A stretch of DNA of 8,237 bases, from IMG/VR virus record IMGVR_UViG_2660238318_000005; one strand, written 5' to 3'. The position numbers and the translations under genes are program-made. The notes beneath the pieces are model-generated. The model saw nothing but the letters and a program-made list of their open reading frames with translations. It was not told the origin of the DNA and made no database searches. The stretch is from a virus. Lineage: Duplodnaviria; Heunggongvirae; Uroviricota; Caudoviricetes. This document shows, in pieces, positions 1-8,237 of this stretch (positions are counted from its first letter, which is position 1; every line of letters starts with the position of its first letter).

Positions 1-69
1 AGCACCTGTGTTGTTCTGAGGTGAGCATATCACCTCTGTTCAGGTGGCCAAATTCAGTGTGCCACTTCA
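1..69 (+). mobile_element. Right terminus of an IS3-family insertion sequence (IS911-like), element body lies left of the window
   Basis: Reverse complement of 1-69 begins TGAAGTGGCACACTGAATTTGGCCACC..., the TGA...GGCCACC pattern of IS3-family terminal inverted repeats; it matches my recollection of the IS911 IRR, not verified by search. Ends ...CA at 69. Confidence 0.5.
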
Positions 70-89
70 GACATTCTGAGGTGACAGCG

Positions 90-968
90 ATGATGACGTT
101 TAACCTGCGTGAACAACAAAAAAGACTACAGGCGCGAATGGATGAGTTACGGGCAGAGATTGCATTTGCTCAGAAGGGCGAAAAGCCATGGCCTTATCGT
201 TCCTGCCTGATGCGTGAAGGTCGCGGATATTGCGAAAAACATGGCGAATATCACACGCATATACTGGTGTGGAGCGATCGTAATGGCGAGGACAGAGAAG
301 AAATTTCATGCTGCCCTGACTGCTTAATCGCTGAGGCCAACGATTTGACCATGGAGCTGTCGTCCATCAAGGCGGAAGAGCTGACTGATAACGCCGGAAT
401 TGCCCTGCGTTTTCGGGACTGCGAGTTTGATAATTATCTGGAGGTTAATCCTGGCGCAGCCAGAAATCTTGCGGCCTGTCGCCGCTATGCGGAGAACTGG
501 CCAGATATGCTGGAGAACGGTACCAGTCTTGTTATGACCGGCAGTTGTGGTACCGGAAAAAATCATCTGGCTGTGGCTATGGCAAAACACATCATCCGTA
601 ACTATCTGGCCAGTGTGGAGATCACCGACGTGATGCGCCTTACCCGTGCTGTGAAAAATTGCTGGCGGAATGACAGCGAAAAAACAGCGGATGAAGTTAT
701 TGAGCGTTATGCGTCAATGGATTTGCTGATCATCGACGAAGTTGGCGTTCAGTTTGGCAGCGCGGCTGAAATGGCTATTTTGCAGGAAATTATCAACGCC
801 AGGTACGAAAGTATCTTGCCCACCATTCTGATCAGTAACCTCTCACCGGAAGAGTTGTGGGCGTTCATCAGTCCCCGAATTGCCGACAGGATCACAGACG
901 GGGGACGCAACTGGTTGTCGTTTAACTGGCCCAGTTACCGTTCTCGTATCAGAGGTGTGGCTGCATGA
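90..968 (+). CDS. Phage replication protein, DnaC/IstB-family AAA+ helicase loader with an N-terminal Cys/His-rich region
   Basis: Walker A GSCGTGKNHLA and Walker B LLIIDEVG in the translation. ATG at 90 follows GAGGTG (78-83) at good spacing; the track's GTG start at 21 would lie inside the IS end. Stop overlaps the next start (ATGA at 965-968). Confidence 0.75.
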   Translation: MMTFNLREQQKRLQARMDELRAEIAFAQKGEKPWPYRSCLMREGRGYCEKHGEYHTHILVWSDRNGEDREEISCCPDCLIAEANDLTMELSSIKAEELTDNAGIALRFRDCEFDNYLEVNPGAARNLAACRRYAENWPDMLENGTSLVMTGSCGTGKNHLAVAMAKHIIRNYLASVEITDVMRLTRAVKNCWRNDSEKTADEVIERYASMDLLIIDEVGVQFGSAAEMAILQEIINARYESILPTILISNLSPEELWAFISPRIADRITDGGRNWLSFNWPSYRSRIRGVAA

Positions 969-2356
969 CAACTCCAGTATGGCGTAACGATGACCTTGAA
1001 GGCGCTGTCATCGGCGCGTTCTTTCTGCGCGGAGCAGATCCTGAAGTGATGGATATTCTGGCCACACTGCCAGCGGACGTTTTTTCTGTACGAGCGTATC
1101 AGGATATCTATACAGGCATCTGCAGACAGGCCCGTGTTTCAGGAGTGATTGACCCCGTGCTGTTGTGTAATGAGATGCCGGAACTTGCCCCGGTGATTAC
1201 TGATACCGGGCGTAAAACCTGGGTGAAGTCTTCACTGGAGCACTATGTTGCAGCGTTGCGGCGCAATGCCGCACTGCGCGATGCAGAAAAAACACTGAAT
1301 GAGGCGCTGCAGAAATTACGTGATGCGCATACCTGTGAAGCAGCTGAAGATGCCCTGAAGGATGCGCAGAACATGATGGTCACACTGTCGACAGGAAAGG
1401 GCGTCATTCAGCCGGTACATATTGATGATGTGCTTCCGGAAGTGGTTGAGCGTGTTGAATGCCGGAATCAGGGGCTGGAGAAATCCAGGACGTTGATGAC
1501 CGGTATTGATGAACTGGACGCAAAAACAGGCGGTATGGAGCCCGGAGACCTGGTATTCATTGCCGCCCGTCCTTCGATGGGGAAAACCGAACTTGCGCTG
1601 GACATCATCGACAAGGTGACTGAGCAGGGGCATGGTGTGCTTCTGTTCACCATGGAGATGGCGAACATCCAGATTGGTGAACGTATGGTGTCTGCGGCTG
1701 GAGGGATGCCAGTATCACGCCTGAAATCTGTGGCTCACTTTGAAGATGAAGACTGGACGCGTTTCTCACAAGGGGTGGGGCGGATGACCGGGCGCAATAT
1801 CTGGATGGTGGACCAGGCGAACCTGGCCATTGATGAGATATGCGCAACAACGAAACACCACCTGATTAAATATCCGGAAACGGCGCTGGTGGTGGTTGAT
1901 TATCTCGGGCTGATAAAAAACCGAACCACGGGGCGTCATGACCTTGCCGTGGGTGAAATCTCAAAGGGGCTTAAAGGCCTGGCAAAATCCGGTGGTTTTC
2001 CGTTGATTGCGCTGAGCCAGCTCTCCCGCGGTGTGGAGTCCAGACCCAATAAACGTCCCATGAACTCAGACCTGAAAAATTCCGGAGAAATAGAGGCGGA
2101 TGCAGACATCATTCTGATGCTTTACAGGGATGAAGTGTACAACCCGGATACGCAGGCCAGGGGCATCGCAGAAATCAATATCACGAAACAACGTAACGGT
2201 TCTCTGGGAACGATTTACCGGCGTTTTTATAACGGACATTTTCTGCCTGTGGACCAGGAAAGTGCACGGGTGCTTTCCACTCCCATGAAGCCCGGCAATC
2301 CGCGCAGATACAGTAATAAACGAACTGACAGCAGTAAGATGGAGCGTTTCTTTTGA
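965..2356 (+). CDS. DnaB-family replicative DNA helicase (phage P-like function)
   Basis: 463-aa ORF with RecA-fold motifs: Walker A AARPSMGKT, Walker B-like LVVVDYLGL, and a QLSRG segment. Start is coupled to the upstream stop by an ATGA overlap. Confidence 0.85.
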   Translation: MTTPVWRNDDLEGAVIGAFFLRGADPEVMDILATLPADVFSVRAYQDIYTGICRQARVSGVIDPVLLCNEMPELAPVITDTGRKTWVKSSLEHYVAALRRNAALRDAEKTLNEALQKLRDAHTCEAAEDALKDAQNMMVTLSTGKGVIQPVHIDDVLPEVVERVECRNQGLEKSRTLMTGIDELDAKTGGMEPGDLVFIAARPSMGKTELALDIIDKVTEQGHGVLLFTMEMANIQIGERMVSAAGGMPVSRLKSVAHFEDEDWTRFSQGVGRMTGRNIWMVDQANLAIDEICATTKHHLIKYPETALVVVDYLGLIKNRTTGRHDLAVGEISKGLKGLAKSGGFPLIALSQLSRGVESRPNKRPMNSDLKNSGEIEADADIILMLYRDEVYNPDTQARGIAEINITKQRNGSLGTIYRRFYNGHFLPVDQESARVLSTPMKPGNPRRYSNKRTDSSKMERFF

Positions 2357-2610
2357 ACAACCAGACAATGACTTTTACCCCTGAACAATTGCGTAAACAC
2401 GCGCAGGAAATGCTGCGTCATGCTGAACAACTCGAAAAAACGGGCATAACAAAAGATGCTATCCGTAAAGATATGGTACCCGCGCTTCGGGAACTGATGC
2501 AGGCGAAGCATCGCGCACAGAAAGCAGTAGATGAGCTGGTGGACTGTGTGGCAGAGCTGGAAACCAGAGTCGGAAAGTTTGAAAAACTGGTGCAGGAGGC
2601 GCTGCGCTGA
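2353..2610 (+). CDS. Hypothetical small protein, predicted helical/coiled-coil, unknown function
   Basis: ORF in the ren/nin position after the helicase. TTG at 2353 has GGAG 8 nt upstream and overlaps the helicase stop; an alternative ATG at 2368 would give 80 aa. No recognisable motif. Confidence 0.45.
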   Translation: MNNQTMTFTPEQLRKHAQEMLRHAEQLEKTGITKDAIRKDMVPALRELMQAKHRAQKAVDELVDCVAELETRVGKFEKLVQEALR

Positions 2611-2705
2611 TGCGCCATGAGTTTGTTTTGCCCTGGCTTGTGCGCGATCATTATGTCCCTGGTGGAAAGCCCGGGATAAAAATCACCGAACCGGAGAGTA
2701 TTTGA
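2610..2705 (+). pseudogene. rusA: rusA remnant: 31-codon in-frame internal-deletion derivative of a RusA Holliday-junction resolvase gene
   Basis: Peptide MRHEFVLPWLVRDHYVPGGKPGIKITEPESI matches the N-terminus (EFVLPYPP) and C-terminus (VRGQLVPGGRLGIKITELGCA) of the intact rusA at 3862-4227, also at nucleotide level (gaatttgttttgcc; ggataaaaatcac). The roughly 90 codons between are missing. Confidence 0.75.
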
Positions 2706-2905
2706 TGAGCGTCAAAATTCAAACGATACCGGAACTGCTTATCCAGACACGAGGTAATATGACCGAAGTTTCACGAATGCTGAACTGTAATCGCGCCACG
2801 GTAAGAAAATATGCTGAAGATAAAGAGGGCAAAGGGCACGCCATTGTTGATGGTGTTCTGATTGTTCATCGTGGATGGGACAGGGGTAAAGACAGTGATG
2901 CGTGA
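2705..2905 (+). CDS. ninH: NinH-like protein
   Basis: 66-aa product [59 protein letters not shown]... aligns along its length with lambda NinH as I recall it. Start overlaps the rusA-remnant stop (TGATG); it sits directly upstream of Q as in lambdoid phages. Confidence 0.85.
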
Positions 2906-3278
2906 TATTCAGCAGGTTCTTGAGCGCTGGGGCGCGTGGGTGGCTAATAATCATGAGGATGTGACCTGGTCGTCCATTGCTGCCGGTTTTAAGGGATTAA
3001 TCCCTTCAAAAGTAAAATCCCGCCCGCAATGCTGTGACGATGACGCGATGGTTATATGTGGGTGTATGGCCCGCCTTAACCGGAACAACAACGATCTACA
3101 TGACTTGCTGGTTGACTACTACGTGTTTGGGATGACATTCATGACGCTGGCGCGGAAGCATGGATGCTCAGATGGTTATATAGGAAAGAAGCTACAAAAA
3201 GCCGAGGGGGTGGTGGAAGGAATGTTGATGATGTTGGGTGTCCGGTTAGAAATGGACAAATATATTGAACATCCCTGA
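2898..3278 (+). CDS. Late antiterminator Q, short Q21/QuuD-type
   Basis: 126-aa product with cysteine cluster [16 protein letters not shown]; closely resembles the DLP12 QuuD sequence as I recall it. ATG at 2898 overlaps the ninH stop. A tR'-like terminator follows 87 bp downstream. Confidence 0.75.
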
Positions 3279-3364
3279 TGGTAAGGGGCGACTTTCTAGA
3301 AAATATTTTACGTACGTAAAAAACGGGATATTCTGTTAAGAGTGGTTGCTTCGCCACACAGCTT

Positions 3365-3389
3365 AAACCCGCCTCCGGGCGGGTTTTTT
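3365..3389 (+). terminator. Rho-independent terminator, tR'-like, downstream of Q
   Basis: Perfect 9-bp stem AAACCCGCC / GGCGGGTTT around loop TCCG, followed by a T-run. Near-identical in architecture to the terminator at 4975-5000. Confidence 0.7.
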
Positions 3390-3477
3390 ATGCCTGAAAA
3401 ACGGTACAGGACGTTAAACACGCTGGTGGTCAGATGAGTTTGCAGATGTGATGACATATGGTTATTATTCTGCCTCC

Positions 3478-3490
3478 GGCCCTTTAGCTC
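3478..3490 (+). tRNA. 5' fragment (13 nt) of a tRNA gene, truncated by the scaffold gap
   Basis: GGCCCTTTAGCTC is identical to the first 13 nt of the tRNA at 5106-5181. The preceding spacer shares motifs (CGCTGGTGG, GTTATTAT) with the region upstream of that tRNA. Confidence 0.5.
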
Positions 3491-3500
3491 NNNNNNNNNN
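3491..3500. other. Assembly/scaffold gap (N10)
   Basis: Run of 10 N; flanks are unrelated (tRNA 5' end on the left, mid-ORF sequence on the right). Confidence 0.9.
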
Positions 3501-3588
3501 TCCACCACAGGAAGAGACGGTGGTCAGCATTGCCGTTGATCCGGAATCTCCGGCTCAGTATCTCCAGCGCCAGAAACCACAACGGGAA

Positions 3589-3861
3589 GAGATGCCTGTA
3601 TACACGCGCTGGGTAAAAACGCAGAAATGCATGACGTGTGGCAATCAGGCAGATGATCCGCACCACATCATTGGTCATGGACTGGGAGGGATGGGAACAA
3701 AGGCTGACGATTTGTTTGTTATTCCGCTGTGTCGTAAATGCCATAACGAACTACACGCCGGGGTAAAAGATTTTGAAGAAAAACACGGTAGTCAGTTGTT
3801 GTTGCTGATTCGTTTTTTAATGCACGCGAGAAATTCGGGTGTTCTGAAGTGGAAAGCATAA
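3589..3861 (+). CDS. YbcO-like (DUF1364-type) Cys/His-rich putative zinc-binding nuclease-like phage protein; may extend upstream into the gap
   Basis: CxxC...HH...C..CH..H motif (CMTCGNQADDPHHIIGHGLGGMGTKADDLFVIPLCRKCHNELH). Sits immediately upstream of rusA, as ybcO does in DLP12. The frame is open back to the gap at 3501, so the true 5' end is uncertain. Confidence 0.55.
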   Translation, partial: EMPVYTRWVKTQKCMTCGNQADDPHHIIGHGLGGMGTKADDLFVIPLCRKCHNELHAGVKDFEEKHGSQLLLLIRFLMHARNSGVLKWKA

Positions 3862-4227
3862 ATGACCGAACGCATAGAATTTGTTTTGCCTTACCCGCCA
3901 ACGGTGAACACCTACTGGCGACGTCGTGGCAGCACATATTTTGTATCAAAAGCCGGTGAGCGTTATCGCCGTGATGTGGCGCTAATTGTTCGCCAGCAGC
4001 GACTGAAATTAAACCTGTCCGGAAGGCTGGCGATAAAGATTATTGCAGAGCCACCGGATAAGCGCCGTCGTGACCTGGACAATATCCTGAAGGCACCGCT
4101 GGATGCGCTGACGCATGCTGGACTACTTATAGACGACGAGCAGTTTGATGAAATCAATATTGTGCGCGGTCAGCTCGTTCCTGGTGGGCGGCTGGGGATA
4201 AAAATCACAGAACTGGGGTGCGCATGA
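3862..4227 (+). CDS. rusA: RusA-family Holliday junction resolvase
   Basis: 121-aa product with RusA hallmarks (RRRDLDN acidic motif, C-terminal GGRLGIKITELG). ATG follows the upstream stop directly (TAAATG). Confidence 0.85.
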   Translation: MTERIEFVLPYPPTVNTYWRRRGSTYFVSKAGERYRRDVALIVRQQRLKLNLSGRLAIKIIAEPPDKRRRDLDNILKAPLDALTHAGLLIDDEQFDEINIVRGQLVPGGRLGIKITELGCA

Positions 4228-4907
4228 ATAACCAGTATTTACAGTTTGTGCGTGAGCAGCTCATTATCGCCACCGCTGATTTGAGTGGGGCAACAAAAGG
4301 TCAGCTTGAAGCCTGGCAAGAGAATGCCATGTTCGATACAGGGCGTTACAGGCGTAAAAAAATCCGGTACCGCGATGAAGTGACTGGAAAAATGATAACG
4401 CGGGATAATCCACCAATCCCGGGAAAGCAATCGCTGGCGAAGGGGACGTCAATTCCTCTGGTCAGTCCGGTTGAGTTTTCGACATCATCGTGGCGGCGGG
4501 CTGTTCTGTCTCTTGAAGAGCACTATAAAGCCTGGTTGTTGTGGTGTTACAGCGGGAGTATTTGTTGGGAATATCAGATCGCGATAACACAGTGGGCGTG
4601 GAATGAATTTAATGCTCAATCCGGTACCAGAAAAATTGCAGGGAAAACGCAGGAACGCCTGAAAAAATTAATCTGGCTGGCGGCGCAGGCAGTAAAAGCA
4701 GAACTTTTTGGTGGGGAAGGTTATGAATACCAGGAGCTGGCATTACTGGCGGGAGTGACAACTAAAAACTGGTCCAAAACATTTACTCGTCACTGGGTTG
4801 CAATGAAACACATTTTTCACCGACTGGATAGTGAGGCTTTATTGTTTGTAATGAGAACACGTTCAAAAAAAAGACGGCATTTTCAAAGCAAAGTGTTGCA
4901 AAAGTAG
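4224..4907 (+). CDS. Putative late antiterminator Q, long type (Q82/QuuQ-like?)
   Basis: Assigned by position: directly after rusA (ATGA overlap) and directly before a consensus-like promoter, a tR'-like terminator, a tRNA cluster and a holin. I did not recognise the sequence itself. Confidence 0.5.
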   Translation: MNNQYLQFVREQLIIATADLSGATKGQLEAWQENAMFDTGRYRRKKIRYRDEVTGKMITRDNPPIPGKQSLAKGTSIPLVSPVEFSTSSWRRAVLSLEEHYKAWLLWCYSGSICWEYQIAITQWAWNEFNAQSGTRKIAGKTQERLKKLIWLAAQAVKAELFGGEGYEYQELALLAGVTTKNWSKTFTRHWVAMKHIFHRLDSEALLFVMRTRSKKRRHFQSKVLQK

Positions 4908-4924
4908 ATTGAAAGGCATATATT
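4896..4924 (+). promoter_or_regulatory. Candidate sigma70 late promoter (pR'-like) overlapping the Q-like gene's 3' end
   Basis: TTGCAA (4896-4901), 17-bp spacer, TATATT (4919-4924). About 50 bp upstream of the tR'-like terminator, which is the pR'/qut/tR' arrangement. Confidence 0.45.
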
Positions 4925-4974
4925 CATGCAAATCTGATACTTTGCCGATTTTGTACGTGATGGCAAAAGCAAAC

Positions 4975-5000
4975 AAAACCCGCCCACAAGCGGGTTTTTT
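4975..5000 (+). terminator. Rho-independent terminator, tR'-like
   Basis: Perfect 9-bp stem AAAACCCGC / GCGGGTTTT around loop CCACAA, then a T-run. Confidence 0.7.
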
Positions 5001-5105
5001 GTGCCACTTATCTCGGATAGACATGGTGAATGCGCTGGTGGAGGAGATAAGGGTGATTTTTGAATGCTTGCAACATTGATTTCGTAACGTTATTATCCTG
5101 CGCCC

Positions 5106-5181
5106 GGCCCTTTAGCTCAGTGGTGAGAGCGAGCGACTCATAATCGCCAGGTCGCTGGTTCAAATCCAGCAAGGGCCACCA
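5106..5181 (+). tRNA. tRNA with CAU anticodon, most similar to tRNA-Ile2 (lysidine type, ileX/ileZ-like)
   Basis: Cloverleaf by hand: acceptor GGCCCTT/AAGGGCC, anticodon loop CUCAUAA, T-loop TTCAAAT, 3' CCA encoded. Resembles E. coli ileX as I recall it; Met versus Ile2 cannot be settled from the anticodon alone. Confidence 0.75.
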
Positions 5182-5183
5182 AC

Positions 5184-5259
5184 CGCCACTAGCTCATCAG
5201 GAAAGAGCGTCAACCCTTTAAGTTGAGTGTGCGAGGTTCGAGTCCCCGGTGGCGGTCCA
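5184..5259 (+). tRNA. tRNA-like gene with atypical anticodon loop (CCUUUAA: UUU anticodon with C33); identity uncertain
   Basis: Acceptor CCGCCAC/GTGGCGG, D-arm GCTC...GAGC, anticodon stem TCAAC/GTTGA, T-loop TTCGAGT, 3' CCA. The loop lacks the near-universal U33. Confidence 0.55.
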
Positions 5260-5261
5260 GT

Positions 5262-5337
<76 letters not shown>

Positions 5338-5340
5338 TAT

Positions 5341-5415
<75 letters not shown>

Positions 5416-5474
5416 GTCAGAGTCTTTCAGTCTGCGATGATGGGAAATCCCGGAGTGACTGAAAGACGTTTAAG

Positions 5475-5547
5475 TTATGAATGATCGCCTTTTTTTGCAA
5501 AATTGCTGTGCAGAAATACTAACCTTCGGGCGTGCGATCATTCATAA
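5475..5547. repeat. Perfect 14-bp inverted repeat with 45-nt spacer in the tRNA-to-holin intergenic region
   Basis: TTATGAATGATCGC (5475-5488) is the exact reverse complement of GCGATCATTCATAA (5534-5547). A second 11-bp inverted repeat lies at 5422-5432 / 5457-5467. Confidence 0.6.
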
Positions 5548-5707
5548 GCACTCTGCTTTTATTCCGATTAACTGTGGGTGGTTTGTTGGATAGAGTGCTT
5601 TCCTTACTGTATATATCGTTTCGCCCGCTTTTGCGTTTTTTTCTTTTCAAATCCCTTTCATTTCTCAGTGTAAAACTACGCCATCCGTTATTTGCGGAGG
5701 TGAGGCT

Positions 5708-5923
5708 ATGAAATCCATGGACAAAATTTCAACGGGCATTGCCTACGGCACCTCCGCAGGCAGTGCTGGCTACTGGTTTTTACAGTGGCTTGATCAGGTC
5801 AGTCCGTCACAGTGGGCTGCGATTGGTGTACTGGGGAGTCTGGTTCTGGGCTTCCTGACTTATCTGACAAATCTGTACTTCAAAATCAGAGAAGACAAGC
5901 GTAAGGCTGCGAGAGGTGAATAA
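5708..5923 (+). CDS. S: Class II pinholin, phage 21 S-type (S21-like), with dual-start motif
   Basis: 71-aa product [30 protein letters not shown]... matches S21 as I recall it; the two Met codons (M1, M4) fit the antiholin/holin pair. Strong RBS GGAGGTGAGG upstream; stop overlaps the endolysin start (TAATG). Confidence 0.85.
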
Positions 5924-5939
5924 TGTCGCCATCATTACG
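5923..5939 (+). pseudogene. 5' stub (17 nt) of an R21-type SAR endolysin gene, interrupted
   Basis: ATGTCGCCATCATTACG is identical to the start of the endolysin copy at 6143; it is followed at 5940 by the GTAAGCG... element instead of CAAGGCTGTT. Confidence 0.6.
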
Positions 5940-6006
5940 GTAAGCGCCCCATCAGCGACGTCTTGTGAAAATTGTCCTGTCTGGCAACAATCGCGCCCAT
6001 CTATAT
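5940..6006 (+). mobile_element. Terminus of a repeated element, proposed IS66-family insertion sequence end (copy 1)
   Basis: GTAAGCGCCCCATCAGCGACGTCTTGTGAAAATTGTCCTGTCTGGCAACAATCGCGCCCATCTATA recurs at 6437-6502; both copies run into N10 gaps. IS66-family ends characteristically begin 5'-GTAA; family assignment is from memory. Confidence 0.4.
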
Positions 6007-6016
6007 NNNNNNNNNN
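6007..6016. other. Assembly/scaffold gap (N10)
   Basis: Run of 10 N between the repeated element end and a holin-internal sequence. Confidence 0.9.
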
Positions 6017-6017
6017 G

Positions 6018-6143
6018 GTCAGTCCATCACAGTGGGCTGCGATTGGTGTGCTGGGAAGTCTGCTTCTGGGGCTTCTGACTTATCTGACGAATCTGTATTT
6101 CAAAATAAGAGAAGATAAGCGTAAGGCTGCGAGAGGTGAATAA
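6018..6143 (+). CDS. S21-type pinholin, 3' portion of a second diverged copy, 5'-truncated by the gap
   Basis: Encodes ...[41 protein letters not shown], with several nucleotide and amino-acid differences from the copy at 5797-5923, so it is a paralogue and not the same locus. Confidence 0.7.
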
Positions 6144-6436
6144 TGTCGCCATCATTACGCAAGGCTGTTGCAGTTGCTATTGGTGGCGGGGCTGTTGCTA
6201 TAGCATCTGTGTTAATCACTGGCCCAGGTGGTAACGATGGTCTGGAAGGTGTCAGCTACATACCATACAAAGATATCATTGGTGTATGGACTGTATGTCA
6301 CGGACACACCGGAAAAGACATCATGCCTGGTAAAACGTATACCGAAGCAGAATGCAAAGCTCTCCTGAATAAAGACCTTGTCACTGTCGCCAGACAAATT
6401 AACCCGTACATCAAAGTCGATATACCGGAAACAACG
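6143..6436 (+). pseudogene. R21-type SAR endolysin (T4-lysozyme-like), N-terminal 98 codons, interrupted after ...DIPETT
   Basis: SAR-like N-terminus ([20 protein letters not shown]) and catalytic region [16 protein letters not shown] (E-x8-D-x5-T). Homology ends at 6436, where the GTAAGCG... element begins. Confidence 0.7.
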
Positions 6437-6502
6437 GTAAGCGCCCCATCAGCGACGTCTTGTGAAAATTGTCCTGTCTGGCAACAATCGCGCCCATCTA
6501 TA
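6437..6502 (+). mobile_element. Terminus of the same repeated element, proposed IS66-family end (copy 2)
   Basis: Same sequence as 5940-6005, again abutting an N10 gap. Confidence 0.4.
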
Positions 6503-6512
6503 NNNNNNNNNN
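6503..6512. other. Assembly/scaffold gap (N10)
   Basis: Run of 10 N. Confidence 0.9.
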
Positions 6513-6513
6513 C

Positions 6514-6540
6514 AAGCGTAAGGCTGCACGGGGAGAGTAA
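6514..6540 (+). CDS. Last 8 codons plus stop of a third S21-type holin copy, 5'-truncated by the gap
   Basis: Encodes KRKAARGE-stop, the same C-terminal tail as the holins at 5708 and 6018, with different nucleotides (GCACGGGGAGAG versus GCGAGAGGTGAA). Confidence 0.5.
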   Translation, partial: KRKAARGE

Positions 6541-6543
6541 ATA

Positions 6544-7173
6544 ATGAAGCATGAAGAAATGAATCAGCGATTCAATCACCTGGAAAATGAAATCACTGAG
6601 CTTAATAAAAAATTGTCGGCGTTGGTGAGTTCTGAAGATGAAAACAAACGCCGCGATGAGCATTATGCGGCGATTTACGATTACTGCCACAAAGTCGCTC
6701 ACGAGACTTTTATGAAGTTTTTGCAGGAAAAGTTTTTACCGGCCGCATTGTCAGAAAAAGAGGCGGCTTACCTGCGGCCTGAGTACGTCATTACGGTTAA
6801 CAGTGCCGGAGAGGAAGAGCATAAAAGTGATTTTATTGCGTCTGCACCGGATAAAGACCAGGAACCCCATCGGCCTTTCAGGGTTTCCTGTGAAGAGGGT
6901 GAGTTCGTCGTTTATGAGAACGGAAAACCTGTCCGGGCATCGCATCATCACTGCCTGAAAATTATTAATCTCGCTATCAGATGCCTGAAAGACGAAAACA
7001 CCAGAGTTATGAAACGCATTGGCCGTTGCATGGGGTATTTGCAGGTGGCGGCAGAGATTGAAGCACTTGCCAGTGGTGCAGACATGGATGCTGCGGTGCG
7101 GGAGGCTCTTCTTCGTGATTTCAATACTCCCCCTTTAAGAAAGAGCCTGATGACTGGATCCAGCCGGGGCTGA
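6544..7173 (+). CDS. Hypothetical 209-aa protein between holin and endolysin; no recognisable family, no signal peptide or TM segment
   Basis: Uninterrupted ORF with GGAG upstream of ATG 6544, starting 3 nt after the holin stop. Hydrophilic, with an N-terminal coiled-coil-like stretch (NQRFNHLENEITELNKKLSAL) and an HHHC motif. Confidence 0.5.
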   Translation: MKHEEMNQRFNHLENEITELNKKLSALVSSEDENKRRDEHYAAIYDYCHKVAHETFMKFLQEKFLPAALSEKEAAYLRPEYVITVNSAGEEEHKSDFIASAPDKDQEPHRPFRVSCEEGEFVVYENGKPVRASHHHCLKIINLAIRCLKDENTRVMKRIGRCMGYLQVAAEIEALASGADMDAAVREALLRDFNTPPLRKSLMTGSSRG

Positions 7174-7238
7174 CTTATCTTAAAAGGCGTATATAAGTTG
7201 GCTCGTTATTTGTTGCCGATAAATCCTGATAAATATCC

Positions 7239-7772
7239 ATGAGCGCAAAAATCAAATACGGCCTGTCGGCTGCTGTTCTGGCGCTGATTGCCGCAGGCGC
7301 GTCTGCTCCCCAGATACTTGACCAGTTTCTGAACGAAAAAGAGGGTAATCACACAACGGCATACCGTGATGGTTCTGGCATATGGACCATCTGTCGTGGT
7401 GCCACAATGGTGGATGGTAAGCCTGTCATACCGGGAATGAAGCTGTCGAAGGAAAAATGTGACCAGGTTAACGCTATTGAACGTGATAAGGCGCTGGCAT
7501 GGGTGGAGCGCAATATTAAAGTACCTCTGACCGAACCCCAGAAAGCGGGTATAGCGTCATTTTGCCCCTATAACATTGGCCCCGGTAAGTGTTTCCCGTC
7601 GACGTTTTATAAGCGGCTGAATGCCGGTGATCGTAAGGGCGCATGCGAGGCGATTCGCTGGTGGATAAAAGATGTTGGGCGCGATTGCCGCATACGTTCA
7701 AATAACTGCTATGGACAGGTTATTCGTCGTGACCAGGAAAGCGCATTAGCCTGTTGGGGGATAGATCAATGA
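7239..7772 (+). CDS. SAR-type endolysin (glycoside hydrolase family 24, T4-lysozyme-like)
   Basis: Gly/Ala-rich weakly hydrophobic N-terminus ([17 protein letters not shown]) typical of signal-anchor-release domains, then the E-x8-D-x5-T catalytic motif ([16 protein letters not shown]). Stop overlaps the Rz start (ATGA). The RBS is weak. Confidence 0.8.
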
Positions 7773-8173
7773 GCAGAGTCACCGCGATTATCTCCGCTCT
7801 GGTTATCTGCATCATCGTCTGCCTGTCATGGGCTGTTAATCATTACCGTGATAACGCCATTACCTACAAAGAGCAGCGCGACAAAAACGCCGGAGAACTG
7901 AAGCTGGCGAACGCAACCATTACTGACATGCAGCAGCGCCAGCGTGATGCTGATGCACTCGATGCTAAATACACGAAGGAGTTAGCTGATGCGAAAGCTG
8001 AAAATGATGCTCTTCGGCGCAAGCTTGATAATGGTGGTCGGGTGCTCGTCAAAGGAAAATGCCCTGTGCCATCCTCAGCCGAAACCTCCAGCGCCTCCGG
8101 CATGGGCAATGATGCCACCGTCGAACTCTCTCCAGTTGCTGGACGAAACGTTCTCGGTATCCGGGACGGGTGA
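7769..8173 (+). CDS. Rz: Rz i-spanin (inner-membrane spanin subunit); C-terminus possibly truncated by the adjacent IS
   Basis: N-terminal TM segment ([20 protein letters not shown]), then a charged coiled-coil region. Follows the endolysin and contains the embedded Rz1 frame. The stop TGA (8171-8173) is also the first three bases of the IS end. Confidence 0.8.
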
Positions 8174-8183
8174 GGTAGCCTGA
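7989..8183 (+). CDS. Rz1: Rz1 o-spanin (outer-membrane lipoprotein) embedded in the +1 frame of Rz
   Basis: Signal peptide with lipobox LIMVVGC, proline-rich mature part ([16 protein letters not shown]) resembling lambda Rz1 as I recall it, and a strong SD AAGGAG 8 nt upstream. The last codons (..GEVA-stop) are read from the IS end. Confidence 0.8.
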
Positions 8184-8237
8184 GTTTAACGGACACTCCT
8201 TCCTGAAATAGAATGGCATCAGAAGGAGCTAATAATG
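8171..8237 (+). mobile_element. Left terminus of an IS3-family insertion sequence (IS600-like), with the start of its orfA at 8235
   Basis: TGAGGTAGCCTGAGTTTAACGGACACTCC... has the IS3-family TGA-initiated inverted-repeat form, then an RBS GGAG and ATG at 8235. It resembles the IS600 IRL as I recall it, not verified. Confidence 0.5.

Follow-up and report, generated by a model that had tools for sequence, protein, structure and literature searches.

An open reading frame of 31 codons that separates ninH from the replication module of a prophage is probably a rusA remnant at the joint of two phage modules

Introduction

The closest described relatives of the locus studied here fall on two sides. 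On one side, rusA-ninH-Q is the standard lambdoid arrangement, present in HK97, HK022, Shigella phage 75/02 Stx and RM9088, with rusA-ninH only in the G1/2 prophage; RusA itself, a Holliday-junction resolvase, is represented by rusA of E. coli DLP12 and rus of phage 82 (PDB 1Q8R and 2H8C; Pfam PF05866). On the other side is the phiP27-type replication module, which ends in a DnaB-type helicase and an open reading frame (ORF) of 85 amino acids. A further point of reference is nin5, a laboratory deletion of about 2.8 kb in phage lambda, which removes terminators together with several nin genes and thereby confers N-independence. Within the nin regions of lambdoid phages, overlapping stop and start codons are the rule (PMC8022706).

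We analysed a stretch of phage DNA of 8,237 nt (hereafter the window; IMG/VR record IMGVR_UViG_2660238318_000005), in which a 31-codon ORF lies between genes of the two kinds. We conclude, with a probability of roughly 80%, that this ORF is a non-functional rusA remnant situated at the joint of two phage modules.

Results

Gene order between the helicase and Q

All features described below are on the plus strand. The DnaB-type replicative helicase (965-2356; Pfam DnaB_C, E = 2.6e-72) is the final large gene of a phiP27-type replication module; the nucleotide identity of its region is 93.6% with phiP27 L18-L20 and 98.8% with the RMDEC332 prophage. It is followed by the 85-aa ORF (2353-2610), of unknown function, which matches phrog_2565 (E = 2.7e-32) and, in a Pfam search, no family above the cut-off. 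This ORF, always located directly 3′ of a phiP27-type helicase, occurs in 349 of 5,426 complete E. coli genomes, and its stop codon (TGA, 2608-2610) overlaps the ATG of the next gene, whichever gene fills that slot. Near its end a Shine-Dalgarno-like GGAGG can be read in the sequence (2595-2599), 10 nt 5′ of the ATG at 2610; this putative ribosome-binding site also precedes Q or a full rusA in the relatives. The 31-codon ORF (MRHEFVLPWLVRDHYVPGGKPGIKITEPESI; 2610-2705, stop included) comes next, and its stop overlaps in turn the start of ninH (TGATG).

The ninH gene (2705-2905, 66 aa; WP_000111769.1) matches Phage_NinH (PF06322, E = 3.6e-26) over profile positions 1-59 of 60, and it adjoins and overlaps by 8 nt the start of Q. 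The latter (2898-3278, 126 aa; WP_001204832.1; phrog_79) is a late-gene antiterminator of the phage-82/quuD type, covering positions 1-118 of the 118 of Phage_antitermQ (PF06530, E = 5.8e-54); downstream of it, complete genomes have tRNAs and the holin and lysis genes. For both genes we used the RefSeq starts, i.e. ATG 2705 for ninH (assigned on identical DNA) and ATG 2898 for Q, the ORF list having TTG 2702 and TTG 2862, respectively. The distance from the helicase stop (2356) to the Q ATG (2898) is thus 541 nt, and the interval contains the 85-aa ORF, the 31-codon ORF and ninH, so that the layout given in the initial annotation (about 540 bp holding a small ORF, a rusA relic and ninH) was confirmed with all its coordinates. 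The stop/start overlaps at 2353-2356, 2610, 2705 and 2898-2905 give the interval the tight packing of a nin region; of the genes of such a region (ninB (orf), ninC-ninG or equivalents), the interval has no more than ninH and the remnant of rusA. The 31-codon ORF and ninH are flanked by a 7-nt direct repeat, TGATGCG, with a left copy at 2608-2614 and a right copy at 2896-2902, the latter within the conserved Q start context TGATGCGTGATAT. The 85-aa ORF and Q of phiP27 and RMDEC332 meet at one TGATGCG, without a second copy.

Both ends of the 31-codon ORF match rusA

Two-register alignment to rusA divides the ORF into a 5′ piece (2610-2637), corresponding to rusA nt 1-28, i.e. codons 1-9 plus one base, and a 3′ piece (2638-2705), corresponding to nt 293-360 in 360-nt numbering, i.e. 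the last 22 codons and the stop. At the 5′ end, 22 of 27 nt are identical to the GB089 rusA that follows the same 85-aa ORF (binomial p ~1e-9), and this 22/27 match, with the same TGATG overlap, is common to the rusA starts of GB089, 14EC047 and SJ7; the CCCTGGC contained in the piece matches the G1/2 rusA. At the other end, nt 28-96 of the remnant are identical to a stop-aligned rusA 3′ end at 49 of 69 positions (p ~1e-15); the score was 42-49/69 for five of the eight alleles compared and 39/69 for the other three. Over the last 33 nt, identity with the G1/2 rusA, which lies before ninH, is 85% and, in BLASTN searches, the ninH alignments with HK97, HK022 and Stx phages continue past the rusA/ninH boundary into the remnant. 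The ORF is in frame and 96 nt long, against 360-372 nt for full rusA genes, so that about 88 internal codons (~264 nt) are absent. Homology at both ends, together with the neighbours and the conserved stop/start overlaps, argues for descent from rusA. The view that the relic keeps the ends of rusA in frame therefore stands, with the numbers of codons, previously put at about 9 and 20, corrected to 9 and 22.

As to the product, it has no Pfam match and no PHROG match at E ≤ 0.01, and at 31 aa it does not match the PF05866 profile, the domain of which spans about 110-120 residues. When the remnant alignment is combined with an alignment of rusA to PDB 1Q8R, residues 11-98 fall within the missing part. 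The remnant is thus without Asp70, Asp72, Asp91 and Lys76, which we take to be the catalytic residues of RusA, and therefore can neither cut junctions nor be a resolvase. The 36 nt that follow the junction are unusually divergent, with 50-67% identity to every known rusA allele, which could reflect pseudogene drift or descent from an unsampled rusA allele. No description of this remnant was found in the literature.

Copies and single origin

The identical remnant was found in nine of 5,426 complete E. coli genomes, in 16 IMG/VR contigs and in one metagenome contig, as well as in E. coli ECMA0423 and S. flexneri SFBU1023; in a protein index it occurs on at least 1,000 contigs. All the copies found have the same gene order and differ by 0-1 SNP over 2353-2905, with one F5S variant, and the 90%-identity protein cluster of the remnant has two members. 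The exact ninH allele of the window was found only together with the remnant. The near-identity of the copies and their constant gene order point to one event in one prophage lineage; they do not fit the possibility that the 31-codon gene belongs to an independent conserved family. At least one carrier, the RMDEC364 prophage, looks complete, extending from integrase to tail genes and adjoining mlrA.

The junction and how the remnant may have arisen

The junction was mapped by fixed-register comparison against eight rusA alleles. A MAFFT alignment of the remnant with the rusA gene at 3862-4227 of the window was discarded in favour of these comparisons, as the 5′ end was broken up in it and AGTTTG wrongly placed. 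The sequence shared at the junction amounts to 0-1 nt with all the available rusA references. The proposal of a deletion between short repeats is consequently not supported, the overlap of 0-1 nt being measured on relatives and not on a parent. Two candidate repeats were rejected. AGTTTG is found in both registers at the same remnant coordinates, and it does not mark the junction, because the next 12 nt still agree with the 5′ register (8-9/12), whereas agreement with the 3′ register is lacking (2/12). The two copies of CCCTGG (remnant nt 22-27 and 48-53) are in different frames and would have led to a different product.

A full-length parent, i.e. a rusA with the 3′ end of the remnant or a full rusA followed by the ninH allele of the remnant, was found neither among NinH-protein loci of IMG/VR and GTDB genomes nor by the other searches. 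Exact and degenerate patterns for both remnant ends returned from IMG/VR identical relic copies only or nothing; a gapped pattern combining an MRHEF-start rusA with a ninH behind it gave no matches; of the metagenome scans, one gave nothing and another one relic copy; and tblastn with the C-terminal 22 aa against phages gave at best 59-65% identity (E ~2). Breakpoints, order of events and microhomology are for that reason deduced from relatives only.

We propose that the left partner would have been a replication module of phiP27 type (with a DnaC-like loader, the DnaB helicase, the 85-aa ORF and, optionally, rusA) and the right partner a lambdoid late-regulator module, rusA-ninH-Q, the two being joined through their rusA genes. 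The ~264 nt (88 codons) of rusA interior would have been lost either during the joining itself, as an unequal exchange, or through a deletion at a later time that kept the frame. We take this to be a single event in the ancestor of a prophage that Shigella flexneri now commonly carries and that is also found in some E. coli. Thus, the idea of one internal deletion of rusA is retained in so far as the ORF is an in-frame derivative without the interior, but an unequal exchange between modules is equally proposed. The joint is an ordinary by-product of phage mosaic evolution.

A one-step origin, by an unequal (illegitimate) crossover between the 5′ part of a phiP27-group rusA and the 3′ part of a lambdoid rusA, is possible, although we consider it doubtful; it is a version of the scenario just given and leaves the identity of the ORF as a rusA remnant unchanged. 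We are equally hesitant about its corollary that a full-length hybrid intermediate never existed. It requires one event and not two, and agrees with the character of the ends: the 5′ piece has the phiP27-group start (MRHEF, as in the GB089, 14EC047 and SJ7 alleles), the extreme 3′ piece (GIKITE to a final I and the stop, overlapping ninH) is of lambdoid type, and the full-length hybrid is absent from all the collections searched. Such a hybrid is nevertheless plausible, since rusA alleles recombine homologously; the rusA at 3862 combines a GB089-type body with a GIKITE-type tail. Moreover, the segment after the junction, TTGTGCGCG..CCTGGTGG, agrees with the phiP27-group allele at 24 of 36 positions versus 18 of 36 for the lambdoid allele, a likeness that fits a later deletion inside a hybrid rusA.

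Possible role of the remnant

The surviving ends of rusA may carry translation signals: on the 5′ side, the ATG overlapping the stop of the 85-aa ORF, with GGAGG before it; on the 3′ side, a GGAG (2693-2696) inside the 3′ piece, 8 nt 5′ of the ninH ATG, together with the stop overlapping that ATG. Judging from these overlaps and Shine-Dalgarno-like motifs, from which translational coupling is deduced, the remnant probably has no role beyond the transfer of ribosomes between the 85-aa ORF and the ninH and Q genes of a tightly coupled early-right operon.

It is improbable that the 31-aa product is a functional micro-protein or that the ORF is a translational bridge kept by selection. One could invoke the fact that the ORF is intact, in frame, preceded by GGAGG and coupled by start and stop on both sides, and that at least 1,000 contigs have kept it, among them a prophage that looks complete. 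However, an in-frame outcome had a one-in-three chance anyway, clonal descent explains the retention, and sequence diversity is near zero for any selection test. Homologues of the remnant were not found outside the lineage, relatives express Q from the same ATG without a bridge, and the R-to-K and L-to-P changes in the conserved GGRL motif may indicate relaxed constraint. We hold it similarly improbable that the remnant would be retained since ribosomes need stop/start-coupled read-through to reach ninH and Q. If this were true, selection would favour gene stumps at module joints for their use as translational adaptors, and the conserved TGATGCG boundary would be a reusable docking sequence for swaps of late-regulator cassettes.

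The slot after the 85-aa ORF in relatives

In the inspected relatives of the replication module, 0-2 genes (rusA, DUF968) lie in the slot that separates the 85-aa ORF from the antiterminator, and ninB to ninG are absent from it in all of them. The arrangements are 85aa-Q, 85aa-rusA-Q, 85aa-rusA-DUF1133, 85aa-DUF968-Q, 85aa-DUF968-rusA-DUF1133 and 85aa-antiterminator. A full rusA directly follows the same 85-aa ORF, with the TGATG overlap and the MRHEF start, in GB089, 14EC047 and SJ7; in E21845 the rusA of this slot starts with MRLEC. In RMDEC332, the nearest relative (identity of 98.8% over 3 kb), the 85-aa ORF is immediately followed by Q. Similarity to RMDEC332 ends exactly at 2614 and resumes at 2896, and compared with it the window carries about 283 bp more, not less. 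A short spacing between helicase and Q is therefore the normal state of the phiP27-type group and not a derived collapse, and the slot after the 85-aa ORF appears as a small exchangeable cassette site.

These data bear on the proposal that a lambda-like nin region of several kb (ninB to ninG/rusA) was collapsed by one or more large nin5-like deletions, which we regard as very unlikely. Its starting point is sound, in that ninH and the 3′ end of rusA derive from a module of lambdoid nin type, in which rusA is preceded by ninB, ninE, DUF1364 and others. But none of the inspected relatives of the replication module has ninB to ninG, and the nearest one has even shorter DNA in the slot. Furthermore, the 5′ end of the remnant is the start of the rusA that, in the phiP27-type group, is located directly after the 85-aa ORF, so the missing DNA is just the rusA interior (~264 nt). 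Equally unlikely is the extension according to which terminators were lost too, making Q expression N-independent. An N homologue was not recognised among the three leftward early ORFs tested, which is weak negative evidence in its favour. In a consensus scan, which covers terminators other than the Rho-dependent type, matches in the window (2200-3490) and in the full-length relative GB089 (L002, 5000-6300) were at shuffle background, and none inside the GB089 rusA was convincing; the scan thus places no terminators in the deleted DNA. The analogy with nin5 falls with these results, the loss being one of ~264 nt within one coding sequence.

The second rusA of the window

The full rusA at 3862-4227 (PF05866, E = 8.7e-16), against which alignment of the remnant had been suggested, is separated from it by an N10 scaffold gap (3491-3500), and it belongs to a different prophage, its distance from the remnant in complete genomes ranging from about 250 kb to over 1 Mb. 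The window does hold mis-joined pieces (N10 gaps at 3491, 6007 and 6503; bases 1-69 map elsewhere in the prophage), but the chance that the 31-codon ORF itself results from a mis-join is negligible and is refuted by complete genomes, since bases 70-3490 are continuous and match a complete closed genome at 99.85% identity, and since the independent complete genomes that were inspected have the same 2353-2905 segment (0-1 SNP).

Discussion

The value of this finding is chiefly one of annotation. The remnant is widespread in prophages of Shigella flexneri and E. coli, where PGAP leaves the interval unannotated in complete genomes and S. flexneri records carry it as 'hypothetical protein' (e.g. 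AKK56826.1, SF2A_03645); these entries are better described as a rusA pseudogene remnant. The remnant is also a clean, datable marker of one recombination between a phiP27-type replication module and a lambdoid rusA-ninH-Q cassette. The observations have no bearing on the biology of antitermination and do not reveal a new system.

Compared with RusA, the remnant has homologous first 9 and last 22 codons, and these ends are placed as in rusA, after the 85-aa ORF as in the phiP27 group and before ninH as in lambdoid phages; it differs by its size (31 aa versus about 120 aa) and by the lack of residues 11-98 and of the catalytic aspartates. phiP27, the Stx1a phages LC5678xx and RMDEC332 have the same module of DnaC-like gene, DnaB gene and 85-aa ORF, with 89-99% nucleotide identity. 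They and the window also have in common a PF06530-type Q within a few hundred bp of the helicase and a tRNA cluster after Q. In these phages, however, Q adjoins the 85-aa ORF, whose stop overlaps the Q ATG, whereas in the window the remnant and ninH are interposed as a 288-bp segment, and the Q allele is a different one (~85% identity at its start).

On the right-hand side, HK97 (gp67-gp68), HK022, Shigella phage 75/02 Stx, POCJ13 and the RM9088 Stx1a prophage have the same order of rusA 3′ end, ninH and Q, with stops and starts overlapping as in the window and a ninH that is 76-83% identical at the nucleotide level; they carry, however, a full rusA after DUF1364, ninE, ninB and others, while the window has the last 68 nt only. 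With lambda nin5, the likeness is limited to the shorter DNA between replication genes and Q, the window differing by the loss of ~264 nt within one gene in an interval whose shortness is normal for its group. A parallel is provided by the mosaic joints of HK97/HK022 type, where a gene leftover is likewise found at the point where similarity switches between relatives and where overlapping stop/start signals are conserved; we see no essential difference from these joints, of which the remnant is one more example.

Gene layout and integrity of the sequence

Gene order was taken from the ORF listing together with Pfam and PHROG scans. A DnaC/IstB-like loader (90-968 in the RefSeq annotation; Pfam IstB_IS21) is followed by the DnaB helicase (965-2356; DnaB_C, 2.6e-72), an 85-aa ORF of phrog_2565, a family of unknown function (2353-2610), a 31-codon ORF with no family match (2610-2705), ninH (ATG at 2705, to 2905; Phage_NinH, 3.6e-26) and the late-gene antiterminator gene Q (ATG at 2898, to 3278; PF06530, 5.8e-54). 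All boundaries overlap, by TTGA at 2353-2356, by TGATG at 2608-2612 and 2703-2707, and by 8 nt between ninH and Q; nin regions are as a rule packed with such stop/start overlaps (PMC8022706). The initial annotation had pointed to a short helicase-Q interval holding a small ORF, a rusA relic and ninH, and this observation is confirmed, with 541 nt between the helicase stop and the Q ATG.

Non-adjacent contigs, linked by runs of ten N (3491-3500, 6007-6016 and 6503-6512), make up the window, and gene neighbourhood across these joins is not real. The piece 3501-5000 lies ~250 kb to >1 Mb from the relic locus in the complete genomes FDAARGOS_944 and FDAARGOS_943. Bases 1-69 map to a different part of the relic-bearing prophage than bases 70-3490, namely to the DNA directly 3′ of an IS911 copy. 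The latter piece is uninterrupted, contains 2353-2905 and matches a closed E. coli O121 chromosome at 99.85% identity, which rules out an assembly artefact as the source of this interval. A sequence of ~60 nt common to 5947-6006 and 6443-6502 (...GAAAATTGTCCTGTCTGGCAACAATCGCGCCCATCTATA) abuts two different gaps and looks like an insertion-sequence end where contigs broke. The class II holin is present as two near-duplicate fragments on different contig pieces (5708-5923 and 6017-6143).

The 31-codon ORF as a remnant of rusA

The 31-codon product, MRHEFVLPWLVRDHYVPGGKPGIKITEPESI, was compared with products of full-length rusA, the Holliday-junction resolvase gene. In GB089, 14EC047 and SJ7 the 85-aa ORF is succeeded, across an identical TGATG overlap, by a complete rusA (119 aa, starting MRHEFILPYPP); in E21845, rusA also occupies this place but starts MRLEC. 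A full rusA ending in VPGGR(L/V)GIKITELENI precedes ninH and then Q, with overlapping stops and starts, in HK97, HK022, Shigella phage 75/02 Stx and the RM9088 prophage; the G1/2 prophage has rusA then ninH only. In fixed register, nucleotides 1-27 of the relic match the GB089-type start at 22/27 positions (binomial p ~1e-9), and over nucleotides 28-96 agreement with rusA 3′ ends aligned at the stop reaches 49/69 (p ~1e-15). The switch of register falls between CCCTGGC (nt 28) and TTGTGCGCG (nt 29); nt 29-292 in 360-nt numbering are absent, an in-frame loss of 264 nt (88 codons). These matches support the proposal of an in-frame internal-deletion remnant. By alignment with PDB 1Q8R, the absent part is residues 11-98 of E. 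coli RusA, within which lie the catalytic residues Asp70, Asp72, Asp91 and Lys76; the remnant cannot act as a resolvase.

A deletion between short repeats had also been suggested, but at most one base is common to both sides of the breakpoints with all eight reference rusA alleles, and against these references a repeat-mediated event is therefore not supported. AGTTTG was rejected as a junction repeat because its relic coordinates do not differ between the two registers; CCCTGG, present twice within the relic, is not the junction either. Over its initial 36 nt the 3′ piece diverges unusually far from each rusA allele (50-67% identity), with changes at conserved positions (G to D, R to K, L to P in the GGRL motif), which would fit either relaxed constraint or an unsampled allele.

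The slot downstream of the 85-aa ORF

The helicase and 85-aa ORF form a phiP27-type module (89-94% nucleotide identity to phiP27 and Stx1a phages), and the 85-aa ORF is present in 349 of 5,426 complete E. coli genomes. The slot between this ORF and the antiterminator gene is empty, with Q at the overlapping ATG, in phiP27, Stx1a phages, RMDEC332 and most of the 80-90% identity class. Elsewhere it holds rusA before Q (E21845/O/A), rusA before DUF1133 (GB089, 14EC047, SJ7), DUF968 before Q (O157:H7 F6294) or DUF968 and rusA before DUF1133 (O55:H7 RM12579, ETEC6); in a pigeon strain a 276-aa antiterminator follows directly. RMDEC332, the nearest relative of the replication module (98.8% identity over 2,979 bp), has Q directly 3′ of the 85-aa ORF. 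Similarity to it ends at 2614 and restarts at 2896; compared with RMDEC332, the window has added DNA (relic and ninH) and another Q allele. The collapse of a multi-kb nin region, as initially proposed, finds no support here: ninB to ninG were found in none of the inspected slots, and the nearest relative has less DNA at this place. Nor does the analogy with nin5, based on terminator loss, since terminator-like matches in the interval and across a relative with full-length rusA were at shuffle background.

A 7-nt direct repeat, TGATGCG (2608-2614 and 2896-2902), flanks the remnant plus ninH and is single copy in phiP27-type relatives, precisely at the 85-aa ORF/Q junction. In the three other joints read, of ninH/Q and DUF968/Q type, Q starts in the context TGATGCGTGATAT; the E21845 rusA/Q joint has GATGGTGCGTGATAT in its place. 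TGATGCG may mark a site of repeated crossover, at which cassettes are exchanged or lost, or may just reflect conservation of the start signals.

Distribution and carrier prophages

Searches with exact and degenerate-codon patterns for both relic ends, and NinH-based locus searches, gave identical copies only (16 IMG/VR contigs, 1 metagenome contig, E. coli ECMA0423 and S. flexneri SFBU1023). At least 1,000 contigs (1,709 index blocks) carry the exact 31-aa sequence, which public protein sets list as "hypothetical/uncharacterised protein [Shigella flexneri]"; its identification is thus of use for annotation. The 90%-identity cluster has two members, one being an F5S variant from a single contig, and the eight places read agree in gene order, with 0-1 SNP over 2353-2905. 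The initial annotation had named a conserved independent family as what would refute the deletion reading; the ORF is not a diverse independent family, and this uniformity points to one event in one lineage.

The RMDEC364 carrier prophage (locus L028, 5515-41001) looks complete, from integrase to tail genes, and is integrated beside mlrA (yehV), where Stx phages are known to integrate; other relic-carrying prophages are riddled with IS elements. In RMDEC364 the genes of a ParDE toxin-antitoxin pair and of KilA-N lie between those for lysis and terminase, and, as in the window (6544-7173), a conserved 209-aa ORF of unknown function stands between holin and lysozyme. In complete genomes the holin/lysis region of the relic-bearing prophage is interrupted by IS911 or IS600 copies. 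In the GCA_008973575.1 carrier (locus L054, 4212-5633), a group II intron reverse transcriptase (RVT_1 and GIIM) lies ~540 bp 3′ of Q, where other relic copies have the tRNA cluster and holin. In the window, the second tRNA of the phage tRNA cluster (5183-5259) has anticodon TTT (Lys by ARAGORN); its homologue in the relic-bearing prophage (locus L001, 8257-8333; 93% identity) has TCT (Arg), with paired acceptor-stem changes (CCGCC/GGCGG against CCACC/GGTGG), and the anticodon may have shifted.

Origin of the remnant and comparison with other lambdoid phages

Most likely, it was through rusA that a replication module of phiP27 type became joined to a lambdoid rusA-ninH-Q cassette, and the interior of rusA was lost during the module exchange or afterwards. 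Another prophage is the source of window 3448-4907, a second module of late regulators that comprises the C-terminal part of DUF968 (cut by the gap), a full-length rusA (3862-4227) and Q of the PF06323 type (4218-4907). In this rusA a GB089-type (phiP27-group-type) body is combined with a lambdoid GIKITE-type tail; rusA alleles are thus themselves recombinant, which makes a full-length hybrid intermediate plausible, and none was found by the end-pattern and NinH-locus searches. The relic ends keep translation signals (the ATG at 2610 has GGAGG 10 nt upstream of it, that of ninH has GGAG at 8 nt), and the remnant probably merely relays ribosomes within a coupled operon. The locus is an ordinary case of a gene stump left where segments of a phage mosaic meet. 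The rusA-ninH-Q order with overlapping stop and start codons is common to it and to HK97, HK022, 75/02 Stx and RM9088, but only here is rusA truncated.

What the first reader, a model, noticed from the sequence alone, without database searches (positions are those of the whole stretch)
2898..5000. Two different Q-type late-control modules with near-identical tR'-like terminators
A short Q (126 aa, Cys-rich) and a long Q-like ORF (227 aa) are each followed within 70-90 bp by an AAACCCGCC...GGCGGGTTTTTT-type hairpin and then by a tRNA start with a related leader. They represent two paralogous late-regulation modules, probably from different prophages, with different antiterminator specificities. 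The long ORF is assigned as Q only by context.
Basis: partly seen in the sequence, partly recalled or inferred. Interest (0 to 1): 0.5.

Follow-up and report, generated by a model that had tools for sequence, protein, structure and literature searches.

The report
Two prophage late-gene switches, falsely adjacent
The region holds the well-known late-gene on-switches (Q antiterminator, late promoter, terminator, tRNA genes) of two different lambda-like prophages of a Shigella flexneri-type genome, and they lie side by side only because a draft assembly joined separate contigs with a run of N.

Summary
The features described are real. The 126-aa protein (2898-3278) belongs to the Q21 family (PF06530, 182 bits). 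The 227-aa protein (4224-4907) belongs to the Q82 family (PF06323, 305 bits) and is 74% identical to phage 82 Q. Each gene is followed by its own late promoter region, a G+C-rich hairpin with a T6 tract (3365-3389; 4975-5000), a conserved promoter-like element and a tRNA-Ile2 start.

The two modules are not neighbours in any genome. A 10-N scaffold gap (3491-3500) separates them. In complete genomes the short-Q contig runs straight on into tRNAs, holin and the window's last contig. The long-Q contig lies in another prophage about 244 kb away.

The stretches between Q and hairpin are unrelated (40% identity, the level of shuffled sequence). They carry family-specific promoter and pause elements. 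Similarity begins at the hairpin, which acts as a mosaic joint.

The hairpins share a core but are about 71% identical, not near-identical. Module 2's roughly 70-nt leader matches what is published for the phage 82 late promoter and resembles the Salmonella Gifsy-1 sRNA IsrJ. Module 1's hairpin corresponds to an early, read-through hairpin of Shiga-toxin phages, not to their mapped tR'.

All of this is known biology. Interest is low.

The parts
2702..2905 (+). NinH gene, last nin-region gene before the short Q
   Evidence: PF06322, 91 bits. Annotated 'protein ninH' in the colinear complete genomes.
2898..3278 (+). Short Q antiterminator, 126 aa, Q21 family
   Evidence: PF06530, 182 bits against a cut-off of 26. 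Matches Q21 chain 6P18 at E = 3.9e-8 over residues 8-85. 85-87% identical to the Q of Shiga-toxin phages. Identical protein WP_001204832.1 is annotated 'antiterminator Q family protein'.
3307..3334 (+). Predicted late promoter pR' of module 1 (-35 TTTACG 3307-3312, 16-nt spacer, -10 TATTCT 3329-3334)
   Evidence: Aligns with the 'putative late promoter PR'' annotated in Shigella phage Ss-VASD. That position fits the 258-nt StxS transcript mapped in PMC7547250. Inferred by homology; it scores 8 of 12 against the consensus, below the scan threshold.
3335..3364 (+). Conserved initial transcribed region of module 1 (TAAGAGTGGTTGCTTCGCCAC...); predicted start near 3338-3341
   Evidence: The most conserved block in the alignment of six phages and prophages. 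The pause element could not be pinned down. G3348 is A in all five homologues.
3365..3389 (+). Hairpin plus T6 tract: intrinsic terminator of module 1, giving an RNA of about 50 nt
   Evidence: -16.6 kcal/mol, 1 of 200 shuffles as good. Conserved in homologues. It is the only such terminator between the predicted pR' and the tRNAs.
3439..3468 (+). tRNA promoter-like element TTTGCA-18-TATTAT, ending 9 nt before the tRNA
   Evidence: Promoter scan. Hexamers conserved between the two modules. A start site driving the tRNAs was mapped between tR' and the tRNAs in a Stx2 phage (PMC7547250).
3478..3490 (+). First 13 nt of tRNA-Ile2 (anticodon CAU), cut off by the contig end
   Evidence: Identical to 5106-5118. 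In S. flexneri SFBU1023 and E. coli CFSAN029787 the tRNA continues here.
3491..3500 (.). 10-N scaffold spacer: an artificial junction between two prophage contigs
   Evidence: Complete genomes place the two flanks in different prophages.
3502..3861 (+). C-terminal 119 aa of a DUF968/HNH-like protein, cut at the 5' end by the contig start
   Evidence: PF06147, 159 bits, profile positions 62-169 of 171. The full-length gene is present in FDAARGOS_944.
3862..4227 (+). RusA Holliday-junction resolvase
   Evidence: PF05866, 59 bits. NCBIfam PRK09786 at 90 bits, below its cut-off of 200. Annotated RusA in FDAARGOS_944.
4224..4907 (+). Long Q antiterminator, 227 aa, Q82 family
   Evidence: PF06323, 305 bits against a cut-off of 25. 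74% identical to phage 82 Q (X92588.1), 73% to phage 434 Q, 68% to Gifsy-1 Q, 94-95% to PPompW-type prophage Q.
4896..4924 (+). Late promoter pR' of the phage 82 type (-35 TTGCAA 4896-4901, -10 TATATT 4919-4924), overlapping the end of Q
   Evidence: Promoter scan. Conserved in seven Q82-family phages from five genera.
4930..4954 (+). Initial transcribed region with a sigma70-dependent pause element
   Evidence: Layout: +1 in an AAA run at 4930, TG at +6/+7, -10-like TACTTT at +9 to +14, GCC at +15 to +17, AT-rich +18 to +25, predicted pause at +25 (4954). This matches the published description of 82 pR' point for point (PMC5001585). TG.TA is invariant in alignment A4.
4975..5000 (+). Hairpin plus T6 tract: intrinsic terminator of module 2, giving an RNA of about 70 nt
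   Evidence: -12.5 kcal/mol, 0 of 200 shuffles as good. A terminator is annotated at the same place in phage 434. End-to-end sub-threshold match of 4927-4999 to Rfam isrJ, 23 bits.
5068..5096 (+). tRNA promoter-like element TTGCAA-17-TATTAT, ending 9 nt before the tRNA
   Evidence: 91% identical to the stretch upstream of ileZ in Stx2 phages. Start site mapped in a Stx2 phage (PMC7547250).
5106..5415 (+). tRNA cluster: Ile2 (CAU, called Met by ARAGORN), Lys (UUU), Thr (UGU), Gly (UCC)
   Evidence: ARAGORN. Rfam tRNA at 44-72 bits. RefSeq annotation labels the first one tRNA-Ile.

Best explanation
The finding covers the late-gene switches of two different lambdoid prophages of a Shigella flexneri-like genome. 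Contig ordering in a draft assembly placed them next to each other (10-N spacer at 3491-3500). They are not adjacent in the genome.

Each switch is the standard Q cassette. A Q gene sits at the end of the nin region. A constitutive late promoter (pR') lies at or just after the Q stop codon. Its initial transcribed region makes sigma70-bound RNA polymerase pause. An intrinsic terminator then ends the transcript after about 50 nt (module 1) or about 70 nt (module 2).

After prophage induction, Q binds its own site in pR' and loads onto the paused polymerase, which then ignores terminators. Transcription runs through the hairpin and the tRNA genes into the holin, endolysin and Rz genes.

The tRNA cluster also has its own promoter, just before the first tRNA, so it can be expressed in the lysogen.

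Module 1 uses a Q21-family protein with a Shiga-toxin-phage-type pR'. Module 2 uses a Q82-family protein with a phage-82-type pR'. The two proteins should therefore each act only at their own promoter. The hairpin and everything downstream of it is a shared, exchangeable block.

What is shown here: family membership, sequence architecture, homology to characterised loci and genomic placement. What is inferred: promoter activity, pausing, termination and antitermination for these particular sequences.
For: Family assignment:
-, with the family definitions from PMC9388147.

Assembly artefact:
- N runs at 3491-3500, 6007-6016 and 6503-6512.
- None of 5,426 complete E. coli genomes holds 80% or more of the window in one place.
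- Window 1-3490 is 3489/3490 identical to S. flexneri SFBU1023. There it continues into tRNA Ile2-Arg-Thr-Gly and holin, and after 778 bp into window 6513-8237 at 98.8% identity. E. coli CFSAN029787 has the same layout.
- In E. coli FDAARGOS_944 the long-Q contig (99.5% identical) and the short-Q prophage lie about 244 kb apart.
- The contigs are ordered as if sorted by where they map on a single reference prophage.

Module 2 cassette:
-, the match to published 82 pR' features, the terminator annotated in phage 434, and the same promoter and start sequence in front of the experimentally detected 74-nt IsrJ RNA of Gifsy-1.

Module 1 cassette:
- Homology to the annotated pR' of Ss-VASD, whose position fits the mapped 258-nt StxS, and the conserved block through the hairpin.

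tRNA promoter:
-.

Unrelated promoter regions but related downstream blocks:
-.
- A natural hybrid in S. flexneri joins an 82-type Q and pR' to the module-1-type leader exactly at the hairpin.
Against: - No transcript, pausing or antitermination data exist for these sequences.
- In Shiga-toxin phages the hairpin homologous to module 1's lies inside the detected 258-nt StxS RNA. It is read through at least partly even without Q. The version here has a stronger stem (-16.6 against -11.2 kcal/mol), but its efficiency is unknown.
- The pause element of module 1 could not be identified. The window has G at 3348 where five homologues have A.
- The prophage carrying module 2 has an ISSfl4 insertion at the start of its endolysin gene, so that switch may no longer drive productive lysis.
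- The true distance between the contigs in the source strain is not known. Only related complete genomes were examined.
Confidence: 0.88

Rival explanations
1. The two Q modules really are in tandem in one composite prophage of the source strain: short Q, tRNA start, a short unsequenced gap, then DUF968, RusA and long Q. That would be a phage with two late switches in series.
For: The scaffold places them 10 N apart. Some scaffolders use 10 N for short gaps supported by read pairs. Multiple related prophages in one genome can recombine: S. flexneri SFBU1023 has three loci with the same 60-nt leader and a hybrid module.
Against: - Contig 1 stops exactly where the repeated tRNA begins, and contig 2 starts in the middle of a gene.
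- In every related complete genome examined, contig 1 runs on into tRNAs, holin and contig 4.
- None of 5,426 complete E. coli genomes has the combined arrangement.
- Two further N-joined fragments with redundant holin pieces follow. That is what contig sorting against one reference prophage would produce.
Confidence: 0.04
2. The hairpins matter mainly as the 3' ends of constitutively made, trans-acting small RNAs (IsrJ-like for module 2, StxS-like for module 1) that act on host genes during lysogeny. Late-gene gating would be a secondary or lost role.
For: - Short pR'-terminated RNAs are regulatory sRNAs in related prophages: StxS (PMC7547250) and IsrJ (PMC2330248).
- Window 4927-4999 matches Rfam isrJ end to end and shares its promoter and first 10 nt.
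- The lysis cassette after module 2 is interrupted by an IS.
Against: - The isrJ match is below the family threshold (23 against 37 bits), and the middle of the RNA differs.
- Module 1 lacks the 3' 74-nt part that is the active StxS.
- Both Q genes are intact, which argues that the switch function is retained or was lost only recently.
- This reading adds to the terminator role; it does not replace it.
Confidence: 0.2
3. Module 1's hairpin is not the effective late terminator. As in Shiga-toxin phages, it is a leaky early hairpin, and late-gene gating in this prophage relies on something else or is absent.
For: In Stx phages the homologous hairpin lies at about +25 to +52 of the 258-nt StxS RNA, which ends at a second hairpin mapped as tR'. 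That second hairpin is absent from the window.
Against: - The window's version has a longer stem with a 4-nt loop (UCCG): -16.6 kcal/mol against -11.2 for Ss-VASD, and stronger than the mapped Stx tR' at -14.5.
- No other hairpin with a T-tract lies between pR' and the holin. The structure after the tRNAs (5422-5468) has no proper T-tract and a z-score of only -1.7.
Confidence: 0.12

Closest known systems
Phage 82 late control: Q82, 82 pR' with the +25 sigma70-dependent pause, and downstream terminator
   Same: The protein is in the same Pfam family (PF06323) and is 74% identical to Q82. The promoter hexamers match. The start lies in an AAA run. The TG-extended -10-like element at +6 to +14, GCC at +15 to +17 and the AT-rich +18 to +25 fit the published description. 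The gene follows rusA, as in phage 82.
   Different: 26% of residues differ. The phage 82 DNA downstream of Q was not available for direct alignment (X92588.1 ends 9 nt after Q). Here the cassette is followed by four tRNA genes.
Salmonella Gifsy-1 AntQ and the IsrJ sRNA (Rfam RF01393)
   Same: Gifsy-1 Q is 68% identical. The isrJ gene has the same TTGCAA-17-TATATT promoter, the same AAATCTGATA start, a small internal hairpin, an A-rich linker and a terminator. It is followed by a tRNA gene.
   Different: The window's RNA scores only 23 bits against the isrJ model (cut-off 37), and the middle 35 nt differ. In Gifsy-1 the isrK-orf45-anrP insertion separates Q from this promoter.
Shiga-toxin phage late region (933W/Sakai type): Q, pR', StxS RNA, tR', tRNA promoter, ileZ-argN-argO
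   Same: The short Q is 85-87% identical. The pR' hexamers, initial transcribed block and first hairpin align at about 79%. The tRNA promoter and the ileZ-type tRNA are conserved.
   Different: There are no stx genes. The 200 nt that carry the active StxS part and the mapped tR' are missing. The Q is 126 aa rather than the 144 aa annotated in Ss-VASD. The tRNA set is Ile2-Arg-Thr-Gly.
Phage 21 Q (Q21; structures 6P18 and 6JNX)
   Same: Same Pfam family (PF06530). A direct sequence match at E = 3.9e-8 over residues 8-85, including the W..W and C.DDD motifs.
   Different: It is a distant relative: only the N-terminal two-thirds align, and it is 126 aa against 162 aa. The Q21 binding element (two 8-bp direct repeats) was not recognised here.
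Phage lambda Q, pR', 6S RNA and tR'
   Same: Same logic and gene position: a constitutive late promoter, a promoter-proximal pause, a short terminated RNA and Q-dependent read-through.
   Different: Neither protein hits the lambda Q family (PF03589). The leaders are 50-70 nt rather than 194 nt.

Membership tests
Q82 family of antiterminators (PF06323) | Profile match above the curated threshold over the full length | tested here: met
   305 bits against a cut-off of 25; residues 4-217 on profile positions 1-214 of 220.
Q82 family of antiterminators (PF06323) | Clear full-length similarity to phage 82 Q itself | tested here: met
   74% identity over 227 aa to X92588.1, 'phage 82 Q antiterminator', E = 9e-110.
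Q82 family of antiterminators (PF06323) | Cognate late promoter with a TG-extended -10-like pause element about +9 to +14 and a pause near +25 | tested here: met
   Sequence at 4896-4954 fits the description in PMC5001585 and is conserved in seven family members. Pausing itself was not measured.
Q82 family of antiterminators (PF06323) | Q-dependent read-through of terminators | not testable with these tools
   Needs an in vitro transcription or reporter assay.
Q21 family of antiterminators (PF06530) | Profile match above the curated threshold over the full length | tested here: met
   182 bits against a cut-off of 26; residues 1-118 on profile positions 1-118 of 118.
Q21 family of antiterminators (PF06530) | Detectable similarity to the structurally solved Q21 | tested here: met
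   E = 3.9e-8 to 6P18 and 6JNX over residues 8-85.
Q21 family of antiterminators (PF06530) | Q binding element (two direct 8-bp subsites) and a sigma-dependent pause element at the late promoter | tested here: inconclusive
   The promoter is homologous to the Stx-phage pR', but neither the subsites nor a convincing -10-like element could be assigned. G3348 replaces a conserved A.
Lambda Q family (PF03589) | Profile match | tested here: not met
   Neither protein hits this family at E <= 0.01.
Late-promoter terminator (tR'-type intrinsic terminator) | Stable G+C-rich hairpin directly followed by a T-tract, on the sense strand, between pR' and the late genes | tested here: met
   with the positions relative to the predicted promoters and to holin.
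Late-promoter terminator (tR'-type intrinsic terminator) | Termination without Q and read-through with Q | not testable with these tools
   Homologues only: a terminator is annotated in phage 434, and the IsrJ 3' end is a Rho-independent terminator.
Rfam isrJ (RF01393) | Covariance-model score at or above the gathering threshold | tested here: not met
   23.0 bits against 37, E = 0.027 in a 261-nt search, though the match is end to end. The Gifsy-1 copy scores 100 bits.
StxS sRNA of Shiga-toxin phages | Presence of the 3' 74-nt active part ending at the mapped tR' hairpin | tested here: not met
   Only the first roughly 50 nt of the 258-nt transcript have a counterpart. The tR' hairpin sequence is absent from the window.

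The most novel reading that the evidence does not exclude
The roughly 70-nt leader of module 2 (4930-5000) may be a divergent member of the IsrJ class of Hfq-binding sRNAs. More generally, the Salmonella virulence-associated sRNA IsrJ may be simply the terminated late-promoter leader of a Q82-type prophage switch, the counterpart of lambda 6S RNA and StxS. None of the IsrJ papers I could read makes this link. If so, Q82-type prophages across Enterobacteriaceae would each supply a constitutive leader sRNA whose variable middle part is free to evolve host targets. The terminator hairpin would be the recombination joint at which Q-specific heads are swapped onto common tRNA and lysis blocks.
Probability: 0.45. 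Interest if true: 0.3.

Novelty: already known. Interest (0 to 1): 0.1.

Why it matters
This matters little for new biology. Both switches are textbook lambdoid late-control cassettes from families with characterised members.

The practical lesson is about data. Runs of N in a window mark contig joins, and apparent gene neighbourhoods across them, here 'two Q modules in tandem', should not be interpreted.

Two small points may interest specialists:
- IsrJ of Gifsy-1 sits behind a phage-82-type late promoter and so looks like a late-leader RNA.
- The terminator hairpin is the exact point at which unrelated Q and pR' heads are joined to a shared leader-tRNA block. A natural hybrid in S. flexneri shows the exchange.

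Tried and rejected
- **Exact search across the junction.** A search of genome contigs for the junction with its 10 N found nothing. A second search with the 60 nt before the gap found S. flexneri SFBU1023 and E. coli ECMA0423, but not the source record itself.
- **NCBIfam.** It returned no match for either Q, so Pfam carried the assignment.
- **PDB sequence search with the long Q.** It gave only a chance-level hit (Ply protein, E = 0.013). It found no chain from a Q82-family protein.
- **Simple terminator scan.** It missed both hairpins on the + strand.
- **Papers not held.** Plunkett 1999 (PMC93574) and Perdue and Roberts 2010 (PMC3058920) are not held. The template sequences of PMC4914094 are not held either. 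The phage 82 promoter could therefore be compared only through the written description in PMC5001585, not base by base.
- **Rfam isrK match at 4928-5000** (22.5 bits). I rejected it as meaningful. The Gifsy-1 isrK sequence has a different promoter and body and overlaps c4-type antisense targets. The match rests mostly on the terminator.
- **IS end.** I first read the IS end at the contig ends as IS2, from the feature under the best plasmid hit. The neighbourhood in pCP301 shows it is the left end of ISSfl4 (IS66 family) inserted into an IS2 copy.
- **Structure prediction and the large protein searches** were not used, because the family assignments were already unambiguous.


Full report
**1. 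What is in the window**

The window is not one continuous piece of genome. Three runs of exactly 10 N lie at 3491-3500, 6007-6016 and 6503-6512, dividing it into four contigs.

- **Contig 1 (1-3490):** a DnaC-like ATPase, a DnaB-like helicase, an 85-aa ORF, NinH and a 126-aa ORF.
- **Contig 2 (3501-6006):**
  - It begins inside a DUF968 gene.
  - It continues with RusA and a 227-aa ORF.
  - Next come four tRNA genes and a phage-21-type holin.
  - It ends in the terminal 67 nt of an insertion sequence.
- **Contig 3 (6017-6502):** a second holin 3' part and the start of an endolysin with an N-terminal hydrophobic stretch. It ends in the same IS end.
- **Contig 4 (6513-8237):** the last codons of a third holin copy, a 209-aa ORF, a lysozyme and an Rz-like gene.

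**2. The observation**

- The short ORF is 2898-3278 and the long ORF is 4224-4907.
- Hairpin 1 is AAACCCGCC/TCCG/GGCGGGTTT at 3365-3386, with six T's at 3384-3389. It starts 87 nt after the stop codon.
- Hairpin 2 is AAAACCCGC/CCACAA/GCGGGTTTT at 4975-4998, with T's running to 5000. It starts 67 nt after the stop codon.
- Their free energies are -16.6 and -12.5 kcal/mol. One and none of 200 shuffles fold as well.
- The shared pattern AACCCGC-N3-9-GCGGGTTTT occurs nowhere else in the window, against 0.00 expected.
- Both hairpins are followed by a promoter-like element: TTTGCA-18-TATTAT at 3439-3468 and TTGCAA-17-TATTAT at 5068-5096.
- Nine nucleotides later comes GGCCCTTTAGCTC, the 5' end of a tRNA with anticodon CAU.
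- The first tRNA is cut after 13 nt by the N run.

'Near-identical' is too strong. Only 20 of 28 aligned positions of the hairpins match.

**3. The two proteins**

The 126-aa protein matches Pfam PF06530 end to end at 182 bits. The 227-aa protein matches PF06323 end to end at 305 bits.

A structural paper from the Ebright laboratory states that Q proteins fall into three families: Q21 (PF06530), Q-lambda (PF03589) and Q82 (PF06323) (PMC9388147). So the short protein is a Q21-family member and the long one a Q82-family member. Neither hits the lambda family.

Direct comparisons agree.

- The short protein matches the crystallised Q21 at E = 3.9e-8.
- It is 85-87% identical to the Q of many Shiga-toxin phages.
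- The long protein is 74% identical to phage 82 Q, 73% to phage 434 Q and 68% to Gifsy-1 Q.
- It is 94-95% identical to the Q of PPompW-type prophages.

**4. The adjacency is an assembly artefact**

- Searching the whole window against 5,426 complete E. coli genomes gave no genome with 80% or more of it in one place.
- The best genomes cover 73% in a 5.9-kb stretch. In CFSAN029787 that stretch reads:
  - ATPase, helicase, hypothetical protein, NinH and short Q;
  - then tRNA-Ile, Arg, Thr and Gly;
  - then holin, the 209-aa ORF, lysozyme and the lysis protein.
- That is contig 1, then a tRNA and holin block, then contig 4.
- An exact-match search found Shigella flexneri SFBU1023, which is 3489/3490 identical to contig 1. 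There the sequence runs on through the four tRNAs and holin for 778 bp into contig 4 at 98.8% identity.
- Contig 2 is found at 99.5% identity in E. coli FDAARGOS_944, inside a different prophage: hokD, DUF968, RusA, Q, tRNA Ile-Lys-Thr-Gly, holin, RrrD, P27-type terminase.
- In that strain the short-Q prophage lies about 244 kb away.
- Contig 1 ends exactly where the repeated tRNA begins.
- Contigs 2, 3 and 4 start at progressively later points of the shared tRNA, holin and lysozyme region. That is the order produced by sorting contigs against one reference prophage. This last point is my inference.

**5. Module 2 (Q82 type)**

A promoter, TTGCAA (4896-4901), 17 nt, TATATT (4919-4924), overlaps the end of Q. 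Taking A4930 as +1 gives this layout:

| Position | Sequence or feature |
|---|---|
| +1 to +3 | AAA |
| +6/+7 | TG |
| +9 to +14 | TACTTT |
| +15 to +17 | GCC |
| +18 to +25 | GATTTTGT |

The Roberts laboratory describes 82 pR' as follows (PMC5001585):
- a -10-like pause element with an extended -10 TG, which must lie at about +9 to +14;
- a discriminator GCC at +15 to +17;
- an AT-rich stretch at +18 to +25;
- pausing at +25/+26.

Their cited title on slippage at the 82 late promoter fits an AAA start. The window matches on every point.

An alignment of the stretch after Q from seven Q82-family phages shows a conserved TTGCAAAA..GATT..TATAxT..CATGyAAATyTGrTAT, followed by a hairpin with a T-tract in most. 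In Gifsy-1 the stretch used lies in front of isrJ. The hosts are Escherichia/Shigella, Salmonella, Klebsiella, Enterobacter and Cronobacter. The phage 434 record annotates a terminator at the equivalent place, 49-74 nt after Q. Termination at 4998-5001 would give an RNA of about 70 nt.

**6. A link to IsrJ**

- Rfam's isrJ model matches 4927-4999 end to end at 23 bits, below its cut-off of 37.
- In Gifsy-1, isrJ scores 100 bits.
- The Gifsy-1 gene is preceded by TTGCAA-17-TATATT and starts with AAATCTGATAT, which is the same promoter and start.
- IsrJ is an experimentally detected 74-nt Hfq-binding RNA with its own start and a Rho-independent terminator (PMC2330248 and PMC4825925).
- It is highly transcribed in lysogens under all conditions tested (PMC7067206).
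- In Gifsy-1 the Q gene and this promoter are separated by the isrK-orf45-anrP insertion.

I therefore read IsrJ as the late-promoter leader of a Q82-type switch, and module 2's leader as a diverged relative. The papers I could read do not make this connection. The original IsrJ paper contains no word starting with 'antiterminat'.

This gives indirect experimental support that such a promoter fires and such a hairpin terminates. The weaker isrK match is, in my view, terminator-driven chance.

**7. Module 1 (Q21 family, Shiga-toxin-phage type)**

Window 3300-3389 aligns at about 79% with the stretch after Q in many Stx phages. In Shigella phage Ss-VASD a 'putative late promoter PR'' is annotated there. 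The window has TTTACG (3307-3312), 16 nt, TATTCT (3329-3334) at the aligned position.

Sy et al. mapped the late transcript of the Sakai Stx phages. StxS is 258 nt from pR' to tR' (PMC7547250). In Ss-VASD, counting 258 nt back from the T-tract of the second hairpin (GCCAGCC...GGCTGGCTTTTTT, ending at locus position 1499) lands 2-7 nt after the annotated -10. So the annotation and the mapping agree.

It follows that the first hairpin, the one homologous to the window's, lies at about +25 to +52 inside StxS and is at least partly read through there.

The window lacks the second hairpin. Its own hairpin is stronger: -16.6 kcal/mol, against -11.2 for Ss-VASD and -14.5 for the mapped Stx tR'. It is the only terminator-like structure before the tRNAs and holin. 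I therefore take it as this prophage's late terminator, giving an RNA of about 50 nt, with less certainty than for module 2.

The block from the -10 to the hairpin is the best conserved part among six homologues. I could not assign the Q binding element or the pause element. The window, and the identical S. flexneri sequence, has G at 3348 where all five homologues have A.

**8. The leader and tRNA promoter**

The two post-hairpin leaders are only modestly similar: 52% identity against 44 +/- 3% for shuffles. They share CGCTGGTGG and both promoter hexamers. The module-2 promoter region is 91% identical to the stretch upstream of ileZ in Stx2 phages. [quoted passage not shown] The 'related leader' is thus best explained as a conserved tRNA promoter.

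**9. Where specificity lies, and the mosaic joint**

The Q-to-hairpin stretches of the two modules are 40% identical, no better than shuffled sequence. Similarity starts at the hairpin.

S. flexneri SFBU1023 contains a natural hybrid. A Q82-family Q and an 82-type promoter and pause region like module 2's are joined at the hairpin to a leader whose last 60 nt before and into the tRNA are identical to module 1's. The rest of that leader is nearly identical to module 1's.

So the Q gene and its promoter-pause region travel as one specificity unit, and the hairpin is the crossover point onto a common leader, tRNA and lysis block. From established knowledge of Q proteins, a loaded polymerase ignores terminators in general, and recognition is at the Q binding element and the paused complex.

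**10. Verdict**

- The tandem layout is an artefact.
- Everything belongs to known families.
- The only mildly new points are the IsrJ link and the hairpin as mosaic joint.
- No step of the mechanism was measured for these sequences. It rests on homology to characterised systems.

Noticed in passing
window 3491-3500, 6007-6016, 6503-6512: Three runs of exactly 10 N split the window into four contigs. Pieces of three different holin genes (5708-5923, 6017-6143, 6513-6538) follow one another, so the lysis region is also a collage of paralogous prophage fragments.
   Followed up: yes
window 5940-6006 and 6438-6502: Contigs 2 and 3 both end in the same roughly 66-nt sequence starting GTAAGCGCCCC. 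One copy is inserted at codon 5 of one endolysin gene, and the other lies in the middle of a second endolysin gene that has an N-terminal hydrophobic stretch. In pCP301 this sequence is the left end of ISSfl4 (IS66 family). It occurs in 259 plasmids, mostly from Shigella and E. coli. At least two prophage lysis cassettes are therefore knocked out by the same IS.
   Followed up: partly
L016 1107-1222 (Gifsy-1, minus strand); window 4896-5000: The Salmonella sRNA gene isrJ sits directly behind a phage-82-type late promoter (TTGCAA-17-TATATT, start AAATCTGATAT). It therefore looks like the terminated late-leader RNA of Gifsy-1, moved away from its Q gene by the isrK-orf45-anrP insertion. The IsrJ papers I read do not say this.
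   Followed up: partly
L006 7420-7790 (S. flexneri SFBU1023, minus strand): A natural hybrid. A Q82-family Q and 82-type pR' like module 2's are fused at the terminator hairpin to a leader whose last 60 nt before and into the tRNA are identical to module 1's. The same genome has three loci carrying that 60-nt leader.
   Followed up: partly
window 3348: In the highly conserved initial transcribed block TAAGAGTGGTTAC, the window (and the identical S. flexneri sequence) has G where all five aligned phages have A. If this block holds the sigma-dependent pause element, the change could weaken Q loading.
   Followed up: no
window 5183-5259 versus L001 6487-6563 and L008 5132-5208: The second tRNA of the cluster is Lys (UUU) in the long-Q prophage but Arg (UCU) in the short-Q prophage, at the same position and of the same length. 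The other three tRNAs (Ile2, Thr, Gly) are shared.
   Followed up: no
window 5422-5468: A long imperfect inverted repeat (AGTCTTTCAGTC...GACTGAAAGAC) lies just after the last tRNA and before the holin. It has no proper T-tract and a z-score of only -1.7. It is conserved in the S. flexneri locus. Its role is unknown.
   Followed up: no
window 6544-7173: A 209-aa ORF between holin and lysozyme has no Pfam or NCBIfam match. It is annotated 'hypothetical protein' in complete genomes and is frameshifted in FDAARGOS_944.
   Followed up: no
L002 5724-6412 (E. coli FDAARGOS_944): The closest complete-genome copy of the long Q is annotated as frameshifted, whereas the window's copy is intact.
   Followed up: no
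L011, L012, L013 (phages PhiR40_1, cdtI, 4A7): In these phages the matched segment (module-1-type initial transcribed region and hairpin) lies downstream of an oppositely oriented gene, for example a porin OmpC gene in 4A7. In PhiR40_1 this places the segment about 600 nt after the annotated Q gene. The Q gene was not located in the fetched stretches of cdtI and 4A7.
   Followed up: no

Follow-up and report, generated by a model that had tools for sequence, protein, structure and literature searches.

Two ISSfl3 junctions in phage 21-type endolysin genes of decayed Shigella flexneri prophages, juxtaposed in a draft scaffold

The window, i.e., the whole stretch of 8,237 nt analysed here, carries two endolysin genes that are broken off by one and the same sequence, which raises the question whether one element was inserted independently into two related genes or whether a single repeat end was joined to two contexts during assembly. 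As a draft scaffold assembled from short reads of Shigella flexneri, the window consists of the blocks A (1-3490), B (3501-6006), C (6017-6502), and D (6513-8237), joined by N10 gaps at 3491-3500, 6007-6016, and 6503-6512. The identical tract, beginning with GTAAGCGCCCC... (in a longer reading GTAAGCGCCCCATCAGCGACG...), replaces the endolysin sequence after nt 17 at the end of block B and, in the second copy, after codon 98 at the end of block C. It covers positions 5940-6006 (67 nt) in block B and 6437-6502 (66 nt) in block C; the two occurrences agree in all 66 nt that they have in common, and each ends at a gap, just as a preceding sequence-only reading had described and as the window sequence confirms. 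Within the window, GTAAGCG occurs at positions 5940 and 6437 only, and an exact repeat of 66 nt within 8.2 kb cannot have arisen by chance.

The first tract is preceded by ATGTCGCCATCATTACG, corresponding to nt 1-17 of the endolysin ORF, the start of which is identical to that of the second copy at 6143. The second tract follows on 294 nt, or 98 codons, of an ORF in which Pfam recognizes a Phage_lysozyme domain. ACG precedes both tracts, and the leftward identity ends after these 3 nt. An assignment of ACG to the end of the insertion sequence (IS) is ruled out, since ACG is present in both uninterrupted genes (...CATTACG followed by CAAGG and ...ACAACG followed by CGCGG) and other copies of the element are flanked differently. 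The common ACG is target sequence, the match being a weak one (1/64 for one pair).

Both interrupted genes belong to lysis cassettes of the phage 21 type. Block B harbors an intact class II (phage 21 S-type) holin gene (5708-5923, plus strand, 71 aa) that matches PF04971 with E=1.4e-35 and 121.5 bits, compared to a gathering cut-off of 26, and is named class II holin family protein in RefSeq. It is followed by nt 1-17 of an rrrD/R21-type endolysin gene (5923-5939, plus strand), the last 8 nt of which (5932-5939) are TCATTACG, the duplicated target. In block C, a second holin allele is represented by its 3'-terminal 127 nt (6017-6143, plus strand), which are 93% identical to the block B holin gene and lead into codons 1-98 of a second rrrD/R21-type endolysin gene (6143-6436, plus strand, PF00959), with AAACAACG at 6429-6436 as the presumed target. 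In other assemblies an inverted IS600 end is situated 2 nt to the left of 6017. In both cassettes the holin is located directly upstream, its stop codon overlapping the endolysin start at 5921-5925 and 6141-6145.

An intact endolysin allele (L004:6001-6498) is 99.7% identical to window positions 6143-6436 (294 nt). Its residues 1-165 match the phage 21 lysozyme (PDB 3hde, E=4e-107) and RrrD (4zpu, E=5.6e-108), so that the label "R21-type" given by the sequence-only reading is right: both matches run end to end with E~1e-107. The full-length homology to the phage 21 lysozyme covers the N-terminal signal-anchor-release (SAR) segment. Of this protein, the window copies retain residues 1-5 and 1-98 only; the second copy has lost 67 of 165 residues, and PF00959 positions 66-125, the C-terminal half of the lysozyme domain, are missing. 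We infer that endolysin function would be lost in both copies. The holin match to PF04971 ("Bacteriophage P21 holin S") and the order holin-endolysin-Rz resemble the phage 21 arrangement of S21 pinholin and R21 SAR endolysin, the cryptic-prophage counterpart of which is essD-rrrD-rzpD of E. coli DLP12. In contrast to phage 21 and DLP12, the endolysins described here are truncated (17 nt; 98 codons plus a 44-residue IS-encoded tail) and their cassettes lie in prophage remnants.

The 67-mer of the tract is present in 667 of 5,426 complete E. coli genomes, with up to 16 occurrences per genome. In FDAARGOS_943 (L002) it represents the first 67 nt (100% match) of a 2754-bp element reading GTAAGCG...CGCTTAC, which is flanked on both sides by GGGAAGTC, a perfect 8-bp target-site duplication (TSD). 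The ends of this element were located by motif, as a repeat search missed them: the left inverted repeat (IRL) GTAAGCGCCCCATCAGCG... and the reverse complement of the right one (IRR), GTAAGCGCCCCGAGAAG..., are identical in their first 11 nt. Its ORFs are named IS66 TnpA, IS66 TnpB, and "IS66-like element ISSfl3 family transposase" in RefSeq, and Pfam assigned HTH_Tnp_1 to TnpA, TnpB_IS66 (E=5e-39) to TnpB, and DDE_Tnp_IS66 (E=2.5e-101) together with zf-IS66, LZ_Tnp_IS66, and DDE_Tnp_IS66_C to the transposase. The window itself holds just 66-67 nt per IS copy, and the tnpA-tnpB-tnpC genes follow both junctions in finished genomes. A GTAAGCG start also occurs in other members of the IS66 family (PMC12888890). 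The name ISSfl3 is based on the RefSeq product name (WP_004967149.1, "IS66-like element ISSfl3 family transposase") and on a nucleotide identity of ~99.5%. Compared to a copy bearing WP_004967149.1, the junction-1 copy is 99.5-99.6% identical and the segments of the junction-2 copy are 98.3% and 99.4% identical.

Judged by its sequence, the tract constitutes the left terminus, with the inverted repeat, of ISSfl3, an IS of the IS66 family with 2754 bp. The earlier assignment to an IS66-family end thereby stands: GTAAGCG termini and tnpA/tnpB/tnpC were found, as was an 8-bp TSD in FDAARGOS_943 and in CP054892.1 (L031), with the exception of the junction-2 copy in CP007037.1 (L028). ISSfl3 received its name first in Shigella flexneri. 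Hawkey et al. (2020, PMC7373316), who print the name as "ISSlf3", count it among 12 ISs recorded for the reference genomes of S. flexneri. Its first 66-67 nt are identical to the window tracts, the full copies at these junctions are 98.3-99.6% identical, and nothing differs in kind, except that both copies described here are defective due to a nested IS600 and an internal replacement, respectively.

The left end of ISSfl3 copy 1 (5940-6006, plus strand, 67 nt, comprising the IRL and 5' untranslated DNA) runs into the gap. Its flank, ...GCCATCATTACG followed by GTAAGCG, was observed at 11 of the loci analysed, which represent 10 complete chromosomes and in which it lies in a prophage with the order DUF968-RusA-Q-tRNA, elsewhere than junction 2. 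In case of CP054892.1, TCATTACG stands directly before the IRL (position 10106 of locus L031) and recurs directly after the IRR, which ends at 14126; there it continues into CAAGGCTG... (in a longer reading CAAGGCTGTTGC...). The 8-bp duplication that the sequence-only reading had proposed to look for at the far end is present on both sides of this IS. Moreover, the DNA to the right, with the remaining part of rrrD and with the Rz, HNH, and terminase genes, is 99.7% collinear with its counterpart in FDAARGOS_944 (L003), whose prophage is uninterrupted. Junction 1 is a simple transposition, proven by its TSD. The insertion leaves an ORF of 6 codons, and as far as the sequence tells, the cassette at junction 1 therefore cannot make endolysin. 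The reciprocal junction (IRR, TSD, and rest of the gene) gave zero exact-pattern matches in viral contigs.

An IS600 is nested in ISSfl3 copy 1 at its nt 1934. In the remaining nine chromosomes, all DNA to the right of the nested IS600 (IS1 in two records) is replaced. The right arms of junction 1 (loci L029-L038) consist of the original endolysin-Rz-terminase region, of Mu-like tail sheath/tube genes, or of an ipaH (NEL-domain) region. These three arms are a natural series of later IS600/IS1-mediated rearrangements, and stepwise decay can be followed from the intact prophage of FDAARGOS_944 over the TSD-flanked insertion in CP054892.1 to the IS600-mediated right-arm replacement in the nine other chromosomes.

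The left end of ISSfl3 copy 2 (6437-6502, plus strand, 66 nt) likewise runs into a gap. By a search with a 31-aa holin-fragment ORF from the window, the finished chromosome CP007037.1 was reached, whose locus L028 is 100% identical to block C at positions 9970-10455. There, pgl, ybhH, ybhI, ybhJ, ybhC, a truncated integrase gene, IS600, the holin fragment, the truncated endolysin gene, and ISSfl3 follow one another; the locus is a tiny prophage remnant adjoining ybhC. The predicted fusion of endolysin and IS sequence comprises 142 aa and is identical to P0121, that is AAP16400.1 of S. flexneri 2457T (UniProt Q7UD42, Q7UD42_SHIFL). P0121 is found on 44 contigs of up to 4.73 Mb, with shorter partials in many S. 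flexneri drafts, and the search with the fusion protein gave a cluster of 17 proteins, nearly all named S. flexneri, one of which is a 120-aa partial lysozyme (P0134). Two contigs of 685 bp from other assemblies (L018, L019) contain an inverted IS600 end, the holin 3' fragment, endolysin codons 1-98, and 122 nt of ISSfl3.

At the far end of copy 2, the situation is different from that at junction 1. In CP007037.1, the sole complete context obtained, a different IS stands in place of nt 1615-2589 of ISSfl3, and beyond the IRR the sequence continues not with AAACAACG but with CTGGAGAA, inside ycaK according to the annotation, the 3' part of the endolysin gene being absent. The TSD anticipated for each IS copy was hence seen for copy 1 and is missing at the far end of copy 2, so that a simple insertion at junction 2 is presumed rather than demonstrated. 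The reciprocal of junction 2 was defined as the right end of ISSfl3 followed by AAACAACGCGCGGCGCTC, written out as GGGGCGCTTAC, AAACAACG, and CGCGGCGCTC in succession. The pattern of the IRR followed by AAACAACGCGCGG gave zero exact matches in viral or metagenome contigs, and the same holds for junction 2 itself in metagenome and viral contigs. Among all fetched loci, the search for the 3' remainder of the endolysin gene yielded only the locus in CP054892.1 and an unrelated Rz region disrupted by IS2/ISSfl3 (L017).

Most likely, copy 2 was transposed into the target AAACAACG and its right flank was exchanged later by an IS-mediated rearrangement, a reading to which we are led by the like exchange that demonstrably happened at junction 1. 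Alternatively, ISSfl3 would have been located in ycaK first, from where an intramolecular attack of its left end on the endolysin gene, by transposition, inversion, or adjacent deletion, would have created the junction without producing a TSD. Such a course would explain why the IS in CP007037.1 joins codon 98 to ycaK with AAACAACG on its left and CTGGAGAA on its right, and it would fit the absence of the endolysin 3' end from the locus, the fragmentation of ycaK into at least three pieces among ISs, and the fact that four other S. flexneri copies of ISSfl3 with both ends visible (five loci) lack a TSD as well. However, recombination of two ISSfl3 copies after a normal insertion would look alike and is simpler, junction 1 having kept its TSD in one strain and exchanged its right side in nine others. 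An original insertion into ycaK should be marked by an IRL preceded by ...GATGAACCTCTGGAGAA, and in none of the tabulated ISSfl3 copies does the DNA before the IRL end in CTGGAGAA. We therefore consider an origin in ycaK possible, yet rather unlikely, and keep to the transposition into AAACAACG with subsequent exchange of the right flank.

The surroundings of copy 2 in CP007037.1 are heavily rearranged. Between 13452 and 20096 of locus L028, ycaK occurs in at least three pieces of differing orientation among IS1, IS600, and ISSfl3. The adjacent LysR gene (ycaN) is split by IS1, and some E. coli genomes have an IS1 in this LysR gene as well. The missing ycaK piece or a matching TSD for the right flank of junction 2 was not found, the adjoining 128 bp not being present in the locus.

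As to the arrangement of the window, only 778 bp separate blocks A and D in all 8 complete S. flexneri chromosomes shown (2457T and seven others), where the two blocks match with an identity of 99.8-100%. The spacer of 778 bp contains a tRNA cluster and a holin gene that are ~95.6% like their block B counterparts. In the finished genome AE014073.1 (L027), blocks A and D correspond to positions 5702-11694 of the locus. In the window, this piece of tRNA and holin genes is missing, and blocks B and C from other loci occupy its place. Blocks A and D are one prophage, and the block order of the window is artificial. The joins of A to B and of C to D are absent from finished genomes, and blocks B and C, on either side of the middle gap, are different chromosomal loci. 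Due to the distance of 778 bp between A and D and the origin of B and C from two other loci, the order is explained as a scaffolding artefact, most likely caused by a scaffolder that threaded through similar prophage repeats.

All block ends located in ISs stop 66-69 nt inside the element (1-69, 5940-6006, 6437-6502, and 8171-8237), which is the usual sign of short-read contigs breaking at multi-copy repeats; IS ends are known to break short-read assemblies in Shigella (PMC7373316). The first of these, on the minus strand, is the end of an IS911-family (IS3 family) element, with the scaffold beginning 69 nt within it; window positions 1-69 are repeated elsewhere in finished genomes, and the adjoining DNA in AE014073.1 is annotated as IS3-like element IS911 family transposase. 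The last (plus strand, 67 nt) is the left end of IS600, named IS3-like element IS600 family transposase in RefSeq, and the scaffold ends within it. The uniformity of the stops resembles a fixed assembler overlap length. The left end of block C differs in that it begins 2 nt past the IS600 end seen in other assemblies.

Considering the artificial block order, the junctions themselves could have been suspected as well, i.e., one repeat end might have been misjoined to two collapsed endolysin contexts with neither junction existing in the cell. Such an origin would be in line with a gapped scaffold whose block order is demonstrably unlike that of finished genomes and with the fact that both tracts stop at gaps. 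Yet 10 complete chromosomes, independent of one another, contain junction 1, and one of these also shows a flawless TSD together with the remainder of the endolysin gene. Junction 2 is attested by the finished sequence of CP007037.1, by AAP16400.1 of 2457T, and by the 685-bp contigs, which extend 122 nt into the IS. An artefact is already refuted for the species, and its probability for the junctions is negligible. The artefact alternative raised by the sequence-only reading thus fails for the junctions and holds in spirit for their juxtaposition, which is a product of scaffolding. Neither junction occurs in the 5,426 complete E. coli genomes, where matches stop exactly at the junction and only intact alleles are present, which serve as uninterrupted references.

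The loci of the two junctions are distinct: junction 2 is situated beside ybhC and a truncated integrase gene, junction 1 in another prophage, and their holin alleles are 93% identical. The claim of two separate events in paralogous endolysin genes is supported by these different chromosomal positions. The spread of a single insertion by gene conversion is ruled out, as the breaks lie at nt 17 and nt 294, the loci differ, and each copy carries its own nested IS.

Taken as a whole, the best explanation, to which we assign a probability of about 93%, is that of two real ISSfl3 junctions in two decayed prophages, the adjacency of which is a scaffolding artefact. Two different copies of ISSfl3 are located in two paralogous phage-21-type cassettes (pinholin and SAR endolysin RrrD/R21) of two decayed lambdoid prophages. 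Copy 1 transposed into the endolysin gene after nt 17 under duplication of TCATTACG, as observed in CP054892.1, and copy 2 is joined to the other gene after codon 98, giving rise to the observed 142-aa fusion ORF without the C-terminal 67 residues. Both copies were inactivated later by nested ISs, and the prophages around them were eroded by IS600, IS1, and IS911. The events are probably old, and they are fixed in many S. flexneri genomes. The contigs of the scaffold end 66-69 nt inside multi-copy insertion sequences.

Two hits of one element in endolysin genes had also given rise to the suggestion of a target preference or of selection for lysis-defective prophages. With regard to target preference, 13 distinct ISSfl3 left flanks from S. 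flexneri, Shigella-like "E. coli", E. albertii, and E. coli share no common motif, ACG occurs among them at the two endolysin sites only, and the 8-bp targets TCATTACG, AAACAACG (presumed), and GGGAAGTC are unrelated to one another. The suggested preference is not borne out by these flanks, which lack a consensus, and sequence-directed targeting by ISSfl3 is unsupported. Of the other ISSfl3 copies of S. flexneri, some are inserted in IS2 or in an IS911-type element; others occupy the intergenic DNA 3' of trkA and rplQ or the vicinity of a HAD-hydrolase gene.

It is nevertheless tempting to speculate that the double hit was not neutral, either because ISSfl3 prefers some sequence or structure of the endolysin genes or because lysis knock-outs are positively selected in Shigella. 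Two of about 9 distinct S. flexneri ISSfl3 sites fall into endolysin paralogs of ~0.5 kb, and further IS hits in lysis genes point in the same direction, namely IS600 in the block C holin gene and in the block D Rz gene (8170/8171), a holin fragment adjoining IS600 in AE014073.1, IS2 at the R/Rz boundary in L017, and IS600 in the class II holin gene of two E. coli genomes. However, neither the three 8-bp targets nor the 13 left flanks share a motif, the ACG match has a probability of 1/64, and surviving ISs are expected to pile up in dispensable DNA, with other copies indeed located in IS2, an IS911-type element, and intergenic DNA. A non-neutral double hit is therefore improbable in our view. 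IS hits in lysis cassettes may reflect selection against functional lysis genes, or survival in dispensable DNA only. The broader notion that the lambdoid lysis cassettes of Shigella are preferential or positively selected, non-neutral IS targets, with prophage lysis disarmed in the course of IS expansion, we hold to be more doubtful still.

In block D, the left end of IS600 interrupts an Rz-type lysis gene (7754-8173) between 8170 and 8171, so that all three lysis cassettes of the window bear an IS hit. The 177-aa endolysin gene of this block (7239-7772) and its holin gene are intact in finished genomes. In two complete E. coli genomes, NZ_AP027185.1 (3711072-3711361) and NZ_OY754853.1 (5529665-5529954), the class II holin gene that precedes rrrD has an IS600 within it or at its side. 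The position of this IS600 is unlike the one in Shigella and thus indicates that a lysis cassette of this type was hit independently.

In Shigella, multi-copy IS1, IS2, IS600, IS911, and ISSfl3 interrupt genes and one another and mediate rearrangements (Hawkey et al. 2020, PLoS Genet, PMC7373316). Lysis genes are not singled out in that study, and the two junctions represent single instances of the general process, i.e., ordinary IS-driven prophage decay that is already known from deposited sequences. The element, the gene family, and the process of IS expansion are all well described, and the import of the junctions hardly exceeds housekeeping: the junction-2 fusion is already in GenBank as the 2457T protein AAP16400.1, and the 142-aa S. 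flexneri entries named lysozyme or glycoside hydrolase family protein are products of an IS-truncated pseudogene. Furthermore, N10-joined scaffolds of IS-rich genomes can interleave contigs of different prophages, and apparent tandem "paralogs" in such windows should therefore not be read as neighbors.

Two further arrangements of ISSfl3 were observed in CP182556.1. At one locus (L017, 4507-7539), a complete ISSfl3 without TSD is nested in IS2, the right end of which abuts codon 3 of an Rz gene, while the expected endolysin gene on the other side is missing. At the other (L007), two inverted ISSfl3 copies (3052-5805 and ~3400-6146) with exact IRL matches at 3052-3089 (plus strand) and 6109-6146 (minus strand) are placed back to back where the 3' end of trkA faces that of rplQ. 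A TSD is lacking in both copies, and the mscL-zntR interval therefore seems to be displaced.

Block B comprises the 3' end of a DUF968 gene, RusA, the antiterminator Q gene, four tRNA genes, the holin gene, and the endolysin start. The phage tRNA cluster located 3' of the Q gene (5106-5415) contains tRNAs with a CAT anticodon, Lys-TTT, Thr-TGT, and Gly-TCC; the tRNA with the CAT anticodon is assigned to Met by ARAGORN and to Ile by RefSeq. Block A stops 13 nt into the homologous first tRNA (3478-3490). Between the holin and endolysin genes of block D, an ORF of 209 aa (6544-7173) without Pfam match is exactly conserved; the index of the assembly collection has it in 3334 blocks.

Follow-up and report, generated by a model that had tools for sequence, protein, structure and literature searches.

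A likely short-form, frameshifted member of the extended YdfR family between the holin and endolysin genes of a Shigella flexneri lambdoid prophage

The stretch of viral DNA analysed here (IMG/VR record IMGVR_UViG_2660238318_000005; 8,237 nucleotides, referred to below as the window) carries, between the end of a holin gene and an endolysin gene, an open reading frame of 209 codons, ORF209. Its position raises the question of whether a lysis cassette of this kind has been interrupted by a chance or foreign insertion or has a regular place for an additional gene, and what the product of such a gene might do. A sequence-only reading of the window took a holin followed directly by an endolysin as the norm and regarded ORF209 as an odd insertion that could not be recognised.

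The window is a draft scaffold of four pieces that has been mis-scaffolded, and this bears on every gene-order reading of the window. The pieces are separated by three N10 runs (3491-3500, 6007-6016 and 6503-6512). The first of them (1-3490) matches the closed S. flexneri genome CP182555 (L096) at 99.97%, and the last (6513-8237), which carries ORF209, matches it at 100%. In L096, the counterparts of these two pieces are only 778 nt apart, and within this interval lie four tRNA genes and the entire S21-type holin gene; LR213455 (L098), also a closed S. flexneri genome, repeats the layout. The piece at 3501-6006 contains a DUF968/HNH gene, RusA, a second type of Q antiterminator, four tRNAs and a holin, and the piece at 6017-6502 contains the end of a holin gene and 98 codons of an R21-like lysozyme. 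Since these two pieces are only 95.6-98.2% identical to the true locus where they overlap it, they come from other lambdoid prophages. Thus, the “S21/R21 copy” at 5708-5925, which had served the sequence-only reading as its standard of comparison, lies outside the ORF209 cassette and was brought in from another prophage by scaffolding; its holin (5708-5923) is on a separate scaffold piece and is 95.6%, not 100%, identical to the true locus.

Several further observations concern the pieces themselves. Two unrelated Q antiterminator genes (2898-3278, PF06530, and 4218-4907, PF06323) are present in one window because the scaffold is chimeric. The two middle pieces both end with an identical 69-nt left end of an IS66-family element (5937-6005 and 6434-6502), which in E. 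coli NDM6 precedes tnpA/tnpB/tnpC; the two R21-like endolysin genes that it breaks are different ones, the first being interrupted after codon 5 and the second after codon 98. A tRNA of the 3501-6006 piece (5183-5259) has the anticodon TTT (Lys), its homologue in L096 and in E. coli CFSAN029787 (L001) being TCT (Arg); it carries a compensatory acceptor-stem change and scores 44 bits with Rfam versus 65-72 for the neighbouring tRNAs. At the right-hand end, the alignment of the window to L001 stops at 8169, and the sequence from 8170 to 8237 is the left end of IS600, which truncates Rz, changes the last codons of Rz1 and is shared by closed S. flexneri genomes. With this IS600 copy in Rz/Rz1 and with transposase genes or IS elements on both sides of its replication genes, the prophage that carries ORF209 is defective and IS-disrupted.

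The features of the ORF209 locus are the following.

6514-6540, + strand: end of an S21-type class II holin (pinholin) gene, KRKAARGE and stop, read from the sequence; the remainder is lost in the N10 gap at 6503-6512
6544-7173, + strand: ORF209, ATG...TGA, 209 aa in the ORF listing; assigned to the extended YdfR family / phrog_1085 as a short-form (DUF1327-less) member with a frameshifted 3′ end
6550-6732, + strand: N-terminal helical region, residues 3-63, with AlphaFold2 helices at 3-27 (pLDDT 85-90) and 31-63; common to DUF1327-containing proteins; dN/dS 0.5-0.6
6733-6873, + strand: acidic, variable, mosaic linker, residues 64-110, predicted disordered (pI 4.7; pLDDT <50), with indels and block replacements between alleles
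6874-7131, + strand: conserved C-terminal domain, residues 111-196, predicted as three short strands followed by three helices (pLDDT 70-82), with invariant or near-invariant columns; dN/dS 0.16-0.30
7129-7133, + strand: C5 run with the site of a 1-nt deletion, third base of the Pro196 codon, from a DNA alignment with five intact alleles
7134-7196, + strand: ancestral 3′ end, now out of frame; by translation, the conserved tail FKKEPDDWIQPGLTYLKRRI and stop, with tail residues conserved family-wide
7239-7772, + strand: RrrQ-type lysozyme, 177 aa (PF00959, E 5e-24; phrog_7 endolysin), with a Gly/Ala-rich hydrophobic, SAR-like N-terminus
7769-8173, + strand: Rz i-spanin gene (PF03245, phrog_13), cut at 8170 by IS600
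7989-8183, + strand: Rz1 o-spanin, embedded in Rz (PF06085 in L096)

As can be seen, only the last eight codons and the stop of the holin are present in the window, and the location of ORF209 between holin and endolysin, as first read, is established from closed genomes instead. In L001, L096 and L098, the full holin (71 aa, PF04971) ends 3 nt before the ATG of ORF209, which is followed by 65 nt, the lysozyme and Rz/Rz1. The 65-nt spacer (7174-7238) and the weak ribosome-binding site of the endolysin had been correctly read, there being no GGAG-like site at the start at 7239. A PF04971 holin, a PF00959 lysozyme with a hydrophobic N-terminus and Rz/Rz1 together define a pinholin/SAR-endolysin cassette around ORF209, which itself is no defining component of it.

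ORF209 fares better than a chance ORF: it matches phrog_1085 and has more than 130 homologues, and its pairwise dN/dS values between alleles are in the range of 0.16-0.38 overall (about 0.3). The C-terminal half alone gives 0.16-0.30, and most values for the N-terminal half lie at 0.4-0.7. A dN/dS of about 0.3 indicates that the family is translated and under purifying selection, and the ORF at 6544-7173 is therefore accepted as a real gene. The description of its product as a soluble protein with a coiled-coil-like N-terminus, an acidic middle and a His/Cys-containing C-terminal half is also borne out. The best 19-residue Kyte-Doolittle mean is 0.76 and the GRAVY is −0.63, with no hydrophobic stretch, so the product is soluble and cytoplasmic in character; the idea that it is a released effector finds no signal peptide in its support. 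A heptad pattern (F10-L13-I17-L20-L24-L27) coincides with the AlphaFold2 helix at residues 3-27, which probably serves oligomerisation. Residues 66-110 are acidic (pI 4.7), and residues 111-197 contain three His and four Cys. A conserved zinc or other metal site made of these residues was considered and rejected, since only H136 is invariant family-wide and C162 is replaced by S or A in some relatives.

We have searched for relatives of ORF209 with profiles and with homologue searches. In PHROGs v4, the protein matches phrog_1085, whose function is not annotated, with an E value of 1e-73 (249 bits) over profile positions 117-288 of 296; YdfR of E. coli K-12 matches positions 1-79 of the same profile. 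A search of ~5.8 billion proteins retrieved 132 relatives, and all matches with a named source were from E. coli or Shigella. Many of the relatives are short forms of 185-222 aa with an alike start (MNHEEMNQRFSRLENEI...), and many others are long forms of 268-333 aa in which an N-terminal PF07041 (DUF1327) domain precedes the ORF209-like region. P0004, a long form of 333 aa that is named “YdfR family protein”, is 82% identical to ORF209 over the common part. Through a profile search of 1.84 billion cluster representatives and a second homologue search, the family grew by several hundred proteins of Salmonella enterica and by a few sequences that are more distant, and relatives of the ORF209 C-terminal domain were found in Salmonella and other enterobacterial contigs. 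The long forms of E. coli and Salmonella are homologous over their full length (hhalign probability 99.9%).

As judged from these alignments, the family is built on a common plan: an optional DUF1327-like N-terminal domain, a putative coiled-coil helix, an acidic linker that is variable and mosaic, and, at the C-terminus, a conserved domain of ~110 aa. This last domain is marked by F-x-V, an invariant His, K-R-(I/L)-G-R-C-M-G-(Y/L)-L-Q-V-A-A-E-I-E and a tail, D-N-P-P-F-K-x-x-P-x-x-W-x-x-P-G-x-x-Y-L-K-x-R. ORF209 contains F-x-V, SHxH and K-R-I-G-R-C-M-G-Y-L-Q-V-A-A-E-I-E, and in alignments A1-A4 the family motifs F-x-V, H136 and G-R-C-M-G-x-L-Q-x-A-A-E-I-E are present in it. The family assignment depends on the alignment of its C-terminal region with the YdfR-family long forms, and these do align. 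No DUF1327 domain (PF07041) was found in a Pfam scan of ORF209 or by tblastn with a DUF1327 query against the window and L001. Thus, by its predicted architecture, ORF209 is a recurrent short form that begins at the coiled coil and is devoid of DUF1327; it is equivalent to the last two thirds, on the C-terminal side, of a long YdfR family protein.

The ORF cannot be called unrecognised, then, because it belongs to phrog_1085 and the exact 209-aa protein has been deposited on at least 1000 contigs. It occurs in 3334 index blocks under the names “bacteriophage protein” or “hypothetical protein [Shigella]” and in thousands of Shigella flexneri assemblies. Of 5426 complete E. coli genomes, 1066 (about 20%) contain DNA that is related to ORF209 over at least a part, and 79 match it over 80% of its length or more. 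We conclude that ORF209 represents the allele carried by S. flexneri / enteroinvasive E. coli of a late gene that is widespread in enterobacterial lambdoid prophages.

The end of the ORF209 protein differs from that of its relatives. The 20-residue tail of the family is replaced by 12 out-of-frame residues, LRKSLMTGSSRG. Invariant or near-invariant positions of this tail are F, K, P, W, P, G, Y, L and R family-wide, and P, K, W, P, G and Y keep this status even when E. coli is compared with the most distant relatives. The tail, from P-P-F-K onwards, is missing from the protein and is kept in the DNA in another frame. Comparison with the intact alleles places a 1-nt deletion near 7130-7131, from which the C5 run results, and the end of ORF209 is not native. 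Since the tail is still encoded downstream of the frameshift, the ancestral protein had 217 aa and its spacer to the lysozyme ATG was 42 nt; a spacer of 42 nt is found in L004 and L006. The deletion is common to L001 and closed S. flexneri genomes, and six complete E. coli genomes as well as closed S. flexneri chromosomes contain the frameshifted allele as a whole. A sequencing error was considered as its source and rejected, since closed genomes and more than 3000 index blocks contain the identical allele. The copy in this window is probably impaired; the fixation of the frameshifted allele is compatible either with a tolerated loss or with retained activity of the truncated protein. Taken together, the identity, architecture, position and frameshift of ORF209 as given here are likely to be right.

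One could go further and regard the gene as a decaying remnant without function in any genome, left over from a DUF1327 gene after a 5′ deletion. The ORF209 allele is frameshifted and that of L003 is annotated as such, many genomes retain just the last 190 nt of the gene, unannotated, and the prophage in this window is defective. However, many lineages have intact short forms (213-217 aa) with a common start region of their own, the C-terminal half evolves with a dN/dS of 0.16-0.30, and conservation of the C-terminal domain extends from E. coli to Salmonella and further. We therefore consider a mere remnant very improbable.

We then asked how regular a gene between holin and endolysin is. In the Qin prophage of K-12, essQ is followed after a 4-nt gap by ydfR, which rrrQ overlaps, and the GGAGAG-TAA junction is as in the window. 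ORF209, between an S21-type holin and an RrrQ-type lysozyme, occupies the position characteristic of the YdfR family. We sampled 80 IMG/VR loci (L012-L091), selected by a holin at least 90% identical to that at 5708-5923 and hence biased to one holin type, and 75 of them had a recognisable downstream lysozyme. The slot is empty in 28 of the 75, where the lysozyme is R21-like and always abuts the S21 holin. It is filled in the other 47, where the lysozyme is always RrrQ-like and the insert, 374-1263 nt long, gives a DUF1327 match. Thus, in E. coli and Shigella, the interval between an S21-type pinholin and an RrrQ-type SAR endolysin is a commonly filled, regular gene slot. The view of a direct holin-endolysin succession as the norm and of ORF209 as an odd insertion has to be given up, and a filled slot is to be expected in annotation and in “odd insertion” screens for this cassette type. 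The occurrence of a gene between S and R in other prophages, which the first reading had proposed to check, is in this sample the more frequent state.

The slot is not the only place of the gene. Salmonella L007 and L009 and the more distant contig L092 carry the family member immediately upstream of the holin, which is of the S21 type and overlaps an RrrQ-like lysozyme; what the family is associated with is therefore the cassette as a whole and not the precise S-R junction. A convergent ORF of ~105 aa (phrog_1853) is found directly after ORF209 relatives at 5654-5968 of L002, 4599-4916 of L009 and 585-902 of L094 (minus strand). E. coli, Salmonella and one distant contig are represented among these loci; in L093, an ORF of 107 aa is weakly similar, and no phrog_1853 ORF is present in the window.

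No promoter-like or terminator-like site and no Rfam element was found at 6500-7240 or between the cassette genes. A Shine-Dalgarno-like GGAG (6532-6535) lies in the last codons of the holin, 8 nt before the ATG of ORF209. Since nothing promoter- or terminator-like separates the genes and this GGAG is located inside the holin end, it is reasonable to expect that ORF209 is co-expressed with the lysis genes of the late operon and, judged by the junction, is coupled to the holin. Co-expression at lysis, as suggested earlier, thus holds as a prediction. The gene itself would not be needed for lysis, because the slot is empty in 28 cassettes whose holin is at least 90% identical.

The same facts can be taken to mean that the product is a regulator of lysis timing, i.e., a cytoplasmic protein made in step with the pinholin that binds the charged cytoplasmic tail of the holin, or affects endolysin synthesis, and delays or sharpens triggering. 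The ribosome-binding site inside the holin 3′ end with the ATG 3 nt past the holin stop would suit such a protein, as would the constant location of the family beside S21-type holin / RrrQ-type lysozyme cassettes in E. coli, Salmonella and more distant contigs and the fact that, in the E. coli sample, an RrrQ-type lysozyme never abuts the holin directly. However, the sequence is not antiholin-like, a transmembrane segment and a periplasmic domain being absent. In Salmonella, the gene is upstream of the holin, with the convergent ORF between them, and cassettes with near-identical holins work without the gene, as phage 21-type S-R does. The link to the endolysin type may also reflect nothing but common descent of the module. 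On balance, we find a timing regulator doubtful.

A conflict function (superinfection exclusion, anti-defence or defence) of a moron riding in the late operon has also to be weighed. Such a role would be in line with the extreme mosaicism and block exchange between alleles, with the cargo location (stx/nanS-p adjoin the gene in L002, and a pertussis-like toxin gene is near it in L009) and with the frequent pairing with the small convergent phrog_1853 ORF. Against this, PADLOC gave no match and so lends no support to the defence factor that had been listed among the candidates; enzymatic, nucleotide-binding and membrane motifs are all absent; the gene has no promoter of its own, so that expression in the lysogen is not evident; and the conserved core is under ordinary purifying selection. 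A conflict moron is, in our estimate, improbable. The toxin gene of Salmonella L009 (2157-3469) is pertussis-S1-like by faint Pfam matches and is located upstream of the family member; another instance of cargo beside the cassette is a ParD/ParE toxin-antitoxin pair, downstream of Rz, in E. coli CFSAN029787 (L001 10864-11398).

Fold and function were sought by several methods. Pfam and NCBIfam scans of ORF209 gave nothing significant, and those of its relatives gave DUF1327, in long forms only. Profile searches against PDB sequences (alignments A2 and A4) produced chance-level matches only (E ≥0.07), so that no confident match to a known lysis-cassette component or a housekeeping family emerged from the Pfam, NCBIfam and PDB profile searches; marks of an antiholin or holin regulator were likewise not found, either as a hydrophobic or transmembrane segment in ORF209 or as a match in these databases. 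PADLOC-DB was also searched with P0002 and P0004, with no match, and with P0090, which had one weak PbeC match (E 0.018). An AlphaFold2 model of ORF209 built with 60 E. coli homologues was unusable (pLDDT 52). That of the intact relative P0002, built with 93 sequences including Salmonella, reached a pLDDT of 63; in it, the N-terminal helix is confident, the linker is disordered, and the C-terminal domain consists of three short strands and three helices (pLDDT 70-82). Structure prediction, which had been proposed earlier, thus models the helix and the C-terminal domain but supplies no fold match, since Foldseek against BFVD returned nothing at E ≤0.001. Conservation and the dN/dS values, in turn, agree with a translated gene.

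In the literature, we found no study of the ORF209 protein; a screen for RNase E interactions with K-12 YdfR was the only related work. Residues 1-72 of K-12 YdfR interact with the catalytic half of RNase E (residues 1-597) in two-hybrid and co-purification experiments, purified YdfR carries RNA, and few transcripts change when YdfR is overproduced (PMC13232886). The residues that yielded these data are the DUF1327 domain, which is absent from ORF209. A short-form relative in E. coli 2015C-3121 is followed by a gene for 75 aa that stands on its own and bears the annotation DUF1327 domain-containing (L005 2197-2424). Since DUF1327 is fused to the ORF209-like module in long forms and is encoded by an adjacent separate gene in L005, the two are probably linked functionally.

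Proceeding from this link, we tentatively favour a reading in which the protein of intact relatives would be a late cytoplasmic accessory factor, dispensable for lysis, on an axis of DUF1327, RNase E and RNA. Such a protein would self-associate through its N-terminal helix, its C-terminal domain would bind a partner that acts jointly with the DUF1327 module, and the outcome would be a tuning of RNA fate or of lysis-gene expression late in infection. As a whole mechanism, this may well be incorrect, and a role in lysis could instead be indicated by the strict link with RrrQ-type endolysins. The probability left over from the accessory-factor reading and its three rivals is assigned to something else.

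What the locus adds is, for the most part, ordinary and of limited significance: the sequence and its family are already catalogued, the arrangement is already in K-12, the protein is deposited from thousands of Shigella assemblies and this copy, a further short-form, frameshifted member, is probably damaged. The point of interest is the unnamed conserved C-terminal domain, fused or adjacent to DUF1327. This domain of ~110 aa has no Pfam model and no structural neighbour, and it is kept in E. coli, Shigella, Salmonella and other enterobacterial prophages, always beside S21-holin / RrrQ-endolysin cassettes. That it represents a new class of cytoplasmic regulator, coupling host RNA decay (via DUF1327/RNase E) or pinholin triggering to lysis timing, is a speculative and rather unlikely proposition; if true, the filled S-R slot would be a functional fourth component of this cassette type. 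The tie between DUF1327 and RNase E provides a concrete, testable lead for a large group of “hypothetical” prophage genes, those of Stx phages included.

Among known systems, YdfR of K-12 Qin (PF07041) is one of those close to ORF209: its gene occupies the same slot, from the S21-type holin gene essQ to an RrrQ-type lysozyme, and shares the GGAGAG-TAA-ATG junction with ORF209. Both proteins match phrog_1085, and long YdfR family proteins carry an ORF209-like region after DUF1327. They differ in that DUF1327 is missing from ORF209 and an ORF209-like C-terminal domain from YdfR; no residues are common to both, and the connection between them runs solely through the long forms. To the phrog_1085 profile, ORF209 corresponds over its own full length (117-288), but profile positions 1-116 are missing from it, and the frameshift has replaced its last residues. 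The short forms of Stx-converting phages (Stx2_12E129, BCI98956.1) have the architecture, start region and holin-endolysin position of ORF209, with 63% identity over 96% of the length; unlike ORF209, they are intact (213 aa) and have another central block, and in L002 the convergent phrog_1853 ORF comes next. The holin antagonist LydB of phage P1 is also a soluble protein encoded just after a holin gene, lydA; its likeness to ORF209 is a positional analogy only, as the lysis system is a different one and a sequence relation is not expected.

Follow-up and report, generated by a model that had tools for sequence, protein, structure and literature searches.

How did the Rz gene of a lambdoid prophage come to end, after 134 codons, on the first bases of an insertion sequence, and what lies at the other end of that element? 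The question arises at the 3' end of an 8,237-nucleotide stretch of DNA (hereafter the window) assigned to the Caudoviricetes (IMG/VR record IMGVR_UViG_2660238318_000005). The window holds only 67 bases of the insertion sequence, and its right side was read in relatives with an identical left junction. The features concerned are the following:

7239–7772, + strand: endolysin gene, 177 aa, hydrophobic N-terminus, Pfam PF00959 (Phage_lysozyme) match
7769–8173, + strand: truncated Rz (i-spanin) gene, ORF of 134 aa, PF03245 match
7989–8183, + strand: Rz1 (o-spanin lipoprotein) gene, ORF of 64 aa in the +1 frame, embedded in Rz, PF06085 match
8168–8170, + strand: last native Rz codon, GGG (Gly134), forming the left flank of the insertion sequence
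8171–8237, + strand: IS600 left end (IS3 family), identical to annotated copies at 67/67 positions

The truncated Rz gene and the embedded Rz1 gene

The endolysin stop and the Rz start (ATG at 7769) overlap in an ATGA motif, and the Rz frame is closed at 8171–8173 by a TGA that the IS600 terminus supplies. At the N-terminus of Rz, residues 4–23 form the hydrophobic stretch of a transmembrane segment, and the periplasmic domain matches the family profile. Pfam PF03245 (Phage_lysis) is covered at positions 1–104 of 126 (E = 2e-23), the C-terminal remainder being absent. Accordingly, a complete distal coiled coil and the C-terminal end, with its Cys and the residues contacting Rz1, are missing from this protein.

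Intact Rz orthologues, in phage mEp460 and in E. coli 600468, have 155 residues. The 21 C-terminal residues that they carry (IIRDQTALRTLQEYIRTQCLR), including a Cys in the penultimate region (…TQCLR), are lost here. The first-pass annotation had judged Rz short against the roughly 150 residues usual for such proteins, and the alignment bears this out. The lysozyme/Rz region of mEp460 is 95% identical in DNA to the endolysin–Rz stretch of the window. By megablast, homology to Rz genes of phages and of complete E. coli genomes reaches only 8169/8170; beyond the junction, native Rz carries on in the mEp460 alignment as GGA ATC ATC AGA GAC. The same annotation had set out the opposite case, with intact orthologues ending at this very position and native sequence from 8171 onward; the orthologues are found to read on. 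Most of them have GGA where the window has GGG, and the G at 8170 was considered as an IS-derived base or the product of an imprecise deletion. This candidate is ruled out by an intact Rz in a viral contig (L017) that reads GGG ATC ATC at the same codon, so that the G at 8170 is native.

The Rz1 frame starts at an ATG at 7989 and stops at a TGA at 8181–8183. Its sequence displays a lipobox (VVGC, with Cys19) and a PKPPAPPAW motif, and the features that define Rz1 are all present: the lipobox Cys, a proline-rich mature domain and embedding in Rz in the +1 frame. PF06085 aligns at profile positions 1–40 of 41 with residues 19–60 (Pfam, E = 4e-21). Residues 1–60 are native, while the junction and the insertion sequence encode the tail GEVA and the stop. 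Rz1 of mEp460 has 68 residues and ends in ESSETRQH, an eight-residue tail that GEVA replaces in the 64-aa protein. Codon 61 (GGT, 8169–8171) spans the junction; with the GGG allele, it would natively encode Gly too. The frame was previously described as reading four codons into the insertion sequence before stopping at 8183. The stop is indeed at 8183, after 10 further IS bases and at the second TGA, but the four codons are not all complete: of codon 61 the element contributes one base, followed by complete codons for E, V and A and by the stop.

IS600 and its two junctions

The bases at 8171–8237 match IS600 left ends at 67 of 67 positions in 3292 E. coli records (E = 3e-26). A single E. coli genome can carry as many as 43 copies of the 67-nt end, which occurs in chromosomes as well as plasmids and in unrelated contexts, and RefSeq labels the matching places “IS3-like element IS600 family transposase” and “programmed frameshift”. 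A chance match is excluded. The first-pass annotation had proposed that an IS3-family element supplies the Rz stop and the last Rz1 codons, with the TGA at 8171–8173 as its first three bases. It was right on both counts, and the element, which starts at 8171, can now be named. Positions 8171–8197 form a terminal inverted repeat of about 27 nt that is imperfect (19 of 27 positions match between the two ends of the E. coli E2865 copy). The leader carries a ribosome-binding site (AAGGAG), and the ATG of orfA lies at 8235–8237, where the window stops.

The full IS600 of E. coli E2865 (NZ_AP018808; positions 1601–2864 of locus L002) measures 1264 bp, begins with TGAGGTAGCC and ends with CACCTCA; it interrupts ninF and is flanked by a CGC target duplication. 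In relatives sharing the junction of the window, the element is likewise 1264 bp long; its products are an HTH_Tnp_1 protein of 100 aa and an rve protein of 272 aa, or a single fusion of 385 aa. On its terminus, together with the size and ORFs read in the relatives, we assign the element to IS600.

In all nine relatives that reach past the element, its right end adjoins codon 68 of nu1, the gene of the terminase small subunit. The right junction is identical in these nine loci: CACCTCA is followed directly by AACTACTCATTGCC (in longer form, GCCAGTACACCTCA is followed by AACTACTCATTGCCAGATGG). The right flank aligns with nu1 of phage PhiR12_1 from the second base of codon 68 and matches Pfam Phage_Nu1 at profile positions 85–163 of 164. 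In one of the nine (L009), IS600 measures exactly 1264 bp (6403–7666), with GGG as its left flank and AAC as its right. The two differ, and there is therefore no 3-bp target duplication; the eight other loci have the same pair of flanks.

The distance that separates Rz from nu1 in intact relatives is about 0.56 kb in PhiR12_1 and about 1.6 kb in E. coli 600468. Once the losses within Rz (63 bp) and nu1 (about 0.2 kb) are added, the missing DNA comes to roughly 1–2 kb in total. In the relatives, IS600 thus bounds a deletion of this size, which the window, given its identical left junction, probably shares. On the lambda prophage map, cos lies between the lysis genes and nu1, and the N-terminal third of gpNu1 is the winged-helix domain that binds cosB. 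By synteny with lambda, cos was presumably lost with the deleted interval.

The IS600 left terminus adjoins codon 134 of Rz in a lambdoid prophage, its TGA closing the Rz frame, and we propose that the deletion took the last 21 Rz codons, the downstream genes and nu1 up to codon 67. Two same-orientation copies of IS600, one in Rz and one in nu1, could have recombined to produce this arrangement, or IS600 could have caused an adjacent deletion directly. Deletions next to IS3-family elements are known, as in STEC, where the IEE protein takes part (PMC9397093), and an IEE-type excision or deletion would be a further possible route. No intermediate between the intact locus and the deletion was found in a scan of viral contigs.

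The best-surviving alternative, which we nevertheless consider unlikely, is a simple insertion of IS600 into Rz. In that case, a 3-bp duplication would be expected, the rest of Rz (63 bp), cos and an entire nu1 would lie just past the other end of the element, and GGGATCATCAG would be read after it. On simple insertion, IS600 normally gives 3-bp duplications, such as the CGC of E2865; the right side is outside the window, and the event may well have started with a simple insertion. However, in nine of nine relatives that share the left junction, the right end is followed by nu1 codon 68, and a duplication is lacking. The missing duplication counts against a simple insertion and not against the identity of the element. 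In addition, the IS600 right end followed by any three bases (NNN) and ATCATCAG was not found in the scan of viral contigs, a weak test given that this collection is not rich in Shigella. Of the earlier proposal of an IS insertion at the 3' end of the spanin genes, the presence of the element stands; the simple insertion gives way to a deletion junction, read in nine of nine relatives.

It is highly improbable that the Rz–IS600 join is an artefact of assembly or scaffolding, that is, a mis-join at a repeat. The window does contain three runs of ten Ns, two of them preceded by the same IS66-family end, as well as duplicated pieces of holin and endolysin genes. The junction, however, is located inside an uninterrupted stretch (6513–8237), all N runs being upstream, at 6512 or lower, and it recurs base for base in many drafts as well as in several complete chromosomes that were assembled independently. 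Finally, a native gene end, with a naturally short Rz followed by phage sequence from 8171, has nothing in its favour beyond an ORF with a stop codon and is already refuted by the closest orthologues, which run 21 codons longer, by the match of 8171–8237 to a mobile element repeated up to 43 times per E. coli genome, and by the Rz profile stopping at 104/126.

Predicted consequences for lysis and packaging

Gly134 of the truncated Rz aligns with Arg133 of lambda Rz, making the equivalent lambda allele 134X. In lambda numbering, the distal coiled coil CC2 spans 30 residues (121–150), of which 17 are absent from the truncated protein, as is the C-terminal domain containing Cys152. For lambda, 82 lysis-defective Rz nonsense alleles are described, which affect 34 positions distributed over the periplasmic domain (Cahill et al. 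2017, G3, PMC5295617). Only R153 is dispensable; Q151X and C152X are both lysis-defective and accumulate poorly, and residues 143–151 are proposed as the contact with Rz1 (PMC5295617). On the other hand, lambda Rz1 keeps its function when truncated back to residue 55 (PMC5295617). Rz of the window is 70% identical to lambda Rz overall and less so in the tail, which makes the analogy indirect.

By this analogy, the 134-aa Rz is predicted to be non-functional, a non-functional spanin being the likely outcome, and the exchange of the Rz1 tail is probably harmless. Because lambda Rz alleles up to C152X fail, whereas Rz1 still works when cut back to residue 55, it is in Rz and not in Rz1 that the spanin defect is predicted. 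The first-pass annotation had expected C-terminal losses in both proteins to impair the spanin complex. The lambda nonsense alleles support this for Rz; for Rz1 the expectation does not hold, since its domain is kept (1–40 of 41) and lambda Rz1 tolerates loss of the tail down to residue 55.

Independently of the spanin, the prophage is predicted to be unable to package its DNA, because cos and the DNA-binding half of Nu1 would both be gone. In the window, as in most relatives, the ORFs of holin, endolysin and truncated Rz are still unbroken. This is compatible with recent decay and does not prove the loss of all lysis function. One could imagine that the host uses the cassette as an attenuated, spanin-less module for lysis or release, with read-through of the late operon into IS600 coupling the transposase to derepression. 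The one point in favour of such a role is the intactness of the ORFs: holin, 209-aa ORF, endolysin, truncated Rz and chimeric Rz1 are intact in hundreds of S. flexneri assemblies. Two relatives already have a decayed Rz or endolysin, and such a use is very unlikely in our view.

Overall, with a probability of about 0.85, we favor an IS600-bounded deletion that left Rz truncated and predictably non-functional, Rz1 nearly intact and packaging lost: a decay scar in a cryptic prophage.

Window architecture, relatives and known systems

Upstream of the junction, the window looks like a scaffold of short contigs, with runs of exactly ten Ns at 3491–3500, 6007–6016 and 6503–6512. In S. flexneri relatives, a 71-aa holin is followed directly by a 209-aa ORF. 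Because the relatives' holin directly precedes this ORF, positions 5924–6543, and probably also 3501 to about 5700, seem to come from other prophage copies. Such inserted pieces would account for the two different Q-like antiterminators of the window, at 2862–3278 (phrog_79) and 4218–4907 (phrog_304). The same 70-nt end of an IS66-family element, beginning with GTAAGCGCCCC, is located at 5937–6006 and again at 6434–6502, each time before an N run; in E. coli NDM6, this end lies just upstream of an IS66 tnpA. The codon before it, in a phage-21-like SAR endolysin gene, is number 6 in one case and about number 97 in the other. A direct repeat of 143 nt (5797–5939 and 6017–6159, 92% identity) includes the 3' end of a P21-type holin gene and the first endolysin codons; it represents either a pair of paralogous lysis cassettes or two contigs that derive from paralogous prophages.

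Four tRNA genes, for Met(CAT), Lys(TTT), Thr(TGT) and Gly(TCC), are located at 5106–5415, between a Q-like gene and the holin gene, as is typical of lambdoid late regions. The 209-aa ORF (6544–7173), between holin and endolysin, matches PHROGs of unknown function only (phrog_1085, E = 1e-73) and has no Pfam match. It is kept at the same place in all S. flexneri relatives.

S. flexneri SFBU1023, “E. coli” ECMA0423 and five IMG/VR contigs contain the exact 43-mer that spans the junction. An Rz identical over all 134 residues is listed for 311 indexed blocks of public assemblies, and contigs longer than 1 Mb occur in 23 of these blocks. The relatives that have a name are all Shigella flexneri or an “E. 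coli” carrying this prophage, and the junction is absent from RefSeq complete E. coli genomes, where no record covers at least 80% of the query. The gene order of the relatives reads DnaC-like, DnaB, NinH, Q, holin (71 aa), 209-aa ORF, lysozyme (177 aa), Rz (134 aa), IS600, Nu1 fragment (107 aa), large terminase, gpW and portal. Terminase and portal genes are split in several of these loci, and other parts of the prophage decay independently in the relatives.

Four relatives (L003, L004/L011 and L013) carry an IS629-like element nested inside IS600. In ECMA0423 (L004), this IS629/IS1203-like element occupies 1934–3225 (1292 bp), in the opposite orientation and with a CAA target duplication. 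Only some junction-bearing genomes have it, pointing to a later event and a possible sublineage marker. In SFBU1023 (L003, 7100–7240), the Rz start is lost (ATG to ATT) and the transmembrane region of Rz contains indels, while the endolysin of ECMA0423 is frameshifted (L004, 700–1100); some of these differences could be long-read sequencing errors. One further relative (GCA_008973575.1; L007, 2377–3798) has, between Q and holin, an ORF for a 473-aa group II intron reverse transcriptase/maturase (RVT_1 and GIIM) that is absent from the other loci.

Cryptic lambdoid prophages riddled with insertion sequences are a textbook feature of Shigella genomes. The present case is a decay scar of this known kind, whose junction is already in many deposited genomes, and it brings nothing new in kind. 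Its scientific weight is small overall. The Rz–IS600 join nevertheless offers a clean, datable marker of prophage decay in the S. flexneri lineage, one fixed junction across hundreds of assemblies, and an i-spanin truncated in nature for which lambda genetics predicts a null allele. In genome annotation, the entries called “lysis protein” (134 aa) and “Nu1” (107 aa) are fragments on either side of one IS-bounded deletion and should be marked as pseudogenes; prophages with the Rz–IS600–nu1 junction should be classed as cryptic.

Among known systems, the defective Stx prophage of S. dysenteriae type 1 is lambdoid and non-inducible, with an IS600 adjacent to stx (PMC7819885). Prophage and species both differ from the present case, and no toxin genes were noticed in the window. 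The phage mEp460 (NC_019716) and the DLP12-like prophage of E. coli 600468 resemble the locus, with 92–95% protein identity over the 134 retained residues and the same embedded Rz1 architecture; in mEp460, the upstream lysozyme is the same as well. In contrast to the window, their Rz has 155 residues (and Rz1 of mEp460 68), followed by small genes and then by cos and nu1. The lambda Rz nonsense alleles share a premature stop in the distal coiled coil CC2 (PMC5295617). Those alleles are laboratory point mutations, whereas here a natural truncation by an insertion sequence affects a related but diverged Rz, with a predicted effect on lysis. Lastly, the IS600 of E. coli E2865 (NZ_AP018808) has a left terminus identical over the 67 readable bases, and its length of 1264 bp, orfA/orfB organization and programmed frameshift recur in the relatives' copy. 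The E2865 copy is a simple insertion flanked by CGC duplicates, whereas that of the relatives, between GGG and AAC, joins genes that are normally 1–2 kb apart.
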